Assembly: GCA_021513695.1 (NCBI GenBank)
Contig: CP084166.1
Location: 1,728,001 to 1,792,000, forward strand
Origin: Candidatus Heimdallarchaeum aukensis
GTDB taxonomy: Archaea; Asgardarchaeota; Heimdallarchaeia; Heimdallarchaeales; Heimdallarchaeaceae
Direction of reading: 5' to 3'
Length of the DNA stretch: 64,000 nucleotides
Shown here: positions 1 to 64,000 of the stretch, piece after piece
Position numbering within the stretch: position 1 is the stretch's first letter
Layout: each line of letters begins with the position of its first letter
The notes under the pieces: model-generated
Seen by the model: the letters and a program-made list of their open reading frames with translations, nothing else
What the model was told of the DNA's origin: nothing
The model's database searches: none
Program-made: the position numbers and the translations under genes

Positions 1-144
1 ATTACGAGTGCTGAAATTGTAGAAATCTGCAATTTGGCGCCACGAACTGTTAGACATGGACTTAAGCTACTTGTAAGAGCTGGCCTAATAGAGAAACTAC
101 CTCACTTATTAGATATGAGATCAAGTAAATTTTATTGTGAATAA
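1..144 (+). CDS. 3' fragment of a winged-helix (MarR/ArsR-like) transcriptional regulator (partial, runs off window start)
   Basis: Frame-1 translation ...ITSAEIVEICNLAPRTVRHGLKLLVRAGLIEKLPHLLDMRSSKFYCE* ends at TAA 142-144; HTH recognition-helix-like pattern. Confidence 0.3.
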   Translation: MTSAEIVEICNLAPRTVRHGLKLLVRAGLIEKLPHLLDMRSSKFYCE

Positions 145-291
145 ATCCATCAAACTATTTATTTTAATTTTTAAAATATCTATTTTTGTTTTCTCTTTTA
201 GAAATACACTTACGGATACTCAAAAATTTTTTTCAATTTAGATGTTTGATTTTTTCAAAAAGCTTTAATTTGATTAAATTTCAATTGAAAA

Positions 292-1496
292 TGAATATCA
301 TGTTAATAGGAATTGTAGGAAAACCAAGTGCTGGAAAAAGTACATTTCTCAATGCACTTACCATGGTTGGAGCTAAAACTGGCTCTTACCCTTTTACGAC
401 TATTGAACCAAATAGAGGAACTGCTTATGTAAGAACAAAATGTAAATGTACAGAATTAGGTGTCAAAGATAATCCAAAAAATAGCATCTGTGAAAATGGT
501 TTTCGTTTTTTACCTATTCAATTTTTAGATGTTGCGGGTCTTGTTCCAGGTGCATCTGAAGGGAGGGGATTAGGAAATAAATTCTTGGACGATTTACGTC
601 AAGCTGATTTGTTGATTCATGTTGTTGATGCAAGTGGATCGTTAGATGCCGAAGGGAATCAAGTGGATAAAGGTAGCTGGGATCCATTGAAGGATGTTGA
701 GTTTTTGGAAAAAGAAATCGATTCTTGGATTAAGAACATAATTACTCGTGATTATGTAGGAATGAAAAAAAAGGCTGAAGCAGAAAAGATAAGGCTATCA
801 AAGTTATTAACTGAAAAACTTTCTGGATTAAAAATTTCTCCTTCTGATATTTCATCAGCTATCCTCGAATCAGACATCGTTGATGATGACCCTAAAACAT
901 GGGATGAAAATCTGGATAATCTTGTTACTATAATTCGAAAAAAATCCAAACCTATAATCGTAGTAGCGAACAAGATTGATCAAGAAACAGCACACAAAAA
1001 CTATGAAAGAATGAAAGAAATTCTAAAAGAAGATGTTTTTCCTGCTTCTGCACTTTCTGAGGTCGTATTGAGATCAGAGCAAGAAAAGGGTACTATTAGT
1101 TATACCCCTGGAGATTCGGATTTTAAAATATTAGATGAAGAAAAGTTGGGGAAGAAAAAAGAAATTTTGTTAAAGATAAAACATGAAATTTTAGAGAGAT
1201 ATGGATCAACTGGCATTCAAAAAATACTAAATTATATCGTATTTGATAAAATGAAAATGATTGTTGTATATCCTGTTGAGGACTTAACAAAGTACACTGA
1301 CAAAGATGGAAATGTCCTACCTGATGCTTTTTTAGTTCCGAAAGGTACTACAACTATTGAGTTTGCAGGAAAAATACATTCTGACTTTGCAAAAAACTTC
1401 ATCAATGGACAACTAGCCCCCTCGGGAAGAAGAGTTGGAGCAGATTATGAATTACAAAACAACGATATTATAAAGATAAATGCAGCAGTAAAATAA
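292..1496 (+). CDS. Obg-like GTPase of the YchF/OLA1/Ygr210 family with C-terminal TGS domain
   Basis: G1 GIVGKPSAGKST, PFTTIEPN switch region, DVAGLV G3, NKID G4; C-terminal TGS-like beta-grasp; ORF-track start at 186 is probably a 5' extension, ATG at 292 precedes MLIGIVGKPS. Confidence 0.8.
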
Positions 1497-1560
1497 ACTT
1501 ATTGCAATATAACAAGTAAATAAGGAATAAATAAGAAAAAATGACTATAAGTTAAAATCT

Positions 1561-3858
1561 TTAAAGTTCATAATCATGGGTATGAAACATTACATCGCGG
1601 TTTACAGCTGCTTTAAACATCTGTAGAAGTAATTCATTGTCTGTTCTAATTGCTACAGGCACAGCATCTGGCACCAAAAATGCAAAGATTGCTTCGTCAA
1701 AACCATCCTTAATACCACAGAAAACATCCTTTTTATCGTATTGTCTTAATTTCAAACCTACAAATCGTTCTTTCAAGTTAATTAGAGCATTTCTAAATTT
1801 TCCAGAAGAAAAATCAGAAACAAGTGTTACTCTATTTGCTTTGGTGAACATTGCCATTTCTTCTAACAATGATTCTTCCAGATACGGTGTTATTACTAAC
1901 AACTCTCTACTAGCTCGCATACTTAAATCAGTTAAACTTGCAAGAATTGCTTCTTCCCCAACAATCACTGATACATTGTGATGTCCTCGAATGTTAATAG
2001 AATTTGCTGCTTTATCAATCTGCTTTAACTCACCCTCTCTTGTATTTATTATTTGATAATAGGCTGATGCTTTTTCTTGTAACAAAGCGAGTGTTTCCAT
2101 TATTGCTTCATCAACATCCTTGATAACAGAAGCTACTTGAGCAACAATAGTATCTATTTGTACTTCTTCTGCCTCAATTATTTTAGATGTCAGTTGTTCC
2201 TTTATTTCTTCTGTTTTTTCTTCCATAATTTTTATATCATTGTTTATATGATTCGCAATTTTGTCTTTAGTCTTTAACACTTTGCTTGAAAAGTCTTTAT
2301 CAAACATGGCCAATTTTTCTTTGAAATCTCCACCAATTTTTTTAATATCATCTTTTGTTTTATTTAACTCTGTATTCACTTCATTCTTGAAATCTATCAT
2401 TGTTTTTGAATGCTCATCATGGAACTGCTGGACATTTCCTATAATGTTCGACGAAGTGTTGTCCATACTTTCGGAAATAGTCTTGATTAAATTTGAACTA
2501 ACATCTCTACATGATTCGTAAGAAGAGGTTACATATTTCTCGACTTCATTTTGGATTTTGTTCAGAAGTTCATCAGGGAGGAGTTCTATTTTTTCAGTTG
2601 TTTCTGCTATTATTTTACTCTTTTTTGTTTTAATACTTGTTACTCCACTTAGTTGAAAATGATCAATTTTTTCACGTAGTTTATCTTTTGTTTCGTTAAT
2701 TTTTAAGACGTGTTGATCTACTATTTGGAGACCACTTTCTGAAAAATTATTAGCAAGCAACCTCATTCCATCTCTTACTTCCTGTAGTTTCTCGATTAAC
2801 GGGCTTGCTTTCTTTTTCTTCAGATCTTCTGCGAGATGTAAAGCATCAACTATAGTAGAAGAAAGTTTGTTTATGTTTCTATCAATTTGTTCTACAGATC
2901 TTCTTAGTTCTTGTGTTTGGCGAGTTTGTTCTGTTAAGATGAGATTAATATCTTGCTGCAAGGATTCAGCCAGGTTACGACTCTCCTTAATCCAAGCTTC
3001 AAAAGTATCTTCCCATATTCTTCTATATTCTTTTAGAAACTCTTGTTGTAATTCATTTGCATAGTTTAAATGTTCCTTCAAGACATTATCAAGTTCTGGT
3101 GCAAACTTATCTAAAAAATCTTTATGATTCTCCGTATGTGACTCAAGACCATTCTTTAAGATTTTAAATAATTCTGAAAAATTAGCTGAAAGCTGTTGTT
3201 CTATATTTTTTTTGTTTAATTCACTTCTTTTTTTTGCAGAATGTTCAAACTGTTTTATGAAAGCATCTAATTCTTGCAAATAAGACTCCATTCTGAGAGA
3301 TATGGCAATAGATTGGTTCTGAGCTTCTGCAATTTCTTTAGAAATCAAATTAACTGTTTCATCAAGGATATTAAATGATTCATTTTCTATTGCTTCAGTC
3401 ATTTCTACAAATTGAGAATTAACAGAATCAGTAAGTTGCTTTATTAACCCACTTACAATATGGATATCAAATATGTGCTCATCACTTGAAGTATCTAGTT
3501 TACCACCAAATTGCTTTCGTTTTTCTTTATAAGATGCTGCGTCATTCTTTAAACTATTTATTATTCCTTCAATTGCATATAATGTATCACGTTCTACTGT
3601 TATATATTGTTTCAAAAAAGGAAAAACAGCGAGATATTGTGGAGTTAAACCTTGAATTTTTTTAAGAAAACCGATCTCTTCCAGATTTCTTACTGACTGA
3701 ACTGTTGATAGAGCATCTAGTTGAGTTATAACCATGATTTCGCCTATCGTCGCTTTTCCTAAGCCAAGTATTGTTGTATATATTTTTATATCATTTTCAT
3801 TTAGACCAATTCTGGTTAATAATGGAGGTAATATGTTAACATCACTCATTTGTTTCAC
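1561..3858 (-). CDS. TrmB-like wHTH regulator with ~550-aa central coiled-coil and TrmB-C-like C-terminal domain
   Basis: N-terminus LLTRIGLNENDIKIYTTILGLGKATIGEIMV... matches TrmB-type wHTH; long heptad-rich K/E/Q-rich middle; C-terminus ...LLVITPYLEESLLEEM... resembles TrmB C-domain. Confidence 0.45.
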   Translation of the reverse strand: MKQMSDVNILPPLLTRIGLNENDIKIYTTILGLGKATIGEIMVITQLDALSTVQSVRNLEEIGFLKKIQGLTPQYLAVFPFLKQYITVERDTLYAIEGIINSLKNDAASYKEKRKQFGGKLDTSSDEHIFDIHIVSGLIKQLTDSVNSQFVEMTEAIENESFNILDETVNLISKEIAEAQNQSIAISLRMESYLQELDAFIKQFEHSAKKRSELNKKNIEQQLSANFSELFKILKNGLESHTENHKDFLDKFAPELDNVLKEHLNYANELQQEFLKEYRRIWEDTFEAWIKESRNLAESLQQDINLILTEQTRQTQELRRSVEQIDRNINKLSSTIVDALHLAEDLKKKKASPLIEKLQEVRDGMRLLANNFSESGLQIVDQHVLKINETKDKLREKIDHFQLSGVTSIKTKKSKIIAETTEKIELLPDELLNKIQNEVEKYVTSSYESCRDVSSNLIKTISESMDNTSSNIIGNVQQFHDEHSKTMIDFKNEVNTELNKTKDDIKKIGGDFKEKLAMFDKDFSSKVLKTKDKIANHINNDIKIMEEKTEEIKEQLTSKIIEAEEVQIDTIVAQVASVIKDVDEAIMETLALLQEKASAYYQIINTREGELKQIDKAANSINIRGHHNVSVIVGEEAILASLTDLSMRASRELLVITPYLEESLLEEMAMFTKANRVTLVSDFSSGKFRNALINLKERFVGLKLRQYDKKDVFCGIKDGFDEAIFAFLVPDAVPVAIRTDNELLLQMFKAAVNRDVMFHTHDYEL

Positions 3859-4061
3859 TCACATATAAATTAAATTTTATTTATTCTTTTATCTCTAATG
3901 TCATATTAAGCAGTATAGATTTTAAATTTTTGTTCTCAAAAACAGAAAGCAGTTATAAAAAATACTGATTATATCTTGCCCTCTTTTAACTTACTATCAG
4001 CTATAAATATGTTATTTAGAAATACACTATAGTTATAGTAAAAAGTGGGATAAAAAGAAAA

Positions 4062-4625
4062 TTAAGCATATAGTTTCTCATAGAAAAGTACAATGTTTTT
4101 TAGCAGAGTTTTAAATGCTTCGTCCACGTTTTCACCAGTCTTTGCTGAAGTTTCAATATATGGAACTGCAAAACCTGACCAAGCTGATAACGATCTTGCA
4201 TATTCTTCTGCTTGTTCCCGTAAAATGGGGTCTTTTGCTGTGTCCCTTAAATCAGATTTATTTCCAATTAAAACAATTGGAACAACACGATTATGATTAT
4301 TTTTTAATAGTTCTGCAATCCACGCAGGTATGTTCTCAAAAGATGACCTACGAGATATATCAAAAACAAGCAGGCAACCAGATGTTCCACGATAATATAC
4401 CTCCCGTACTGCTGAAAATCTTTGTTGCCCAGCTAAATCCCATATTTGTGCTACAAAATCCTGTTGATCTATTTTCAATCTTTTTACCGCAAAATCTGCA
4501 CCTATTGTCATACTATATCCTTCTTTAAACCCCTCACCTAGGTATGTTTTTCTGAGTGATGTTTTTCCTACAGCACCGTCACCGAGTAATGTTACTTTGA
4601 AAATTTTTCGCTGTGATGAACTCAT
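4062..4625 (-). CDS. Ras-superfamily small GTPase (Rab/Ras-like; Asgard ESP)
   Basis: G1 GDGAVGKTS, switch I T, G3 DLAGQ, G4 GNKSD, G5 ETSAK; 187 aa; no C-terminal prenylation Cys. Confidence 0.8.
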   Translation of the reverse strand: MSSSQRKIFKVTLLGDGAVGKTSLRKTYLGEGFKEGYSMTIGADFAVKRLKIDQQDFVAQIWDLAGQQRFSAVREVYYRGTSGCLLVFDISRRSSFENIPAWIAELLKNNHNRVVPIVLIGNKSDLRDTAKDPILREQAEEYARSLSAWSGFAVPYIETSAKTGENVDEAFKTLLKNIVLFYEKLYA

Positions 4626-4835
4626 TATTTATTCCCCAATTAACTCCAATTAGTAATGACTAAATTAACACTATAAATTAATTACTTTGTAATGCTTTAA
4701 ATATTTTGCTTACTAGGAAAAGTTTTTTCAAACAATTGTAAAAAAAACAAAAATTCAAGTTTCAAAAACCATGACTGAAAAAAATAAGAAATTTTGTGAG
4801 GACAAGATAATTAAGCTTAAAAGTTTCTGAAAAAT

Positions 4836-5522
4836 ATGAAAAATATGAACAAGTTAGCTAATGTCGTTCTTGAAAGACTTTTAGAACACTATGACATCAA
4901 AAAAAAGGAATTTTTGAATAATTATTCAACTCCCTTTCAGTTACTAGTTGCAGCATTATTAAGTGCTCAAAGCACTGACAAACAAGTGAACACTGTTACT
5001 AACCAACTCTTTAAAAGATATCCAGATCCCCAATCTTTTGCACAATCATCTCCAGAAGAGATAGAACAATATATTAAAAGCGTGGGACTTTACAAGACTA
5101 AAGCCCGAAATATCCATAATCTTTCTAAAGTTTTACTAAGTGAATATAACTCTTCGGTACCTAAAACAATTTCAGAACTAATAAAATTGCCAGGAATTGG
5201 AAGAAAAACAGCTAATGTTGTTTTAAATGATTGGTTTCAAATAAATGAAGGAATAGCAGTAGATACTCATGTGCAAAGAATTAGTTATCGTATAGGCTTA
5301 ACAAAGCATACCAATCCAGAAAAAATAGAAAAAGACTTGATGCTTCTTTTTCCAAAAAATAGTTGGGGTATATTGACTCGTTTATTTATTTCACATGGAA
5401 GAGAAATTTGCTTAGCTCGCAATCCAAAGTGTGATAATTGTTTTTTAAGTGATATTTGTAAAAAAAACATTATCAGAAAAAACAAATCAAGTAAAAGAGA
5501 GAAAAATAATATTACTAAATAA
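4836..5522 (+). CDS. nth: Endonuclease III (HhH-GPD DNA glycosylase/AP lyase)
   Basis: HhH LPGIGRKTANVVL, catalytic region, C-terminal 4Fe-4S cluster CLARNPKCDNCFLSDIC. Confidence 0.85.
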   Translation: MKNMNKLANVVLERLLEHYDIKKKEFLNNYSTPFQLLVAALLSAQSTDKQVNTVTNQLFKRYPDPQSFAQSSPEEIEQYIKSVGLYKTKARNIHNLSKVLLSEYNSSVPKTISELIKLPGIGRKTANVVLNDWFQINEGIAVDTHVQRISYRIGLTKHTNPEKIEKDLMLLFPKNSWGILTRLFISHGREICLARNPKCDNCFLSDICKKNIIRKNKSSKREKNNITK

Positions 5523-6273
5523 CTGTTGTATCAAAATTTGGATCTAGTTCTACGGTATCATCCTCTTTAAGTTGTACTATCTTTATTTTTTCTAATTCCT
5601 TAAGGTATTGTTTTGTTTGACTTAGAGAGATACCTAATACAAAAGATAACTGCATTTGAGAAATTGATTGTAACTGTTTTAACATACTTATTATTTTATA
5701 TCTTGGATCTGTAGAAACTAGTTTTTGTGTTATCTCCTTGACTTTATTCCACTGTTCTTTTTCTTCTTTTAGATTCTTCAATTCTTTTTCAATTTCAGAT
5801 TTTTTTACAGAAAGAGCAACTACTTGATCAGATAATTCATATATTAGTTGTTCTCGTTCTTCTAACATGCTAATAAGTCTAGAAATGTATTCTTTTTGTT
5901 CTTCGACAATGGAAATCTGTTCTTCTTGATTTTCAGTTTCTTCTTGTTTTTTGTACTTCTGTCTATCAAAATCTAATTCTTTTAACAATTTTTCTTTTTC
6001 ATCGACATCAGAAGAACTATAGAATAGTGTAATTAGTCTATAAAACTCTGATTTTATTTCGCTCAAAAGAAATTTGGTGGAACCGTCAATTTGCTCTTTA
6101 ATCATATCAACAATTGAAGTAATTTCAAAAGGAAGATCTTTACTTGTACTTGTTTGTAAAATAGGTGGATATTTTGTTAAACTCTCTTTTAAAGCTTGTA
6201 TTTCATTTGATAATTTTATAATTTCAGTAAGTATTCTCTCTTTTTCATTGTTTTTATTTTCATCTATTGTCAT
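5515..6273 (-). CDS. coiled-coil protein with C-terminal winged-helix-like segment (hypothetical)
   Basis: E/K/Q-rich heptad repeats; C-terminus LSFVLGISLSQTKQYLKELEKIKIV HTH-like; last gene of Roadblock operon. Confidence 0.4.
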   Translation of the reverse strand: MTIDENKNNEKERILTEIIKLSNEIQALKESLTKYPPILQTSTSKDLPFEITSIVDMIKEQIDGSTKFLLSEIKSEFYRLITLFYSSSDVDEKEKLLKELDFDRQKYKKQEETENQEEQISIVEEQKEYISRLISMLEEREQLIYELSDQVVALSVKKSEIEKELKNLKEEKEQWNKVKEITQKLVSTDPRYKIISMLKQLQSISQMQLSFVLGISLSQTKQYLKELEKIKIVQLKEDDTVELDPNFDTTVI

Positions 6274-6281
6274 TTTTCACC

Positions 6282-7112
6282 CTATATCTTTGAGGTTGAT
6301 TCGATCTTGAATCCTTCTTCTTCTGATGGAGATACATCCAAAACTTCACTTATATATGCAACACCCATTAATTTACTTATAGAAAATGTATCTCTTAACC
6401 TTGAACCAATTCTATCTCTTGTAAAATAGAAAATTCCTTGAGCATAATTTAAAATAATTTGTTCTGCTACAGGATTCAGAATATTTTGAGGGAGTAAAAA
6501 AAAGTGCACTCCACCTATTTTTGAAAACATCTGAATTATCTCTTTCATAAAACTAATTAATGTGTTATGATCGTCATCCAATTGATCTTCCTTTAGCCAT
6601 AGAAGGTCATCGAAAACACTAAAACAATTCTTTTTCTGTGTTTCTTTAACATGCATAATCTTTTCTATAATACGTTTAACGTATGTTCTTCTTTTTACCT
6701 CAATTCGCCCTATTTTTAATGAAGTAGTTGTGCTGCTAGCCATATCATACATATTTTCAAAGAAAAAAGATTTGTCCTTTACACTCATTATATCCCAGTT
6801 GTATGCCGTATATGATTGTTTTACAAGCTCAAATGGTTTACTACTATGCACATAAAAAACACGGTTAAGATCAGTTTTTTGAGCCCAGTTAAGAACAATA
6901 CGTTGTACAAATAACAGAGGAATTACTGAAGATGCAGGGTAAGAAACGACAATTACAGAACCAGAAGGAATACCTTGTCTTGCAGACATCTCCATACCAA
7001 GCTTTTGATCTAAAGAACGAATTCCAGTTTTAATTAATCCTGTGGAAAGTGTAGATTCAGCGCCTACTTTACCTATTCTTTCTATATTTCCTCTTGTATT
7101 GTTGAAACTCAT
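6282..7112 (-). CDS. KaiC/RadA-like RecA-superfamily domain protein with degenerate Walker A (predicted inactive ATPase)
   Basis: TGIRSLDQKLG...GIPSGSVIVVSYPASS aligns to the KaiC TGIxGLDxxLGGGxPxGSxxLxxGxPGxGKT block but the GKT P-loop is replaced by SYPASS; downstream FYVHSS/NWDI blocks conserved. Confidence 0.5.
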   Translation of the reverse strand: MSFNNTRGNIERIGKVGAESTLSTGLIKTGIRSLDQKLGMEMSARQGIPSGSVIVVSYPASSVIPLLFVQRIVLNWAQKTDLNRVFYVHSSKPFELVKQSYTAYNWDIMSVKDKSFFFENMYDMASSTTTSLKIGRIEVKRRTYVKRIIEKIMHVKETQKKNCFSVFDDLLWLKEDQLDDDHNTLISFMKEIIQMFSKIGGVHFFLLPQNILNPVAEQIILNYAQGIFYFTRDRIGSRLRDTFSISKLMGVAYISEVLDVSPSEEEGFKIESTSKI

Positions 7113-7138
7113 CTTCTAACCCCGCATAGAGTAATTAT

Positions 7139-7666
7139 TTAGAATTCTTCTAGTTCTTTTAGTGCGAGTTCAAGATCAGATAAATACTCTTCTTGAACAG
7201 ATTCAACTTTTGGAGTTGGTTCAGCAGTTGAAACTTGTGTTGGTGTACTAACGGGTTGTTTTGCTTCTATGGGTTTTGTTTCAACATCCAATATTGCTCT
7301 GATATTTTCAGACTGTATTTTCATAGTTCGTCTAACCAAACCTAGTTGAATGCCTGCATCTGTTATAAGACAGAGTACAGAGCTACCACAACTAGCAACT
7401 AAAATAAATCCATCTTCAAATTCTGAGATAATAATATCCAAATTTTCTAGACCAACATTTGTTCCTTGTTGTTCAGAAGCTAAATATACTGCACTTGCTA
7501 TTGCTCCTAGAGCTTCTGTTTCAAACTCATCGAAAGCAAATCTTGAAGAATATGCCAGTGTCAACCCTGTTTTATCAGCTAAAATAACATGGTTTATTAA
7601 AGGATCACTTGTAATAATTTCATGGAGAATACTGTTTATCTTATCTACACCGATAATTCTTATCAC
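7139..7666 (-). CDS. Roadblock/LC7 (MglB-like) domain protein
   Basis: INHVILADKTGLTLAYSS...ALGAIASAVY...GFILVASCGSSVLCLITDAGIQLGLV matches Robl_LC7 profile; ~55-aa low-complexity C-terminal tail. Confidence 0.75.
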   Translation of the reverse strand: MIRIIGVDKINSILHEIITSDPLINHVILADKTGLTLAYSSRFAFDEFETEALGAIASAVYLASEQQGTNVGLENLDIIISEFEDGFILVASCGSSVLCLITDAGIQLGLVRRTMKIQSENIRAILDVETKPIEAKQPVSTPTQVSTAEPTPKVESVQEEYLSDLELALKELEEF

Positions 7667-7838
7667 CTTTACTAACTAATCATAGTTATTATATACTATT
7701 AATAATTAGTTATATAAGCGTTAGTCTCAGAAGAATAAAAATTTTACCAAAATAACGAGAAAGCTAGACATAAATTTAGAAAAAGCACATTTAAAATCCT
7801 AGAGCAAGATTTTTATTGGATTTACTATTGTATAATAT

Positions 7839-8519
7839 ATGAGAAAATTAGAATACCCAATCATTATTTTAAATTTTAAAAATTACAGTGAAGGAACAGG
7901 AGAAAAAGCATTAAAACTTGCAAAAATTGCAGAAGAAGTCTCAAAAAATAAAAATGTAAATATTGCTATTTGCCCTCAGACTGTCGATATTAGAATGATT
8001 TCACAAAATGTAGACTTACCTGTTTTAGCCCAACATGTGGATTCTAACAATCCAGGTAGTCATACTGGAAACAATCTAATTGATGCTATTATTGAAGCTG
8101 GTGCAGTGGGAACACTGGTCAACCACTCAGAACATCAACTAAAGATTTCAGAAATAGAAGCAATAATTGAAAAATCAAAAGAGAAAGGCTTCTTAACTTG
8201 TGTTTGTGCAAATAACATAAAAACAAGTATATCTTTAGCCGCGTTAGATCCAACTTGTTGTGCAATGGAACCTCCAGAGTTAATTGGGGGAGATGTTTCG
8301 GTTACAACAAAACCAGACTTGGTTAGAAAAACAGTAGAATCTATAAAAAATATTAATCCTAATGTAATTCCTTTAGTTGGAGCAGGAGTAAAAACAAGAG
8401 AGGATATAGAAAAAGCAATAAAATTAGGAGCTAAAGGTGTACTACTTGCTTCAGGTTTCGTTAAGGCAAAAAACCCAAAACAAGCTCTAGAAGAAATGGC
8501 AGAAGGAATTTTAAGTTGA
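7839..8519 (+). CDS. tpiA: Triosephosphate isomerase (archaeal short type)
   Basis: 226 aa; NHSEHQL catalytic His region, EPPELIGG (catalytic Glu), VGAGVKT phosphate loop. Confidence 0.85.
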   Translation: MRKLEYPIIILNFKNYSEGTGEKALKLAKIAEEVSKNKNVNIAICPQTVDIRMISQNVDLPVLAQHVDSNNPGSHTGNNLIDAIIEAGAVGTLVNHSEHQLKISEIEAIIEKSKEKGFLTCVCANNIKTSISLAALDPTCCAMEPPELIGGDVSVTTKPDLVRKTVESIKNINPNVIPLVGAGVKTREDIEKAIKLGAKGVLLASGFVKAKNPKQALEEMAEGILS

Positions 8520-8552
8520 TAAAAAAAGATAATATAAAAAATTCTCTTTTTT

Positions 8553-9017
8553 CTAATTTCTTTTCCACATTAATTTTCCATTTTGCTCGATTTTGCTTAA
8601 TACTCCGGCTTTCTCCATCTCTGAAAGAGTCTTTGTAAATTCTTCCTTCGATAAAGGTTGTTCTCCTTTCTTCATTCTAGAGAAAACACATGCCGTATAT
8701 AGCGCATCTTCATACATAAATTTGCTAGAGGAAAATGATTCTAGTATTAGGTTCATATTGGGAATTTTATGCTCTTTGACTACTGTTTCTACTTTTTGTA
8801 CAGATGGTGTAATTGTACTAATTTTTGAACTGAAAATATCTGTTAACAAATCTGAAAGTTTTTTTCCTGTTATGGTCTCTGAAAAACCATACAACTCAGC
8901 AAGACCAGACACTGCATGAAGGATAAAATGTTCAATAGATGTGAATTTACCCTCCTCAACTTTCTTTTCTATAAAACTATACAGTTCATCTGGTATGTTC
9001 AAGTTAAATTGTTTCAA
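8553..9017 (-). CDS. hypothetical protein with N-terminal ribbon-helix-helix (CopG/Arc-like) motif
   Basis: MKQFNLNIPDELYSFIEKKVEEGKFTSIEHFI resembles RHH beta-strand/helix pattern; remainder unassigned. Confidence 0.3.
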   Translation of the reverse strand: MKQFNLNIPDELYSFIEKKVEEGKFTSIEHFILHAVSGLAELYGFSETITGKKLSDLLTDIFSSKISTITPSVQKVETVVKEHKIPNMNLILESFSSSKFMYEDALYTACVFSRMKKGEQPLSKEEFTKTLSEMEKAGVLSKIEQNGKLMWKRN

Positions 9018-9312
9018 TGTTATTACCTCATAAATTATTAGAATCTATTATTAAAAACTCTTTCGCGAGTAAAATATTTTTTGAAATAACTGTCTCTTAA
9101 TTTAAAAAAAAAGATATTTGTATCTATTTTTTAACACAATTTCCTTTTATAACTTAACAAAAATAAAAAAAAGAATATTTAGCGGCATCATCCGGCTATC
9201 TTCTATCATTCAAGGAGTCTACGCCGTCTCATTTCATTCATTTGCCAATAAAAAACTAATGTTTAACCTAATAAACTTTTACAAAACATACAAAGAGGAA
9301 AGAGTAGATAAT

Positions 9313-9480
9313 TTAACTAAATTTACGACCACGTTTATACTGTGTGAAACCACATTTCCCACAAGTCCATCTGTCTTTGTGTTCCGCCATATATGTAGCT
9401 CCACCACATCTTTCACATACTTTTTTTATTCTTACTAACTTATCTCCTTCAATTTTATAATATTTATGAGCTTGAGTCAT
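9313..9480 (-). CDS. rps27ae: Ribosomal protein S27ae (eS31), zinc ribbon
   Basis: Not in ORF track (55 aa). Translation MTQAHKYYKIEGDKLVRIKKVCERCGGATYMAEHKDRWTCGKCGFTQYKRGRKFS*; CxxC...CxxC; terminal gene of conserved cluster. Confidence 0.85.
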   Translation of the reverse strand: MTQAHKYYKIEGDKLVRIKKVCERCGGATYMAEHKDRWTCGKCGFTQYKRGRKFS

Positions 9481-9490
9481 TTTTTCTCAC

Positions 9491-9790
9491 CTATTCTTCT
9501 TTTTCATCTTTAACTATGCCAGAACGTTTTAGCAAGTGAGGTCGCTCTACTTTTAGAGCGCGTTCTGCAGAATCGTATACATGAAATAGAGCATCTGATT
9601 GTCCAATACCATATTGAGCTTCCATTTTTATGAGAACAACTTGATTCCTTTCTTTGTTAAGTAAAGCAGCAAGTTTTGATAATACAGCATCCCTTGTAGG
9701 TACGGCTTCACCATGATGCTTAATTAATGCATAAACTTCTGTACGTTCTAGCAATTTATTGTTAATTTGTTTTTGTATTTCAATCTCCAT
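9491..9790 (-). CDS. rps24e: Ribosomal protein S24e
   Basis: MEIEIQKQINNKLLERTEV...HHGEAVPTR...GIGQSDALFHVYDSAE matches eS24. Confidence 0.9.
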   Translation of the reverse strand: MEIEIQKQINNKLLERTEVYALIKHHGEAVPTRDAVLSKLAALLNKERNQVVLIKMEAQYGIGQSDALFHVYDSAERALKVERPHLLKRSGIVKDEKEE

Positions 9791-10334
9791 TTTTTTTCAC
9801 CAGATATTTTTCTACTAATTTTTTTACAAATTGTTTTCTTTCCTCAGTAACGGATACGACTACTAGTCCTTCTTTTGGTTGCCCATATAAGACTTTTGAA
9901 TTCGTACTTACTTCAAATACTACTGGTAACACTAGTAAGTCTTCCTCTCCATCTATTTTTATAATAGTTTTGATTGAATCTAACTTTAATGCATCACGAA
10001 TTTTTTGACATGCACCTAGAGTTATCTCTCCAGGGGGATTAATTGCATCAACAATTTTATAATCATTAACTTCAATAATTGAAGTTTCCTTTCTTTCTAT
10101 TTGACCATCAATTATTATTAAGCGGGGATAGATTTTATTTTCTAACAATTTTTTTGTTGTTGCATCCCCTACAGATATTAATTCATTTTCTATATTGTTT
10201 TCTTTTATAAAATCAAAAAAAGAATTGATTTCAGAGTCTGTCTTCAACAGCTTCCCAAGTGGCTTTTTAAAAAAAGATCTATTTTTTGTTGGTAGAAAGT
10301 AATTTGTAGAAAAAAGAGAACACAACTTTTTCAC
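9780..10334 (-). CDS. DUF359 protein (GTP-dependent dephospho-CoA kinase family)
   Basis: Position between spt4 and rps24e is conserved across archaea for DUF359/COG1909; LIIIDGQ...GEITLGA...GEEDLLVLP motifs. Confidence 0.65.
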   Translation of the reverse strand: MKKLCSLFSTNYFLPTKNRSFFKKPLGKLLKTDSEINSFFDFIKENNIENELISVGDATTKKLLENKIYPRLIIIDGQIERKETSIIEVNDYKIVDAINPPGEITLGACQKIRDALKLDSIKTIIKIDGEEDLLVLPVVFEVSTNSKVLYGQPKEGLVVVSVTEERKQFVKKLVEKYLVKKNGD

Positions 10335-10519
10335 CGAACTCGTAGTGCATATCTTCCAGGAGTTGTAATATTCATTCTTTTCGCTATTTCGCTTCCTTCA
10401 ACGTTTAATATGAACACTTCACCAGTGTATTCTGAAGACAAATCTTGGACTCTGCAATGAGGGCAGATATTTACATTGTCTTCAACGATTATATGACATA
10501 CTCTACATGCTTTTGCCAT
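10331..10519 (-). CDS. spt4: Transcription elongation factor Spt4 / RNA polymerase subunit E''
   Basis: MAKACRVCHIIVEDNVNICPHCRVQDLSSEYTGEVFILNVEGSEIAKRMNITTPGRYALRV; zinc ribbon CxxC..CxxC, NGN-binding C-terminus. Confidence 0.85.
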   Translation of the reverse strand: MAKACRVCHIIVEDNVNICPHCRVQDLSSEYTGEVFILNVEGSEIAKRMNITTPGRYALRVR

Positions 10520-10524
10520 TTAAA

Positions 10525-11118
10525 TCACTTTTTTTCTTCTTCAGGTTTCTTATCGAAACTCTGTTTCCATTCTTCAATCCACTCATATGCGCCTAGAGCG
10601 TCTTGCTTCATTGTCAATCCTACCTGAATTTCTGTTTTTCTTACATTAACTGCGATTATTCGAGCTCGTACTCGTGTATTTACAACGAGATCTCTTTTAG
10701 TTTTATCTCCCCTAAGAAGGGCGTTTTTTGGAACATATCTAAAGTAATCGTCAGCTATTTGGGAAACATGACACAAAGCATCGATTGTTCCAATTCTGCA
10801 AAATGCTCCAAAATCTGTACATTCAATTACTATTCCTTCTACTATTTCATTAATTTCTGGGAGGTAAGTTAATAGATCAATGTCACATTCATAATATACA
10901 GCTCCATCATTCGGGACAATTTTCCCTCTATATACCTTATCAATTCTCGAAACTGCAACAATAATTCCTAATTCTGGATCAATCTTACCTTCAATACTTT
11001 CTCTTGCTATTTGAACAAGTACTTCCCTCAAATCTTCGCCAAAACGATTTGGAGGAACACGCAATGTTTCCCTGATTTTCGTATCATAGTAAATAAAAAT
11101 CACCCACTTTACAAACAA
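10525..11118 (-). CDS. rpoE: DNA-directed RNA polymerase subunit E' (Rpb7 homolog, S1 domain)
   Basis: RETLRVPPNRFGEDL...; C-terminal S1/OB fold GIVIECTDFGAFCRIG...; N-terminal residues of ORF may be an over-extension. Confidence 0.85.
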   Translation of the reverse strand: MFVKWVIFIYYDTKIRETLRVPPNRFGEDLREVLVQIARESIEGKIDPELGIIVAVSRIDKVYRGKIVPNDGAVYYECDIDLLTYLPEINEIVEGIVIECTDFGAFCRIGTIDALCHVSQIADDYFRYVPKNALLRGDKTKRDLVVNTRVRARIIAVNVRKTEIQVGLTMKQDALGAYEWIEEWKQSFDKKPEEEKK

Positions 11119-11300
11119 TCCTTCTAAAGAAGTAGTTTAGCTTTGCTTTAAAAATAAATCGCTTTTTGACTATTAAAAACAATATGAATTCTGCTGAAAG
11201 ATAAAGGCATAATCATTAAAATTTCAAAAATCTGTTTCAAATACAAAACAGTTAAAGTTAAAAACAGCATTATATTTATCGTTATGTCGAGGAATTACAG

Positions 11301-11999
11301 ATGAAGAAAAAGTTAAACTTTATTTCAATTGTAATCTTATTAACACTAGTAAATGTTTTTGTTCAACATTCAGTAGCGTATGTACCAGAGAACACCATTA
11401 TTGTCAATCAAATTGTTGACAAATATGAAGGCCCAGTTAATAGTAATATTTCAATGTCAATATCAGTAAAGAACTACATGAATTTCACTCTAACTAATAT
11501 TACTATTTCTCTTAATCTTTCTTCAAATACTGACCTTGAATCGGTAAAGTTTACCTCATGTGATTTCGGTCAACTATCAGGAGATAATGTAACACTTAAC
11601 GAAACAATATTATCTTCATCTGAGGGAATTTTCACTCCATTAAATATTACAGAGGGATACTTAACAGAAAAATATTTTGAAGTTAAAGTTGATAAAATGG
11701 AAAATGGAACAAAATTTTTAGTGAACTTAAACATAACAGCAGAAGAAGAAGGAGATTATACTATTCCCCGTGTTAAGGTTACATATTTGGACAATTGGGG
11801 AGATAAAAAGAAAACTGAATCTTCTAGAAATGTCCAATTATCATTTAAGAAAATAGAAAGTTGGTCAGAAGATGTTCCATATTGGAAAGGTGGAAAAAAA
11901 CTAACCCCTACAGTGGCTACTGTGATTTTTGCTTTAGCTCCAGTTTTAATAGCTATAGCTTCATCATACATTTTTACAATCAAAATAAGACGATACTAG
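11301..11999 (+). CDS. secreted/cell-surface protein with signal peptide, many N-glycosylation sequons and C-terminal TM anchor
   Basis: N-terminal hydrophobic LNFISIVILLTLVNVFV; >12 N-x-S/T sequons; C-terminal TVATVIFALAPVLIAIASSYIF + RRY. Confidence 0.4.
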   Translation: MKKKLNFISIVILLTLVNVFVQHSVAYVPENTIIVNQIVDKYEGPVNSNISMSISVKNYMNFTLTNITISLNLSSNTDLESVKFTSCDFGQLSGDNVTLNETILSSSEGIFTPLNITEGYLTEKYFEVKVDKMENGTKFLVNLNITAEEEGDYTIPRVKVTYLDNWGDKKKTESSRNVQLSFKKIESWSEDVPYWKGGKKLTPTVATVIFALAPVLIAIASSYIFTIKIRRY

Positions 12000-12161
12000 C
12001 CTTTTTTTCTCTTTTTCTTCTTAATTTGAAATAAGTGACCCAAAAATCAAGTTAATATAAAATACATACGTAAAGTTTACTTGGTCTAATTCTTTAAGAA
12101 TATTTAAAACAACTTTTTAATATAACAAAATCTTTATTTTTCCTCAAAATAACCAAAATAT

Positions 12162-12596
12162 ATGAGAAAACAACTTAAACCTCGTTCTACTATTGCAATC
12201 TATACAATGCAATATTCTTTAATTGTTATAGCTTCAATCTTTTTTATCATAGGAATTATGAGAGTAAAAGCGACTGAAACTATGGACGTTATTTCTTTGG
12301 TTTGGCTTCTTTCTGGAGCTTTTCTGTATGTTGCTTCATATATTTATGCAAAGAAAGGTGTTAAAATTATACAAACTGCTTGTCCTTATTGTTATGGAAC
12401 AGGATATATTGATATGGGTACAGGAAAAAATAAGAGACAAGAAACCTGTCCCGTCTGTCATGGGACTGGAAAAATGTTGGATAAAGCAACAATTGAACTA
12501 GAAAAAGAGAGAGAAAGAATTAAAAAAGAAAAAAAAGAGGAGAAAAAGTTACAAAACCCAGTACCCAAAGAAGAACAACAAAATAATAGCCCATGA
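12162..12596 (+). CDS. membrane protein with DnaJ-type CxxCxGxG zinc-finger repeat
   Basis: Two TM segments then CPYCYGTGY...CPVCHGTGKM; K/E-rich tail. Confidence 0.35.
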   Translation: MRKQLKPRSTIAIYTMQYSLIVIASIFFIIGIMRVKATETMDVISLVWLLSGAFLYVASYIYAKKGVKIIQTACPYCYGTGYIDMGTGKNKRQETCPVCHGTGKMLDKATIELEKERERIKKEKKEEKKLQNPVPKEEQQNNSP

Positions 12597-13169
12597 TATC
12601 ATTAGTAGAGCATTAACAACAAACCATGTACGAGTAGCTTTTTTGTTAAGTGTATTTTTTCCTTTAATACTAAAGGGATAAAAGTGTATTAGATAAGTCC
12701 CTTTTAATTTTGAATAAAGTTCTCTTCCTGATAAACCTGTTGTTAACCAAGCCATGGCATGAGCATCATCTTTTATTTTTCCATCTTTTTCTTCTTTCCA
12801 ACTTGGAAATAGGTCCAACAACAAATGAGATGCATTACCTATCAAAAAGAAACCAAAAACAGGTAAAAGGAAGTTAGTTCTTTCCGAAACAGCAATTACA
12901 GGTAGAGTTAAGATTGCTGGTAGTATTGCTGAATGAGTAAGGAAATATCTGTGATGAAAGACTTCTTTCCAAATTATGTCAAAATCTGGGAATTCAGCTC
13001 CGATTATGCATATCAAAGCAGATATAACAATCCATAACGAATTGTCCCAACTTGCGAAAAGATCTTTTTCCACGAAATAAAGAATAATAATAGTAACAAC
13101 CCAAAAAAAGAATCCACCAATTATATGATTTTTTCTATTCATATATATATATTCTAAAAAGATATACAA
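12549..13169 (-). CDS. membrane-bound metal-dependent hydrolase-like protein (DUF457/YdjM-like)
   Basis: Multiple TM helices, conserved His motifs HHRYFLTHS and NASHLLLD. Confidence 0.35.
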   Translation of the reverse strand: MYIFLEYIYMNRKNHIIGGFFFWVVTIIILYFVEKDLFASWDNSLWIVISALICIIGAEFPDFDIIWKEVFHHRYFLTHSAILPAILTLPVIAVSERTNFLLPVFGFFLIGNASHLLLDLFPSWKEEKDGKIKDDAHAMAWLTTGLSGRELYSKLKGTYLIHFYPFSIKGKNTLNKKATRTWFVVNALLMISWAIILLFFFGYWVL

Positions 13170-13266
13170 TAAGTTTTTGCATCACTTGACTTTTTCTTTT
13201 TTTACACAACAGTATTTTTCAAGTATTACATCGCTTTTTTTAAATTAAGAAAAATCGAGTGATGAG

Positions 13267-13824
13267 ATGGGAAAGGATATTGAAGTCAAATTTAGAGACT
13301 ATGAAGTGTACAAACTGAGTATCTGCGGACCAGGTCAAGCAGGAAAGACAAGTTTATGTAAAAGACTTGTACATAACAAATTTACCAAATCCTATAAAGA
13401 AACAGTGGGGGCAGAATTTTTTAGCTATAAATTTAACACAAAGAAAGGAAAAAATGTTGGCTTATTTTACGATTTTGCGGGACAACAACGATTTGTAAGT
13501 GTACGTAATGTTCTTTATCCTGGCACAGATGCTGCAGCAGTTGTATTTGATGTTACAAAAAGGGATTCTTTTCGTTCTGTTGCCCAATACATTAGAGAGT
13601 TAAGGACGAAACTTAAAGATGTTGAAATAACAATTGTTGGAAACAAAATTGATTCTAAAAAAAGAGAGATTTCATTTGAAGATGCAAAGAGAATAGCAGA
13701 AAAACTAGGTTGTAAGTACGTTGAAACCTCTGCTGCAACTGGTGAAGGATTAGGAGAATTTTTCAAAACATTAATACATTCTGCAATTTCATATAAAAAG
13801 AAAAAAATAAGTGTTGTAGAATGA
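13267..13824 (+). CDS. Ras-superfamily small GTPase (Asgard ESP)
   Basis: G1 GPGQAGKTS, G3 DFAGQ, G4 GNKID, G5 ETSAA; 185 aa. Confidence 0.8.
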   Translation: MGKDIEVKFRDYEVYKLSICGPGQAGKTSLCKRLVHNKFTKSYKETVGAEFFSYKFNTKKGKNVGLFYDFAGQQRFVSVRNVLYPGTDAAAVVFDVTKRDSFRSVAQYIRELRTKLKDVEITIVGNKIDSKKREISFEDAKRIAEKLGCKYVETSAATGEGLGEFFKTLIHSAISYKKKKISVVE

Positions 13825-13919
13825 ACAACTACTATCACTAAAACGCTTCATAGTTTTTAATTTATCAGAAAGATTATATCTTTACACAAATACTTTTTAA
13901 ATTAAAAAATAACAAAAAT

Positions 13920-14783
13920 TTGATTACTATGAGTCATCAGATTTCAAAAGTTGCGGTTATTGGAGCAGGAACAATGGGTGCGGGTATAGCACAAGTCCTA
14001 GCTCAAAAAGGATTACAGATATCATTAGTGGATATAAAGCAAGAATTCATAGATAAAGGCATTGAAAGAATCAAAAAATTTCTAGCAAGATCTGTAGAAA
14101 AAGGCAAAATCTCTGCCGAAGAGATGGATAATACAATTTCTAATATATCTCCTTTTGTTAATATTGAAGATGCGGTAAATGGAGTCGAACTTGTTATTGA
14201 AGCAATTGTGGAAAATGAAGAAATAAAGAAGGACCTTTTTAAAAAGCTCGACGATATTTGTTCTCCTGAAGTAATATTGGCAAGTAATACATCAGCTATT
14301 AGTATTACCGCGCTGAGTGAAGTAACAAATAGACCAGATAAGGTTCTAGGATTACACTTTTTCAACCCTCCGGCAATCATGAAACTTGTAGAAATAATTA
14401 AAGGAGAAAAAACAAGTGAAGAAACTATCCAGAAAGCTATTAAGTTCTGTGAATATCTTGGAAAAACTCCGGTACCATCCAATGAGGCACCCGGATTTAT
14501 AGTAAACAGGCTGTTATGGAAATTCCTTAATGAAGCATACAAGCTACTAGAAAATGGCGTAGCATCAAAAGAAGGAATTGATCAAGCCGTGAAACTTGGA
14601 TTAAACCATCCGATGGGGCCCTTTGAACTAAGTGACTACATTGGTTTAGATGTAATGCTTAACATTGGTGATTATATTGCATCAAAGTTAGGTGACGAAT
14701 ATAAGCCGTGTGATATTTTAAGAAATCTTGTTGAGCAAGGTAAGCTAGGTCGAAAAACTGGGGAAGGTTTTTACAAATATTGA
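13920..14783 (+). CDS. hbd: 3-hydroxyacyl-CoA (3-hydroxybutyryl-CoA) dehydrogenase
   Basis: Rossmann VAVIGAGTMGAGIA, NAD-binding and C-terminal dimerisation domain; matches Hbd/FadB family. Confidence 0.85.
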   Translation: MITMSHQISKVAVIGAGTMGAGIAQVLAQKGLQISLVDIKQEFIDKGIERIKKFLARSVEKGKISAEEMDNTISNISPFVNIEDAVNGVELVIEAIVENEEIKKDLFKKLDDICSPEVILASNTSAISITALSEVTNRPDKVLGLHFFNPPAIMKLVEIIKGEKTSEETIQKAIKFCEYLGKTPVPSNEAPGFIVNRLLWKFLNEAYKLLENGVASKEGIDQAVKLGLNHPMGPFELSDYIGLDVMLNIGDYIASKLGDEYKPCDILRNLVEQGKLGRKTGEGFYKY

Positions 14784-14803
14784 ATTATTTCTTTTTTATT
14801 TTA

Positions 14804-14813
14804 GGATAGAACT
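14804..14813. repeat. target-site duplication (left copy) GGATAGAACT flanking IS
   Basis: Identical 10-mer recurs at 15576-15585 immediately outside the right inverted repeat. Confidence 0.65.
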
Positions 14814-15575
14814 GGTAGTGTCTAGTTTTTATACCACCTCCTAGGTAAAAAGGAACTAAGGGGAGGATGTCCTAAGCTCTGATGAGGACGAACGAAATTA
14901 TAATAGAGCATAAAGAGAGTAAGAAAACCAGAAAGATGAGTAGAGCCATAGACGGCACGGATAGGACAAGTGCAGTGGAGAATAGAATGAAACCAACGAT
15001 AACTCTTAAGAGTAGCATTAAAACGTTCAATATAGGAGCGTAAACCACCTTTGATAACGGAGATTTTAATACCGAGACGAAGTAAGACAGGATACCATAC
15101 CCCTGCATCTGTAACGACAATACGAGGCTTAGAACCCCAACATTTGAACCAATAACGAAAAGTTAGTAAACATTCAAGATTACTCCGTCCTTTAGTAATA
15201 CTAAAACCCAGTAAAGTCTTGTTGTAAGGATCTAACGCGAACCACATGTACATTGAGCCTTGAGAGGTCTTAATCTCTGTTTCATCTACTACTATAATCT
15301 CTGGTATTCCCCCTCTCTCTGCTACAACTCTATGTAAACTTTCCCTAAAGAGGCTGAATTTCTTTACCCAATACCATAGTGCCTGGTGTGTTAAACCATT
15401 CTTCCATGCTACTGTCCTCAACCCATTCTTTGAACCGATATATTCATAAATAGCTCTTATGATTATTTTCTTGGGGATTCTGCTCCCTTTAAAAAGGGAG
15501 TATATTCTTAGTTTGTTCATATTTTCACATTAGAATCCCCAATAATATTTTTGTCGGGAGAAACTAGACACCACC
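14814..15575 (-). mobile_element. IS6-family insertion sequence (762 bp) with terminal inverted repeats and TSD
   Basis: IRL GGTAGTGTCTAGTTT (14814-14828) vs reverse complement of 15561-15575 GGTGGTGTCTAGTTT (14/15); single DDE transposase ORF; flanked by direct repeat GGATAGAACT. Confidence 0.75.
14822..15520 (-). CDS. IS6-family DDE transposase
   Basis: 232 aa; VVDETEIKTSQGSMYMWFALDP (DDE first-D region DETYxK...Y.W.A.D), later VVTDAG and IERFNATLK (E); size typical of IS6/IS26-like Tnp. Confidence 0.8.
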   Translation of the reverse strand: MNKLRIYSLFKGSRIPKKIIIRAIYEYIGSKNGLRTVAWKNGLTHQALWYWVKKFSLFRESLHRVVAERGGIPEIIVVDETEIKTSQGSMYMWFALDPYNKTLLGFSITKGRSNLECLLTFRYWFKCWGSKPRIVVTDAGVWYPVLLRLGIKISVIKGGLRSYIERFNATLKSYRWFHSILHCTCPIRAVYGSTHLSGFLTLFMLYYNFVRPHQSLGHPPLSSFLPRRWYKN

Positions 15576-15585
15576 GGATAGAACT
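15576..15585. repeat. target-site duplication (right copy) GGATAGAACT
   Basis: Matches 14804-14813. Confidence 0.65.
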
Positions 15586-15623
15586 ATAAGTCAAACTTAT
15601 ATAGTGGTCAGTTTTATATATCA

Positions 15624-16580
15624 ATGAAGAATATGCCCTACGATACTATTAACATATCTGGCGAGAATAAGACATCTTTACGACGTTGTCCAGATTGTAA
15701 CAGTACAAAATTAAATTTTGATTCACAACGAGGTGAAACAAGTTGTGCTATGTGTGGACTTGTAATTGAAGAAGGATTTATTGATACAAGTCAAGAGTGG
15801 CGGGCATACAACCATGATCAATTTGAAAAGCGAGCAAGAACAGGTTCTCCTAAAAACTTACTGACCTATGACAATTATGGGACTGTAATCAGTTATTCAA
15901 ATAAAGATATTTTTGGTAATAAAATTTCAGTTAAAAAAGCAAGTCAAATGTTTCGACTTCGAACATTACAAAGGAGAGCAGTTTTTCAGTATGGAACAGA
16001 AAGAAATCTACTATTTGCATTAAGCGAAATCAAGCGAATAGGAAGCCAATTAAATCTTCCACAGAAAATTCAAGAAACAGGTTCTATAATATATCGTAAA
16101 ATTCTGAAGACTGGACTAATTAGGGGGAGATCCACTGAATCTTTAGTTGCAGCCAGTGTATACTTAGCTTGTAGGTTAAATAAACAACCAGAGACACTAG
16201 ATGATGTAGCAAAAAAAACAAGACTATCTCGTAAAAAATTAGCAAGGAATTATCGTCTTTTATTGAAAAATCTAGATATAAAGATTCCTCTTGCTACTCC
16301 AGACACAAAATTAGAGAAATATGCTAGTATTCTTAATTTTCCTCCAGAAGTCGTTAATGAAGCCAAAGACATATTAGTCAAAGCAAAAGAAAAGAAGATA
16401 ACAGTAGGTAAAAACCCTAATTCTCTCGTTGCTGCTGCGTTGTACATATCTGCAATTAAAAATGGACATACTTGTGCACAAAAAACTATTTCTGAAGTTT
16501 GTCAAATTACCGAAGTAACGTTAAGAAATAGGTATAAACAGTTTCTTAAGACGCTAAAGATTAAGATTGTCTTGAAATAG
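15624..16580 (+). CDS. tfb: Transcription initiation factor IIB (TFB)
   Basis: N-terminal Zn ribbon CPDCNS...CAMCG, B-reader/linker, two cyclin-fold repeats. Confidence 0.9.
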   Translation: MKNMPYDTINISGENKTSLRRCPDCNSTKLNFDSQRGETSCAMCGLVIEEGFIDTSQEWRAYNHDQFEKRARTGSPKNLLTYDNYGTVISYSNKDIFGNKISVKKASQMFRLRTLQRRAVFQYGTERNLLFALSEIKRIGSQLNLPQKIQETGSIIYRKILKTGLIRGRSTESLVAASVYLACRLNKQPETLDDVAKKTRLSRKKLARNYRLLLKNLDIKIPLATPDTKLEKYASILNFPPEVVNEAKDILVKAKEKKITVGKNPNSLVAAALYISAIKNGHTCAQKTISEVCQITEVTLRNRYKQFLKTLKIKIVLK

Positions 16581-16671
16581 CTTTTAATTTTTAGTAAAAA
16601 GAGTTTTAATAAGTAGAATTTGTAAAACCATATAAAGTAGAGTTTTTATAATCAATTATTTTTATTACTCA

Positions 16672-17010
16672 GTGAGTATAATGAGTCTAAAAGAACGACT
16701 AGAGCAATTTGCTCAAGAAATGAAAGATTGGGAAACTCGAAAAACATCTATAATGGGAGTCGAAATTGCAAAGCTTCCCTCTAAAGAGGGAGAATTGAAT
16801 CTCGCCCTAAAAATAATTCCAACTGATGAAGAAGGAAAACCACTTAAAAGAAAAGGTGTTTTTATTACCAGTTTAGAACAATGGGATTCTATGAAACGTA
16901 TCTTTAATGACGAAAAAGCTACAGAGCTCATAGAGAATATAGAAAAAATGAGACAAAAACGAGAAATAAAAGAGGATAAAGAAGATACTGGAGAAGTATT
17001 TGAACTGTAA
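16672..17010 (+). CDS. hypothetical small K/E-rich protein
   Basis: ORF only; no recognisable motif. Confidence 0.3.
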   Translation: MSIMSLKERLEQFAQEMKDWETRKTSIMGVEIAKLPSKEGELNLALKIIPTDEEGKPLKRKGVFITSLEQWDSMKRIFNDEKATELIENIEKMRQKREIKEDKEDTGEVFEL

Positions 17011-17036
17011 TTTCTTTTTTTTCTTGAGGGTTTTAA

Positions 17037-18338
17037 ATGAAGGCTGTTATTCTCGCTGCAGGAAAAGGGGAAAGGCTAAGACCTTTAACAGAAACTACCC
17101 CAAAACCTATGTTAAAGCTTTTAGGAAAAACGATTATTGAGCGTCAATTTCTTGCTTTAGCAGAAGCTGGGGTAAAAGAATTCATTGTTGTTACAAATTA
17201 CATGGAAGAAAAAATACAAGAACATATTGCTTCAATTGCTCCACCCTACACATCTATAATTTTTGTTCATCAAAAGAAAGTTAGGGGGACTGCTGACGCA
17301 TTTCTAAGCGTGAAGCATTATCTTGATGAGGACTTCTTTATAGGTTTGAATGGGGACTGTGTATACTCGCCACAAACAATAGAAAAAGCTGTAAACATCC
17401 TGAAAGACAAGAAAATTGGATTAGGGGGCAGATTAGTAAAGGACACTCATAATTATGGAATAATACAGCTAGATGATGAATATCCTACCGCAATTATTGA
17501 GAAGCCTCCAAAAGGAGAAATAGAGGAAGGGTATGCAAATATCGGTATTTATGTATTACCAACTGGAATAATAGATATTTTAGAAGATATGATCAAACAA
17601 AAGGAAATCTCTTCAAGAGGAGAATATGAATTTCCAACAGCCATAAACAAGCTTATTTCCTATAGTGACTACAAAACTGCATTAATAAAGGTAGAAGAAA
17701 ACGATTATTGGTTTGATATTGGATTACCTTGGACTTTACTGGAAGCTAATCAGAAACTCCTTTCTTTATGTGAAGAAGAAAAAGAAGGAAAAATAGAAGA
17801 TAATGTTCATATTGAAGGAAAAGTTATCATAAAAAAAGGTGCTATTGTTAGAAGTGGAGCATATATACAAGGGCCAGTATTTATTGATGAAGGAGCAGAT
17901 ATTGGTCCAAATTGCTACATACGTAAATACACCTACTTAGGAAAAAACACTAGAATAGGAAATGCTTGTGAAGTGAAGAATTCTATTATCTATGATGGAA
18001 CACATGCAGGACACTTGTCTTATATTGGCGATAGCATAATTGGAGAAAATTCTAATTTCGGAGCTGGAACAATAACTGCTAATTTAAGACTGGACGATAG
18101 AACGGTTAAAATGTTTATCAAAAACGAGAGAGTCGACAGTCAAAGAAGAAAGCTAGGGGCAATCATAGGTGACAATGTAAAAACGGGTATTGGAGCATTG
18201 TTTATGCCTGGTGTAAAAATAGGACATGACACATGGATCGGAGCAGGAACAATCGTTAATGAAGATGTAGAATCTAAAATGATATATTATTCAAAACCTA
18301 AAAATATACAAAAAGGAAAAGAATCTAATGTTGGTTAG
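17037..18338 (+). CDS. sugar-1-phosphate nucleotidyltransferase with C-terminal left-handed beta-helix (archaeal GlmU/RmlA-like bifunctional)
   Basis: N-terminus MKAVILAAGKGERLRPLTETTPKPML; C-terminal hexapeptide repeats (IGxN.., VGxx..). Confidence 0.8.
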   Translation: MKAVILAAGKGERLRPLTETTPKPMLKLLGKTIIERQFLALAEAGVKEFIVVTNYMEEKIQEHIASIAPPYTSIIFVHQKKVRGTADAFLSVKHYLDEDFFIGLNGDCVYSPQTIEKAVNILKDKKIGLGGRLVKDTHNYGIIQLDDEYPTAIIEKPPKGEIEEGYANIGIYVLPTGIIDILEDMIKQKEISSRGEYEFPTAINKLISYSDYKTALIKVEENDYWFDIGLPWTLLEANQKLLSLCEEEKEGKIEDNVHIEGKVIIKKGAIVRSGAYIQGPVFIDEGADIGPNCYIRKYTYLGKNTRIGNACEVKNSIIYDGTHAGHLSYIGDSIIGENSNFGAGTITANLRLDDRTVKMFIKNERVDSQRRKLGAIIGDNVKTGIGALFMPGVKIGHDTWIGAGTIVNEDVESKMIYYSKPKNIQKGKESNVG

Positions 18339-19938
18339 AGAACAAAACGCAATAAAGAAAGAGTGGAACGAGGAAAAAATCAAAATCGGTTTAGTATATC
18401 CTCAAACTTATCGCGTGGCTATGACCTCATTAGCGATACAATTACTTTATTTTCTTTTTAATAGTTGGGATAATTTCATCTGCGAAAGAATATTTAAACC
18501 CTTAAACCCTACTCAAAACCCTTATTCTTTAGAAAGTCAGAAAAATATGAAAGATTTTGATATTATAGCTATTTCATGTCAATTTGAATTTGATTATATT
18601 TATGCAATAGAGATGCTTCAAAAAGCGGGAATAGAACCTGATGTGAGGAAAAGAAAAGAAAGTGATCCTCTCATTATGATAGGAGGACCATCTGTAACTG
18701 TAAACCCCTTCCCTATATTGTTTGTACCTGATATTTTTTTCTTAGGCGATTTTGAACCAGTTGAAAGACTATTCAGAAACGCGCTCAGCGAAAAGTCAAA
18801 GAGATTAAGAATTGAATCATTGTTAGATATCCCTGGTGTCATTGGCTATAATCATTCTTATGATAAAAATGGTAAATGGATAGGACAAAAAGCTAGATCG
18901 GTAAAGATTAAAGATTTCTCAAATACTTTTTACCCAATAAAGCAAATTATTCCTGAAAATGTTCAAGGAACAAAAAATGAACCTGTATTTGGAAAAGCAT
19001 ATTATTTAGAAACAGATAGAGGATGCAACCAAAGATGTAACTTTTGTATGGTTGGCCATTGCCGCTTTCCTAGAGTTGGTCGAACTCTGGAACAATTAAC
19101 TGAAATTATAGATCTTGCTTCAGAACAAAATGATTTTGATAAAGTTATAATTTACGGGAGTGCAGTAGCGCAATCAGGAAATTTGGACAAATTACTAGAG
19201 CATATTGTTAATTTAGGATACGAAGTCTCTTGTTCTTCATTCAGAGCTGACTATATAACAGAGGAACTACTCACAATTTTGAAGAATGGTGGCCAAAGAA
19301 CTTTAACTTTAGCTCCAGAAACAGGAGATGAAGAATTAAGATTAGACATAAACAAAATTATGTACGATGAAGATATTTTTAATGCTGTTGATATTGCATG
19401 GAAAACAGGATTTAGGCAATTAAAGCTATATATGATCTATGGTTTCCCCTTTGAAGACGAAATAGTAGAACAAAGAAATATTGATTTTGTTAAAAATATA
19501 AGAAAAAAATATTTTCCCACTGGAAAAATTTCAGTTTCAATTAATCAGTTTATTTCTAAAGCAAACACACCATTTCAATTTGCGCCAATGCTCACAATTA
19601 AAGATTCCAAGATGAAACAACAAAAGTACAAGAAAGAGATTTACCAAATAAAAAATACCACCCCTGGATTCTATGAACCAGAGTGGGCAGCTATCCAAAA
19701 GATACTATCATTAAGAGATCAAACTTACTTTCCATTTTTATTAGAAATAGCACAATTGAAGAATACTATTGGCAATTGGAAGAGATTATTAAAGAAAAAC
19801 AATAACAGTTTTGATAAAGAATTACTCTGGCATCCAGAAATAAAAGACGAACTGCCTTGGGACAACATAACACACAATCTGTCCAAAAAAACAGTAGTAG
19901 CAGCATATCTAAAATATCGGGACAAAAGAGCAAAATAG
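18328..19938 (+). CDS. radical SAM protein with N-terminal B12-binding-like domain (TIGR03960-like)
   Basis: CNQRCNFCMVGH (CxxxCxxC); N-terminal IGLVYPQTYRVAMTSLAIQLLY typical of this family. Confidence 0.7.
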   Translation: MLVREQNAIKKEWNEEKIKIGLVYPQTYRVAMTSLAIQLLYFLFNSWDNFICERIFKPLNPTQNPYSLESQKNMKDFDIIAISCQFEFDYIYAIEMLQKAGIEPDVRKRKESDPLIMIGGPSVTVNPFPILFVPDIFFLGDFEPVERLFRNALSEKSKRLRIESLLDIPGVIGYNHSYDKNGKWIGQKARSVKIKDFSNTFYPIKQIIPENVQGTKNEPVFGKAYYLETDRGCNQRCNFCMVGHCRFPRVGRTLEQLTEIIDLASEQNDFDKVIIYGSAVAQSGNLDKLLEHIVNLGYEVSCSSFRADYITEELLTILKNGGQRTLTLAPETGDEELRLDINKIMYDEDIFNAVDIAWKTGFRQLKLYMIYGFPFEDEIVEQRNIDFVKNIRKKYFPTGKISVSINQFISKANTPFQFAPMLTIKDSKMKQQKYKKEIYQIKNTTPGFYEPEWAAIQKILSLRDQTYFPFLLEIAQLKNTIGNWKRLLKKNNNSFDKELLWHPEIKDELPWDNITHNLSKKTVVAAYLKYRDKRAK

Positions 19939-20300
19939 TAAATAGAGCAAGCATAGAACTTTCTCGAGAGCAAGATTGGTGTACAATCATTTTTACAAAA
20001 ATCAAGTGGATAGTAATACAGATGTTTATAAAGAGAATGCAGTATCTTGCGTTAAGGTGGGGTTATTAGATGAGTGTCTTTACAAGAAGCACTTATCTTT
20101 TAGGCAGAGGAAGTTACCTTTTTGTCTACTGGAGAAACGATAATTATTCTCTCTTAAGGTAATATTTAAAAAAATACTCTATTCGTTTCTTTTAGAGGAT
20201 AAAAAGACAGTATAACAAATCAATAATTCGTCGGTTTATCCATTGAAACGCGAAGCTCGATTAATAATATCATTAATGTCGAGCGCCACGAAGAAAGATC

Positions 20301-20783
20301 GTGGGATCAAAAAAAAAGGTGATTAAGATTTCGCATGAATCTGGATTTAGGTATTTAGTACGTGTAATGAGCACTGATATAAAAGGTGATTTACCAATCC
20401 ATATAGGATTGACAAGAATAAAAGGAGTTAACAGGCGTTTAGCGACTCTTATTGCTAATAAACTTGAGATCTCTTTAGATACTAGAATTGGGACGCTTAC
20501 TGAAAAATCAATCAAAGATATTGAAGCTATTTTAGCGAACCCATTAGAATATAATATTCCTCCTTATCTGTTAAATCGTCGAAAAGATCGTTTTTCTGGT
20601 GAGGATAGGCATATTACTGAAGCACAGTTGGTCTTAACAACTAAACAAGATATCGAGAGGTATATTAGAACTCGTTCTCGTCGTGGAATTAGACACCAAT
20701 ATGGTTTGAAGGTTAGAGGTCAACGAACTAGAACACATGGTAAGAAAGGTACCACTGTGGGTGTTTCAAAGAAGAAAAAATAA
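20301..20783 (+). CDS. rps13: Ribosomal protein S13 (uS13)
   Basis: FRYLVRVMSTDIKGDLPI...LTRIKGVNRRLA...RGIRHQYGLKVRGQRTRT; start codon uncertain (GTG at 20301 or 20319). Confidence 0.85.
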   Translation: MGSKKKVIKISHESGFRYLVRVMSTDIKGDLPIHIGLTRIKGVNRRLATLIANKLEISLDTRIGTLTEKSIKDIEAILANPLEYNIPPYLLNRRKDRFSGEDRHITEAQLVLTTKQDIERYIRTRSRRGIRHQYGLKVRGQRTRTHGKKGTTVGVSKKKK

Positions 20784-20797
20784 GGAAGGTGTAGATA

Positions 20798-21439
20798 ATG
20801 GGTGGAATTCGTAGACACAGAAAGAAGATTGTAACTCCTGGTCATCCTTATGACAGTGAGAGATTGATTAATGAGCTTGTATTTGTTGGAGAGTATGGTC
20901 TCAGGAATAAGAGAGAATTGTGGAAAGCCAGAACTATTCTTTCTACAGCTAGAGCTCAAGCTAGAAGGCTCTTAGCCCAACCAGCTGATATTCGAGAACA
21001 AAGAGAAAAAGAATTGCTTTCAAGATTAACTCGTTTAGGTTTACTCCCTCCAGGAGCAGATTTAGATACTGTTCTAGCTCTTGATGTTAGATCAGTACTT
21101 AATCGTCGGTTACAAACTATTGTATTTAACAAAGGTTTAGCTCGTTCACCTTATCAAGCGAGACAATTTGTTGTACATCGCCATATTGCTTTAAACGGTA
21201 GAGTAGTTACTTCTCCAGGAAGATTAATTACTGTTGAAGAAGAAGATTTAATATCTTATGCACCCCGTTCACCTCTCAACAAAGATGATCATCCAGCAAG
21301 ACCTCAAGCAACTCCAGCTTTTGAAGAAAAAGGTAAAACTAAACCTGGTAGGTCTAAAGACAATATAAAAAATAATGATGAAAGTGCAGGACCAGAAAAC
21401 GCTGAGGAAGTAGAAACTCTAGAAAAAATTGAAGGATAA
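20798..21439 (+). CDS. rps4: Ribosomal protein S4 (uS4) with ~40-aa C-terminal extension
   Basis: MGGIRRHRKKIVTPGHPYDSERL...; S4 domain FVVHRHIALNGRVV. Confidence 0.85.
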   Translation: MGGIRRHRKKIVTPGHPYDSERLINELVFVGEYGLRNKRELWKARTILSTARAQARRLLAQPADIREQREKELLSRLTRLGLLPPGADLDTVLALDVRSVLNRRLQTIVFNKGLARSPYQARQFVVHRHIALNGRVVTSPGRLITVEEEDLISYAPRSPLNKDDHPARPQATPAFEEKGKTKPGRSKDNIKNNDESAGPENAEEVETLEKIEG

Positions 21440-21458
21440 AGGAGACGAGGTGTAAGAA

Positions 21459-21854
21459 ATGAGTAAGAAAAATATCAGATTTGGCATAGCTCATATTTAC
21501 AGCAGCTATAATGACACAATTGTTCATATAACTGATCTATCAGGAGCAGAAACATTTAGTAGAAAAAGCGGAGGAATGTTTGTAAAAGCAGATAGAAACG
21601 AGTCAAGCCCATATGCTGCAATGAAAGCTGCTAGTGAAGCGGCAAATGAAGCAATGGATAAGGGAATAACTGGTTTATATGTTCGCTATAGAGCACCTGG
21701 TGGTCATAAAAATAGAACTCCAGGACCAGGAGTTCAAGCTGCATTAAGAGCTTTAAAAAGAGCAGGAATGAGAATAGTTAGATTAGAAGATGTTACTCCT
21801 CTTCCAACTGATGGTACCAGAAGAAAAGGTGGCCGTCGAGGAAGAAGAATGTAA
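21459..21854 (+). CDS. rps11: Ribosomal protein S11 (uS11)
   Basis: [23 protein letters not shown]...[11 protein letters not shown]...[28 protein letters not shown]. Confidence 0.9.
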
Positions 21855-21962
21855 GACTTTTTTTCTTTCTTTATTTTTCATTTATTTTGAATTTACAAAT
21901 ACTATTTTAGACAGAATTTTTTCTAAATATTTATAATTTAGTTTTTAATAACTTTCTTCATA

Positions 21963-22847
21963 ATGGGTTTTCTAAAAGTGAGTGACAATTGTATCTTATG
22001 TGGAAGATGTGTAGATATATGCCCTAGATACATTTTTCAAATCGATAAAACAAAATCTAAGAAAGTAATAATTAATGAGAATGTTCAATATTGTCACGAT
22101 TGTGGACATTGTGTTGCAATCTGTCCCCAAGATGCAATAGTTAATACTAGAATGGGAGATAATCTGGATGTAGATTTTCCTTTAGTTCCTTCAAATATTG
22201 ATTATGAAAAAGCTTTATCTTTTATTCGCTTAAGAAGATCAATAAGGAAATTTAAATCAGAACTTATCTCTGAGGAAAAGGTTAAGCAACTCTTAGAATT
22301 TAGTAGATTTGCGCCTACTGGCCACAATACTAACGCAGTTGAGTATACGATAATTATTGGAAGAGACAAAATTGATGTCTTATGGGGAGAAACAATACAA
22401 TTGATGAAGGAAGTGATACGCAAAATTAACAATCCATTTTGGGTTGGAATAGCCTTTTTAGCTGGAAAAAAGAATTTTGTAAATGAAGCTAAAAAAAACG
22501 AATATAGATTAAATAGCCATATTATTAACTTTGAGAATAAGAAGGATACTATTTTCCATGGAGCACCTATGTTGATTTTACTGCACACAGGAAAAAAAGC
22601 TGCAAGCCCTATTGAAGATTGCGCGATCGCTTCAGAAAACATCATGCTAGGAGCGAATACATTGGGGTTAGGAGCAACAATTATTGGTTATTTTGTTAGA
22701 GCTTGGAAACATTCAAAAAAGATAAAAAAACTTGTAAACCTGCCAAAAGGCCATATTCTCCATTCTTGTTTAAGCGTGGGTGTTCCAACTTACAATTTTA
22801 GAAGACTAGTTCCGCGACCAGAGCCAAATATCTCTTTTATAAAATAG
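21963..22847 (+). CDS. 2x[4Fe-4S] ferredoxin-nitroreductase fusion protein
   Basis: CILCGRCVDICP and CHDCGHCVAICP cluster motifs followed by nitroreductase-fold region (LRRSIRKF..., GANTLGLGATIIGYF). Confidence 0.7.
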   Translation: MGFLKVSDNCILCGRCVDICPRYIFQIDKTKSKKVIINENVQYCHDCGHCVAICPQDAIVNTRMGDNLDVDFPLVPSNIDYEKALSFIRLRRSIRKFKSELISEEKVKQLLEFSRFAPTGHNTNAVEYTIIIGRDKIDVLWGETIQLMKEVIRKINNPFWVGIAFLAGKKNFVNEAKKNEYRLNSHIINFENKKDTIFHGAPMLILLHTGKKAASPIEDCAIASENIMLGANTLGLGATIIGYFVRAWKHSKKIKKLVNLPKGHILHSCLSVGVPTYNFRRLVPRPEPNISFIK

Positions 22848-22864
22848 AAATTAACAAAAGATGC

Positions 22865-23524
22865 TTAATATAGTTGTTCCAAGAGCCTATCAAGATGTTT
22901 TATCATTTCTTTTCTTAATACTTCTTTAGGTGGTTTTTCTAGAGTTTTAATAGCTGTCAAATCTTGTTCTAATATAATATGAGCTGCTATAGTACGAAGT
23001 ATATCATTGTACACACTTTCTGGAAGTTGATGTTCAACACTTGCTATAGGTTCTGCTTTGATCGTTTTTTTCTTTGCTCTAACCGTAGATTTAACAACAG
23101 CTTTTTCTTTTGGAACAATCATTTTTTCTCCAGAGACTAGTGCTCTTTCTTGTTCTTCTATTGCTTGAAAGGTTGTTTTTTCTGTCTTAATGTCTACTGG
23201 CTTCATTACCTCCCGTATTGTTTCTTTACCAAAATCTTCTAATTTTCCTGCAAATATCTCTTGCAATTTTTCTTCTGATTCTTCGTGCTCGATATTTACA
23301 ATCTTATACTTAGAAGAAAAGAATCTTGCATTTAGATTAGTTGCAGCTCTCCCTGCAGCATAAGCTAATGATCTGGTTATACCTGGTTTTCTGTATATCC
23401 AGATCTTTTTTGGTTCCCGAGCTAAAATTAAATATGCCCCATTACCTTTCTCCAAACTTGAAATATCAGCACCTACCTCTGAATAACTCCCATCTTTTTT
23501 TACCGAGAAGATTCTTATTGTCAT
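22865..23524 (-). CDS. gelsolin-like domain protein with C-terminal helical extension (putative Asgard gelsolin, 1-domain + X architecture)
   Basis: N-terminal ~100 aa align to a gelsolin repeat by eye: IRIFSVK.. / GAYLIL(DAYVIL) / IWIYRKPG..SLAYAAGRAATNLN (hYWhG..s..E.gaAA) / KIVNIEHEESEEKLQEIF (vqhREvqG.ES..F..yF); likely start is M9 of the track ORF. Confidence 0.4.
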   Translation of the reverse strand: MTIRIFSVKKDGSYSEVGADISSLEKGNGAYLILAREPKKIWIYRKPGITRSLAYAAGRAATNLNARFFSSKYKIVNIEHEESEEKLQEIFAGKLEDFGKETIREVMKPVDIKTEKTTFQAIEEQERALVSGEKMIVPKEKAVVKSTVRAKKKTIKAEPIASVEHQLPESVYNDILRTIAAHIILEQDLTAIKTLEKPPKEVLRKEMIKHLDRLLEQLY

Positions 23525-23607
23525 TGGATCCCCCTTAAAATTACACACTAGTAATATAATCAGAAGGGAATACTAAAATTTTTCCTTTTTTCTTCAAACT
23601 AAATGTA

Positions 23608-24327
23608 CTATTCTGCATAAAGAGTTTTATCTTCTATATTTGCATTTGAAAACGCTCTTTTTCTTCGTAAACAGCTTTCACATTTTCCGCAATGAATTGG
23701 TCTTCTATCTTTAGTCCATCCAGTAAGTCTGTAACATGAAGACGAAAACTCATATTTTGCACTTTTTTCATTTAGAAACAACACAATATCCTTTTTATCA
23801 GAAGCAATAAAAGGAGAAATAACTTTTACTTCATTCATACAACCAAGTTTCATAGCGGCATTCATTCGTTCAACAAAATCTTTGGTGTTGTCAGGAAAGG
23901 TTTCTCCCTCTTCTATATTTGCACCAAAGATGATATCTACTGTATTTTTTTCGCTGTCTGCTGCCGATGCAGCTATAGACAAAAATAGTAAATTTCTACC
24001 TGGAACCCACACTTTTTTTGCAGAATCTATGGTTATATCCTTGTCATCTAGTTTTTCAAATTCTTTAAATTCAGGGAGTTCTTCTACAGATTGAGAGAGA
24101 TTGGAACCTGCTTTAGCAGTAAACTCCTTTAGAAATGGCAGAGAGATAATTTTTGATTCTATAGAGAAAAAATCTGCAAATGTCTTATTAGTTCTCTCTA
24201 TTACTTCATCTTCTTTACTCCCATACAAGAATGATAGTAAAGAGACTGAATCATATTTTTCTAATGCCCAATACAAGCAAGCTGTAGAATCTAATCCTCC
24301 TGAAAATAATACTATGGCTTTTTTCAT
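23608..24327 (-). CDS. queC: 7-cyano-7-deazaguanine synthase
   Basis: PP-loop LFSGGLDST; C-terminal zinc Cys cluster CGKCESCLRRKRAF. Confidence 0.85.
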   Translation of the reverse strand: MKKAIVLFSGGLDSTACLYWALEKYDSVSLLSFLYGSKEDEVIERTNKTFADFFSIESKIISLPFLKEFTAKAGSNLSQSVEELPEFKEFEKLDDKDITIDSAKKVWVPGRNLLFLSIAASAADSEKNTVDIIFGANIEEGETFPDNTKDFVERMNAAMKLGCMNEVKVISPFIASDKKDIVLFLNEKSAKYEFSSSCYRLTGWTKDRRPIHCGKCESCLRRKRAFSNANIEDKTLYAE

Positions 24328-24366
24328 TGTGAAACAAGAATGGAAGATGTTTTTTTATTTTTCTGT

Positions 24367-25710
24367 TTAATCCTTTCTCAATTTTACTATGAAAAAGCCT
24401 TCTGTATTATGTAAGCTAGGAGTTAACATTTGTGCTTTATTTTCAAGTGATTCTATTCTTATCCCTATCATCGGTTCCATTTTTTCGATACTAAAATTTG
24501 TGTTCTTGGAGAGAAACTCCTCTATTACATATACATTTTCATCTTTAAATATTGAACAAGTTGAGTAGGTAATTTCTCCTCCGTCCTTAAGTACTCTTGC
24601 TGATTCATCCAACAACTTCTTTTGAATAGCTGTATAAAATTTCAGATCTCTCTTTTCCAATCGAAATTTCGTTTCAGGCCGGGTAGAATAAGTCCCAGAA
24701 CCTGTACATGGCGGATCAAGAAGTATTTTGTTAAACTTATTATTGAATAAACTTGATATCATTCTTGAATCAGTGTTTATAATCTCAATTCCATTAACTC
24801 CTAGAAGATCCATTCTCTTTTTTAAGATAGATACTCTTCGTTCATTTAACTCACAAGCAAAAATATTGTTTCCTGAATTATTTAGTGCAGCTAAATGAGA
24901 AGTTTTTTGTCCTGGTGCAGCACATACATCTAGAATAAGATCATGAGGCTTTGGTTTTACGATTAAAGAAACCAATGCTGAAGATTTTTGTTGAATTACT
25001 ATTTTTCCATTTTTGAAAATATCTAATCTAGGAAGAGCTACTGGAGACTTTTTAATTTGTATTAAGTTTGGTATATCCTTATCAACTTCATATTCAATGT
25101 CAAAAGAGGTTAATACTTGCTCTATTTCCTTCATTTCAGATTTTAAGGTGTTTACCCTTATGTATGTCGGAAGAACAGTTTGGATAGAATTAAGAAAATC
25201 CAGTGAAAAGTTCTCTCCCCATTGAGAAAATAACTTTCTGATGATCCATGTTGGAGTGTAATATTTCAGGGATAATAGGCTGATTTCATCTTTATTTCTT
25301 TCTAACATCTGCATTGACACAGATTCAATATTCTTCACAATGCCTTCAAAATCAAAATTTTTGTTGTTATTGAAGAGAGTGTTGAACTCTTTTTTTATGT
25401 CTCCTAACATCGAACTGTACACTTGAGCATATTTAACAATAAAAGTGATTAAACGTAACAATGCCTTTTTTTCGAATGAGAGTTTCTTTAGTGAGAAATA
25501 AGAAGAACTTTCTTTTATATAAAGATCTATCACATTTAATTTCCCAATAATATTAAAAACGAAGTAGTATATCCTTGCTTCTTCATCTTTGTTCAATGTA
25601 TATTCAGATCTAACCCTATTCATTGCGTTTCGAATAGAATCTCCCTTTTCTACTTGAACCAATGCAGAAAGAATGGGTTTTATGATTATGTTCATGTCGC
25701 TCCCTCTCAT
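24367..25710 (-). CDS. NOL1/NOP2/Sun-family RNA cytosine-C5 methyltransferase (RsmB/NSUN-like)
   Basis: N-terminal NusB-like region; SAM motifs DVCAAPGQKTSHLA, DPPCTGSGT, catalytic Cys TCSI; TEGFFIVKL C-terminus. Confidence 0.8.
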   Translation of the reverse strand: MRGSDMNIIIKPILSALVQVEKGDSIRNAMNRVRSEYTLNKDEEARIYYFVFNIIGKLNVIDLYIKESSSYFSLKKLSFEKKALLRLITFIVKYAQVYSSMLGDIKKEFNTLFNNNKNFDFEGIVKNIESVSMQMLERNKDEISLLSLKYYTPTWIIRKLFSQWGENFSLDFLNSIQTVLPTYIRVNTLKSEMKEIEQVLTSFDIEYEVDKDIPNLIQIKKSPVALPRLDIFKNGKIVIQQKSSALVSLIVKPKPHDLILDVCAAPGQKTSHLAALNNSGNNIFACELNERRVSILKKRMDLLGVNGIEIINTDSRMISSLFNNKFNKILLDPPCTGSGTYSTRPETKFRLEKRDLKFYTAIQKKLLDESARVLKDGGEITYSTCSIFKDENVYVIEEFLSKNTNFSIEKMEPMIGIRIESLENKAQMLTPSLHNTEGFFIVKLRKD

Positions 25711-25734
25711 TTTCAGCTTTTGTCTTAATTTACA

Positions 25735-26544
25735 TTAGTATTGGTCATAATCATGAGGAGTTTTTAATTTTATTGAATCTTGAGGGAGAAATAGCGTTGG
25801 TATCTCAACATCCAGCTGAATTGTTTGTGCAAGTTTTCTAAGTAATATATTCAAATAGTCAATGTGGTTCAAATATATTAGGTTTAAGTTTGCCTTTTTG
25901 TACAAAGGCAACTTTTGTGAATTTATATGAAAAGAGATTACAGTATCCACACCCGAATCCTTTATTACAAATATATCATCTATGGTAAATGGAGCAGAAG
26001 GATTTTCTACAATTAGTTTGGAGTTATCATCTTTCAAATCTAAAGACACCCAATTTTTTGAGAGATGAGAGAGAGATGTCATGAATTCGTCAAAAGAAAT
26101 AGGTGATACAGAGAATATTGTACTATTAGAATTATGTAAAGTGATAGGTTCTTCATCGAGATAATTCATCCCAATTGTATTTAGAAAATACTGAAAACCA
26201 GTTTTAAACAGCCAACTACGTGAAATATTGATTGTAATAATATTGTTAATTGCTAATGTCCTTATTAATTCATATTCTTTATCAATAAGCTGACCTTTCT
26301 CAGCCTTTGCAAAAGGTATAGACTCTGCTTTTAATACAAGATTCAATTTGTTTTCTAACATAAAACCGATATTGCTATTCGAAAAATAAGGAGTAACTAA
26401 TATACCAGATACATGAAGAGCTTTCAATCTTTCTTCATTAGTTGGAGCAAACTCAACAATAAAAGCTTGAGAGGACATATTATCAGTAATAAATGTTCTC
26501 TTGAGCTGTTTAAGAAATTGATAGAGTGAAGTGACCATGAACAA
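25735..26544 (-). CDS. hypothetical protein (gene Y of the 7-deazaguanine operon)
   Basis: ORF embedded between queD and the NSUN methyltransferase on the same strand with short gaps; no motif recognised. Confidence 0.3.
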   Translation of the reverse strand: MFMVTSLYQFLKQLKRTFITDNMSSQAFIVEFAPTNEERLKALHVSGILVTPYFSNSNIGFMLENKLNLVLKAESIPFAKAEKGQLIDKEYELIRTLAINNIITINISRSWLFKTGFQYFLNTIGMNYLDEEPITLHNSNSTIFSVSPISFDEFMTSLSHLSKNWVSLDLKDDNSKLIVENPSAPFTIDDIFVIKDSGVDTVISFHINSQKLPLYKKANLNLIYLNHIDYLNILLRKLAQTIQLDVEIPTLFLPQDSIKLKTPHDYDQY

Positions 26545-26590
26545 CGAATCATAAGAATGAATAAAAAAGATTTGGATAAAAATGGTTTTT

Positions 26591-27052
26591 TTATTCAGAA
26601 AAAACAGCTATACTTGTTGGAGTTTCCGATATAGAAACTGTGATTTTTAATTCTGGATAATTTTCTTTAATTAGATTATGGATATATCTTGCTAACAATT
26701 CTGCAGTAGTAGCTTCAATAGGAAGAATCAGCACATCTTCTTTTGGAAAACGATAATATTTATTTTCTGTAGTTAAAATTTTTACTTCCCGTTCATCAGT
26801 GGTTATATTAAATTCTTTACTATGTAAAGGCACTAGTACCTTATGATCAAATTGTTTTACGATGTTCTTAACTTTAGTTTTAAATTCTCCAAAATCTACC
26901 ACCATCTTTTTTTCATTTAACTGACCTTCGGCCTCAACCTTTAATCTATAGTTGTGCCCATGCAATCTAGAGCACTTATCATGGTGAGACAATATATGAG
27001 CTGCTGAAAACGAAAGTTTATCTCCTGAAATTTGTATCTTCATTTTTATCAC
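26591..27052 (-). CDS. queD: 6-carboxy-5,6,7,8-tetrahydropterin synthase
   Basis: AAHILSHHDKCSRLHGHNYRLKV (Cys-His-His zinc/catalytic motif of QueD/PTPS family); 153 aa. Confidence 0.85.
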   Translation of the reverse strand: MIKMKIQISGDKLSFSAAHILSHHDKCSRLHGHNYRLKVEAEGQLNEKKMVVDFGEFKTKVKNIVKQFDHKVLVPLHSKEFNITTDEREVKILTTENKYYRFPKEDVLILPIEATTAELLARYIHNLIKENYPELKITVSISETPTSIAVFSE

Positions 27053-27672
27053 TTGATTACTCTTGTTTTAACAATGTCATGTTTAACTTTATCTATTTCT
27101 TGAACATATTTTTTTGCTACAGAAATCGCGAATGACAATAGCTCTTCCTCTGAGAAACCTATTTCTTTTAAGCCTATTGCTTGAACATGGTTAGGCACTC
27201 CATCACTTGAGATGTTTATTCCAAAATGAATTTTTCCGCTATTTCCTCCTATTGTTGCAATACCCACATTTAGTTTTTTTCCATTAACGTAAATATCAGT
27301 TCCTTTACGTTGAATTAAGTTAACACCTTTTTCAACTAATGATTCTATAACAACAATTGTTAAAATTCTAAGTCTATAATACATAATTTCTAGATTTGGT
27401 GGCTGAACATCAAATTCTTCAACTATAAAATGAATTGCATCATCAGAACTAATTAGAACTTTAGCTAAATGAAATTCATTTAAAATATCTTTTAGATCAA
27501 GCATTTCTTTTGGGGTTAGTTTCATATCACCTCTAAATATAAGTACACTATTTCCAGGAACATTATAGTGTTCATATGTGTATAGAGACTGAATCTGTGA
27601 ACCATCGTAGCATATCTTTTCATTGAAATCCAGATATTTGATTGTATAATCTTCTAGTTTTTCTTCACTCAT
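27049..27672 (-). CDS. hypothetical protein (gene X of the 7-deazaguanine operon; possible BPL/LplA-like fold)
   Basis: Overlaps folE2 stop by 8 nt and queD start by 4 nt (translational coupling); segment KGTDIYVNGKKLNVGIATIGGNSGKIHFGINI weakly resembles biotin/lipoate-protein-ligase catalytic motif. Confidence 0.3.
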   Translation of the reverse strand: MSEEKLEDYTIKYLDFNEKICYDGSQIQSLYTYEHYNVPGNSVLIFRGDMKLTPKEMLDLKDILNEFHLAKVLISSDDAIHFIVEEFDVQPPNLEIMYYRLRILTIVVIESLVEKGVNLIQRKGTDIYVNGKKLNVGIATIGGNSGKIHFGINISSDGVPNHVQAIGLKEIGFSEEELLSFAISVAKKYVQEIDKVKHDIVKTRVIK

Positions 27673-28627
27673 CTTTTTTTTCCTCCAAGAGCTCTTTCTT
27701 CAAGTCTCCAATAGTTGTGCAAACTTCAGCTACTGCATCATGTTGGTGAATACTTTCATAATTAATCTGTTTTGCATATACTTGTACTTCATCGGGTAAA
27801 TGCCCAAACTTGAAAACTACATTCTGTAATAATGTTCTGATTACGTCTTCTACGAAACCAGGTTTTTTGTGAGCGTATAACACTACTGCTTGTTCATCTT
27901 TTCTTTTTAACACTTCATGAATTGGAGCGCTCATACTTATTTCCATTAGTGCTATAATATCATCTAACTCAATTCTCGGAGAGTCTTCAGGTAATTCAAA
28001 AAGAAGTATTGCTTTTGATCTTTGATTGTGTGCAGCAAGTGGAATTATATCCAAAATTTCATTAATTTGTTCATCTGAATAACCTTTTTTCTTTAATTGT
28101 TCTTTAGCAAAATCACGCGATAATTCCTCTGAACAGGGACAAACTGTAGTTCCTTGTACTTCAGCGCCTATAATTTTTTTAATTCTGATTTCTCCATTAA
28201 TAACTTCAGCTTTTGCTCCAGCTTTTAATTTATGAACACTTGATTTTTTCTTAAGCAAAGGTTCAGAAAAAGTTTCAGCTTCATAATCAGCTTCAAGTTT
28301 CACTTCTGAAAATTTAGCTCCATCTTGTATTTCTATAACTTTTCTTGCTATTCGGGAGCATAATACTTCTGTATCTGAAATAACTTCGCTCAGTAGTTCT
28401 GCCGTCACTTCATTTATTGCTTCAATATTTCGTGACATGTGTATTCCTCTTTGTGTAGAAACAAGGTCTACATACACATCTATTTTAGCTGATAACTCAT
28501 TATACGAGTTCTTCCATTTTCTTCTAATTATTTTAGGTATATTACTAACACCTACTCGCTGTAAACTTAACTTTATTAGTGCTTTATCAGCTTGCACATC
28601 AGAAATAATTTCACTATTTAAACTCAT
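27665..28627 (-). CDS. folE2: GTP cyclohydrolase I type 2 (FolE2/MptA family)
   Basis: Hallmark QRGIHMSR motif; ~320 aa; operon context with queD/queE/queC. Confidence 0.75.
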   Translation of the reverse strand: MSLNSEIISDVQADKALIKLSLQRVGVSNIPKIIRRKWKNSYNELSAKIDVYVDLVSTQRGIHMSRNIEAINEVTAELLSEVISDTEVLCSRIARKVIEIQDGAKFSEVKLEADYEAETFSEPLLKKKSSVHKLKAGAKAEVINGEIRIKKIIGAEVQGTTVCPCSEELSRDFAKEQLKKKGYSDEQINEILDIIPLAAHNQRSKAILLFELPEDSPRIELDDIIALMEISMSAPIHEVLKRKDEQAVVLYAHKKPGFVEDVIRTLLQNVVFKFGHLPDEVQVYAKQINYESIHQHDAVAEVCTTIGDLKKELLEEKKDE

Positions 28628-28635
28628 TTTTTCAC

Positions 28636-29460
28636 CTACAAGATATTGATTAATTTATGAACTTGAACTGAAAGTCCGATTTTTTCTGAAGAAAGATATT
28701 CACCTGCTATCTCGGTAAAAGACCTAATTTTTTTCCATGCGGGAGGTTGAATTTCAAGTCCTTTCTTTGGAGTAACAGGTTGAATTACTAAAGGGATTTG
28801 ATGCTTACCACACATACTAGAAATATAACGAAAATCTTCTTCAGTTGATTTGTTAGAGATTACAACTTTTGCAAATACTTTTACGCCATTTTTTTGAAGA
28901 ATTCTGCACATTTTGAGTTCTTGTTCAGCTAGTTTTTTCCAATCTTTAGCTGACTGTGCACTCCTATCTTTAATATCTACACAAGCGTAATCAATTTTAC
29001 TGGAAACCATCTCTAATTCACTAAGATTTTCAGTATAAGCTGTTTCCAAATATAAAAGATACCCCCGTTTCTTTAATTCATCAATAAGATTTGAGACGAA
29101 ATCAACCTGTAACAAGGGCTCTCCTCCCGTTAAACTAATAGAATGAAGATCTGGTGTTTTTAGGTTTTCTATAATTTCTACTAGTTGAGCGACTGAAATA
29201 GGGTTCTCAACTTTTTTAAATTCTTGCTCTCCAGCCTTCTTTTCAACAAAAAAGATTTTTGGTTTTAATATCTGAGCTTTGGGGCTATCACACCACACGC
29301 AACCTTTTGTTCCACAAGCCCCAAGTGCCAAAGGACAGCCTGCAAAACGGACAAATATCTGTCTTAAACCATAACAGCTACCAGAAAGTGAAGCACCTTC
29401 ACCTTGGAAAGAAGAGAATATTTCTTGTATAAAACCGTATTTAGTTAGCTCTTTTTTCAT
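28636..29460 (-). CDS. queE: 7-carboxy-7-deazaguanine synthase-like radical SAM enzyme
   Basis: Cys-rich cluster FAGCPLALGACGTKGCVWCD (variant CxnCxxC motif as in some QueE), SLTGGEPLL SAM-binding motif; operon context. Confidence 0.7.
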   Translation of the reverse strand: MKKELTKYGFIQEIFSSFQGEGASLSGSCYGLRQIFVRFAGCPLALGACGTKGCVWCDSPKAQILKPKIFFVEKKAGEQEFKKVENPISVAQLVEIIENLKTPDLHSISLTGGEPLLQVDFVSNLIDELKKRGYLLYLETAYTENLSELEMVSSKIDYACVDIKDRSAQSAKDWKKLAEQELKMCRILQKNGVKVFAKVVISNKSTEEDFRYISSMCGKHQIPLVIQPVTPKKGLEIQPPAWKKIRSFTEIAGEYLSSEKIGLSVQVHKLINIL

Positions 29461-29564
29461 TACTAGAAAACATATTTAGGGGTAAATAAAAATTCTCTTT
29501 TAACAGAAGAATAATTTTTCAAATTTACAAATAAAAAAATTAGAAAAGACGAAGGGTAAACAGT

Positions 29565-30398
29565 TCACTCATATTTTCTTTTAATTGCTGACAATACTCT
29601 TTCTTGCCAGTCAACTAGCTTTTCAGCGAGCTCTTTATGTAAATCGGGGTGTAAGGGGGCATCAGCTTTAAGTTTATCTATTTTTTTCAACCAACTATTA
29701 ATTTCATACAACATTGGGCTCATGCCCACGCTCGTTTCTACTTCATCACGCAACTCTTCAAGGTACTTTAGAACAGAGCTAGATATGGATTGTGGACTTA
29801 TCATTTGAGATATGTGTTTAAACTTATTCTTTATTGCGTCCATTGCAACTTGTGCATCAGCAGCAGCAGTAGAGATAACAGGTTCTTCTGCTATTCCGGG
29901 TGAGGTATATTCTGTACTAGTTTCTTTTTGGGGAGCATGTTCTTTTATCTCAAAATCATTGTTAAGTACTTCAGAACTAGATAAAGTAGTTGCAGGGGTA
30001 GGCTCTGAAGGAACTGGTTTAGGTTCAATCTTTTTAGAAATTTCTTGTTTTGATGCAACCTCAACTAATTTTTTATCAAGATTTGCAGTTAATTGCTCAA
30101 TCTTTGTTTCTAAAATTCCTAAAATATTTCGAATTGAAGGTATATCTGTAAGATATTGTAAATTTTCCAAGGAACCATTTGCTAATTTATCACTAACAAG
30201 AGAAAAAGTTTCGATCTTAGTTTTTATGTCATCAACTTTTGCATTCAATTCATTTAAATTAAATCCTGCTATTTGTTTCTCAAAATTTGATAATTGTTCA
30301 GAAAAATGACTTATTGTATTTTGAATTGCGTTTACAGATTCTGCTAGGGTGTTGATTGAATTAACTAATTCTACAAGTTTATTTTCAACATCACTCAT
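29565..30398 (-). CDS. hypothetical coiled-coil protein
   Basis: N-terminal ~120 aa heptad repeats, central P/S/T-rich linker, C-terminal helical region. Confidence 0.35.
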   Translation of the reverse strand: MSDVENKLVELVNSINTLAESVNAIQNTISHFSEQLSNFEKQIAGFNLNELNAKVDDIKTKIETFSLVSDKLANGSLENLQYLTDIPSIRNILGILETKIEQLTANLDKKLVEVASKQEISKKIEPKPVPSEPTPATTLSSSEVLNNDFEIKEHAPQKETSTEYTSPGIAEEPVISTAAADAQVAMDAIKNKFKHISQMISPQSISSSVLKYLEELRDEVETSVGMSPMLYEINSWLKKIDKLKADAPLHPDLHKELAEKLVDWQERVLSAIKRKYE

Positions 30399-30967
30399 TT
30401 AATTTCACTTACTTGATTTTAATATATATAACTATAAAAAATTTATTGCAAGAGTAATATTTATTTTTTTTAATAACGGTCTATATTCTCACTCGTTTTT
30501 ATAAGAAAATACTTTTTAGATTACAAAAAAAGGCGTAGATTCGATTAAATCTTATTTTTAGGAGAAGTCATAGCTTAAATAAAAATAGAAATAAAGATGA
30601 CTGATCATCTTTTTTGAAGTTCAAGCAGTATTAACAACAAGGCAGCAATTACACCTTTTTCATCACCAGCTAATTTTTTGAATTCATCACGCTCAAGCAT
30701 TTGAGCTACACTTCGCCATTGAATTAGAAGTTGAATAAGTTCTCTTTCCGACATAGCTATCAACGAAATAAATGTACAAATTAAATTGATAAGTTTTGTG
30801 TAAGAAAAAACAAAAAATTAAAAAGTCCTAACAGCTCACCAAAGCACAAAAAGCGTAAGATCTTGTGAATCGCTTTAAAAAATAAAAAAACAGAATTAAC
30901 ATAAAGGATAAAAATAAGAAAGATGTAAAAGAATTATTAATAGAGAAATTATCAAGGAAGAATCAAT

Positions 30968-31438
30968 ATGAGCTTGGATGAAGAAGAATTTTTTGCAAGA
31001 TTAGCTATTGAAGCAAATGAATTAAAACGTGAGCTTCCTACTTTTAAACCAGTTGATGGAGATATGACTCATTTACGTGGATTTATTTTTGGAACAGGAC
31101 TTTATGAAGGAGGAGTATTTGTTTTAGACATAATCATCCCTAGAGAATACCCATTTAAACCACCAAAAGTAGAATGTTTAACAAAAATTTTTCATCCTAA
31201 CTTCTTTAATAGAAGAATTTGTGTAGGGGTTTTAGGCGCAGATTGGACACCAGCAAATAACCTTGTTGATGTAATTGAGAGCATACGATTTTTGCTTGGT
31301 GAACCAAATCCTGACGATCCTTTAAATTCCACGGCAGCCAACTTAATGAAAAGAGATCTTAAAGCATTTGAACAAAAAGCCAGAGAATACGTGGAAAAAT
31401 ACGCATCATTTAGTCAAATACAAGAATATGGTTTATAA
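30968..31438 (+). CDS. Ubiquitin-conjugating enzyme E2 (UBC fold)
   Basis: HPN motif and active-site Cys: KIFHPNFFNRRICVGVL; downstream W..A..L..V..SI..LL.EPNPDDPLN pattern typical of UBC domain. Confidence 0.8.
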   Translation: MSLDEEEFFARLAIEANELKRELPTFKPVDGDMTHLRGFIFGTGLYEGGVFVLDIIIPREYPFKPPKVECLTKIFHPNFFNRRICVGVLGADWTPANNLVDVIESIRFLLGEPNPDDPLNSTAANLMKRDLKAFEQKAREYVEKYASFSQIQEYGL

Positions 31439-31736
31439 AAAAGATTTTTTTGTTCTTCTTTGAAAAACAGATTGGCGTACAAAAAATTGTACAAAAATCA
31501 AGTTGATGTAGTAGACTATTGAGAGCTTGAATAAAGATATCAATTATTTTTTTAATCTACTTACACAAATAAAAAAGTATTTTCAACAACTTGTTTTTCT
31601 TAAATATCCACTGTAATACGTGTGTGTTGTTTCTAATGTTACTTATTTTAAATTGTGTTAAGTACTAAGGTAGTATGAACAACTGTGTTCATAAAATAAT
31701 ATATCGTACAAATAAACTAGTTTAGGAAGTGAAAAA

Positions 31737-32345
31737 TTGAACCTTGATCAAGTAAAAGGAGTAATTGAGATTGCAGGAGTGAAGTTTAGTGCAGCTCAAT
31801 TAATAGAAAGTTTAGTAGATCAAGGTTTTTCAGTTTCTTTTATTAACGGGAATTTACGTGTTGGGCAAAGATTCTTAAAACCAGAAGTTTTTATTGACGA
31901 AGAATATAAAACGTGCCCAATTATTGATATATGTAAAAAGTATGATGAAATTATTAAGGATGCAAAAAGAAAAATTCAATTTCCCCAATATATCAACAAT
32001 AAGGAGTTAATTGAAAAATCTGCATGTAGGTCTGAGAACTATAAGCAAGGTACAATAATAAAAGATGAAATCTATGAGGATAATATTAACCTAGACGATG
32101 AAATTTTTGATTATCCACCGTTAAAGAAATCTTCATTTGGTTTTTCAGACAAAGAACAGGAAGCATCTCCTCTTACTTATAAGCAAGGTAAGACATTCAC
32201 TGAACCAAGAGAAATGATTGGAGTAGGAACTTTAACTTTTGGCCGTCCTTTATCATCAAATGGAACAACCTGCTCTAAATGTGGAGCAATTGTGAACGAA
32301 GGTTGGCAATATTGTGGAAAATGTGGAAGTTATATAGAAAGATAA
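31737..32345 (+). CDS. hypothetical protein with C-terminal zinc ribbon
   Basis: C-terminus CSKCGAIVNEGWQYCGKCGSY (CxxC-x9-CxxC). Confidence 0.3.
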   Translation: MNLDQVKGVIEIAGVKFSAAQLIESLVDQGFSVSFINGNLRVGQRFLKPEVFIDEEYKTCPIIDICKKYDEIIKDAKRKIQFPQYINNKELIEKSACRSENYKQGTIIKDEIYEDNINLDDEIFDYPPLKKSSFGFSDKEQEASPLTYKQGKTFTEPREMIGVGTLTFGRPLSSNGTTCSKCGAIVNEGWQYCGKCGSYIER

Positions 32346-32357
32346 GATCTATCTTAA

Positions 32358-33653
32358 TTATTCTGCATCCACACAACCTTCAGGAGTAATGGCGAAGATA
32401 GCCTCTGATTCTGGTAAAACAGGAGAGTCATAGACTCGAATGATTCTCTTTTCCCCCTTGCTTTTTCTTAGATAAAACCTTGTTGTAGCCCAGTGACCCA
32501 TAATGTTTCCTCCTATTGCTTGAGTTGGATCACCAAAAAAAGCTCCAGGATTTGATTGTACTTGATTCGTTATAACCACTGCAACATTATATGTGTCAGC
32601 TATTCTTCCTAGAATTCCTAAGTGGTAGTTCATAGTTTGCTGTCTTTCTGCTAATGTTCCTCTTCCTGCATATTCTGCTCGAAAGTGTGCTGTTGCAGAG
32701 TCAACAACCACAAGTCCATATTCATCTTTTTGGTTGAAAAACAGCTCTAACAGTCTTTCTGATAAAGTCATTTGATGGTCAGAATTATATGCCCTTGCAT
32801 AACTAATATCCTTTAACACATCTTCGAAAGATTTTTTCCATCCTAATTCTCTTTGAAAACGTTCATGGATTGCTTTTATTCTACTTGGCGAGAAGGTTCC
32901 TTCTGTATCAATAAACACCGCTTTCTTTCCAGCTCCTCCTAATTCAACTGGTAGTTGTACAGTAACGCAAAGTTGGTGACAAAGTTGAGATTTTCCTGAC
33001 CTAAATGGCCCAAAAAGTTCTATGGTTTCACCAAGTCTTACACCAGAAACCCCGAGTTCATCAATCGTAGTTAATGCATCAATGTTTTTTACACCATACG
33101 TAAAACTAAGAATAGATTTTTGCTTTTCTAAGACATCCAAAGCGTTAACAAACTCTATTCCTCCACGAAGTTCTTTTAACGCCTCTTTATATTTTTGTGC
33201 TGCAACAGCAGTTATACCATATTTTTCTTCTAATTCTCTAATTGGAGTTGTTTCTATTAAGTAGACATTAAGTCCTTTTTCTCTTAATGTTTCAGCAGTT
33301 TTTCCACCAATACCTGGTATGTCCTCTAAGTTTATTTCTTCTTTAAAATACTTATATTTAGGAACCATTTTCTTGATAGCTTCACGAATCTTTTTAGCTG
33401 TAGCTCTTTTTACACCCATAGATTGAAGTTCAAGAAGACTTGTTGTCATTATCTGATCGACATTTGTTATATTATTTTCTTCAAGAATCTTTGCTGTCTT
33501 ATCTCCAAGTCCAGGGATATCTTTTAGTGAAATACTTTCTATATCCACAAAAGATTCATCATTTTCTTTTTTTTCGTCAATAGATTCCTCATAGAACTCT
33601 TCAGCTTCCTTTACAAGATCTTCATTTTCATCTTTCTTACTCATATTTTGCAC
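32358..33653 (-). CDS. radA: DNA repair and recombination protein RadA (Rad51/RecA family) with extended N-terminus
   Basis: Walker A GPFRSGKSQLCHQL, Walker B VVVDS; N-terminal acidic tail plus two HhH-containing segments (IPGLGDKTAKIL..., IPGIGGKTAETL...). Confidence 0.85.
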   Translation of the reverse strand: MQNMSKKDENEDLVKEAEEFYEESIDEKKENDESFVDIESISLKDIPGLGDKTAKILEENNITNVDQIMTTSLLELQSMGVKRATAKKIREAIKKMVPKYKYFKEEINLEDIPGIGGKTAETLREKGLNVYLIETTPIRELEEKYGITAVAAQKYKEALKELRGGIEFVNALDVLEKQKSILSFTYGVKNIDALTTIDELGVSGVRLGETIELFGPFRSGKSQLCHQLCVTVQLPVELGGAGKKAVFIDTEGTFSPSRIKAIHERFQRELGWKKSFEDVLKDISYARAYNSDHQMTLSERLLELFFNQKDEYGLVVVDSATAHFRAEYAGRGTLAERQQTMNYHLGILGRIADTYNVAVVITNQVQSNPGAFFGDPTQAIGGNIMGHWATTRFYLRKSKGEKRIIRVYDSPVLPESEAIFAITPEGCVDAE

Positions 33654-33728
33654 CGATAACTCAATAAATTACCTTAACTAACATAGATAGATTAAGCTAT
33701 ATAAAGTTAGTATTTTTTTAAAAATTTT

Positions 33729-34235
33729 TTAATAGTCTACTCCCTTTCTTGCAGAAATTCCTTGCTGAAAGGGGTGCGCAATTTCTTTAATTACTAAGTC
33801 CAGATCTACGTCCTTGAAATCCCTAGATGCTAACCTCCCAGTAATAATTATTTTTTCATTTATTTTCTCAATTAATGAATAAATATCTTCAATTTGTATA
33901 AGATTATAATATAACGCAAATCCTAACTCATCGAGAATTAACACATCACTTTCTGTATCTTTAATAGAATCTTTTACAATAGATAGTTGCTCTTTAATGA
34001 ATTCTCTAAACTCGTTTTCATTTTTCTGTGGAATAAAGAACGTTTCTTTTCCTATAGTGAACCAATTAACATTAAATTTCTCTGTAATATATTTACACTC
34101 CCCACACTCTTTTCCTGTTTTCAAGAATTGAATTACTGTTACCTTTTTATTATCTATCAGGGATTTAATTATTTTACCAACAGCATTTGTTGTCTTTCCT
34201 CTACCTGTTCCCCTGATAATTTCGATTTGCACCAT
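33729..34235 (-). CDS. cobO: ATP:cob(I)alamin adenosyltransferase (CobO/CobA/BtuR family)
   Basis: IEIIRGTGRGKTTNAVGKIIKSLIDNKKVTVIQFLKTG...GE matches hVYTGnGKGKTTAA.G...RA.G.G..V.VVQF.KG...GE; LILDELGFAL and IITGR motifs. Confidence 0.75.
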   Translation of the reverse strand: MVQIEIIRGTGRGKTTNAVGKIIKSLIDNKKVTVIQFLKTGKECGECKYITEKFNVNWFTIGKETFFIPQKNENEFREFIKEQLSIVKDSIKDTESDVLILDELGFALYYNLIQIEDIYSLIEKINEKIIITGRLASRDFKDVDLDLVIKEIAHPFQQGISARKGVDY

Positions 34236-34426
34236 AAAAAAAGAAATTAAATGAATATATATTAAGATTATCAGATGATTTATTTTTCACATATTGATAA
34301 AACAAGTATCCCCATTTCAAATAAAATGAAAATAAATTTGATTCTATTATTTATTAACCCAAAACTTTTTTACAGATTTTTAACAAACTTGTACCATAAA
34401 GTAGCTTCATTCAAAATAATATAAAA

Positions 34427-35437
34427 GTGGTTACCGTGTCAGAAATAGTACAACAAATAATTGATTCTGGTGCAATTTATCTAGTTAATCCAGCTTTAAT
34501 TCAAACAACAGTAGATGACTTTTTAGATAAATATGGACATTTATTAGATGTAATTGGTTTATATGCAAAGGGGAGTAATGGTTTCACTTTTTTCCCCAGT
34601 AATAATGCCCCAAAACATCCAAATTTAAGTATTTATTTCCATTCCTTCTGCACTATTGCAGATAATATGGGAATAAAAGTTGATGCCTTTAGTCATGTAC
34701 ATCGAGATAGTTTTTTGGTTCAAAATGCAGATTTCAGGGAACAAAGTAGTGATGGAGAGAAAATTGATTTGTTCGCATGTCCAAGTCATCCTTACATTAA
34801 TCAGTATAACTCTGCCATTGTTTCAGAAATCGTACAATATCCAGTTAATAAACTAGTTTTGGATAATATTTTATTTGCAAATTTAAAAGCATGTTTCTGC
34901 GATAGATGTAGAAGGTTATTTGCACAAAAATGGAATATTGAACGAGATTTCAGTTATGATTTCTTAAAATCAAGAGATTTTTATGATAATTGGGTTGAGT
35001 TTAGAACAACACTAATAGAAAATACACTAAGAGAGATTACAGATTCAATGAAACAGATCAAGAATGTTGATTTGGCATTTGTCATCAAGGCAGATAAAGA
35101 AACTAGCTATTTAACAGGAACAGAGGAGAATTTTGGACAGAATATAGCAAATATGCTTAAAATTACAAATAACATAATAACCCATGTTAATCCTTGGACA
35201 GAGATTCCCTCAGCTGGCAGTGAAGACTTCCAAAATCTTGTTAATGCCCTTTCACCACTTTTAGAACTATCAAAAACAGGAGTTGAACATTCATTGCTTT
35301 TCTGGGGTGTTAATGACAAAGAAAAATTAGATCTTGTTTTAAAGTTAAGCGAAGATTTGAACCCAAACAATATCTACATCCAAGATATAAAGCCAACAGA
35401 CTTCACAAAGTTAAGGCAAATTAATTTAGGTTTTTAA
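34427..35437 (+). CDS. hypothetical protein
   Basis: 336 aa ORF; Cys pair CFCDRCRR; first gene of a tightly packed three-gene unit. Confidence 0.3.
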   Translation: MVTVSEIVQQIIDSGAIYLVNPALIQTTVDDFLDKYGHLLDVIGLYAKGSNGFTFFPSNNAPKHPNLSIYFHSFCTIADNMGIKVDAFSHVHRDSFLVQNADFREQSSDGEKIDLFACPSHPYINQYNSAIVSEIVQYPVNKLVLDNILFANLKACFCDRCRRLFAQKWNIERDFSYDFLKSRDFYDNWVEFRTTLIENTLREITDSMKQIKNVDLAFVIKADKETSYLTGTEENFGQNIANMLKITNNIITHVNPWTEIPSAGSEDFQNLVNALSPLLELSKTGVEHSLLFWGVNDKEKLDLVLKLSEDLNPNNIYIQDIKPTDFTKLRQINLGF

Positions 35438-35438
35438 A

Positions 35439-36881
35439 ATGAAGGGGATCGAAGACGCAGTCGAAGAAATAAAACAAATGTTCTGGGGAGTTTTAAAGGG
35501 AAGTTACAGCCCTGAGGAAGAAGAAGATGTAAAAGTAAGACTTATTACTGCTTTATCAAGTTTAACTGCATTTGCAAAATCTTTTTTGCCAGAAGAACAA
35601 CAGCAAGAATATGAAGAACAATTTTCTCAAGCACGTAACATTTTACAGCGGTTTGATTCAGCTGGCCCTTGGTTCAGAGAGCTTCCAGAGATGATTGATG
35701 CAGTGTACAATATTCTTACCTATGCAAATGTATTGCAGATAGAAGTACAGCGATATAAAGACATGAATAATGATGCGCTACAATACTATAACATAAAACT
35801 TGAAAAAATAGAAATGAAGTTAAATTCACTTGAAAATGAACTTAGAAAAATAAAAACTTATGTTAAAGAGAGGATTACCAAAGAAGATTTGGTTAAAGAA
35901 AGCGAAATAATTGAAATTGAAGAAAAAGAAGAAAAACTTCTTCAAACTCAAGAGATTTTAGGCGAAGAGACTAAACTTGAAACTGTTGAAAGAGCAGAAG
36001 ACTTAGAAGAAGCACTTGAATTAGTAAAAGAAGAACCAGAGCTGTTACAGGTTGATGAAGCCGTTGAGATGGAAGAACCAGAAACAGTAGATGAAACTGT
36101 AATGTCTAAATTAGAGGATATTACAACTGAAGATATTAGTAGCATACCTAAAGATATTTCTAAAGAAGACATAAATTTAATTGAAGGAATCGAACTAGCC
36201 TCAAAACTTGAAGAAGATCACATCCCTATAAAGGAGAGTTTAGAAACAGAAAGTGAAAGTCTGCAAAAACTTGCAAATTTACTTCAAGCTCTTGATCCAG
36301 GCGACGATCTAGTTCTTTCACCATTAACTCAAAAACTATTAGAGCTAAGTGGTGATGAAGGAAAAGCTGAGATAGCAGCAGAAAAAAAGCAAGAATTTCA
36401 AATTGATGTGCAAGAGCAAACTGGCACTGAAGTAGCGAAAGAAGCTGAAATGAAAGATGCTAGTGTTCCTTCGTCAGTTGATAGATTAAGTGACATTTTG
36501 GCTTCACCTGACAAAATACAAGATGCAGCAACATTCATTTCAGCAATCCGTGACACTATTGATCAAGTAGCAAAACAAACTGATGATGATTCAACATCTA
36601 CCCCCTTAACTAAAATAATTGAAGCAGAAACTGGTCAAACAGATGAAACACCTTTAAGCATTGCTGATATTGAGAATATTATTAGCCATTTAGAAAACAA
36701 AAGAGAAAACGCAATAGAACGGGTAAAGAAACTCGAAAAAATAATTGCTACAGAAAAAATGGATGAAGCAGAATGGCAAGATTTAATGATAAGTGCACAA
36801 CAACACCTCCTACGAATAGAAGATACTCTTGATGGTTACAAAAGGGTATTAAACAAATTAAGAATGCAATTAGAAAAATGA
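35439..36881 (+). CDS. acidic coiled-coil protein (hypothetical)
   Basis: 480 aa, E/D-rich, long predicted helical/coiled-coil segments; starts 1 nt after upstream stop. Confidence 0.35.
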   Translation: MKGIEDAVEEIKQMFWGVLKGSYSPEEEEDVKVRLITALSSLTAFAKSFLPEEQQQEYEEQFSQARNILQRFDSAGPWFRELPEMIDAVYNILTYANVLQIEVQRYKDMNNDALQYYNIKLEKIEMKLNSLENELRKIKTYVKERITKEDLVKESEIIEIEEKEEKLLQTQEILGEETKLETVERAEDLEEALELVKEEPELLQVDEAVEMEEPETVDETVMSKLEDITTEDISSIPKDISKEDINLIEGIELASKLEEDHIPIKESLETESESLQKLANLLQALDPGDDLVLSPLTQKLLELSGDEGKAEIAAEKKQEFQIDVQEQTGTEVAKEAEMKDASVPSSVDRLSDILASPDKIQDAATFISAIRDTIDQVAKQTDDDSTSTPLTKIIEAETGQTDETPLSIADIENIISHLENKRENAIERVKKLEKIIATEKMDEAEWQDLMISAQQHLLRIEDTLDGYKRVLNKLRMQLEK

Positions 36882-37303
36882 GAAAAATGGTCAATTTTGT
36901 TCATTTTTATTTTGGAGATGCTGATGAAACCTTTTATACAGGAATAGGAACCGCAATTAGAGCTTTAGGACATGGAAAAAAGGTTCAAGTTATTTTAACA
37001 GATAAAAAATTCTATTGGGTAGAAAAAATCTCTACAGAAACAGATGATTTTAGAATTTTTAAGCTGAAAACTAAGAACGACATTAATTTCTTGAAGGAAA
37101 TTATAAACTCCTCAGAACAAGAGTTAATATTGATTTCAGATATCGATCTTCTTATTCAAAATAATTGGATTACAGCAGAGCATTTGAAAGATATTGTGTT
37201 AAAACTAAAAGAAAAGAAGGAAGTAATTATTACAAGTATGTCTTTCTATAAATCGATAGCAAATATCGCAGACTATTGCTCTCATTTTTCAAAAGAGGGA
37301 TAA
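36878..37303 (+). CDS. CobO/BtuR-like protein with degenerate P-loop (predicted pseudo-enzyme)
   Basis: VHFYFGDADETFYTGIGTAIRALGHGKKVQVILT parallels CobO hVYTGnGKGKTTAA.G.A.RA.GHG..V.V.QF but GKGKT is replaced by DADETF; LILISDIDLL ~ LVILDEI; overlaps upstream stop by 4 nt. Confidence 0.4.
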   Translation: MRKMVNFVHFYFGDADETFYTGIGTAIRALGHGKKVQVILTDKKFYWVEKISTETDDFRIFKLKTKNDINFLKEIINSSEQELILISDIDLLIQNNWITAEHLKDIVLKLKEKKEVIITSMSFYKSIANIADYCSHFSKEG

Positions 37304-37486
37304 TAAGCAAGTCTAATTTTACTTTTTACAACAAAATAATCTTTAACAAAAAAGCAATTTTTTGATTTTTCTCTTCTACGATTATTTTCGTATATAACAA
37401 GGAGCTTATTATCCACTTTATTCTTCCTATTTCGTGTTTTTTAGAATCTTAGATAGTTTTTTATATTTTCATCAAAAAGAATAGCC

Positions 37487-37921
37487 ATGCAATTCAAGAT
37501 CGATTCTTCTAAAGGACTGCATTTTGTAAAATTAGAACCTGGAGAAGACATTCTCCCTGAACTTAAGAGATATTGTCAACAACACAATATAAAATCTGGT
37601 TTTATTCAAGGAATAGGCGCAGTAAAAGAGGCGACTCTTGGTTATTTTGATCTAGAAACAAAACAATATCTAAGAAATAATATGAAAATCAATGCTGAAA
37701 TGTTAAGTTGCATAGGTAATATTTCCAAGAACAAAGAAACAAGTGAATATATTATTCATTGTCATATCATTTTAGGAGATAATGAATTTAGAGTCATTGG
37801 TGGACATCTCTTCGAAAACACAATAATATCAGTTACAGGAGAATTCATTATTACAGAATCAAAAGAAGAAATTTATCGTTCTCTTGATGAACAATTCAAT
37901 CTTTCACTTCTTGAACTATAA
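37487..37921 (+). CDS. PPC/DUF296 domain protein
   Basis: LEPGEDILPELKRYCQQHNIKSGFIQGIGAVKEATLGYFD...IHCHIILGD..FRVIGGHL matches DUF296 pattern. Confidence 0.6.
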   Translation: MQFKIDSSKGLHFVKLEPGEDILPELKRYCQQHNIKSGFIQGIGAVKEATLGYFDLETKQYLRNNMKINAEMLSCIGNISKNKETSEYIIHCHIILGDNEFRVIGGHLFENTIISVTGEFIITESKEEIYRSLDEQFNLSLLEL

Positions 37922-37964
37922 AAAAAGATAATAAAGTAATTTCAAAAATTTCTTTTTTTGAAAT

Positions 37965-38924
37965 TTAAAAATCTAAGTTGATTACTTCGTGCTTTTCTAT
38001 ACTTTTCATCGCAGAAACTGCAATATTTAGAGCTTTGATACCATCATCAGAGCTAACAGGAAGGGTTTCATTATTTAAACAAGCAGAGACGAATGCATTT
38101 AATTCTGCACTTAATGGCTCCTTCCAGGGGGTTTTACGTTTTTTAATAAATTCACCATCTTCAACAACAAATTCTTGGCTCATGAAATCTGCTTCAACAA
38201 TGCCATGTTCGCATGTCAACATTAATTTTCTGAACTTATGAGGAGTTAAATAATTACTTTCAATGAATCCTGTTACTCCATCTCCAAAATCTAGAAGTAT
38301 TTCTGCATAGTCATAATATCTGTGACGTAATTTTCCTCCACGAGCGTAAACAGCCACAGGATCTTTCCCAACCATATACCTAAAACCATCTATGTCATGG
38401 ATACTAACATCACGTACAACGTCAACATCCTTAAGTCTATCAGGCCAGTAAGGACCTAATCTTCGGGCACTAAGTAGAACAACATCACCTAGTTCTTTGT
38501 TTTCAATTAGTTTTCTTGATCTCTGTGTAACTGGATTAAAACGCTCAATAAAACCGACTCCTACTTTCCTCCCACTTTCTTTCTCTACTTCAATTACTTT
38601 CTTAGCTTCTTCAATAGTACTAGTCATTGGTTTTTCAATAAAAACATGTTTTCCAGCTTCAAGAGCTTTTATGGCTAATTCAGCATGTGTTGTTGTAGGA
38701 GACGCAATTGAGACCATTTCTATCTCTTCGTTTTTTAGCAAAGAATCTAAATCAGGAAATGTATTAACTTTATACTGTTTTGCTAATGCTTTTGCACGTT
38801 CTTCAGAAGCATCGTAAATACCCACCAAATTGGCTTTTTCGGATTCACTGTAAACTCGAACATGATTTTTTCCCCAACTCCCTGTTCCTATTACTGCAAC
38901 GCCTAATTTTTTCATAATAAACAC
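37965..38924 (-). CDS. Gfo/Idh/MocA-family NAD(P)-dependent oxidoreductase
   Basis: N-terminal Rossmann LGVAVIGTGSWGKNHV; EKP motif HVFIEKPM. Confidence 0.8.
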   Translation of the reverse strand: MFIMKKLGVAVIGTGSWGKNHVRVYSESEKANLVGIYDASEERAKALAKQYKVNTFPDLDSLLKNEEIEMVSIASPTTTHAELAIKALEAGKHVFIEKPMTSTIEEAKKVIEVEKESGRKVGVGFIERFNPVTQRSRKLIENKELGDVVLLSARRLGPYWPDRLKDVDVVRDVSIHDIDGFRYMVGKDPVAVYARGGKLRHRYYDYAEILLDFGDGVTGFIESNYLTPHKFRKLMLTCEHGIVEADFMSQEFVVEDGEFIKKRKTPWKEPLSAELNAFVSACLNNETLPVSSDDGIKALNIAVSAMKSIEKHEVINLDF

Positions 38925-39021
38925 TATTTACTTTTTTTGAGTTAAATAGAGTTAATTTGCTTATAAATATTTCTTTATGCATAAAATTAATACAAAAAAA
39001 GAATAGAAAGGTAATGTAAAA

Positions 39022-39798
39022 TTAATTATTTTGTAACAATACGAATATATTATCTTTACCTGATTTTCCTCCAAGGAGAGAAATATCGACAATCTTAAAA
39101 TCAGTTTTCCTTATTAACTTAACCAGTTCACGACGTGAAAAAAGGTGATAATAGCGTTTTGCAATAACTAAACCTTCAGAATTCTTCCAAGGTAAATAAT
39201 AATCACCAAAGCGCCAATTACTGTTAAACAATTTCTTAATCGGGAATAGGATTAAATCTAAAATCATCTTAAGTCGCGTATCTTTTTTCCATTTATACCA
39301 AACTGAAAGAATAAAAAAGCCGTTTTTTTGTAATATTTTTTTTATTTCAGTAAATGCACAGATAACATCCGTTTGGTTATTCAGATGATGTATTGCTGCA
39401 ATTGACAGAACTAAGTCATAAGATTCTTTTCTAAAAGGTAAGGAAGTCATTTCTAGATTAACTAGATGGTTAGCAGAGTTTAGTAATAGTACGGAATTTT
39501 TTAGCAACTTGAATGATAGGTCACACAATATAAATTGGCTTTTATATTCTTGAAATAAAAGAAGATTTCTCCCATTTCCACCACCAACATCACATATGAG
39601 ATGTTTTTTTGATAAATCAATTAAATTGGAGATCTTAAGCAAATATTCTTTGAAATCCTTCCATGGCTTGCGCTTTGTTCTTATATAGTATTCACTTATT
39701 GTTGAATAAGCTGACATTAAATTATTCAGGTTTGACTCATTATTTTGCATAGGGAGCACTGAAATTAGTAAATGTTTCTTATAAAAAAAAGGAATCAT
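39022..39798 (-). CDS. class I SAM-dependent methyltransferase
   Basis: Motif I ICDVGGGNGRN; Methyltransf_11-like layout. Confidence 0.7.
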   Translation of the reverse strand: MIPFFYKKHLLISVLPMQNNESNLNNLMSAYSTISEYYIRTKRKPWKDFKEYLLKISNLIDLSKKHLICDVGGGNGRNLLLFQEYKSQFILCDLSFKLLKNSVLLLNSANHLVNLEMTSLPFRKESYDLVLSIAAIHHLNNQTDVICAFTEIKKILQKNGFFILSVWYKWKKDTRLKMILDLILFPIKKLFNSNWRFGDYYLPWKNSEGLVIAKRYYHLFSRRELVKLIRKTDFKIVDISLLGGKSGKDNIFVLLQNN

Positions 39799-39865
39799 AA
39801 GGTTTTTAATTTAATCATTCTCGTTAAAAATAACGATATAAAATAACGGAAAGAGGATTATTAAG

Positions 39866-40492
39866 ATGGGATTTTGGTCTGACTGGTTGGATGCTATCGC
39901 ACGATGGATTTCTAACAATAATTGGAATCAACTACCGCAATCTGTGCTATTTATCACACTCACTAGTATTTCTATTTCAGCGTTTTCTGCAATAATTACG
40001 AAACTGTTAGTGGATACAGAATCACTTAACGAAGACATGCAAAAAATAAACAAATGGAATCAAAAAAGAAAAATGGCAATGGAAAGAGCAGATAAAAAAT
40101 TATGGCTAAGTGTTAAACGAGAAGAAGATGCAATAAAGCGTTTACAACAGAGTATGATGATGAAAAGAATGAAGCCAATGTTAGTTACATTTATTCCATT
40201 TATGGTTATCTTTGCAATCTTAAGAAGAGCTTTTAATGGACATTATTATGCTTGGATACCATTCAATATGGGTAGTTTTCCATGGATAGGTAAGACACCA
40301 TGGAGCGAACAAGTAACTTATGATGGACATGTTTATTCAAAGATTAGCTTTACATTCTGGTATTTCCTATCAAGCTTCGCATTTGGTTCTCTAATATCAC
40401 GTATATTAGGAACAAACCCCCAAGGAGCAGTAAGCACAGATAGTAAGAAGAAATCAAAAACATCCAAAAAAACGGTTAAAAAAAATAAATAA
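39866..40492 (+). CDS. DUF106 family membrane protein (archaeal Oxa1/EMC3/Get1-like insertase homolog)
   Basis: TM1, coiled-coil MQKINKWNQKRKMAMERADKK...QQSMMMKRMKPM, then TM2/TM3 (VTFIPFMVIFAIL); matches DUF106 topology and M/K/Q-rich motif. Confidence 0.5.
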   Translation: MGFWSDWLDAIARWISNNNWNQLPQSVLFITLTSISISAFSAIITKLLVDTESLNEDMQKINKWNQKRKMAMERADKKLWLSVKREEDAIKRLQQSMMMKRMKPMLVTFIPFMVIFAILRRAFNGHYYAWIPFNMGSFPWIGKTPWSEQVTYDGHVYSKISFTFWYFLSSFAFGSLISRILGTNPQGAVSTDSKKKSKTSKKTVKKNK

Positions 40493-40633
40493 GCAAGGTT
40501 TCCTTGCTTTATTTATAACAAGCTAACTTTCCACTGACAAATTAAAAAATGTATTTTGTCATCAAAATATATATTTAAAAATAATCTTCTTTCCATGAAA
40601 GTATAGTATTCAGAAACAAAAAGAGGATTTTCA

Positions 40634-40891
40634 ATGAGACCTAATTTAAGAGTTAGTAAAAAGCGCATGGTTCGAACCCCAGGTGGTGTTCGCGTTAAGA
40701 GATTAAAGAAGAAAACAAGTAAAGCTCATTGTGGAGAGTGTGGTGCTATTCTAGGTGGCGTCGCTTTTGGTAATCAGAACGAAGTTAGAAAACTTCCTAG
40801 GTCCAGAAGATTGCCTTCAAGAGTTCATGCTGGTTATCTTTGTCCTGAGTGTTTAAAAAGGAAGATCAAAGCAAAAGTCAGAAGCGTATAG
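40634..40891 (+). CDS. rpl34e: Ribosomal protein L34e
   Basis: MRPNLRVSKKRMVRTPGG...CGECGAIL...CPECLKRKIK. Confidence 0.85.
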   Translation: MRPNLRVSKKRMVRTPGGVRVKRLKKKTSKAHCGECGAILGGVAFGNQNEVRKLPRSRRLPSRVHAGYLCPECLKRKIKAKVRSV

Positions 40892-40916
40892 CTGATTTAA
40901 TAATTAGGTGTAACCT

Positions 40917-41447
40917 TTGCCAATTATTGCTATCTCTGGACAACATGGTAGCGGTAAAACAACCGCAGCAAAAATGTTAGCAGAAAGTCTTAATTATAGG
41001 TACCTTTCTGCAGGTTCTATTTTTAGAGAAATGGCAGAAAAAAAGGGTTACACCTTAGAAGAATTTACTGCACTTGCAGAAAAAGATACTTCAATTGATG
41101 AATATATTGATAGAAAAACAGTAGAAATTGCAAAATCTGAAAAAGATTTGATTGTTGATGCGCAACTAGCCGGTTGGTTACTTAAGGATATTGCAGATCT
41201 TTCGATTTGTATTTCTGCAAGTTTTGATAAAAGAATAGAACGTATTGCAAAAAGAGAGAACAGAACAATTGAAGAAGTTTTTAAAGAAACAAAAACAAGA
41301 GAAAAATCAGAAAAAGAGCGATACGCTTCGTTATATTCTTTTGATTTAAGTGATTTAAGTATTTATGATTTAATAATTAATACTGACAGGTTAGAAGCAC
41401 AAACAGTCGTAAAGATAATATTGGCAGCAATAAAGGAAAGAGATTGA
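40917..41447 (+). CDS. cmk: Cytidylate kinase (archaeal type)
   Basis: P-loop ISGQHGSGKTTAAKMLAE; conserved position between rpl34e and rpl14e; TTG start. Confidence 0.8.
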   Translation: MPIIAISGQHGSGKTTAAKMLAESLNYRYLSAGSIFREMAEKKGYTLEEFTALAEKDTSIDEYIDRKTVEIAKSEKDLIVDAQLAGWLLKDIADLSICISASFDKRIERIAKRENRTIEEVFKETKTREKSEKERYASLYSFDLSDLSIYDLIINTDRLEAQTVVKIILAAIKERD

Positions 41448-41627
41448 AATATATTTCAGTTCAATTAATGTATAAAGTTTTTTCATACAATTCATTTCTA
41501 AATCAGATTCTCAAATTTCAGAATCTTTTAATATATACTCTTATTGTGGAACTTAACCAAACGATTATCCACTAATTATCAATTAATTAGTGTGGATTAG
41601 TTGGTGACAATTAATCGAGGTGCAAAA

Positions 41628-41903
41628 ATGACAGCAATTCAAATTGGAAGAATAGTTGTAAAAACAGCAGGCAGAGAAGCTGGTAAAAAAGCTATTATTG
41701 CAGATTTAATTGATCAGAATTATGTTTTAATTACTGGTCCTAAAGATTTAACAAAAGTACGAAGAAGAAAAGTAAACGTTGGACACATTGAATTAACTGA
41801 TAAAGTTGTTTCCATTAAACGCAGTGCTTCTGATGATGAAATAATAAAAGCAATAGATGAGGCCGGCCTTACTGATTTTATGAAAGAGGAAATTGTTCCT
41901 TAA
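41628..41903 (+). CDS. rpl14e: Ribosomal protein L14e (KOW)
   Basis: MTAIQIGRIVVKTAGREAGKKAIIADLIDQNYVLITGPK...RRRKVNVGHIELTDK; track ORF start 41601 likely over-extended. Confidence 0.85.
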   Translation: MTAIQIGRIVVKTAGREAGKKAIIADLIDQNYVLITGPKDLTKVRRRKVNVGHIELTDKVVSIKRSASDDEIIKAIDEAGLTDFMKEEIVP

Positions 41904-41963
41904 CTCAATAAAAATGTATCACTACATTTTTATTACTTTATTCTTTTTATTTTTTCGCATACA

Positions 41964-42977
41964 GTGATTTATATGACACTAATTTTTGAACCACCAGAGA
42001 TAGAATTAGTAGACGAAACCATTCCTATTATAACTCTATCTTCTGAAACAACGGATTATCGCTATGGTAAATCACCATTAAATAGATCAATAGAGGAACT
42101 CCTCAACTATGGAATTATTAACCTAGATAAACCACCAAATCCAACAAGTCACGAAGTTGTGAGTTTTGTAAAGAAAATTTTAGAAATTCCTCGAGCTGGA
42201 CATTCTGGTACTCTTGATCCGGCAGTTACTGGTGTCTTACCTATTGCTCTAAATAAAGCAACAAGAATTCTGGACACTTTACTTCTAGCAGGAAAGGAAT
42301 ATGTTTCTATAATGCAAGTACATCAGGATATCTCCCATGATAAAATAAAGGAAGTTATGCTTGAATATGTTGGAGAAATCTTCCAGAGACCCCCAATTAG
42401 AGCAAGTGTAAAAAGAGTTTTAAGAAAACGTAAAATCTATGAATTAAAAATTCTGGAAATAGATGATCGCCAAGTATTATTCAAAATGTCATGTCAAGCA
42501 GGAACATACGTACGAAAATTCGCCCACGACATAGGTCAATCTTTAGGTTGTGGAGCTCATATGAAAGAACTAAGAAGAACAAGAACGGGACCATTTACAG
42601 AGGAAACTTTCTTGTCCACTTTACATGGCCTTTATGACGCCTTTATGTGGTATAAAGAAGAAAAAGATGAAATCCCACTGAGAAATATTATTTTGCCTAT
42701 GGAGTTTGCGGTAAAACATTTACCTAAAATTTATGTTAAAGACAATGCAGTAGACTCCATATGTCACGGAGCACCTGTTGCTTTACCTGCAATTTCCAAA
42801 TTCACTTCAAATTTTAAGGAAGGAGATACAGTAGCAATTCATTCGCTAAAAAATGAATTAGTAGCCTTAGGAGATGCACAAGTGGATGCAAGTAAACTAG
42901 AAAAGATGGATTCTGGCCTTATTGTTAAAACAAAAAGAGTTCTAATGCCAACAGGTACTTATCCTAAACAAAATTAA
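41964..42977 (+). CDS. cbf5: tRNA/rRNA pseudouridine synthase Cbf5 (TruB family, H/ACA RNP catalytic subunit)
   Basis: TruB catalytic motif AGHSGTLDPAVTGVLPIAL; C-terminal PUA domain; canonical position after rpl14e. Confidence 0.85.
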   Translation: MIYMTLIFEPPEIELVDETIPIITLSSETTDYRYGKSPLNRSIEELLNYGIINLDKPPNPTSHEVVSFVKKILEIPRAGHSGTLDPAVTGVLPIALNKATRILDTLLLAGKEYVSIMQVHQDISHDKIKEVMLEYVGEIFQRPPIRASVKRVLRKRKIYELKILEIDDRQVLFKMSCQAGTYVRKFAHDIGQSLGCGAHMKELRRTRTGPFTEETFLSTLHGLYDAFMWYKEEKDEIPLRNIILPMEFAVKHLPKIYVKDNAVDSICHGAPVALPAISKFTSNFKEGDTVAIHSLKNELVALGDAQVDASKLEKMDSGLIVKTKRVLMPTGTYPKQN

Positions 42978-42986
42978 AAGACTGCA

Positions 42987-43601
42987 TTATTGACTGATTT
43001 TTGAAAGAATTATATTTTTAAATATTTTATATGAAACATCGAAGGTGTGAAAAGGCCATAATCTATCTTCTGTTATTATTATTCTTTCACTTAATGCAAT
43101 GGCATTTCCGATTCCTAAACCAATTTCTCTTTTATCTCGACTTATGAAATTATCCCAAACTGCTAAATCTTTATCTTCTTTTGTTTTTTCTCGATGTTTT
43201 CCAGAAACCTTAAACCTATCAGGATTTTTCACCCGTAGGAATCGTGTTTTTTGGCTTGCATGAAAACCTAAAACTGTTACATTTTCTCGTCCAAACCTTT
43301 TTTTTGTGTATTCAATTTCAGAAGGAGATTTTACTCCATTCAAAATCAAAACATTGGAATCACAATAAATGTTCTTTTCAGCATCTAAAATCGTTCTAGC
43401 AAAAGCCACTGGGTCTCTTGATAAAAGATCTTTTATTACCATCGTTGTATTTTTATGAGTAACTTCTAGTTTTCTTCTCTTAAGTTCGTGGTAAACAGCG
43501 TGACCTGTTTCAACCATTGGTATATTTTCCTCTTCACGAAGCTTATGTCCGTGTGATGACTTACCGCTTAGTTGAAATCCCACTAAAATAAATACCTTCA
43601 T
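42987..43601 (-). CDS. P-loop nucleotide kinase-like protein (UPF0200/dephospho-CoA-kinase-like)
   Basis: N-terminal MKVFILVGFQLSGKSSHG P-loop; ~200 aa. Confidence 0.4.
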   Translation of the reverse strand: MKVFILVGFQLSGKSSHGHKLREEENIPMVETGHAVYHELKRRKLEVTHKNTTMVIKDLLSRDPVAFARTILDAEKNIYCDSNVLILNGVKSPSEIEYTKKRFGRENVTVLGFHASQKTRFLRVKNPDRFKVSGKHREKTKEDKDLAVWDNFISRDKREIGLGIGNAIALSERIIITEDRLWPFHTFDVSYKIFKNIILSKISQ

Positions 43602-43748
43602 CTTTTACAATGTAGGGATTGAAGTTCAATCAAAAGTTTTTCGGAAATGAAGAAATGTTTTATAATTAGATAGTTCTTTTTAGTTAGAGCAATAATCATA
43701 ATGTTTAAATTATGAATTACAAGAGTAAAAATAGTCTCCGTTAAGTTT

Positions 43749-43859
43749 GCCAGGATACTCAAGCGGTAAGAGGTATGCCTGGAGAGTAATAATTCCAAGG
43801 TTTACCCATTAAGCATATGCCTTTATGGCTCCGGGGTTCAAATCCCCGTCCTGGCTCCA
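43749..43859 (+). tRNA. tRNA-Ser (anticodon GGA) with 27-nt intron in anticodon loop, long variable arm, encoded CCA
   Basis: Acceptor GCCAGGA/TCCTGGC (7 bp), T-arm CGGGG-TTCAAAT-CCCCG, anticodon stem TATGC/GCATA flanking CTGGAG[intron 43785-43811]A giving loop CUGGAGA, variable arm GCC-TTTAT-GGC; discriminator U then CCA. Confidence 0.6.
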
Positions 43860-43899
43860 TTTCTAAAAAACTTAAGTTGTAGATATTTCCTAGAAATAA

Positions 43900-44622
43900 C
43901 TATATAACAAACTTAAACGATTTCTGATAAGATCTAAGAATATCTATTGTTTCAATAGTTGTTGACTTTGCTACAATTTCTGGCAGTTGCCCTGTTATCC
44001 AATTTAATGTGTCTTCAAGATTTTTTCTCATTTCAGGATCAGTTTTTTTGAATATATCTACAAGGGTATCAAAATCTACTTTTTCAGAGGAAGAAAAGAC
44101 ATATATCCACTGTTTCAATGTTTCTACTCTTTGTGAAGGATAAATGAAACTCAAAGAATTATCACTTTTAGAATAACTAACTAGTCCTTTGATTTTTACT
44201 GGCATTAAAGAAATGAATTTTGAACCTAGCAGAGATCTAAAGAGTAAACTTAGTATCTGCTCTTTTGAGGGGATACGTAAGCGAGAAGAAACAAATTCAT
44301 AATTAATTAATGTTGTTCCGAAGTAAAAATACTGATTATTTTGATTAATACTCAAAGCACAGAAATCATCTAGTTTAGAATGTAAATCACCTAATTCTAC
44401 TTGAAACTTAACACTAACGAAATCAATATCATCAATTACAATCTTGTTCAAGAAATTATCTAGCTCTCCTTCAATAATCAAATCATCACATGAAGCAGAA
44501 AAACGACGGTCAAAAATCCTTCTTATTACCACTTTTTCTCCTTCGAGCGCATCGTATATTCTCTCTAAAGCAGAATTAGATAATTTTTTCTGATTCATAC
44601 GTATCATTATTGTTTTTACCAT
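43900..44622 (-). CDS. hypothetical protein
   Basis: 240-aa ORF directly downstream of polB on the same strand (13-nt gap); no motif recognised. Confidence 0.3.
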   Translation of the reverse strand: MVKTIMIRMNQKKLSNSALERIYDALEGEKVVIRRIFDRRFSASCDDLIIEGELDNFLNKIVIDDIDFVSVKFQVELGDLHSKLDDFCALSINQNNQYFYFGTTLINYEFVSSRLRIPSKEQILSLLFRSLLGSKFISLMPVKIKGLVSYSKSDNSLSFIYPSQRVETLKQWIYVFSSSEKVDFDTLVDIFKKTDPEMRKNLEDTLNWITGQLPEIVAKSTTIETIDILRSYQKSFKFVI

Positions 44623-44635
44623 ACCATTTCACCGT

Positions 44636-47600
44636 TTAGCTAAAGAATGTGTCTAAACTTTTTATTCCCTCAACTTCTTTCCATGAGATCCCAAGTGTAT
44701 CCAATAGTTGTCCGAATGTTGATTGTACTAACTCTTTCATTTTTTTCACATCTACATCAGATTTAGTTGCAAGTTCAATAGGTTTGACGGAACACTCATC
44801 ACTTAAACTAATCTTATCATTTAGTAGACCGGAAGGTACTTTTATCTTAAAGGGTTTTGTTTTAACGAATGTTATAGTTGAGCCTACGGCTATATCACTA
44901 TTAGGATTTTTAATTAATAACTGTATTGCTGCTTGTAATGGTTGTGTCCAGCTCTCATAATCTTTTAATCTTTTGGAAAGAGTAACTGAAATAGCTAGGT
45001 CCTCAAGCTTAAACGATCTTTCATCGAGCCTTCTCATTGTTCGCTGGACAATACTGATTATTTTCTCTTTTGCAGTCTCCAATTCTTCAGGAGAATTAAC
45101 ATCAGAAAGAATTTTTAAAACTCTATCAAAAGCACGTTTGATTAGAGAAGGAGTGTTCTTTTTCTTGCCCATTAGGCCTTTTACAATTGGTGTTCCTTTT
45201 GTTGTTATTCCAAAGTAATTTTTCTTTCGATCTGAAAGGCAACAATATCTAAAAACGTAGTCAATCCCTAATTCAATTTGAAAATTATCTAAACTCCATT
45301 TCTTTAGTTCTTCAATATCACTTGATTTTGGTTGGTAGACAAATATGCTATCTGTATCACCATATAACACAGGAATTCCCAAATCTTTTTCACAGTGCTC
45401 TTTCGTTTTTGAAATTGCTTCTCTAGCCAAAGCAGTGGTCGATTCTGCCACTGGAGGACAATATAAAGCAAAGTTATCTGAACCTAAAACACCATATGAA
45501 TTGTGAACAACAATGCCAGTATCGCTTACAAACCAACCGTTTGATGTTTGAATGTCGTATACTGGTTCACTTGAAGAAGCGCGGATGTCTCTAATTCGAG
45601 TGGGAATTGTTCCATTATAGGATACAAAATCTTGCTTTTTACTATTGTATAGTTTACCAGACTGTTCAACAACTTGATAAATAGTTTGAATCACTTTACC
45701 ATTTTCAATCCGTTCGTCTCTACGAATATTTACAAATCTACCTGTTGCATTCGCAACCATAACAAGATCAGTAGCCAATTGTTTACTTACAGTTGTATAT
45801 TGAATATTATTACCTGTCATAGCTCTTTCATTATCTTTGAAGCATTCTTCTATGAAAATCTCGGCTCTGGATTTATTTAACAAATGAAGAGGAATTTTCC
45901 TATTGCTCATGTACTTTCCACAAAGCTGTTCTAGAATCCTAGACCAAATTTTAGAGTTTATTACAAATCCTTTTTCACTAGCATTAAAATTAAGATTCAT
46001 GCGAGATAAAACTTCATTAATCTTTTTCCATTTTTCTGGACTCTTATCTTGATTTTGAGAAATAAATATATGATTTTTCTGAATATTCCCTTCAGCGATA
46101 ACCCAAGCAATCAATCGAATGAGATCGTCATCAATTGATATTCTGGCATTATACCATAAACTTTCATCATCTCCAAGTGCAACTTTTATCTCTTCTGAAA
46201 GATTTTTTCTAATGGTTTCTCTTTCATACTCTTTTAGCTCAATCCATCTTGCTTTACATAATTTCAATTTTTTACTTTGACAGAATCGCTCTTTAATAGT
46301 ATGTATGCTTGGTTTGTCAACTGGTTGATTTATTTTGTTAGAAAAATTTTCAAAATCAGCTCTTGAGAATCCTATATACAACTCTTGATCATGAATTAAA
46401 TCTGGAATAAAGAGAGTTTCAGGAGGATTTTGAGTCAATGGAATATTTTGAACAACTAAAATTTTATCATTAATCTTCAATTCCCCAGCATATTTCTCAT
46501 CAACTTGAAAATTTGATAGTAGTACAGGAACTCTATGATTAGCTGTTAGTCTAATAGCTCTCCCATCCTCAAGTATAATTTTTATTAAGTCAGCAGGTGA
46601 CCTTTCCCAGTAACCTTCTATGTCCACAAATATAGGAGAACCAAAAGTTTCATCTTCTTCTCGAGAGATTGATAATATCTGATAATCTTGCCAACAGTCT
46701 GCGAGTTCTCCAATTGGGAGTTTAGTTACTATTTTTGTCTGCTTGTCCCTTACAATTACTTCTGCATCATAGGGCAAACAAGCATTTATGAGAACTTTCA
46801 ATGATGCTTGCATTACATTGCTTAGAACCCTTAGTGCTTTATCGACAGTCTGATCCTTTGCTTTTTCTTTAAACCAGTAGACCCTGATATCACGGATAAA
46901 GCCAATCAACATGGACATTATCCCAACTTTTTTTGTACATACCCAGTGATTTGTTTCTGGTATTTTATTTAGTTCCTTACATTCTTTATGCTTACACCTA
47001 ATAGTTTCATATGAAAGATTACGTGTCTTGATTATAGAGGGATAAAGACTGGCATAATCCAGGACATAAACATCCCACCATACTCCAGCTTTTGGTTGAA
47101 TAACAATGGCGCCTTGGTATTTCTTTCCTTTTATAATCGCCTCAGTAGATACCTCTCCTTTGGCTCGTAGTATGTCTTCTGGTAAAGGAATAAGATAGTT
47201 CCTTTTTCTGTGTTCATAATAGAACCAATTTTGTATCCAAATACTTACACTTGAACGGATAAAATCATCGATAGGCATCTTCGTCATTCTTGAAAGCATA
47301 AAGATAAGTTCCATCACTTGATTTTGACTAAAAGTAGTAAGTTCAAGAGTGATTACAGCGTCTTGGGCGTTATATTCTATAAGTTCCTCTAAACTTAGAT
47401 CCCAAATATCTTTTTCATGTTCAACCTTATGTTTGCCTAAGAGAGTTGAACCTAACTCATCTAAAGTTACCCTGTCATATTTTGCTCCAAAAGCATAAAT
47501 TCTCATCGATGCTTGCCTGAAAAAACGATAAAGATCAAGATGCAATCCATATTCAAGATAAGTATCATTCTGAGTTGAAGTTGTAGTTATAATTGGATTT

Positions 47601-48652
47601 TTCATGTCATTTATGCCCAAGTTTTTTGCACGTTTGTTTAAGTAAGGTAAGTCAAAATTATCTCCATTAAAAGTTATAATTATAGGATATTCATTTATTT
47701 TCTTAAAAACAGCTTCAATCAATTCTTTTTCATTTTCAAATTCAATAACTTTTATTTTCTCATCTTTTTTCTGAATAGACGTTTTTTCTTCATTTAAAAC
47801 ATATATTGACACATCACCACTTGTGTCGGCAAAGCCCACGGAGATAATTTTGTCATTAGCTACCTTGGGATCAGGAATCCTTCCTTTATCACTTTTTACT
47901 TCAATATCAAGAGAACAACGGGGAATATCAGGAATTGGTGAAAAAAATGTAGGAAAATAAGATAAAACCAATTCATGTATTTCACTAGGTTGACTAGAGA
48001 AAATTTTTGTTATTTCGTCCTTAATGGAAGGATCGATTTCTGGTTCTACTTGAATTATTTTTCCGTCCTTAATTTCATATAGCAATCCTGGAACAAGTAA
48101 ATTATCGTAGATATAATTGAGATGGTAACGGATATTAGCTTCATAGGAGGGCTTGATAAATTCTCTGAAGCTGTTTGATTTTCCTCCTATAGCTAGAGGA
48201 TTAGTACCATAAACTTTTGTAAGAGAAATAGAACTATCAGTTAACAAATTGTATTTTTCTACAGTTTCACAACCCACAAATTCCTTATTACCTTGTAGGA
48301 TACTTTCTACTTCACTAATAGTTTTTGTAGTCAACAAATAGGGTTTATGTTCTGTTTTGTCGTAAAAACGGTAAACTTTTCCATCTTCAGGATTATAAAA
48401 TTTCATGTATGCTTGCTCTTTTTCACCATCATAATTTACAGAAATAAGATAAGATGCAGGAAGATCAGAATGGACAACTAAAATATTAGAATTATCATCA
48501 AGGAAAGTGATGTTACTACTATCTGAATCGCTGGAAGACGATTCTTTAACTTCAACCCCTTTGATTTCTGAAACCTTTGTAGGAGAAGAGGATTTTTTAT
48601 TTCTCTCTATATTGGGGCGAGACAAAAATTTCTCTAAATTCATTTGACCCAT
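44636..48652 (-). CDS. polB: Family B DNA polymerase (intein-containing)
   Basis: Exo II FNGDNFDLPYL, Exo III YNAQDAVITLEL, Pol motif A DYASLYPSI, motif B split KVLINA|intein|SYGVLGS, motif C LYGDTDSIFV. Confidence 0.9.
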   Translation of the reverse strand: MGQMNLEKFLSRPNIERNKKSSSPTKVSEIKGVEVKESSSSDSDSSNITFLDDNSNILVVHSDLPASYLISVNYDGEKEQAYMKFYNPEDGKVYRFYDKTEHKPYLLTTKTISEVESILQGNKEFVGCETVEKYNLLTDSSISLTKVYGTNPLAIGGKSNSFREFIKPSYEANIRYHLNYIYDNLLVPGLLYEIKDGKIIQVEPEIDPSIKDEITKIFSSQPSEIHELVLSYFPTFFSPIPDIPRCSLDIEVKSDKGRIPDPKVANDKIISVGFADTSGDVSIYVLNEEKTSIQKKDEKIKVIEFENEKELIEAVFKKINEYPIIITFNGDNFDLPYLNKRAKNLGINDMKNPIITTTSTQNDTYLEYGLHLDLYRFFRQASMRIYAFGAKYDRVTLDELGSTLLGKHKVEHEKDIWDLSLEELIEYNAQDAVITLELTTFSQNQVMELIFMLSRMTKMPIDDFIRSSVSIWIQNWFYYEHRKRNYLIPLPEDILRAKGEVSTEAIIKGKKYQGAIVIQPKAGVWWDVYVLDYASLYPSIIKTRNLSYETIRCKHKECKELNKIPETNHWVCTKKVGIMSMLIGFIRDIRVYWFKEKAKDQTVDKALRVLSNVMQASLKVLINACLPYDAEVIVRDKQTKIVTKLPIGELADCWQDYQILSISREEDETFGSPIFVDIEGYWERSPADLIKIILEDGRAIRLTANHRVPVLLSNFQVDEKYAGELKINDKILVVQNIPLTQNPPETLFIPDLIHDQELYIGFSRADFENFSNKINQPVDKPSIHTIKERFCQSKKLKLCKARWIELKEYERETIRKNLSEEIKVALGDDESLWYNARISIDDDLIRLIAWVIAEGNIQKNHIFISQNQDKSPEKWKKINEVLSRMNLNFNASEKGFVINSKIWSRILEQLCGKYMSNRKIPLHLLNKSRAEIFIEECFKDNERAMTGNNIQYTTVSKQLATDLVMVANATGRFVNIRRDERIENGKVIQTIYQVVEQSGKLYNSKKQDFVSYNGTIPTRIRDIRASSSEPVYDIQTSNGWFVSDTGIVVHNSYGVLGSDNFALYCPPVAESTTALAREAISKTKEHCEKDLGIPVLYGDTDSIFVYQPKSSDIEELKKWSLDNFQIELGIDYVFRYCCLSDRKKNYFGITTKGTPIVKGLMGKKKNTPSLIKRAFDRVLKILSDVNSPEELETAKEKIISIVQRTMRRLDERSFKLEDLAISVTLSKRLKDYESWTQPLQAAIQLLIKNPNSDIAVGSTITFVKTKPFKIKVPSGLLNDKISLSDECSVKPIELATKSDVDVKKMKELVQSTFGQLLDTLGISWKEVEGIKSLDTFFS
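45500..46780 (-). other. Intein (427 aa) with LAGLIDADG-type homing endonuclease region, inserted in PolB motif B
   Basis: Begins CLPYDAEV (Cys1) after KVLINA, block B LTANH, LAGLIDADG-like LIRLIAWVIAEGN, ends IVVHN followed by +1 Ser (SYGVLGS). Confidence 0.8.
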
Positions 48653-48773
48653 AGTATCAAAACTAAATTCAATTTACAATATATTAAAGTTAGTGTGTTT
48701 AAGAGGAATCTAATTAAGAAAAAAATAAATTTTAAACAAATAAAAGCAAATTAAAAATAAAAAAGGGTAAATA

Positions 48774-50216
48774 TTATTTCTTGATACCCAAGAAACCAGC
48801 TAATGCTGGAACTGTTTCTGCTACTTGTTCACTGGCAAAAATCTCATAATATTGTTTCAAGATTCCGACAGTAAGCAAAATTCCAGTACCCGTTCCTAAT
48901 GCGCCTAGAAAGTCAGCAAAGGCCGCTAATACACCTATAAAGAAACCTCCTAACCAAGCTGCAGTAGGAATATATCTATCCAGGTATTTTTCGACAATAC
49001 GAGGGTTACGACGAAAACCAGGAATTTGCATATCAGCATCAAGTAATTGCTTGGCAACATTACGAGAACTCATACCTGCAGTATCAATCCAAATCCTAGA
49101 AAAGACACCACAGAGGATAACCATCAAAATAAAGTATGTAACAGCTTGCCAAGGTTGTTCAACTATTTGTTCCGGACCATATGGAGCAGTAGTAAAGGAA
49201 GCTAAACCATTGATTGGCCGGCTTTGTTGTGTATCTCCGATGGTATCCCATTCACCAAAAAAGGTGACCAAGAATCCACGAATTCCTGGATCGTTTGCAT
49301 CCCATTTATTATCCAGGAGATTGCTGATAAAGTAGATATTTGCAAATAGGGCACTAACTAAAATAACTGGGATGTTGGATGTATAGAGGAATTTGATAGG
49401 ATAACGAGCAGGCATTTTGTATTGACTATGTTGAACAGGAATCTCTATTCGAATACCATCAACATACATAACCATAGCAAAGACAACAATTGTAGCTACC
49501 AATCCAATAATGTCAGGAGTACGTCCAGTACGATTGATAGATTGCATAACGGTATTTTCTTCACGAATAATGCTCTGGAAAAAGGCGATAACAGCTCCAC
49601 GAGCTAAACCATACTGATCAGGGGTGAGATTGAACATACCATCAACAATGTTAAAACTAACACTAGTGGCAATAAAGAGAGAAATACCACTACCTAAACC
49701 ATAACCCTTCTGGATGACTTCATCCATCATCATGATAACAAAACCAGCAGCAACAAGCTGAACTAAAAAGAGAGTCTGTTGAGCGAAACCTAAATCTTCA
49801 CCATAAGCGCCACCAAGAATATAAGCAAGAGCTTCAAAAAGAAGCATAAGAATAGACATAATCTTTTGAGCACCAGTGTACAAAGCACGCTCTTCAGGGT
49901 TACTAAAATCAACCTTGATAATTTGGGAACCCACGAGGAGTTGCATGATTAAGCCGGCAGTTACGATTGGACCGATCCCTAACTCTGCTAATGTTCCTCT
50001 TTGCGAGGCTAATATTGCTCTCATTGCATAAAATGGGTCTGTTCCTTGTGTTTCTTTAAATCCTACAAGGGGTATATTTAGCATTGCCAGATACAGTATC
50101 AATATTCCGAATGTCCAGAATAATTTTGCTTTGAATGACAGTTTTCTTTCTGGTTTTTTCACTTCAAAAGTAAATCTTTGAAAAGGTTTGAATATTGCTA
50201 AGAATTTACTTGCCAC
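48774..50216 (-). CDS. secY: Preprotein translocase subunit SecY (Sec61 alpha)
   Basis: 480 aa, 10 TM topology, conserved position after rpl15. Confidence 0.9.
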   Translation of the reverse strand: MASKFLAIFKPFQRFTFEVKKPERKLSFKAKLFWTFGILILYLAMLNIPLVGFKETQGTDPFYAMRAILASQRGTLAELGIGPIVTAGLIMQLLVGSQIIKVDFSNPEERALYTGAQKIMSILMLLFEALAYILGGAYGEDLGFAQQTLFLVQLVAAGFVIMMMDEVIQKGYGLGSGISLFIATSVSFNIVDGMFNLTPDQYGLARGAVIAFFQSIIREENTVMQSINRTGRTPDIIGLVATIVVFAMVMYVDGIRIEIPVQHSQYKMPARYPIKFLYTSNIPVILVSALFANIYFISNLLDNKWDANDPGIRGFLVTFFGEWDTIGDTQQSRPINGLASFTTAPYGPEQIVEQPWQAVTYFILMVILCGVFSRIWIDTAGMSSRNVAKQLLDADMQIPGFRRNPRIVEKYLDRYIPTAAWLGGFFIGVLAAFADFLGALGTGTGILLTVGILKQYYEIFASEQVAETVPALAGFLGIKK

Positions 50217-50334
50217 TTTTTACTCCTCTTTCTTTTTTCTTTTCTCTGTCTTTTTCAGAAAAATCGTACCTTTAAAAGCCTTTTCTCTTTGTCTTTTTCT
50301 AACAAAATAAGTTAAATAAAAAGTAAAAAAGAGT

Positions 50335-50787
50335 TTATTCTGGAAGAACTACTTTTCCCCCAGCTTCTTCTATTTTCTTGATTGCACGTTCTGAAGCCTT
50401 CTTCACCTTTATCTCTACAGGAGAAGATATTGCTCCTTGAGCGAGAAGCTTAGTGTAACCTAGCGCTCCGAGATCGATAACAATATTTTTCCCTTTTTTC
50501 TCAGCTTGTCCTTTAGCTATTAAATTAGGGATCATAGCATCAATCTGGGAGATATTGATAACTTTATCTTTCTTGACCACTGCAGGGGGACGAGTAAAAC
50601 CATGTTTTCCTATAGGCTTTCGTCGACCTAGAATTACTAGCATCTTGTGTCGAGTTTTGGGTCCACATTTTCCTACACCTCCGCGAATACCGCTATTTTT
50701 GTGTCCTTTTTGTTTTCCCCATCCATGATGCTGAGAACCTCTAAGTCTTCTTACTCTTTTCTTGAATCTTACTACCATTTTTCTCAC
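50335..50787 (-). CDS. rpl15: Ribosomal protein L15 (uL15)
   Basis: RKKRVRRLRGSQHHGWGKQKGHKNSGIRGGVGKCG N-terminus typical of uL15/L27a. Confidence 0.85.
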   Translation of the reverse strand: MRKMVVRFKKRVRRLRGSQHHGWGKQKGHKNSGIRGGVGKCGPKTRHKMLVILGRRKPIGKHGFTRPPAVVKKDKVINISQIDAMIPNLIAKGQAEKKGKNIVIDLGALGYTKLLAQGAISSPVEIKVKKASERAIKKIEEAGGKVVLPE

Positions 50788-51245
50788 GCCATCCTCACAA
50801 TTAATTCATTTATTGCTTCGCCTCTGTAGCCTAGATCTCCGCCTTCATTGTATCCTCTTTTCACACTCTTGAAACCTTTTCTTGGTGGATGTAACCTGAA
50901 GAATTTCTTCAGCCCTGGAACATCGCTCAATTTTGCTTTTCCTTCGTATACTGCTTTTGCAAAATCTTTTATGCTTTTATACTCTGAATTTTCTTTTATG
51001 TATTCATCAGTAAGTCTTTGCTTTCCTCTTAGTTCTCCTCTTTTTTCTAGTAAATAGGTTAGGGTTTCAAGATTTATTTCTCCATATGTGATAGTATCTT
51101 TTGCTCTTTTTAGCATACCCATATATGATGGTGTATTAGGTATTATAGTCATATAGTTTTTTCTTCTAATGTTAAGCATATCTAGTGTTTCTTTTATTTT
51201 ATAATAAAATCCTACAGTTCCTCTTATTCTTATTACTGCTAGCAT
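50784..51245 (-). CDS. rpl30: Ribosomal protein L30 (uL30)
   Basis: MLAVIRIRGTVGFYYKIKETLDMLNIRR; track ORF start (51269) likely 8 codons too long. Confidence 0.85.
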   Translation of the reverse strand: MLAVIRIRGTVGFYYKIKETLDMLNIRRKNYMTIIPNTPSYMGMLKRAKDTITYGEINLETLTYLLEKRGELRGKQRLTDEYIKENSEYKSIKDFAKAVYEGKAKLSDVPGLKKFFRLHPPRKGFKSVKRGYNEGGDLGYRGEAINELIVRMA

Positions 51246-51279
51246 TGTCTTTTTTTCATCTTTGCTCATTTTTTCTCAC

Positions 51280-51927
51280 CTATTGTTTTGTCCAATCGTA
51301 TGGTGCTACTACTGAGTAAGTGTTTTTTAGTGCTTCAAAAGTTGCTTTTGCGAAATTGTTTGTAGTTCTTGTTTCTCCGAATGTTTTACTCCACACATCA
51401 TCTATTCCTGCTAATCTTAGAACCGTTTTTGCTACATCTCCCACCACTAGTCCTAGTCCTCTTGGTGCTGGAATTAGTACTACTTTTGTTGAACCGCATT
51501 TTCCTTCTACTTTATATGGTACTGTGTGATTTCCTCCACAAGAGCATTCCCAGCTTCCACAAGATCTTCTTACTGGTCTAATGTTCAATTTTGCATTTGT
51601 TATGGCTTTCTTTATTGCAGGACCGATTTCTTTAAGTTTTGCTTCTCCTACACCTACATATCCGTTCTTATTTCCTACCACTACAGTAGCTCTAAATCTT
51701 CTTTTTCTTCCTGCATCTGATTGCCTTTGTACTAATTTAATATCAATAACTTCGTCCTCAAGGTCAGGTAATAAAATATCAATTATTTCTGCTTCTTGTA
51801 TTTTCAAGTTTTGCGCAAATATTTCGTCGATGCTTGTTATTTGTCCCTCTTTTACCATTCTTCCTAATCTAGTCAGTGGTTCCCATTCTTCATAATCTAA
51901 AAAATCATTACTACTCATTTTACTCAC
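51280..51927 (-). CDS. rps5: Ribosomal protein S5 (uS5)
   Basis: [25 protein letters not shown]...; C-terminal S5 domain. Confidence 0.9.
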
Positions 51928-52576
51928 TTTCCTCTATTTTTGTTTTTGTTTCTTCGAAGTAAGTCTGTATTTCCTCTGGCTTTTTATTCACTTGAAGATA
52001 TTTACCAAAGTATCGCTTATACTTCTCTTTATCCTCTTTTGCCAAGAGTCTTCCGTAATTTGCTATATGCTCTCCTCTAATTCGCTCTTCATCAGGGATC
52101 ATTTTTTCTCCATAAGGTATATCTACTCCAGCATCGACTATTCCTTTCAACGCTGCAAATAACCTTGTTTTAGGTAATGCTTCCAAGGTTCCAATATCTA
52201 GTATCGCTTCATCTATATCCGCTTTTAGCGCTCTTTTGCCTGCTAAAAATCCAGTTAAATAGGCTGCAGGCATATTAGATGTTGCTATGTCCCAACCATA
52301 TTGTGCTAAATCTTTTGATAACACTTGGGTGATGGTTTGGTCACCACCTTGTTTGGAACGGATAAATTGAATACGTAGAGCTTTATTAGAGGGGCGTATT
52401 GCAACACGAATTTTTCCTGATTTTAACAATCTTGTTCGCTGCCCATAGTCTGTTTTTTGCTCTCTTCTTCGCCTGAAAGGCATTCTATAGAGAGGACCAT
52501 GTTTCTTTTGTGGTGGAGGACTTTTTCTCTTCCTATATCTCTTTCTTCGTTTCATTGCTTTTTTTGACATTGACAT
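51920..52576 (-). CDS. rpl18: Ribosomal protein L18 (uL18)
   Basis: [42 protein letters not shown]. Confidence 0.85.
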
Positions 52577-52590
52577 TTTTCAGTCACCTC

Positions 52591-53061
52591 TTATTTTAAG
52601 TCAGGAAGGCGTTTCTTAGCCAACCCATGTTCCTCGATGTAGGTTCTAAGATATCGTACACTCCTAAATAAGCCACCTTTAGCTTGTAAATAGAGTTTCC
52701 TGTAAACAGATTTTTCTATATATCCTTCATCTCTCAGCTTAGCAAGGTATTTTCGTTGAGCTCGAATGTGATTAATCCAACGGGTTTTCCTTGGAAGTCT
52801 TGAGTATTTTGGACCCTCTCTGCTTCCAGGACCTTTTCTTTGACCTTTTCTCTTTTTAGCGGCATTAGCTCGAGCTCTTCCTCGACTTACACCTTTTATT
52901 TTTCGCTTCTTTATATCTCCGGTGTCTATGTGCCCTCTAATATCTTCTCTTGTAATAGCTAGTGAGAGATCTTGTAGGCTGTCAGGATCAATTTTAACTC
53001 TATTTTTACCAACCTTTAATATTTTGGCAGCAATTCTTCTTTGTGATTTTACATCAGTCAT
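52591..53061 (-). CDS. rpl19e: Ribosomal protein L19e
   Basis: MTDVKSQRRIAAKILKVGKNRVKIDPD...; full-length eL19 pattern. Confidence 0.9.
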   Translation of the reverse strand: MTDVKSQRRIAAKILKVGKNRVKIDPDSLQDLSLAITREDIRGHIDTGDIKKRKIKGVSRGRARANAAKKRKGQRKGPGSREGPKYSRLPRKTRWINHIRAQRKYLAKLRDEGYIEKSVYRKLYLQAKGGLFRSVRYLRTYIEEHGLAKKRLPDLK

Positions 53062-53091
53062 TCTTTTTCACGCCCATATTCGCACTATGTA

Positions 53092-53631
53092 TCATTCTGA
53101 AGATTCTTGCTCTGAATCTTCATCTTCTAGAGCTTCCTCAGGTTCTTCTTCAAAATCTTCTTCAAATTCGAATTCGTCTTCACCTAGTAACTCGTATTCT
53201 TCTACTTCTTCACCAAATTCAGCTACTTCAACGGCTTTAACTGGTAAATTAAGTACCTTTATGTGAAGATCTTCAGCTCGTTCAATTATTTGTTGTCTTT
53301 TTCTTAAACCGACTGTTCGTTGAATCATAACGGCATCTGTTTCTGGATCAAGTCCTTCTAATTGTGAAACATTGCTTACGTGTTTCACTGAATAACCTGA
53401 AGGATGCATACCACGAACTGCTTTAGGCCCTCTATAGCCAACGCCAGCCATTTTTGGATAACCTTTTATCTTTTTACGCATTTTGTTGTCGATACCCTTT
53501 GGACGACGCCAATTGCTCTTAAGACGTTTGTATCTCCAAGATTCTGGCCGAACGAAATTGGGCCTTCTTGCATTTATTTTTTGCTTTATACGCAATAACC
53601 GTAATCGTTCTTTATTTTCTGTCATCGTCAA
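53092..53631 (-). CDS. rpl32e: Ribosomal protein L32e with acidic C-terminal extension
   Basis: RPNFVRPESWRYKRLKSNWRRPKGIDNKMR core; ~45-aa tail EEYELLGEDEFEFEEDFEEEPEEALEDEDSEQESSE. Confidence 0.85.
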   Translation of the reverse strand: MTMTENKERLRLLRIKQKINARRPNFVRPESWRYKRLKSNWRRPKGIDNKMRKKIKGYPKMAGVGYRGPKAVRGMHPSGYSVKHVSNVSQLEGLDPETDAVMIQRTVGLRKRQQIIERAEDLHIKVLNLPVKAVEVAEFGEEVEEYELLGEDEFEFEEDFEEEPEEALEDEDSEQESSE

Positions 53632-53861
53632 TCAACTATTAACGTCAATAACGTGGTGTAAGTAAAATCTCCACTGTCCTTTTTTAATCATTATCATTGT
53701 TGTTTTTTTGAAACAAAAAAGAGATAATTTCATTTTGGGGGTTATAAGTATAATAGAATGCATTAATTACGGAAACTGAAAAAATAACAAAAAGCTTGAC
53801 TAAAATGAGATAACAAAAAATAAGTTAATGGATAAAAGAAAACAAAAAAATAGATGAGGAA

Positions 53862-54419
53862 TTACTCTTTCTCGTAAACCCAGACTCCATCCATGAAAAC
53901 TTCAGGATCCTTCTTTCTCTTTCCTCTTAATCTACATATTTCTTGCATATTTGCTACTGTTTGTCCTACTGCTTCTTTATCTATTCCTGTTGTGATAACG
54001 TCTTCTTTGTCAACTGTAACTTTAGTATCATCGCCTACTATTTTTGCTTTTAGTAATTTTCTACCACCATAAAGGTTCTTTATTATTACTTCTCTCTTCT
54101 TATTATCTGGTTCTACAGTAATAGGAAAGTGGGAAAATACTATTTTAGATTTGTATGTATAACCCTTCCTTGTTCCTTCGATCATATTGCTAAATAATCC
54201 AACGGCAGAAAGAATCTTTGCTTTCTTTCTTCTGTTTAAGTTGTATGCACTGAATTTCATTTTGGAGCCTTCTAGGCTAATATATGTTTCATCAAATCTA
54301 CTAAAATCTTTTGTCAATTTTCCTTTAGGACCTTCTACAGTAATAATTTTTCCATCTAGGGTTACTTTTACGTCTTCGGGTATTTCTATTTCTCTTTCTA
54401 TAACTACAGTTTTTGTCAT
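53862..54419 (-). CDS. rpl6: Ribosomal protein L6 (uL6)
   Basis: Two uL6 alpha/beta repeats; IPEDVKVTLDGKIITVEGPKGKL. Confidence 0.9.
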   Translation of the reverse strand: MTKTVVIEREIEIPEDVKVTLDGKIITVEGPKGKLTKDFSRFDETYISLEGSKMKFSAYNLNRRKKAKILSAVGLFSNMIEGTRKGYTYKSKIVFSHFPITVEPDNKKREVIIKNLYGGRKLLKAKIVGDDTKVTVDKEDVITTGIDKEAVGQTVANMQEICRLRGKRKKDPEVFMDGVWVYEKE

Positions 54420-54429
54420 TTTACGTCAC

Positions 54430-54822
54430 CTAGTAGATATATGCTAATAATCTCCCGCCTATTCCTTTTTCTTTTGCATCGTCATGACTCATAACTCCTT
54501 CAGGGGTTGTAACAACAAGCACTCCAAAATTTTTAGCGGGTAAATATTTTTGCTCCCATTCTTCAAATTCATCTTTTGCTACAGGATAACGAGGTTTTAT
54601 TACTCCACACTTATTAATTCGTCCCATTAACTGAACTTCAAATATTCCTCCTCGATGGTCATTGATATATTCTAATTCACCCAGATAACCAGCTCTTTGT
54701 GCAGTTCTAAGAACATTTGCCACTAGTTTACTCGCGGGTTTAATAGATACTTTTTTCTTTCCTGTTCTTTCAGCATTCAATATAGAATTTAGAGCATCTG
54801 CTAAAGGATCAACTTGTACCAT
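54430..54822 (-). CDS. rps8: Ribosomal protein S8 (uS8)
   Basis: [29 protein letters not shown]...; preferred ATG at 54822 (track GTG at 54831 would overlap uS14). Confidence 0.9.
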
Positions 54823-54823
54823 T

Positions 54824-54991
54824 TTATCCACCTCTACTCCCGGTTTTCTTAAAACCTATTTTATCATATATTTCTCTAATACATCGTCTGCAAATCATTA
54901 GGTCAGCTCTTCTAATTACTCCTTGATGTGTACCACAACGTTGGCATTGGCGGGATCCTTTTCCATATTTTATTTCTCTTCTTTCTTGCAT
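54824..54991 (-). CDS. rps14: Ribosomal protein S14 (uS14, zinc-ribbon type)
   Basis: Not in ORF track (55 aa). [55 protein letters not shown]; CxxC..CxxC; canonical position between rpl5 and rps8. Confidence 0.85.
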
Positions 54992-54996
54992 TTTTA

Positions 54997-55569
54997 TCAC
55001 TTCACAATTTTAATGTTAAACTCTTTAGAAGCGAATTCCATTGCTTCCTCTTTTGTAATCAGATGTTTCTTTGGTATTTTCTTTCTTTGATTTCGTCTGT
55101 ACTTCAGTCTATATCCTGGCCTTTCTAGTTTAACAACAACATTAAACCCTATTGTTCCTAACATTGGATCAAAAGGTGCATCTCGGATATCTACATGTTC
55201 AGTTATACCAAAACTGAAGTTACCTTGCTGATCAAACGCTTTCTGCTTTATAATATAGTCTTTTGCATACAAACATCTGTCTAGCATTTCTTTTGCTTCT
55301 TCTCCCCGCAGAGTAACAATGGCTGCGATAGGCTCTCCTTTTCTTATTCCAAAGTCTCTGATACTTTTCTTTGCTGGTCGTTCGGAGGGAACTCGTCCTG
55401 TAATTTGAGATAGTATGGTTTTAGCTCTCTCGAATCTTGGACCAGATTCACCTACTGCAGCGTTCAATATTACTTCTTTCAAGTATGGTTTTCTCATGGG
55501 ATGTTTTTCCCATTCTTTTGAGTATTTTTCTTCGATTTCAACTTCTTCTAAAGGTTCTCCAAAAAGCAT
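54997..55569 (-). CDS. rpl5: Ribosomal protein L5 (uL5)
   Basis: KEVILNAAVGESGPRFERAKTILSQITG...; uL5 core. Confidence 0.9.
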   Translation of the reverse strand: MLFGEPLEEVEIEEKYSKEWEKHPMRKPYLKEVILNAAVGESGPRFERAKTILSQITGRVPSERPAKKSIRDFGIRKGEPIAAIVTLRGEEAKEMLDRCLYAKDYIIKQKAFDQQGNFSFGITEHVDIRDAPFDPMLGTIGFNVVVKLERPGYRLKYRRNQRKKIPKKHLITKEEAMEFASKEFNIKIVK

Positions 55570-56327
55570 TAGTTATCCACCTCCGGTAAACCAACATCTT
55601 GATCTGGAGTTTCTTTTCCAATAACGAAAATGTAACGATACAAAGTTTCAATAGTAGTTCCTGATGTTGTACGAATAGTAGCAGTTTTTGTTTTTGATGT
55701 TCCGTGAGTACTAATATTTTCTATTACTCCATGTTGACCCATACCACGACCACTAATTATTAATCCATAATTACCGACTTCTAAATCGAATTTGTCAATT
55801 ATTTTTTGTTCAGGTATAGATATTTTTACTGTTGCATGAGTTGAATATTCTGCAGCGATCTTATAGTCATCTTCTGAAAGGATAATATTTCTTCCATCAT
55901 GAAGATTTAATTGTGTTTTTCCTCCTTTTAATGTGGTCTTGTTAACAATTTGACAGAATTTTACCTTTGCCTTTTCTTCATCTATAGGTACAAGACGTAA
56001 ACCAATTTTTGGTATGTATAGCATCCTATAATGTTCATTTATTTTAGGTAAACTAAAAACATCCATAAAACCGACAGGATATTTTCGGTCAAGTTTTACA
56101 CGTCCATCAACGAGAACGTTACGTTCATAAATTATTTTTTTAACTTCACTGATGTTTCGAGCATATTTTAAGAGATCTCTTAAAATTATAGCTGTAGGAA
56201 TACAATCATCTGCAGCATGTGGTCCTGGAGATGGTCTAACTGAAAAGGTGTATTCTTTTTTGTGTATGGGGTAATGCTCAGAAACAACTAATCTTTTCAA
56301 GTGTTTTTTTCCGCCTGATTTTGTCAT
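55569..56327 (-). CDS. rps4e: Ribosomal protein S4e
   Basis: GGKKHLKRLVVSEHYPIHKKEY...; S4 and KOW domains. Confidence 0.9.
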   Translation of the reverse strand: MTKSGGKKHLKRLVVSEHYPIHKKEYTFSVRPSPGPHAADDCIPTAIILRDLLKYARNISEVKKIIYERNVLVDGRVKLDRKYPVGFMDVFSLPKINEHYRMLYIPKIGLRLVPIDEEKAKVKFCQIVNKTTLKGGKTQLNLHDGRNIILSEDDYKIAAEYSTHATVKISIPEQKIIDKFDLEVGNYGLIISGRGMGQHGVIENISTHGTSKTKTATIRTTSGTTIETLYRYIFVIGKETPDQDVGLPEVDN

Positions 56328-56839
56328 TATTCATTCTCCTCCTCTGTAGAATCTTCTTCAAAATCTTCTTCGAAATCTTCTTCGAAATCATAATCTTCGT
56401 CTAAGGTTTCTTCTACTTCTGTTTCTTCATCAAATATGCTTTCTTCTAAGTCTTCATCTGTTAGATCTTTCACAGAACGTCGTTTCAATAATTCTTTTCT
56501 CTTCTTATCCTTCAAATTCAGACTTGTAATAATGATATTTGAGGGTTTTACTGGAAAAGATTTTATTGTTCCGTCAGCTTTCTCTTTACTATGACCTTCA
56601 ATGTGAATTGCATATTTTTGAGGAAGACATCTGATAACTTTTCCTTTTATCTCATCTTCTTCTCTAATAGCTTTAACTACAACAACTTTATCTCCGCGAA
56701 CAACAGGAATTCTTTTTACTCCATATTTTTCTTGTAATTCTTTGGAGAGTCTTGCAGTCATGCCTTTTTTACGTTGGTGCAAAGGACGATTGAAATATCG
56801 TTTTCTTTGTTTCCCAGGTTTAATTGTCTTTGTTTTCAT
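56327..56839 (-). CDS. rpl24: Ribosomal protein L24 (uL24) with acidic C-terminal extension
   Basis: KOW VVRGDKVVVVKAIREEDEIKGKV; ~50-aa tail ...EDLEESIFDEETEVEETLDEDYDFEEDFEEDFEEDSTEEENE. Confidence 0.85.
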   Translation of the reverse strand: MKTKTIKPGKQRKRYFNRPLHQRKKGMTARLSKELQEKYGVKRIPVVRGDKVVVVKAIREEDEIKGKVIRCLPQKYAIHIEGHSKEKADGTIKSFPVKPSNIIITSLNLKDKKRKELLKRRSVKDLTDEDLEESIFDEETEVEETLDEDYDFEEDFEEDFEEDSTEEENE

Positions 56840-56849
56840 TGTAAATCAC

Positions 56850-57266
56850 CTACACAATTATTGATGCTCGATGAGCAATCCTTGGCCAGTGTTCTGCAGC
56901 TTCTTTAGCAATAGGTCCACGAATTTCGGTTCCTAAGGGGTCTCCTACTTCATTTGTCAAGACTATTCCATTTTCTTCAAATTGTATCCATGTACCATCT
57001 GGTCTTCTGAAAGGAGCTCTTTGTCTAACTACAACAGCATGATAAATTTGTTTCCTTCTTTTAGGAGAACCTTTTTTCACACTAACAATACACATAGTTC
57101 CTACTGTTGCCCAAGGAATACGATTTAATCTTCCTCTATATCCTTTGACAGCAATAATCTCCACTTCTCTAGCTCCTGAATTATCAGCACACTTCACTCT
57201 ACTACCAACAATAAGTGATGGCTTTCTTCTTTTTAATGGACGTCCAACTGTCTTACGTTTCGCCAT
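56850..57266 (-). CDS. rpl14: Ribosomal protein L14 (uL14)
   Basis: MAKRKTVGRPLKRRK...VKCADNSGAREVEIIAVKGY; preferred start M6 of track ORF. Confidence 0.9.
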   Translation of the reverse strand: MAKRKTVGRPLKRRKPSLIVGSRVKCADNSGAREVEIIAVKGYRGRLNRIPWATVGTMCIVSVKKGSPKRRKQIYHAVVVRQRAPFRRPDGTWIQFEENGIVLTNEVGDPLGTEIRGPIAKEAAEHWPRIAHRASIIV

Positions 57267-57277
57267 AATCACACACC

Positions 57278-57616
57278 TCAAGCGGATTTAAGTTTTTCAA
57301 TTACAACAAAAGAAACAGTCTTAGAGAGAGGACGACATTCTGCTGCGCGTACTAAATCTCCTTCTTTTACATTAAGGCAAGGAGGATTATGTGCACTTAT
57401 TTTTCCATGCTCTCTCTGGTATCTCTTATATTTCTTAACGTATCGTAAGAAATCTCTTCGAATAACGACAGTTCTTCGCATTTTGTCAGATACAACACGT
57501 CCAACAAATATTCTTCCCCTCACTGGCAATTTCCCATGAAATGGACATCTAGGGTCATCACAAGTTGTTGTGGGGGGTTCTACATCAATTCCAATATTCC
57601 GTACTTTACTACTCAT
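57278..57616 (-). CDS. rps17: Ribosomal protein S17 (uS17)
   Basis: GRVVSDKMRRTVVIRRDFLRYVKKYKRYQREHGKISAHNP. Confidence 0.85.
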   Translation of the reverse strand: MSSKVRNIGIDVEPPTTTCDDPRCPFHGKLPVRGRIFVGRVVSDKMRRTVVIRRDFLRYVKKYKRYQREHGKISAHNPPCLNVKEGDLVRAAECRPLSKTVSFVVIEKLKSA

Positions 57617-57802
57617 ATGATCAACTCCAATAAGCGTCTTATACCCATGGTAAGTTCTACCAATTTTGGCTCTAGATAACTAGAGTAAGACGTCTTATTT
57701 TACGTATATTTAACAATTAATTATACTAATTACAGCCAAAATTTTTCCTTTTTAATTGTTTTTATTGTTAAGATTTTTCAAACTAAAAAAATAATCTTCT
57801 CC

Positions 57803-58108
57803 CTACCAAGAATGAATTTTTTTCTTCATTCTATCTTCTGGTTTTCCTAAAAGATTCTCTCCATTAACTTTAACTGTTAACCCAGGTTCAATAGTAATTT
57901 TAAAAACGAACCCTTTTTTTGGAATAGAACGAATCTTGTCTTGAAAGCGAATTTTTATCATATGAGCTGTTTCGTCAATAACTACTCCACTAAGATTTGT
58001 AAGTGATTCCATAGGGCTTTTAACAATTTCAATGTGATATCCATAGAGACCAACAGCAAGTTTTGCCCATATATACAACTTTTTTTTAAAAATCAAGTTC
58101 ATCTCCAT
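57803..58108 (-). CDS. rnp1: RNase P protein subunit Rpp29 (Rnp1)
   Basis: GLYGYHIEIVKS...LSGVVIDETAHMIKI Sm-like fold pattern; canonical position between rpl29 and rps17. Confidence 0.7.
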   Translation of the reverse strand: MEMNLIFKKKLYIWAKLAVGLYGYHIEIVKSPMESLTNLSGVVIDETAHMIKIRFQDKIRSIPKKGFVFKITIEPGLTVKVNGENLLGKPEDRMKKKIHSW

Positions 58109-58209
58109 TTAATTAGTACTTACACAAACAATTCCAGATTCTACTTATAAATATTCAACCAAAGTAAATTAAAAAATGTATTTTATAAAAGGGAGAGAGA
58201 AAATAAAAA

Positions 58210-58413
58210 TTAAAGTTCTCCTTCTTCAGTTAATATAGTTAAAATACGAGCAATTGTTCTTTTATATTCTCGGATTTGTCCTGGATTCTCAATACTTCCT
58301 CCAGATGCTAACTCCGATTTTACTTTGAAGAGTTTTTGTTTATACTCTTCTAACTTTTTTAATTTTTGCTCTCTTGTTAATTTTCTTATTTCTGCGGGTT
58401 TAAGTTCAGCCAT
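58210..58413 (-). CDS. rpl29: Ribosomal protein L29 (uL29)
   Basis: MAELKPAEIRKLTREQKLKKLEEYKQKLFKVKSELASGG. Confidence 0.85.
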   Translation of the reverse strand: MAELKPAEIRKLTREQKLKKLEEYKQKLFKVKSELASGGSIENPGQIREYKRTIARILTILTEEGEL

Positions 58414-58426
58414 ATTTTACACCTTT

Positions 58427-59410
58427 TTATTCATTATTTATTTTCTCGACATATTTTAGAATTGTTTTTCTAGTATCCCCTTCAACAAACTTGTGTATTT
58501 CTTCAGGAGTCATTTTTTCCATTAATACTTTTGCTTCCTTGACAGTATAGTCTTTTGATTTTTTGATGTCTTCAACTTCTACTTCCTCTTTCTTGATTTC
58601 ACCTTCAGTTTCGCTGATTTCGTCAAGTTCAGCCATTTCATCAATTTCACTGACTCCGGTTTCGTCAAGTTCAGCCATTTCATCTAACTCTTCAATTTCT
58701 TCTAATTCTTCAGAATATTCCTCGATTTCTGTCTCACCAGCAACTTCTTCTTCACCTATGGATACTTCTTTAGTATCTCTTGCAGTTGGTTCAGCAATTA
58801 TCTCAATATCATCGGGTAATATTGCATCTGGGCGCATAATTCTGACTTTCACACCGATTTTTCCTCTTCGGATAATAGCTGTAGCTTTTCCTTCATCAAC
58901 GAATTCAGTTGCTGGAGCACCACATTTAGCTACAAAACCCGCTCGAAAAGTTTCTACTCTAGCTCTTTGACTCGTAATTTTTCCGCTTATTATTACTTCA
59001 ACGCCCTTTGCTCCAGCACTTAATATTCTACGCATGATTCCGTGAGCAGAACGTCGAAAATGTCTCCCTCTCTCCAAAGAAGAGGCCAATCTATAAGCCA
59101 TGACTCTTGCGTCGAGATCAGGGTTTTCTACTTGTGATACTTCAATCTGAGGGTTATCTAACTTAAATTGTTCTCTTAATGTATTGGTGATTGATCTAAT
59201 GGTTTTTCCTCGACCACCAATTGCAAGTCCAACACGACCTGCTCTCAAAATGACCCTATCTCCCAAGGGAGTACGTCTAATTTCACACCCTCCATACTCT
59301 GCAGTCTTAAGCTTTTTAGCTAAATATTCATCAATAGCGTTTCTTTTAATTTTTCTTGCGATAAAATCCTTTGTTGCTGGCATAACTTCACCTATAATCT
59401 TAATCCTCAA
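58427..59410 (-). CDS. rps3: Ribosomal protein S3 (uS3) with ~100-aa acidic repeat-containing C-terminal extension
   Basis: KH domain GRVGLAIGGRGKTIRSI and uS3 C-domain; tail contains duplicated DEMAELDE(T/I) units encoded by 24-bp direct repeat. Confidence 0.9.
   Translation of the reverse strand: MRIKIIGEVMPATKDFIARKIKRNAIDEYLAKKLKTAEYGGCEIRRTPLGDRVILRAGRVGLAIGGRGKTIRSITNTLREQFKLDNPQIEVSQVENPDLDARVMAYRLASSLERGRHFRRSAHGIMRRILSAGAKGVEVIISGKITSQRARVETFRAGFVAKCGAPATEFVDEGKATAIIRRGKIGVKVRIMRPDAILPDDIEIIAEPTARDTKEVSIGEEEVAGETEIEEYSEELEEIEELDEMAELDETGVSEIDEMAELDEISETEGEIKKEEVEVEDIKKSKDYTVKEAKVLMEKMTPEEIHKFVEGDTRKTILKYVEKINNE
58619..58684. repeat. 24-bp direct repeat x2 (TTCGTCAAGTTCAGCCATTTCATC) within rps3 3' extension
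   Basis: Copies at 58619-58642 and 58661-58684 (spacing 42 bp, in frame); encode DEMAELDE on minus strand. Confidence 0.7.
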
Positions 59411-59861
59411 TTTCTGCTACAAGTTCTATATGAACATATTGTCGAACTTTTGGAGTTGACCTTCCGTGAGCCCTATAAAAGTAACGAACTTCTTTAGAAC
59501 CTTTCAAAGAAACAGCATGGATTATCTTAGCTTTATCAACTTGAAGCTGATTTGCCTCGACGTTGTTTTCCAAATTTTCAACAACCTTTAAGATTTCTTT
59601 GGCAGCTTTAACGGGGTAACGTCCTGCAGCCCATCCTTGTAAATCACTTTTATGTCCAACGTTTCGCTTATATCGTCTGTATGGAACACTTCGCTTCTTA
59701 GCGATGACATCCTCAAGATATTCTTTACACTGATCAATCTTCATACCTTTAATTGCTCTAAGAATCTCTCTAGCAGCTTTTGGTGATATGTCAATATCCC
59801 TAGCTGAAGCTTTTGCGCTACGATCAGGGTCAGTTATTATACTGTATTTATATGAAGGCAA
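59400..59861 (-). CDS. rpl22: Ribosomal protein L22 (uL22)
   Basis: ISPKAAREILRAIKGMKIDQCKEYLEDV...; first gene of the cluster in this window. Confidence 0.85.
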   Translation of the reverse strand: MPSYKYSIITDPDRSAKASARDIDISPKAAREILRAIKGMKIDQCKEYLEDVIAKKRSVPYRRYKRNVGHKSDLQGWAAGRYPVKAAKEILKVVENLENNVEANQLQVDKAKIIHAVSLKGSKEVRYFYRAHGRSTPKVRQYVHIELVAEIED

Positions 59862-60094
59862 CTTAATATCTCCTTTCTTATTATCTCTCTAAAGTGTGTG
59901 GTGAGTATCCAATTTTTAAGGTTTGTTTTTACTCACTTTAATTCAAAGTGACAACCACACACTGAACATTTTCAACTTTTAAAAAATGTTTAAAACAATT
60001 TGGTTTGTCGAGAAAAAAAAATCATGAAAAATTGATAAAAAATGAAAGTTTTAACATAAATTTTTGAATAAAAGGTGAAAAGAAAGAAGAATTA

Positions 60095-62557
60095 CTAAAA
60101 TTCGAGATAAATGAATTGATTCTTATCTTCATCAAGAACAATCTTCTTGGAATTTTGGCCAAATGAAGAAGAATCGTTGATTAAAGTCTCAATTGAGTGC
60201 ATAGCTTTTAAATCAGCTGAAAAATCGTTTAATTCTTGAGGAATAAAAGCACGTTTAATGGGAGTCTTAAGAGACAATCCCAGATCCTTCTTTTGTTTCC
60301 AAATAGTAGAATTTAATTTCAATATCAACTCAGTACTTTCAGTAAACCTTGATTCACGAATTACATCATCTGGTTGAGGCATAGATTCTGTATGAACGGT
60401 TTTCTCATACAATTCTCTATAAATGAAGTCAGTAACAAAAGGTATTATCGGAGCAAAAGCTTTCAGTAAAATGTCTAAGACTTTATGAAGAGTATAATGA
60501 GCAGACTTCTGTTCCAGTTCTGTGAATTCATTATTTCGATTATAGGCCCGACCTTTTACAATTTCCAAGTAATTAGAAGCAAAAAGCTCCCAAGTAAATT
60601 TTCGTAAAGCTCGAGCAGGTTTGTGAAAATCAAATATTTCATAACCTTGTAAAGCATCCTCAATTGCCAAGCGCAATTCAGACAAAATCCATACATCTGT
60701 AGGAGTAAGAGAATTTTCATCCATATCCTCAGCAGATGGAAAACCGCTAACAAATTTAGCAATGTTGTAAAACTTATTGATAAACTTAGCAATACCTTGT
60801 AATTTCTGCTCACTAAAACGGATATCACTACCATGACTGGCTTCAGAAGCACCAAATAGGCGTAAAGCATCACCGCCGTATTTAGCAATCATCTTCTCAG
60901 GTTTAACAATGTTACCTTTAGATTTACTCATTTTCTCTCCTTTATTATCAACAACATGCCCAGATATCCAAGTCTCTTTGAAAGCAGGTTTGTTGTACAA
61001 CTGTAATGCACGAAGCATTGTATAATGAAGCCAAGTCCTAACTATGTCTTTACCTTGAGGACGCATATCACAGATATAAGGGCGAGAATTAAGTTTTTCA
61101 AATAATTCAAGATCTTTTTTATTATAAGGATACATTTGAATATAAATTTCAGAAATAGATGAATCCATCCAAGTATCAAAAGTCCGTGTATCACCGATAA
61201 AACCTTTAGATTCTCCACAGTGCTCACATTTATCAAAAGGAGGATCATCTTTCCAAGGTTGATAATAAGGACCAGGTTCAGGTAAACAAGGCTTTCCACA
61301 AGATTTACAATACCAAATAGGAATCTCGGTACCATAATATCTTCTTCTACTGATTGGCCAGTCAATAGAAACCCTATCTAACCAATCTAACCATATCTGC
61401 TTCATAAATTCAGGATAAAAAGTTAATTTGTCAGCATAAGAGCGTAAAGTGTCAATGTAGTCAGTTTGTTTAAGATAATATTCAGGCATAGCCAAAAATT
61501 CGACAGGATTATCGCAGCGAGAACAAATAGGAAAGTTATGAGGAACATCAGTTTCAGATTTAATGAAACCAAGCTCTCGAAGTTTATCAGCAATTTGTTT
61601 ACGAGCTTCTTTTACTTTCAAACCTTGAAATTCAGGAACATTTTCGTTAATTTTACCATCAGTATCAATGACAGTCCTAGGCTCTAGTTGAAATTCACGA
61701 AAAATCTGCACATCGCCAATATCACCATAAGCACAAACCATCAAAATACCAGTACCGAAATCCATTTTAGCATAATGATGAGAGCGAATAGGAACTTCAA
61801 CGTTGAAGTAAGGAGCAATAGCTGTTTTGCCCTCCAAATGCTTGTAACGCTCATCTTTAGGATTAAAAATGACTACACCAATAGCAGGAATTAATTCAGG
61901 ACGAGAAGTTGCGATAATTAATTCTTCACCAGTCTCTTTAACCTTAAAAGCAATATCATATAAAATATGAGTACCTGGTTTATAATCAATCTCATTATCA
62001 GCTATAGTAGTTTTACAACGAGTACAGTAGTTATTGGGACGATCATCTTCATAAACCAAACCTTCACGGAAAAGCTTGATAAAAGTGCTTTGAGTAAGAG
62101 CACGGTATTGAGGGTGATCAGTCTTGTAAATTTCATCCCACTCAAAAGAATAGTTACTAAAGCCGAGAAATTTACAAACATTTAAGATTTCATCGCCAAC
62201 ACGATCTAAGATAATACGACATTTATCAAGAAATTCCTCTCGAGGAATATCATGCATAGATATTTTAAACTCTTTTTCAGTTTGTACCTCAACAGGAAGA
62301 CCATTGCGATCTAAACACATAGGAAAAAGAACTTCATGACCAGTCATGCGTTTATAGCGAGCGATCATATCAATACCGCTATAATGAATAGCTCCACCCA
62401 TATGCCAAGGGGCGTTCGCATAAGGGGGAGGGGTGTCGACACTATAAATAGGCTTGCCAGAGTTCTTATTGAAGGCATAAGTTTTCTCTTTTTGCCATAA
62501 TTCAAAGATTAACTGCTCATCTTTTAATGGGTCATATCGTTTCTTTAATCGATTCAA
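60095..62557 (-). CDS. valS: Valyl-tRNA synthetase (class I, Ile/Val/Leu subfamily)
   Basis: N-terminus YDP..E..IFELW...Y..DTPPPYAN..WHMGG...D.IARYKRMTG..VLFP.CLDRNGLPVE..TEKEFKI matches archaeal ValRS; KMSKSKGN present; HIGH motif reads HMGG. Confidence 0.7.
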   Translation of the reverse strand: MNRLKKRYDPLKDEQLIFELWQKEKTYAFNKNSGKPIYSVDTPPPYANAPWHMGGAIHYSGIDMIARYKRMTGHEVLFPMCLDRNGLPVEVQTEKEFKISMHDIPREEFLDKCRIILDRVGDEILNVCKFLGFSNYSFEWDEIYKTDHPQYRALTQSTFIKLFREGLVYEDDRPNNYCTRCKTTIADNEIDYKPGTHILYDIAFKVKETGEELIIATSRPELIPAIGVVIFNPKDERYKHLEGKTAIAPYFNVEVPIRSHHYAKMDFGTGILMVCAYGDIGDVQIFREFQLEPRTVIDTDGKINENVPEFQGLKVKEARKQIADKLRELGFIKSETDVPHNFPICSRCDNPVEFLAMPEYYLKQTDYIDTLRSYADKLTFYPEFMKQIWLDWLDRVSIDWPISRRRYYGTEIPIWYCKSCGKPCLPEPGPYYQPWKDDPPFDKCEHCGESKGFIGDTRTFDTWMDSSISEIYIQMYPYNKKDLELFEKLNSRPYICDMRPQGKDIVRTWLHYTMLRALQLYNKPAFKETWISGHVVDNKGEKMSKSKGNIVKPEKMIAKYGGDALRLFGASEASHGSDIRFSEQKLQGIAKFINKFYNIAKFVSGFPSAEDMDENSLTPTDVWILSELRLAIEDALQGYEIFDFHKPARALRKFTWELFASNYLEIVKGRAYNRNNEFTELEQKSAHYTLHKVLDILLKAFAPIIPFVTDFIYRELYEKTVHTESMPQPDDVIRESRFTESTELILKLNSTIWKQKKDLGLSLKTPIKRAFIPQELNDFSADLKAMHSIETLINDSSSFGQNSKKIVLDEDKNQFIYLEF

Positions 62558-62690
62558 TAATTGTCACCCTTTAACCTTTTGTAAAAGTGTTCTTTTTTAA
62601 ATTGAATGGTTAACAACATGTTCTAGAAAAAATTGGATAATGTAAACTAGAACAAACTTAATTTATTCTTTAAGAAAATATAAACGTAGA

Positions 62691-64000
62691 ATGAAAAAAG
62701 AAGAGAGATTAGAAATAGATATTTTTGAAAATTCAGAGAATGGAATAGGAATTGCAGACAAAGAAAATAAGTTCATATACGTAAACAAAGCAGTTTGTAA
62801 TCTTTTTTCATATACTAAAGAAGAGTTTCTGGAAGGAAAAATAAAAGTAAGCGATCTATTTCCAAAAATATATCTAAAAAACCCAGCAGAGAAAGAGTTT
62901 GTCCCATTAACAGAATATGAGATGCTAACTAAAAATGGAGAATTTATTAATATAGCGGTAAGTATTTCAAAAATAGCTAATTCAGAACTAAAGTTACTTA
63001 TATTTCAAGATATGAGCATAATAAATGAAGCAAAAAGATTAGGTCTTTTAGAAATAATAAATTATGCAAAAAAGAATATTGGTATAATACATTATGCATT
63101 TGAGAAAACAGGCCCAGAGTTAATAGCAGGGGTAGATACAGAAAACTACTCTGAAGAGGTCATTAGAGCGCTGCAATCAATGGGATTGTATTATATGACA
63201 GCAATACAGAACAAGAAAGGATTATTTGGACCATTACCCTTACCAGTAAAAGAAGAAGATTACTTAGCAATAGTCTATAGCTATGAAATAGAAGCAAAAG
63301 AAGAAGAAATAGATAAAAGATTAAAGCAAAGAAAGCCATGTTTAATTACAATAGTTTTCCCAAGAGTTATAGAATCGCTATTATCAAACAGGAGATATAT
63401 AAGAGAAACAATATCAGAAGTAATAACAGCAAATCACCATAGCACAATGGATATACAAAGTATAAAAAATACCTTAAGTAAAATAAAAACAAATCTTTTT
63501 AAAAATATAGAAAAACAAAAAGAAGAAAATACATTTGAAAGAAAGGTAGTACAAATAAATCAATTCATAACCAGTTTTTCAGATGTAAAGATTAATGAGC
63601 AATTATATTCAAGAATATTGAAAATGGCTAAAAAAATATGCGATTTTAAAAGAATATCAATATTATTAATGGATTATCAAGTAAATGGGCTAAGGGTGGT
63701 AGAAGCAAGTGGATATGAAGAGAATATTATAGATATGATAATAGATATAGACGCAAAGTCAATCGTAGCTAGAGCAGCTAGAACAAGGCAAACACAAAAC
63801 ATTCAGAACGTTCAGAAAGACAAGGACTATATAATGGTTGATCCAAGCGTGTTATCAGAATTAGCAGTACCAGTAATATCACCAGTTAATGATAAAACAG
63901 TAGGAGTAATAAACATTGAAAGCGAAATGGAAAAAGCTTTCAACCAAGAAGACGTGATATTGTTCGAGATGTTGGCAGAAAAAATAGCACTAGTATTGGC
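62691..64000 (+). CDS. PAS-GAF domain sensor protein (5' part; runs off window end)
   Basis: Open frame from ATG 62691 to window end (not in ORF track); N-terminal PAS-like (IGIADKENKFIYVNKAVCNLFSYTKEEF...), C-terminal GAF-like (ISILLMDYQVNGLRVVEASGYEEN...AVPVISPVNDKTVGVINIESE). Confidence 0.5.
   Translation, partial: MKKEERLEIDIFENSENGIGIADKENKFIYVNKAVCNLFSYTKEEFLEGKIKVSDLFPKIYLKNPAEKEFVPLTEYEMLTKNGEFINIAVSISKIANSELKLLIFQDMSIINEAKRLGLLEIINYAKKNIGIIHYAFEKTGPELIAGVDTENYSEEVIRALQSMGLYYMTAIQNKKGLFGPLPLPVKEEDYLAIVYSYEIEAKEEEIDKRLKQRKPCLITIVFPRVIESLLSNRRYIRETISEVITANHHSTMDIQSIKNTLSKIKTNLFKNIEKQKEENTFERKVVQINQFITSFSDVKINEQLYSRILKMAKKICDFKRISILLMDYQVNGLRVVEASGYEENIIDMIIDIDAKSIVARAARTRQTQNIQNVQKDKDYIMVDPSVLSELAVPVISPVNDKTVGVINIESEMEKAFNQEDVILFEMLAEKIALVL

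Follow-up and report, generated by a model that had tools for sequence, protein, structure and literature searches.

A DUF366-family protein with a biotin/lipoate ligase-like fold encoded in preQ0 gene clusters of archaea and bacteria

Introduction

The route from GTP to preQ0 (7-cyano-7-deazaguanine) underlies archaeosine and queuosine in tRNA, the 7-deazaguanine modification of DNA and the deazapurine antibiotics, and four enzymes are regarded as sufficient to explain it fully. In the canonical pathway of E. coli and B. subtilis these are FolE, QueD, QueE and QueC. The carboxylate intermediates of the pathway are CPH4 (6-carboxy-tetrahydropterin) and CDG (7-carboxy-7-deazaguanine). The last enzyme, QueC, consumes ATP and ammonia in converting CDG to the amide ADG and then to the nitrile preQ0. 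Carboxylates are also handled by proteins of the fold shared by biotin protein ligases (BPL) and the lipoate ligase LplA, as well as by AsnA, which resembles class II aminoacyl-tRNA synthetases. In these enzymes the carboxylate is bound, adenylated and passed to an amine.

The signature of canonical QueC, defined by experiment, comprises the motifs SGGxDS, YxQxHxxE, VPxRN, YPDC and Cx8CxxCxxC, and the residues Y35, R99 and Y131 are essential (PMC13082051, a 2026 preprint). Two of these motifs, YxQxHxxE and YPDC, are placed at the mouth of the substrate pocket, and 33% of canonical queC genes adjoin queD while 26% adjoin queE (PMC13082051).

The Pfam family DUF366 (PF04017) is represented in structural genomics by PH0223 of P. 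horikoshii (PDB 2DDZ), which its depositors named 'hypothetical protein' and whose crystal structure has stood unannotated since 2007. A literature search on DUF366, COG2029, PF04017, 2DDZ and PH0223 returned no functional study, and the family is not mentioned in the 2026 QueC-family preprint, in a deazaguanine review, in a deazapurine genome-mining preprint or in a T. kodakarensis transposon screen. Here, a member of this family from an Asgard archaeon, referred to as gene X, is described together with its genomic context and its relatives. The assignment of the gene to DUF366 is already known. What is new is its linkage to the pathway, its homology to ligases at the sequence level and its covariation with a divergent QueC, which together point to a five-component variant of the preQ0 pathway.

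The preQ0 gene block

The window, i.e. the whole stretch of 64,000 nucleotides from Candidatus Heimdallarchaeum aukensis that was analysed, is AT-rich (33% G+C) and places a variant preQ0 cluster in Asgard archaea. The open reading frame of gene X was found exactly as an earlier sequence-only reading had delimited it, in position, strand, start codon and length (Table 1), and a protein identical to its product is deposited under the name 'DUF366 family protein'. The window and related loci contain all four preQ0 enzyme families. The first gene of the block codes for a QueE-like enzyme, which in NCBIfam matches QueE models best, in each case under the cut-off; its position is kept in relatives. 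The neighbours of gene X had been read as folE2 and queD, and these families hold. The cyclohydrolase however passes the cut-off of the MptA equivalog in NCBIfam (TIGR00294, 270 bits for a cut-off of 220) and fails that of the FolE2 equivalog (164 bits for 215). The top NCBIfam matches of the window queD product are 6PTHBS and QueD, each under its cut-off. QueC narrowly passes TIGR00364 (151 bits for a cut-off of 150.3), and its gene is separated from queD by a 269-aa open reading frame without any Pfam match, followed by the gene of an RsmB/F-like methyltransferase.

Table 1. Features of the gene X locus, numbered from the first nucleotide of the window
Feature	Coordinates	Strand	Remarks
QueE-like radical SAM enzyme, 274 aa, first in the tight block	28636..29460	-	Radical_SAM and Fer4_12 matches
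FolE2/MptA-family GTP cyclohydrolase (PF02649, GCHY-1/FolE2 family), 320 aa	27665..28627	-	PF02649, 213 bits
8-nt overlap ATGAGTGA of the mptA stop and the gene X start	27665..27672	-	Sequence read
Gene X, DUF366-family protein with BPL/LplA/LipB-like fold	27049..27672	-	ATG start, 207 aa
Acidic loop D59-x-x-D62 of gene X, consensus MVDxED	27487..27498	-	D59 100%, D62 98%; pLDDT lower, 71-75
Superfamily active-site motif KGTDIYVNGKKLNVGIATIGGNSGKIHFGINI, gene X residues 123-154	27211..27306	-	R122/G124/D126, K133, H149, N153; translation and BPL alignment
QueD (6-carboxytetrahydropterin synthase, PTPS/QueD family)	26591..27052 (GTG start) or 26591..27043 (ATG start)	-	PF01242, 96.7 bits
QueC, divergent 'FPDN' subtype	23608..24327	-	PF06508, 178.7 bits; motifs

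The genes queE, mptA, gene X and queD are tightly packed in one transcription unit, whichever start codon is used for queD. The queE stop and the mptA start are 8 nt apart. The TGA stop codon of gene X lies at 27049-27051 and shares 4 nt (GTGA) with queD only if the latter starts at the GTG at 27052. The public gene calls give a queD product of 150 aa that starts 9 nt past this GTG, at ATG 27043, so that gene X and queD are 5 nt apart. Overlaps of the ATGA type had been proposed on both sides of the gene, which was only partly right: the upstream overlap is real but spans 8 nt and is not of the 4-nt ATGA type, while the downstream one depends on the start codon of queD. The packing of the genes would imply a stoichiometric co-expression of gene X with FolE2 and QueD. 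A scan for sigma-70 promoters and terminators gave fewer matches than expected from shuffled sequences, and sigma-70 models are not meaningful for an archaeon.

The DUF366 family and its relationship to biotin and lipoate ligases

Gene X is no orphan and belongs to a family that is already catalogued. Its product is a full-length DUF366 protein (E = 7.5e-57, 192.2 bits for a gathering threshold of 29.9), residues 15-204 of which match positions 5-184 of the 184 positions of the model. It also matches 2DDZ (E = 6e-32) and adopts the fold of this solved structure, from which it differs by about 10 additional N-terminal residues and by a longer loop at residues 66-73. The family is large. An exhaustive HMM search yielded 707 clusters at 50% identity, nearly all of them single-domain proteins of about 185-200 aa, and a word-indexed search at least 5,579 clusters at 90% identity, in which the only names are 'DUF366 family protein', 'DUF366 domain-containing protein', 'uncharacterized' or 'hypothetical'. 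NCBIfam contains no model for the family. Conservation was measured on 159 sequences, i.e. gene X and 158 full-length relatives. Five residues (G48, D59, K133, H149 and N153) are invariant in all 159 sequences and eight others (Y22, G24, D62, I74, E85, D126, A139 and K202) are conserved in at least 95%. Gene X carries all the invariant residues and the near-invariant ones, Y22, G24, D62, E85, D126 and K202 included.

The homology of DUF366 to ligases was seen only by profile, hhalign or structure comparison; single-sequence Pfam scans of 42 members, with E-values up to 10, gave one stray LplA-B_cat match only. A profile built from 42 members retrieved the BPL of Aquifex aeolicus (E = 4.5e-4), and hhalign aligned DUF366 with three BPLs over 152 columns (E = 2.5e-5). 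The hhalign comparison with LipB was not significant (E = 0.038, probability 1.4%). Structure comparison gave values of 13.4 for LipB (2QHT), 11.9-13.1 for biotin protein ligases (one at 9.4), 9.9-11.3 for LplA-type ligases and lipoyltransferases and about 7.7 for class II aminoacyl-tRNA synthetases. In the alignment, the DUF366 pattern 'R.GdD.y....KKLsVsIAT......IHfGiN' falls on the BPL pattern 'KWPNDvy...KKVSGvL.E....IVGIGIN'. The invariant K133, in the strand that follows the '..ND.y' turn, aligns on the lysine of KKVSG in Aquifex BPL and of RKLAG in BirA, and on this basis it corresponds to the catalytic lysine of the superfamily, D126 to the Asp of WPND and N153 to the Asn of GIN. The weak resemblance to BirA and LplA that had been noticed by eye in the segment KGTDIYVNGKKLNVGIATIGGNSGKIHFGINI was thus correct, since it is this very segment that the profile aligns on the BPL motif. 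Gene X is a stand-alone member of the BPL/LplA/LipB fold superfamily, of the size of a catalytic domain.

One element of the ligase active site is replaced. The biotin- and ATP-binding loop GRGRxGRxW is absent from gene X, whose residues 53-66, equivalent to this loop in the hhalign alignment against BirA, contain the invariant D59 and the near-invariant D62, without any conserved Arg or Gly-Arg repeat.

Genomic linkage to preQ0 genes

Eighty loci were retrieved by a DUF366 motif (the alignment subset containing KLSVSIAT) and scanned with HMMs of the Que proteins of the window. The loci come from unrelated archaea and bacteria and include Methanobacteria, Hydrothermarchaeota, Desulfosporosinus, Syntrophomonas, Desulfotomaculum, Gastranaerophilales/Melainabacteria, Armatimonadota, WS1 and Margulisiibacteriota. 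A queC, queD or queE gene stands directly beside DUF366 and on the same strand in 72 of the 80 loci; four of the eight loci without such a neighbour lie on contigs that are short or truncated. Across archaea and bacteria, DUF366 and the que genes were observed in at least four different orders. Methanobacteria have DUF366-queD-queE, with queC elsewhere. In Firmicutes, queD-queC-DUF366-queE precedes a gene read as folE (GTP cyclohydrolase I), and Melainabacteria have queC-DUF366. Hydrothermarchaeota share with the window the order (queC)-queE-mptA-DUF366-queD, Heimdall relatives carry queE-mptA-DUF366-queD-queC, and Methanolobus psychrophilus carries queC-DUF366-queE-queD. In one contig of a Heimdall relative, DUF366-queD is found near an ArcTGT-like gene. 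Additionally, there are three natural proteins in which QueC is fused to DUF366; two of them, P0282 and P0283, share no more than 35-36% identity with the third, P0121. Fused Clp_N domains are also seen in some metagenomic contigs, at the N-terminus of QueD and QueC, whose genes stand side by side, and of DUF366, whose gene is followed by queE.

Gene X is a conserved, co-transcribed part of the gene cluster for preQ0, the precursor of archaeosine in archaea and of queuosine in bacteria. The functional coupling to deazapurine genes suggested by the sequence-only reading is borne out by the 72 loci, by the three QueC fusions and by the recurrence of queE-mptA-X-queD in Heimdall relatives and Hydrothermarchaeota, and no search placed the protein with confidence in an unrelated housekeeping family. 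A fortuitous adjacency of a protein with an unrelated housekeeping role would be consistent with four DUF366-selected loci in which there is no que gene nearby (L009, L030, L053 and L059). It is nevertheless extremely improbable, the linkage being kept in archaea and bacteria alike, under four or more independent gene orders, and extending to three fusions.

A role in phages or in defence was also considered. The only DUF366 match obtained by tblastn in a phage collection lies in a record with bacterial-looking neighbour genes, and this role was dropped for that reason.

Covariation with a divergent QueC

The QueC of the window departs from the canonical signature, its motifs being YGSKEDEV, VPGRN, FPDN and Cx14CxxCxxC. 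FPDN replaces YPDC in all 40 QueCs adjoining DUF366, archaeal and bacterial, if three sequences with FSDN or FTDN are counted. These 40 QueCs have YGQ[KR][AS]xxxE, without the His, instead of YxQxHxxE, and mostly VPNRN. All three QueC-DUF366 fusions are also of the FPDN type, as are 118 of 120 close QueC relatives.

An independent sample of 80 metagenome loci was picked by the motifs of FPDN-type QueC alone, and a locus was regarded as informative if queC was flanked on each side by 700 nt or more. DUF366 is present in 57 of these 80 loci and in 39 of the 53 informative ones (74%), nearly always immediately downstream of queC. The figures of 33% for queD and 26% for queE beside canonical QueC (PMC13082051) serve as a comparison. 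The remaining 14 informative loci are without an adjacent DUF366. No column of the QueC alignment was found to separate FPDN-type QueCs with an adjacent DUF366 from those without, and no substitute conserved neighbour was found in the FPDN-QueC loci devoid of DUF366. In these 14 loci, DUF366 may be encoded elsewhere in the genome or may be dispensable.

A candidate partner of FPDN-type QueC

The ligase fold handles carboxylates, and CDG, a carboxylate, has to be turned into an amide. As the simplest reading, we tentatively propose that DUF366 assists FPDN-type QueC as an accessory subunit and acts on CDG, its adenylate or its amide. The pocket mouth of FPDN-type QueC is devoid of the canonical His and Cys. 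The ligase-like pocket of DUF366 would bind CDG, its adenylate or its amide through the superfamily residues K133, D126 and N153 and through the family-specific H149, D59/D62 and E85. The acidic loop, standing for the Arg-rich one, would recognise the deazaguanine ring by its 2-amino-pyrimidinone face. DUF366 would help or complete the ATP- and ammonia-dependent conversion of CDG to ADG and preQ0 by FPDN-type QueC, either as a catalytic partner in adenylation or amidation or as a subunit presenting the substrate. A more specific version, which is unlikely, is that of a two-protein nitrile synthetase in most archaea and many anaerobic bacteria. DUF366 would then adenylate and amidate CDG to ADG, or provide catalytic residues in trans, and FPDN-type QueC would be left with the final dehydration, which consumes ATP and yields the nitrile. 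If this were true, the four-enzyme pathway would describe the YPDC-type lineages only, and DUF366 would be the fifth preQ0 enzyme.

Several observations stand against a partnership with QueC. The nucleotide- and carboxylate-binding loop of the ligases (GRGRxGR) is not conserved in DUF366, so that ATP binding by the family is only putative. Canonical YPDC-type QueC carries out both half-reactions alone and a helper is therefore not chemically required. There is no adjacent DUF366 in 14 of the 53 informative FPDN-QueC loci. Moreover, DUF366 lies beside queD-queE and not queC in Methanobacteria, and between mptA and queD in the window, and adjacency alone does not tell which step of the pathway is served by DUF366. 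An early pterin step performed with QueD or QueE, in which DUF366 would bind or process CPH4 or the product of the GTP cyclohydrolase (H2NTP, or the cyclic phosphate made by MptA), would suit these two arrangements, the first of them with queC elsewhere and the second shared by Hydrothermarchaeota, as well as the Heimdall contig with DUF366-queD by an ArcTGT-like gene. Acidic residues such as D59, D62 and E85 would fit either a pterin or a deazaguanine. However, the only fusions to a pathway enzyme that were found are the three to QueC, and it is with the QueC subtype that the family covaries. DUF366 also accompanies a gene read as FolE in some loci and MptA in others, so that it is not bound to the archaeal cyclic-phosphate problem. 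Overall, a role at this early step appears distinctly improbable.

In an AF2 model of a natural QueC-DUF366 fusion, both domains are modelled with confidence; the pTM of 0.68 and the disordered linker neither support nor exclude a fixed interface between them. DUF366 could also be a non-catalytic ligand-binding subunit, that is, a degenerate ligase domain comparable to HisZ with respect to class II aminoacyl-tRNA synthetases. It would bind an intermediate or preQ0 and serve as a chaperone, a channel, a scaffold between QueE, QueC and QueD, or a feedback sensor. This is somewhat unlikely: the catalytic Lys and the His, Asn and Asp are invariant across relatives that are more than 50% different, a pattern commoner in active sites than in scaffolds, and the fusion model predicts no interface with confidence.

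The proposed partnership with FPDN-type QueC gives DUF366 a concrete candidate function. A conserved family that is fused to QueC and tied to a variant of it suggests that a catalytic or accessory step has gone unrecognised, or that the pathway involves a complex, and the preQ0 pathway may use a fifth protein in many archaea and anaerobic bacteria. This bears on the annotation and use of QueC homologues, for instance as nitrile-forming biocatalysts.

Comparison with known systems

Compared to biotin protein ligases (the catalytic domain of E. coli BirA, 2EAY of Aquifex aeolicus and 1WNL of P. horikoshii), gene X has the acidic MVDxED loop instead of GRGRxGRxW, and His149 stands where BPLs have a Gly. 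It has no DNA-binding domain and no C-terminal SH3-like cap domain, a long helix (residues 175-201) ending the protein directly after the strands of the catalytic domain, and it is not encoded near biotin-dependent carboxylases. Contrary to LipB (2QHT, 1W66), it has neither the acyl-enzyme Cys, no Cys at all being conserved across the 159 DUF366 sequences, nor the RGGxxTxHxPGQ motif. The lipoyl-AMP loop RRxxGGGxV(F/Y)HD that distinguishes LplA (2ARS, 4TVW) is not readable in its 207 residues, which form a single domain without the accessory C-terminal domain. Since the defining features of BPL, LipB and LplA are all absent, DUF366 is a separate family of the superfamily and not a biotin or lipoate ligase.

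DUF366 could still be a true ligase of another kind, attaching CDG or another acyl group to an amine of a protein or small molecule, in the manner of the lysine acylation by BPL and LplA or of the carboxydeazaguanylation by the QueC-like enzymes QatC and Cap9. Part of the pathway would then be diverted to a modification other than that of tRNA by archaeosine or queuosine. The fold and the conserved catalytic Lys agree with such an activity, and QueC-family enzymes are known to ligate CDG to protein N-termini (PMC13082051). On the other hand, no conserved gene for an acceptor protein accompanies DUF366 in the loci examined, and the lack of the BPL cap domain and of a LipB-type Cys speaks in the same sense. 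The family is furthermore essentially absent from phages, is not found in defence-like contexts and sits in plain housekeeping preQ0 operons. This activity is very unlikely.

The two-protein system HisZ-HisG and AsnA, which makes an amide from a carboxylate, ATP and NH3, may provide parallels on this fold for a DUF366-QueC pair. The likeness of DUF366 to them is distant and at the level of the fold only, and the analogy is a mechanistic one.

With the canonical preQ0 pathway of FolE, QueD, QueE and QueC, the window and the related loci have the same four enzyme families in common. They differ from it in the presence of an extra conserved gene, DUF366, and in the QueC, which is devoid of the His of YxQxHxxE and has FPDN for YPDC, and the window differs further in its MptA-type cyclohydrolase.

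Organization of the que cluster and its neighbourhood

The que cluster is split by a local inversion. Two genes separate queD from queC, a 269-aa ORF with no match in Pfam or NCBIfam and an RsmB/F-like methyltransferase. In the Heimdall relative AB_125 (locus L165), this pair is found on the opposite strand, 3' of queC, and its placement there is the basis for inferring the inversion.

The 227-aa ORF that follows queC has no family match. At the equivalent place 3' of queC, AB_125 carries a 199-aa gene, also without a match, and the ORF could be a lineage-specific member of the cluster. The adjoining ferredoxin-nitroreductase fusion is syntenic in further contigs from this organism. On the other side, the 277-aa protein encoded upstream of queE has no significant match in Pfam; its composition is of low complexity and a coiled coil is possible. 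The spacer between its gene and queE is AT-rich, measures about 100 nt and could contain the operon promoter. Further upstream, the position of the E2 gene is conserved among relatives, and the proximity of the E2/UBC protein and RadA to the que cluster fits an Asgard origin.

Features of the window and of the compared loci
Feature	Coordinates	Strand	Position
RadA	32358-33653	-	5' of que cluster
Ubiquitin-conjugating (E2/UBC) domain protein	30968-31438	+	5' of que cluster
277-aa protein	29565-30398	-	directly 5' of queE, same strand
269-aa ORF	25735-26544	-	between queD and queC
RsmB/F-like methyltransferase	24367-25710	-	between queD and queC
QueC	23608-24327	-	
227-aa ORF (219 aa in public gene calls)	22865-23548	-	directly 3' of queC
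2x[4Fe-4S] ferredoxin domain + nitroreductase-family domain fusion, 294 aa	21963-22847	+	adjoins que cluster
Methanolobus psychrophilus R15 queC-DUF366-queE-queD, then two further genes	L173 8506-10482		
Clp_N-QueD and Clp_N-QueC	L169 4058-6197		
Clp_N-DUF366	L172 305-1348		followed by queE
DUF366 locus, MW495066.1	L081 110408-122974		

Related loci

The two further genes 3' of the Methanolobus psychrophilus R15 cluster code for a second radical SAM protein (312 aa) and an AIRS/PurM-like protein (325 aa). A second QueE-like radical SAM gene is also found downstream in several metagenome loci (L110, L111, L117).

In one metagenomic contig, the neighbouring QueD and QueC are each fused to an N-terminal Clp_N domain, and in another the same N-terminal domain is fused to DUF366. 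Clp_N is a putative adaptor common to three pathway proteins.

The sole 'phage' record with a DUF366 match is annotated as 'Microcystis phage MaAM05'. The surrounding genes are glyS, mtgA, fabI and engB, and the region resembles bacterial chromosomal DNA, not that of a phage.

Comparison of QueC with the canonical signature

The QueC of the window scores 151 bits with TIGR00364, narrowly above the cut-off of 150.3, and lies further from the published canonical signature than other FPDN-type QueCs. YGSKEDEV, compared with the canonical YxQxHxxE, is devoid of both Gln and His, and the zinc motif reads Cx14CxxCxxC.

Follow-up and report, generated by a model that had tools for sequence, protein, structure and literature searches.

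A CobA-derived protein, most likely a pseudo-enzyme, encoded in a conserved four-gene module of Heimdallarchaeaceae

The DNA analyzed here, a stretch of 64,000 nucleotides from Candidatus Heimdallarchaeum aukensis that we call the window throughout, contains a compact group of genes for proteins of 336, 480, 141 and 144 amino acids (aa), all on the forward strand, with a canonical cobO on the other side of a short divergent spacer (Table 1). We refer to the first three products as the TIM-barrel protein, the scaffold protein and CobA', respectively. Our map of open reading frames (ORFs) agrees with the original prediction for this DNA on the positions of these three frames, on the single nucleotide between the 336-aa and 480-aa frames, and on the presence nearby of a cobO that is intact in both its frame and its motifs. 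The prediction described the three genes as a tight unit. The trio stands, but a fourth constant neighbor, the gene for a PCC (DUF296) domain protein, had been missed.

The start of CobA' was also said to overlap the stop of the scaffold gene. As annotated in the window, the two do overlap by 4 nt, in the sequence ATGA. Met4, at 36887, is just as plausible a start, and the orthologues begin three to six residues ahead of the HFYYG strand, +4 to +26 nt after the upstream stop. Given these alternatives, the exact 4-nt overlap is uncertain, while the tight coupling of the two genes is not in doubt. Judging from the sequence, the oligo-T runs beyond the CobA' gene are a possible archaeal terminator between the trio and the PCC gene, and the divergent spacer presumably contains the promoters from which cobO and the 336-aa gene are transcribed.

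Table 1. Features of the locus, in window coordinates
Feature	Position	Strand	Evidence
Canonical cobO/cobA, 168 aa	33729..34235	-	PF02572 E=1.3e-37; alignments
AT-rich divergent spacer, 191 bp, between cobO and the 336-aa gene	34236..34426	.	Sequence, ORFs
Predicted GH-like (beta/alpha)8 TIM-barrel protein, 336 aa	34427..35437	+	
Acidic scaffold protein, 480 aa, pI 4.35	35439..36881	+	ORF list
CobA'-like putative pseudo-enzyme, 141 aa	36878..37303	+	ORF list, PF02572 match
P-loop remnant G13-D-A-D-E-T-F-Y20 of CobA'	36914..36937	+	Sequence, alignments
Oligo-T runs (T6, T5), ~55 nt past the stop of the 141-aa gene	37358..37370	+	Sequence
PCC (DUF296) domain protein, 144 aa	37487..37921	+	PF03479 E=1.8e-32; synteny

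Several other genes of the window deserve mention. An E2 ubiquitin-conjugating homologue (30968-31438, forward; PF00179, E=7.8e-33), an Asgard eukaryote-like component of the ubiquitin system, is followed by a gene whose 202-aa product has a zinc ribbon at its C terminus (31737-32345, forward), and both genes are also found upstream of RadA in H. endolithica (locus L007). RadA itself (431 aa; 32358-33653, reverse) has Rad51 and helix-hairpin-helix Pfam matches, the latter type at residues 42-95 and 106-127, and carries an acidic N-terminal extension of about 40 residues; its orthologue in one other locus (L030) has 405 aa. A 277-aa ORF (29565-30398, reverse) with only weak coiled-coil-type Pfam matches and no convincing family is another lineage-specific helical protein. 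Beyond the module, an EMC3/TMCO1-like (DUF106) membrane-insertase homologue (39866-40492, forward; PF01956, E=2.7e-24) is flanked by genes for a methyltransferase and ribosomal protein L34e.

Farther along, the gene for a family-B DNA polymerase (PolB; 1338 aa; 44636-48652, reverse) contains an intein insertion (PF14890) at residues 646-1051. PolB orthologues in other Heimdallarchaeaceae loci fall into two length classes, of about 915-980 aa and about 1250-1350 aa, from which we conclude that the intein insertion is polymorphic in the family. Two ORFs next to it, of 240 aa (43900-44622, reverse) and 204 aa (42987-43601, reverse), have no Pfam match. A homologue of the 240-aa ORF directly follows PolB in every related locus that covers that side; the 204-aa ORF adjoins it in the window, and in other genera an unmatched gene of about 228 aa takes that place. 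Both may be unrecognized PolB-associated genes. Rfam reports a tRNA of 108 nt at 43749-43856 (forward; 44.5 bits), absent from the ARAGORN output, which is probably an intron-containing archaeal tRNA.

The original prediction held that the 141-aa product matches CobO/BtuR residue by residue, and this similarity proved genuine rather than spurious. CobA' matches the Pfam family PF02572 (CobA_CobO_BtuR) at E=1.2e-9 (39 bits, with a gathering cut-off of 25.7), and no other Pfam family, Rad51, RecA and KaiC included, matched at E<=1. When we searched PDB sequences with phmmer, residues 16-40 and 82-136 aligned in the same register to Salmonella CobA (PDB entries 1G5R and 4HUT). Searching with a profile of two CobA' orthologues also picks up canonical CobAs, with E-values from 1e-6 to 1e-4. 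The score against TIGR00708 (cobA), 36.6 bits, lies below the cut-off of 167.75. With 22 family members as input, AlphaFold2 yields a confident model (pLDDT 93.3, pTM 0.88) in which CobA' has the predicted three-dimensional fold of CobA, with a likeness to CobA that exceeds the likeness to recombinases by a large margin (17.2 versus 13.3). CobA' is a descendant of the CobA/CobO/BtuR ATP:corrinoid adenosyltransferases.

These comparisons also bear on the idea that CobA' is a RecA-fold mediator of the Rad51-paralogue kind, working with RadA and PolB while the PCC protein provides contact with DNA. The synteny with PolB, RadA and the PCC protein allows a nucleic-acid-related role. However, the exclusive match to PF02572 and the wide margin over the recombinases speak against a mediator, the 141 aa appear to amount to a minimal core with no segment left for DNA-binding loops, and the partner protein resembles a sugar-hydrolase barrel. 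In addition, RadA and cobO are divergent from the module in the window and PolB is about 7 kb away. We consider such a mediator very unlikely.

To see which functional elements CobA' has retained, we compared its family with E. coli BtuR (NC_000913), the CobO of the window and canonical CobAs. The family keeps strand 1 (h-H-F/Y-Y-x-G), the E-h-h-h-T strand and the A-D-Y-V-S strand, together with G47, R51 and G54-H55 (BtuR numbering) in helix 1. Walker A is absent: where CobA has G-N-G-K-G-K-T-T (family GxGKGKTT), the CobA' of the window reads GDADETFY and the family consensus is G-D/N-R-x-x-A-F-x. The Walker A Lys (K41) has become Ala or Thr and the Thr (T42), which binds Mg in CobA, has become Phe. 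In the model, helix alpha1 begins at residue 15, equivalent to BtuR residue 38, so a loop of P-loop length between strand 1 and helix 1 is missing there. The original prediction was correct that DADETF replaces the GKGKT of the P-loop, but not in treating this as the only loss, since far more motifs are gone.

The Walker B pair D127-E128 of BtuR is replaced by S87-D88 in the window and by A-N in most orthologues; a conserved Asp, D90, sits two residues beyond the old site. A shorter stretch with neither Q-F-x-K nor G-E takes the place of the QF(I/L)KG...GE block. In Salmonella CobA, F91 and W93 reportedly position the corrin (Moore et al. 2012, PDB 4HUT); the corresponding segment is shortened in CobA' and contains no equivalent aromatic residues. 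The TGR motif (R161) reads T-S-M in the window and T-S/G-E in orthologues, with the Arg gone. CobA' ends directly past ADYxS, lacking the KHPF..G..AR.GIEY tail that makes up the last 25 or so residues of CobA, and it also lacks the N-terminal arm. Some residues near the former pocket are still conserved, namely G13-D14, F19, D90 and T119-S120, and they lie at the site of the former active center, where strands 1, 4 and 5 have their C-terminal ends. The pocket is not uniformly conserved, however, because Arg15 of the family motif GDRxxAF is Ala in the window.

With no motif left for ATP/Mg2+ binding, corrinoid handling or catalysis, CobA' is most likely a pseudo-enzyme, and we infer that it can neither bind ATP-Mg nor adenosylate corrinoids. 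Homology, fold and motif loss all favor the earlier reading of a CobO-like pseudo-enzyme. Since CobA' lacks every functional feature of CobA that we tested, we advise against annotating it as an adenosyltransferase.

We then asked how widespread and how old the loss is. Apart from the protein itself, a word-indexed search with CobA' returned a single orthologue (71% identity). When 1.84 billion cluster representatives were searched exhaustively with HMMER, 44 hits emerged; the top 28 or so form the family without a P-loop, and from about E 1e-6 onward the hits are canonical CobAs. In a motif census of the 45 proteins from these searches, 28 lack GK[ST], all of them 63-167 aa long; the remaining 17, of 151-206 aa, have it along with the other motifs and are canonical CobAs. 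The P-loop-bearing protein closest to CobA' by N-terminal similarity (P0063, whose GKS was read by eye) was considered and set aside as an ordinary CobA in a bacterial ftsQAZ/chemotaxis context.

Using the well-conserved 336-aa neighbor, we fetched 30 related loci from species-representative genomes, nearly all of them labeled Heimdallarchaeota or Heimdallarchaeaceae. Walker A is absent from all 27 distinct CobA' sequences (the window and 26 from the loci), while G.G[KR]GKT[TS] is kept in each of the 14 distinct canonical CobOs of the same loci. Loss throughout CobA' and retention in the co-resident CobOs show that the loss is ancestral to the family, and no local mutation or sequencing error. 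The check on orthologues proposed with the original prediction thus came out in its favor, with no intact GK[ST] among the 27 sequences or the 28 cluster representatives.

Were the ORF a pseudogene in decay, mis-called, or an artifact of sequencing a real cobO, this would account for the missing motifs, and for nothing else. In 27 loci from different samples the ORF is intact at 136-145 aa, and about 28 clusters represent it. Across 14 genome pairs (Nei-Gojobori), dN/dS is 0.17-0.34 for CobA', well under 1, compared with 0.02-0.12 for the TIM-barrel gene, 0.07-0.16 for the scaffold gene and 0.06-0.15 for the PCC gene. CobA' is therefore under purifying selection, relaxed 2-5-fold relative to its neighbors. 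Together with the confident fold prediction and the conservation of the replacement motif GD(R)xxAF, this refutes the artifact explanation, to which we give almost no credence. The 2-5-fold faster evolution of CobA' fits a loosely constrained accessory role, and it would also fit a marginal function.

The cobO of the window has intact motifs throughout (GTGRGKTT, QFLK, LDE, TGR, HPF..ARKGVDY). Its QFLKTGKxCGEC block contains a Cys pair that is kept in 12 of 14 co-resident Heimdall CobOs, and it also matches DUF2124 weakly (E=2e-4) and does not reach the NCBIfam equivalog cut-offs; on these sequence features we would class it as a divergent archaeal CobA subtype. Only in the genus Heimdallarchaeum does cobO directly adjoin the 336-aa gene, in divergent orientation. 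Other genera have cobO beside RadA, about 7 kb upstream, with PolB and several unknown genes in between. One candidate origin of CobA', a recent tandem copy of the adjacent cobO, was rejected: against the HMM of the CobA' family, co-resident Heimdall CobOs score 2-26 bits (15 for that of the window) and canonical CobAs from elsewhere 33-58 bits, in a comparison biased by the latter, mostly bacterial-type, having been pre-selected as best matches. These low scores indicate that CobA' is no recent copy of its neighbor. Neither gene context nor HMM scores gave evidence of a functional tie between CobA' and cobalamin metabolism, and we treat cobO as a neighbor, not as a demonstrated part of the module.

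The position of cobO is relevant to another account, in which CobA' still binds a ligand, as a corrinoid sensor or chaperone or by holding a nucleotide non-canonically, and thus acts as a ligand-sensing regulatory subunit rather than a passive scaffold. The residues conserved at the old active site would suit such a role, as would the retention of R51, G54-H55 and the ADYVS strand, and a canonical cobO lies within about 7 kb in most genomes. Nevertheless, the Walker A Lys and Thr, the Walker B Asp-Glu, the TGR Arg and the C-terminal tail have all been lost, as have the aromatic residues of the F91/W93 segment. The cobO neighborhood forms no operon with CobA' and, because PolB and other genes intervene, looks like inherited synteny. 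We regard ligand sensing as rather unlikely.

Gene order provides an independent view of the function of CobA'. In all 27 loci with enough sequence, the TIM-barrel, scaffold and CobA' genes follow one another in this order on one strand, with gaps of -4 to +8 nt between the first two and -4 to +26 nt between the last two. Three divergent variants of CobA' (P0060, P0061 and P0071; 140-167 aa), on four short contigs, are likewise preceded by a scaffold-type ORF, which matches the C-terminal half of the scaffold protein at E 1e-79 to 1e-87. The co-conservation with the 480-aa gene that the original prediction had called for is thus present at every locus with enough sequence. The PCC/DUF296 gene is a constant neighbor of the trio: most genera have it 60-170 nt ahead of the TIM-barrel gene and divergent from PolB, and in the genus Heimdallarchaeum (the window and loci L001 and L007) it lies 183 nt downstream of CobA'. 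That its adjacency outlives this rearrangement argues for a functional linkage. The module is present on every recovered contig that is long enough, in about 30 species-level genomes of Heimdallarchaeaceae, and all four components are restricted to this family and annotated as hypothetical. No gene fusions among them were found. The four proteins match no PADLOC defense-system profile at E<=0.01, and they have no hydrophobic stretch that would point to a membrane span or signal peptide.

The operon could still reflect co-regulation only, with CobA' co-transcribed with its neighbors and acting independently of any physical complex. The dN/dS of CobA', clearly above that of the other three genes, is in keeping with such independence. 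Against it, the adjacency to the scaffold gene is strict across sequences that are only 21-40% identical and despite rearrangement of the locus, and start/stop distances of -4 to +26 nt are what one usually finds between partners whose stoichiometry is coupled. Independence therefore seems unlikely to us.

The partner proteins give some indication of what CobA' might be attached to. The 336-aa protein is confidently modeled as a (beta/alpha)8 barrel (pLDDT 89) of GHL10/PgaB-like appearance; its score against Pfam GHL10 (PF02638), 16.4, is below the cut-off of 27.9, and a profile search against PDB sequences gave chance-level matches only. It has an invariant cluster of four cysteines (C118, C156, C158, C161), and the invariant residues K48, D146, K221, D223, H253, N255, W257 and W293 lie at or just past the predicted strand ends. 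No acidic residue follows strand 7, as is also the case in Cwp19 (PMC5765458). Residue 147, the second of the D-D motif after strand 4 and the positional counterpart of the candidate catalytic Asp196 of Cwp19, is Asp in 28 of 36 orthologues, Gly in two and Asn in Heimdallarchaeum, and this Asn147 means that the barrel may itself be non-catalytic in H. aukensis. The predicted fold suggests cytosolic glycan chemistry or binding.

The 480-aa protein had been described as an acidic coiled-coil protein. Acidic it is, with a net charge of -59, but heptad-like periodicity is confined to two short segments (about 108-155 and 406-438). The rest consists of conserved parts, namely an N-domain (1-135), a motif block (241-300) and a C-domain (330-470), and a variable acidic linker (about 140-240). 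It has no significant relative among Pfam families or PDB sequences, where profile matches were at chance level, and a Pfam scan of 16 orthologues produced only scattered weak coiled-coil-type matches. A profile search found 73 homologues; the named ones all come from Heimdallarchaeaceae or Heimdallarchaeota, and all are hypothetical proteins. The 144-aa neighbor matches PCC/DUF296 at 112.6 bits (cut-off 25).

Because a CobA' that appears catalytically dead sits in a constant, tight operon with the barrel, scaffold and PCC genes, a non-enzymatic subunit of a complex is its most likely role. Specifically, we think that CobA' probably serves as a nucleotide-independent structural or adaptor subunit of the four-gene Heimdallarchaeaceae module. 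Translational coupling of the TIM-barrel, scaffold and CobA' genes would yield CobA' in fixed proportion with the acidic scaffold protein, to which it would bind, and through which it would be joined to the TIM-barrel protein. The pocket remnants G13-D14, F19, D90 and T119-S120 would then make up a new surface for binding a protein or a ligand. CobA is a dimer, and CobA' may be one as well. A bolder version, which we rate as quite unlikely, is that the four genes encode a new cytosolic machine of Heimdallarchaeaceae, composed of pseudo-enzymes (the dead CobA fold and, in Heimdallarchaeum at least, the barrel without its candidate catalytic Asp), the scaffold and a PCC trimer, which would act in a regulatory or structural capacity either in chromatin, replication or recombination or in O-GlcNAc-like cytosolic glycan signaling.

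If CobA' is such an adaptor, the CobA fold can lose all of its catalytic elements and yet stay under selection in another system. The CobA/CobO fold is not known to serve as anything other than a cobalamin-metabolism enzyme. In the searchable literature we came across no account of a pseudo-enzyme derived from CobA, and the database names are all 'hypothetical protein'. On the practical side, Pfam-based pipelines could mislabel CobA' genes as cobalamin adenosyltransferases and thereby overstate B12 metabolism in Asgard archaea. A published report (PMC8813620) describes the Heimdallarchaeaceae clade as phylogenetically closest to eukaryotes. As all of its components are annotated as hypothetical, the module is a defined target for the biochemistry of Asgard-specific cell biology; we found no link between it and a eukaryotic signature system, which limits its wider significance.

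Several known systems invite comparison. GHL10/Cwp19 and the C-terminal GH domains of PgaB are the counterparts to consider for the predicted barrel, but the 336-aa protein is cytosolic, archaeal and without a signal peptide, and unlike in GHL10/Cwp19 the second Asp of the D-D motif is Asn in the window. Human O-GlcNAcase combines a GH84 barrel, a stalk, a disordered region and a pseudo-acetyltransferase domain. By analogy, the module would join a cytosolic barrel of sugar-hydrolase type, a helical or disordered acidic spacer and a dead domain of an unrelated enzyme, although the folds and families differ, the parts are on separate polypeptides and homology is not implied. CobA, CobO and BtuR are true homologues of CobA', which sits, however, in a non-cobalamin operon. 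In concept, CobA' is akin to the pseudo-ATPase subunits of RecA fold, such as the Rad51 paralogues XRCC2 and RAD51D, the Shu complex and Elp4/5/6. These derive from recombinase or KaiC-like ATPases and not from CobA, whereas CobA' has no relationship to them at the sequence level and no evident ring or filament partner. The CobA' family would thus be an added case among the RecA-like pseudo-ATPase subunits, from a different branch.

Follow-up and report, generated by a model that had tools for sequence, protein, structure and literature searches.

Why do two ribosomal proteins of Candidatus Heimdallarchaeum aukensis, uL24 and eL32, end in long acidic tails? Both genes lie in the stretch of 64,000 nucleotides that was analysed as a whole, referred to here as the window.

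56327..56839, minus strand: uL24 (L24P/L26) gene, an ORF of 170 aa with a KOW-type core (residues 1-122) and an acidic tail
53092..53631, minus strand: eL32 gene, an ORF of 179 aa as listed

Residues 7-121 of uL24 match Pfam family PF16906 (L26/L24P, 1.9e-27), the protein scores 103 bits against uL24 of T. kodakarensis, and a match at 96% identity is annotated as Heimdallarchaeaceae L24. The core domain and the gene order uL14-uL24-eS4 in an spc-type ribosomal protein operon mark it as a member of the L24P/L26 family. Similarly, eL32 belongs to the L32e family by its domain (residues 24-128, PF01655, 1.4e-40; 129 bits against Pyrococcus eL32) and by its operon position between uL6 and eL19. 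Its start codon is probably the ATG at 53625 and not the listed start, since a homologue at 93% identity (P0079) begins MTENKERL. uL24 and eL32 are single genes in the operon, and the ORF translations confirm the C-termini quoted in a sequence-only reading of this DNA, ...DEDYDFEEDFEEDFEEDSTEEENE for uL24 and ...EDEFEFEEDFEEEPEEALEDEDSEQESSE for eL32.

Where do the conserved domains end and the tails begin? Solved archaeal homologues stop at query residue 122 in uL24 and 129 in eL32, and past every one of them there is an overhang of about 48 and about 50 residues, respectively. Because the solved and Pfam core of uL24 ends near residue 122, positions 56327-56470 hold the tail plus the stop codon. 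The tails and the elements within them are as follows.

56330..56473, minus strand: acidic/hydrophobic tail of uL24, residues 123-170
53095..53247, minus strand: acidic/hydrophobic tail of eL32, residues 129-179
56350..56389, minus strand: 12-nt tandem repeat whose units encode (D)FEE in the uL24 tail (TRF: 3.3 copies, 96% matches)
53119..53166, minus strand: 12-nt and 24-nt tandem repeats in the coding region of the eL32 tail (TRF)
53185..53199, minus strand: E-Y-E-L-L, the invariant core (E[YF]ELL) of the eL32 tail, from ortholog alignments

In both tails Asp and Glu make up 50-60% of the residues and hydrophobic residues 22-29%, and basic residues are almost absent; the net charge is +24 for the core and -28 for the tail of uL24, and +21 and -25 for those of eL32. 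No ORF of the window other than these two exceeds 40% Asp/Glu over its 30 C-terminal residues, and a regular-expression scan of the window for the acidic-hydrophobic pattern gave no match in any non-ribosomal ORF. Acidification of the proteome as in halophiles was rejected as an explanation, as the proteins of the window are not acidic in general. The proposal that short tandem nucleotide repeats encode the motif is borne out by the 12-nt units that TRF detects in both genes, with the limit that the tails are only partly repeat-encoded; the uL24 consensus, AATCTTCTTCGA, is a rotation of the unit AAATCTTCTTCG originally given. In AF2 models pLDDT is below 50 at residues 135-170 of uL24 and 133-179 of eL32, both regions are without secondary structure, and the tails are predicted to be intrinsically disordered. 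An amphipathic helix or coiled coil in the uL24 tail was rejected, as AF2 shows no helix past residue 132.

Are such low-complexity tails maintained by selection? Among 18 aligned Heimdall orthologues 9 hydrophobic and 21 acidic columns of the uL24 tail are conserved at 90% or more, as are 10 hydrophobic and 20 acidic columns of the eL32 tail in 18 species, and E[YF]ELL is invariant in eL32 tails, both in the protein alignment (A3) and in 18 genome-derived tails. For eL32 dN/dS is 0.14 in the tail versus 0.11 in the core, for uL24 0.27 versus 0.08. Relative to the closest relative, Ca. Heimdallarchaeum endolithica PR6, the eL32 tail carries 11 synonymous and 2 non-synonymous changes and an in-frame 12-nt indel equal to one EEPE unit, and the uL24 tail of PR6 is longer by one in-frame 12-nt unit. 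Judged from these substitution patterns both tails are kept by purifying selection, and they grow and shrink through in-frame slippage of 12-nt units, the uL24 tail being the more variable of the two in length and in sequence. Predicted disorder, position-specific hydrophobic conservation and purifying selection are thus found together in uL24 and eL32. The eL32 tail is constrained like a folded domain, which argues for a specific partner, and very probably it has one.

The extreme 3' end of uL24 is under a second kind of constraint, as the start of the next gene, eS4, lies within it.

56325..56344, minus strand: Shine-Dalgarno sequence of eS4 and overlapping stop/start within the uL24 end, read from the sequence as GAGGAGGAG (the last uL24 Glu codons), AAT GAA and TAATG

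The arrangement (A/G)AGGAGGAATCA(G/T)(A/C)ATGA is found at 16 other Heimdall loci, and the TAATG stop/start overlap with upstream GGAGG is conserved between loci. The terminal EES[SE] of uL24 is conserved because the Shine-Dalgarno sequence and start codon of eS4 are encoded there, so that the last uL24 residues appear to be constrained at the DNA level, by the ribosome-binding site and start codon of eS4. The practical lesson is that part of the apparent C-terminal conservation of uL24 is the ribosome-binding site of the next gene and not a protein motif.

How widely are the tails distributed? The genome scan recovered loci of Heimdall, Bathyarchaeia, Thermoproteota, Nitrososphaeria and Halobacteria, and no Loki-, Thor-, Hod- or Kari-type loci. 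The uL24 tail is present in all 24 of the 24 Heimdallarchaeaceae-type GTDB species loci and the eL32 tail in 18 of the 18 loci in which eL32 was recovered, and tails of the Heimdall type are absent from uL24 and eL32 of the scanned Bathyarchaeia, Thermoproteota, Nitrososphaeria and Halobacteria. In length uL24 measures 167-290 aa in all Heimdall-labelled proteins versus 116-140 aa in most other archaeal matches, an exception among the latter being a protein of 164 aa with a Glu/Lys-rich tail (P0062). Only uL24, eL32 and uS3, three of the 13 operon proteins compared, are lengthened in the clade, and the other ten are not expanded; all loci have 34-36% GC. The suggestion of a lineage-specific ribosome decoration is well founded, as the tails occur in every Heimdallarchaeaceae-type genome recovered, with conserved positions and under purifying selection. 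By this comparison of loci they are genuine, translated and clade-specific C-terminal extensions of about 45-70 residues on uL24 and eL32 of Heimdallarchaeaceae-type Asgard archaea, and literature searches found no description of them. The length of the uL24 tail is highly variable (48-143 aa), with PKKETKV and KTPKAEAP repeat families added in some lineages. In sibling lineages Lys/Pro repeats and an (HhH)2 domain are attached at the end of the uL24 tail, and therefore the arm must be solvent-exposed. A divergent genome labelled 'Heimdallarchaeota' (L056) has an acidic, Leu-containing eL32 tail and a uL24 without tail, and one eL32 from Odinarchaeota has a short tail only.

Do the two tails have a common origin? 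The sequence-only reading held that the same motif is appended to both proteins. The shared heptapeptide FEEDFEE is matched in 55 of 5000 composition-preserving shuffles, the local alignment of the two tails scores 4.7 SD above shuffles, and tail-versus-tail similarity beats composition-matched shuffles in 12 of 18 genomes (1% of shuffles or fewer attain the score). The sharing of FEEDFEE beyond shuffles therefore stands, but homology does not: hmmsearch with an eL32-tail profile against 1.84 billion representative proteins gave four matches, all of them eL32-type tails and none a uL24. Homology was dropped as profile-level similarity was not found and only short-range order is similar beyond shuffles, and a 20-nt DNA identity between the tails is explained by the strong GAA/GAT/TTT codon bias. 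Since the profile finds no other carrier family, there is no evidence for a widespread short linear motif, and a widespread motif family was likewise dropped. The uL24 and eL32 tails thus seem to share a sequence grammar, not demonstrable common descent. A search with the 47-aa eL32 tail of an index of 5.8 billion proteins gave two candidates sharing words, none of which scored. One match of the profile with a non-eL32 N-terminus (P0210) was set aside as a probable chimeric assembly; its 1.35-kb scaffold places it immediately before eL19 and encodes an eL32 core in none of the frames. EEYELL also fits regular expressions for LIR/AIM, YxxPhi and acidic-dileucine motifs, and these fits were treated as chance-prone, partners in Asgard archaea not being established.

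Acidic C-terminal extensions had also been ascribed to uS3 and uS4.

58430..58825, minus strand: C-terminal extension of uS3, in which a module of about 45 aa without known family comes after an acidic segment rich in Glu, Ile and Leu
20798-21439: uS4, with a mildly acidic extension of about 30 aa and no F/E motif

This is true of uS3, where the further module follows a long acidic segment, but uS4 is only mildly acidic. The Pfam domains of uS3 stop at residue 191 and the tail has no Pfam match; the Heimdall protein exceeds uS3 of other archaea by about 90 aa, and its charge is +21 in the core and -32 in the tail. The uS3 extension is related to the uL24 and eL32 tails but is a decoration of a distinct kind. 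Throughout the archaea uS3 commonly has an acidic tail, and charged C-terminal eL32 tails occur also in Bathyarchaeia and other lineages, and the statement that archaeal ribosomal proteins normally lack such tails is therefore too strong. At these same termini charged low-complexity tails were acquired independently, those of uS3 being very long in Halobacteria, but the tails of archaeal uS3 and Bathyarchaeia eL32 are without the conserved E[YF]ELL / (D/E)F(D/E)(L/F) pattern. Bathyarchaeial eL32 tails are of mixed Glu/Lys composition with a basic end, unlike Heimdall eL32, and none of the other lineages with charged uS3 or eL32 tails has a uL24 tail.

Which known systems come closest? In the C-terminal tip of bacterial SSB and in acidic transcription activation domains, which are disordered and make fuzzy contacts, many Asp and Glu residues keep a few Phe and Leu residues exposed. 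The sequence grammar of the Heimdall tails is the same, but proteins and contexts are unrelated and the likeness would be one of mechanism by analogy only. RimK adds a poly-Glu tail to bacterial bS6, likewise a short acidic tail on a ribosomal protein, but this tail is post-translational, consists of few residues without hydrophobic positions and belongs to the small subunit. The tails of the P-stalk (archaeal aP1/uL10, eukaryotic P1/P2) are, like those of Heimdall, disordered and strongly acidic C-termini of large-subunit proteins, flexible arms that capture factors and in which few hydrophobic residues bind, as may be the case for the Heimdall tails. However, the P-stalk motif is a terminal helix ending in Leu-Phe-Gly/Asp after an Ala/Gly/Pro hinge, present in multiple copies at the GTPase centre (PMC4267659), whereas the Heimdall tails have a polar/acidic end and internal hydrophobic residues and belong to single-copy proteins of the exit and solvent side. 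The polyacidic C-terminal tail of eukaryotic eL22 adjoins rRNA helix 59 at the tunnel exit, and binding to the basic residues on either side of signal sequences has been proposed for it (PMC11186639). It is also acidic, on a large-subunit protein and at the exit-tunnel/translocon face, but it is short, purely acidic, without conserved aromatic residues, and part of a different, eukaryotic protein.

What might the tails do? The reading that we prefer, with less than even confidence, is that they are flexible docking arms, acidic and hydrophobic, on that face of the 50S subunit which holds the exit tunnel and looks to the solvent. The uL24 and eL32 C-termini are placed here by the literature on eukaryotic ribosomes: uL24 is found at the tunnel exit, away from the GTPase centre, and eL32 in the solvent-side equatorial belt (PMC5961077); eukaryotic uL24 at the exit-tunnel rim is in contact with Sec61, with TMEM147 and with the TMCO1 coiled coil, which is basic, and eukaryotic eL32 can be cross-linked to CCDC47, whose basic coiled coil ends at the mouth of the tunnel (PMC7505659; PMC11186639). 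It can be envisaged that the tails project from this face as flexible arms, that their acidic residues would prevent the few aromatic and aliphatic side chains from being buried, and that 'fuzzy' multivalent binding would capture a partner whose hydrophobic groove has a basic rim. Candidate partners would be exit-site or membrane-associated, for example NAC, SRP or the SRP receptor, a loop of SecY, or an insertase of the Oxa1/DUF106 type through its basic coiled coil. A more far-reaching and quite improbable version combines the tails of uL24 and eL32 with the uS3 extension and with those uL24 variants of sister lineages that bear (HhH)2: all would be parts of a docking platform specific to Heimdallarchaeaceae and arranged around the tunnel exit, by which ribosomes would be tethered, through acidic/aromatic motifs, to a factor for membrane insertion or targeting. 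Counting against docking arms are the lack of any further carrier family among the matches of the eL32-tail profile, the greater variability of the uL24 tail (omega 0.27) and the near-cancellation of core charge by tail charge (+24/-28 and +21/-25), which fits a self-chaperone too.

Such a self-chaperone, which we consider unlikely, would be a cis charge neutraliser: prior to assembly the acidic tail would fold back on its own protein, over the very basic surface that binds RNA, and be displaced by rRNA, preventing aggregation and non-specific RNA binding as a 'built-in chaperone', a functional analogue of the dedicated acidic chaperones of ribosomal proteins and of the escortins in eukaryotes. 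The charge offset extends to uS3 (+21/-32), the total charge of eL32 stays near -5 +/- 3 over 18 species, and the escortin Tsr2 uses acidic tails on eS26 (PMC6131548). Yet more basic proteins of the operon are without a tail (eL19 +31, uL15 +28, uL18 +23, uL14 +19) and have lengths as in other archaea, and the tails of uL24 exceed the core charge by -13 on average. Moreover, shielding alone needs neither position-specific Phe, Leu and Tyr nor an invariant E[YF]ELL, and AF2 places no tail on a core.

Of similarly low probability is a largely neutral low-complexity expansion, in which slippage of GAA/GAT-rich repeats in an AT-rich genome (34-36% GC at all loci) would lengthen tolerant exposed C-termini, yielding at most an 'entropic bristle' or negative brush. 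The 12-nt tandem repeats, the indels of repeat units among close relatives, the very variable length of the uL24 tail and the other repeat families added to it are what slippage would leave behind, and the different charged eL32 and uS3 tails of other archaeal lineages indicate that these termini tolerate additions. Against neutrality, the omega of the eL32 tail (0.14) is close to that of its core (0.11), synonymous changes to PR6 outnumber non-synonymous ones by 11 to 2, hydrophobic columns are conserved, the tails are retained in every genome of the clade, and ten other operon proteins were not lengthened.

Very improbable is a stalk-like recruitment of translational GTPases by tails acting as extra P-stalk C-terminal peptides, for which the general look speaks, an acidic disordered large-subunit tail with Phe and Leu, and which the sequence-only reading had suggested. 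The stalk peptide, which binds aEF1A, aEF2 and aIF5B, acts via Leu103, Leu106, Phe107 and its free C-terminal carboxylate, and at the extreme C-terminus Leu106-Phe107 is strictly conserved (PMC4267659). In the Heimdall tails the Leu-x-x-Leu-Phe(-Gly/Asp) end is absent: the last 8-10 residues, DSTEEENE and DSEQESSE, are polar or acidic without hydrophobic residues, orthologues likewise end in EESS, EESE or DDSS, and the terminal residues of uL24 are set by the eS4 ribosome-binding site. The carriers, too, are single-copy proteins of the exit and solvent side (PMC5961077) and not the multi-copy uL10/P1 of the GTPase-associated centre.

Least credible of all is an artefact, whether from a frameshift, a faulty assembly or a wrongly called stop codon, or else selection at the mRNA level, e.g. 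for a purine-rich unstructured leader for downstream genes: a signal at the RNA level is indeed present at the extreme 3' end of uL24, where eS4 has its Shine-Dalgarno sequence and start codon, but for the body of both tails this reading is contradicted by the same frame and tail in the complete PR6 genome (CP084167.1) and in independent assemblies by the dozen, by repeat differences in in-frame 12-nt steps, by the excess of synonymous over non-synonymous changes, by a 30-nt spacer with its own ribosome-binding site on the 3' side of eL32 and by a search of Rfam that found no family in the region.

Extensions of ribosomal proteins are a hallmark separating eukaryotic from prokaryotic ribosomes, and Heimdallarchaeia, whose cultivation is just beginning to succeed, count among the archaea most closely related to eukaryotes as far as is known. 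To our knowledge human uL24 and eL32 have no such tails. Two ribosomal proteins of one Asgard family, three with uS3, have gained long, selected, disordered extensions that are absent from eukaryotes, and since the tails are not shared by eukaryotes, the elaboration of the ribosome surface proceeds independently in this lineage. If the docking platform were true, it would represent an independent archaeal route to an elaboration of the ribosome surface like that organising co-translational targeting in eukaryotes. Through the partner of the eL32 tail, once found, a layer of translation, targeting or assembly peculiar to this lineage would come to light.

The genes for uL24 and eL32 lie in a typical archaeal spc/S10-type ribosomal-protein operon on the minus strand at about 50.3-59.9 kb of the window (G+C 32.6%), and both tail sequences are identical to those quoted in the sequence-only reading. 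The relevant features are as follows.

53092-53631, minus strand: eL32, 179 aa as listed; L32e domain at residues 24-128
53119-53166, minus strand: 12- and 24-nt repeats in eL32 (TRF)
56325-56344, minus strand: final Glu codons of the uL24 gene (GAGGAGGAG), serving as Shine-Dalgarno sequence of eS4; equivalent sites in the recovered genome loci L003-L024
56327-56839, minus strand: uL24, 170 aa; Pfam L26/L24P domain at residues 7-121
58427-58825, minus strand: uS3 extension, residues ~196-327; acidic Glu/Ile/Leu-rich segment, then a ~45-aa module (DYTVKEAKVLMEKMTPEEIHKFVEGDTRKTILKYVEKI)

Since solved archaeal homologues of uL24 (Thermococcus, Pyrococcus; 121 aa) and eL32 (125-130 aa) stop at query residues 122 and 129, about 48 residues of uL24 and 50 of eL32 fall outside any structure. 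TRF also recovered the 12-nt repeat unit described for uL24 (3.3 copies, 56350-56389). Among the ORFs of the whole window, only in uL24 and eL32 do Asp and Glu make up more than 40% of the final 30 residues, and an acidic-hydrophobic regular expression matches uL24 and uS3 only. Translation of eL32 probably begins two codons after the listed TTG start (53625-53631, minus strand), at the next ATG, where the homologous protein P0079, 93% identical, starts (MTENKERL...). Elsewhere in the window, Rfam matches a tRNA with an implied intron (44.5 bits, 108 nt, 43749-43856, plus strand); ARAGORN reported no tRNA in the window.

Are the tails genuine? The closest genome is that of Ca. Heimdallarchaeum endolithica PR6 (complete chromosome, CP084167.1; uL24 94% identical); it differs from the window by one 12-nt repeat unit per tail, in frame in both. 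The start of eS4, the gene directly downstream, overlaps the uL24 stop (TAATG) and is preceded by GGAGG. The uL24 tail is present in 24 species-representative loci with a core identity of at least 56%, the founding AB_125 genome among them, and the eL32 tail in all 18 loci from which eL32 was recovered. With this clade-wide presence, the in-frame differences and the arrangement of the eS4 start, the tails are not artefacts. Database homologues are annotated as Heimdallarchaeaceae; uL24 measures 167-290 aa in every Heimdall-labelled protein found versus 116-140 aa in most other archaeal matches, one unnamed match (P0062, 164 aa) having a Glu/Lys-rich tail. By locus comparison the tails are absent from Bathyarchaeia, Thermoproteota, Nitrososphaeria, Theionarchaea and Halobacteria; the genome scan pattern recovered no loci of Loki, Thor or Hod type. 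In one divergent genome, labelled Ca. Heimdallarchaeota (isolate b1.sp2_bin.26, L056), eL32 carries an acidic, Leu-rich tail of 42 aa (EEELELEFSEEELEALEELEALEE...) and uL24 has none, a hint that in the Heimdall group at large the eL32 tail is the older of the two. On a 1354-bp ENA scaffold (L065), a gene at 101-463 directly upstream of eL19 encodes an eL32-type acidic tail on an unrelated 70-aa N-terminus (P0210), and no frame contains an eL32 core; for this one short scaffold a chimera from metagenome assembly is the likeliest explanation, a real replacement being the alternative.

Nor are the tails a proteome-wide low-complexity inflation, since only three of 13 operon proteins are longer in Heimdall than in other archaeal loci (uL24 by ~48 aa, eL32 by ~38 aa, uS3 by ~90 aa), the other ten agreeing within ~6 residues, and no general acidity was found among window proteins. 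AlphaFold2, run on clade alignments, models both cores confidently and predicts no secondary structure, at pLDDT below 50, for residues 135-170 of uL24 and 133-179 of eL32. The tails consist of 50-60% Asp/Glu and 22-29% hydrophobic residues, with Lys/Arg nearly nil.

When columns of one residue kind at 90% or more are counted in an alignment of 18 species, the eL32 tail shows 10 hydrophobic and 20 acidic columns; the corresponding counts for uL24 are 9 and 21. The clade-wide patterns, ...EEFGEVLE..LLEEEYELLDEDFELDEDFELDEDLE.DE..SS for eL32, in which E[YF]ELL is invariant, and S.KEITEEEL.EDIFDEDEEL.EELEDLDMLEDEDILEEDFEDLDMDELDE... for uL24, show that the F-E-E-D of the window is the local form of a more general grammar in which hydrophobic residues are interspersed with acidic ones. 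For eL32, pairwise identity averages 0.59 in the tail and 0.81 in the core, and for uL24 0.43 and 0.76. Median Nei-Gojobori omega over usable pairs is 0.14 (tail) and 0.11 (core) for eL32, and 0.27 and 0.08 for uL24. As the eL32 tail also differs from PR6 by 11 synonymous and only 2 non-synonymous changes, its constraint equals that of a folded domain; in the uL24 tail constraint is present but looser.

The proposal that both proteins carry the same motif holds in part. The shared heptapeptide FEEDFEE is reached by 55 of 5000 composition-preserving shuffles, the alignment score of the two tails exceeds such shuffles (z = 4.7), and for order-level similarity no more than 1% of shuffles reach the observed score in 12 of the 18 genomes. 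At profile level no relation appears: an eL32-tail profile searched against 1.84 billion representative proteins gave only four matches, all eL32-type tails and none uL24. Because the profile misses uL24 and the 20-nt identity between the tails at DNA level equals the expectation from codon bias (GAA 81%, GAT 75%, TTT 66%), we conclude that the two proteins probably gained tails of one sequence grammar in parallel rather than by the copying of a single module.

In the archaeal stalk protein aP1, factor binding involves Leu103, Leu106, Phe107 and the terminal carboxylate, the Leu-Phe pair being invariant at the very end of the protein (PMC4267659), whereas the last 8-10 residues of the uL24 and eL32 tails contain no hydrophobic residue, so that the suggested likeness to stalk C-termini fails its defining test. 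The generalization that archaeal r-proteins normally lack such tails is likewise too broad. Archaeal uS3 generally has an acidic tail (25-70 aa; ~120 aa in Halobacteria), and the acidic uS3 extension noted in the window is indeed present; its ~45-aa module has no Pfam match, and other Heimdall uS3 have long Lys-rich repeats in its place (e.g. KPKKAPKKEEEA, several copies). Charged eL32 tails also occur in Bathyarchaeia and others; the Bathyarchaeia proteins (P0127, P0128, P0130, P0150, P0177 and others; 180-200 aa) have mixed Glu/Lys tails with a KRKR-rich basic end, so that this terminus was elaborated there independently and with a different charge. In eukaryotes, a polyacidic tail of eL22 lies at the tunnel exit, and basic residues flanking signal sequences were proposed as its partner (PMC11186639). 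Acidic r-protein tails are thus known in kind; the novelty lies in a conserved pattern of acidic plus aromatic residues on uL24 and eL32 in the Heimdall clade, of which literature searches found no description.

Many uL24 orthologues finish in EESS or EESE irrespective of the preceding sequence. The underlying DNA, (A/G)AGGAGGAATCA(G/T)(A/C)ATGA, contains the Shine-Dalgarno GGAGG followed by the overlapping eS4 ATG; its counterpart in the window is GAGGAGGAGAATGAATAATG, the overlap being TAATG here and ATGA elsewhere. As these codons double as ribosome-binding site and start of eS4, the terminal conservation is a dual-coding constraint. In sister Heimdall lineages (P0007, P0010, P0016, P0018, P0019; gene from ~5001 onward in each of L002, L004, L014 and L022), uL24 has 230-290 aa: after the KOW core and acidic tail come tandem repeats rich in Lys and Pro (such as PKKETKV), and at the C-terminus stands an (HhH)2 domain (Pfam HHH_5, 4e-14). 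It is unusual for an r-protein of the exit tunnel to have a helix-hairpin-helix domain, which binds nucleic acids, tethered to it, and no published description was found. Such additions at the tail end show that the uL24 tail is an arm exposed to solvent on which cargo can be carried.

What could the tails do? In eukaryotic ribosomes, from which the locations are taken, uL24 sits at the exit-tunnel rim (PMC7505659; PMC5961077; PMC11186639), and eL32, a solvent-side equatorial belt protein (PMC5961077), forms cross-links with CCDC47, namely with its positively charged coiled coil, whose end lies at the tunnel mouth (PMC7505659; PMC11186639). Together with the exposed uL24 arm and the position-specific hydrophobic conservation, this tentatively favors a reading of the tails as flexible docking arms of acidic/hydrophobic character on the exit/solvent face, which would capture a putative partner that combines a hydrophobic groove with a basic rim. 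That the tails act in cis as charge-neutralizing chaperones is rather unlikely: tail charge compensates core charge almost exactly (+24/-28 in uL24, +21/-25 in eL32), but more basic neighbors have no tails and the aromatics are conserved. It is equally improbable that the tails arose by slippage in a largely neutral way or form an entropic brush: the repeat dynamics fit this reading, but the omega values and universal retention speak against it. Stalk-like function, artefact and RNA-level selection are essentially excluded. The sequence-only reading was therefore right in its observation and partly so in its interpretation, the lineage-specific decoration standing and the stalk likeness falling away: uL24 and eL32 of these archaea carry real, selected, clade-specific disordered acidic tails, with a putative partner.
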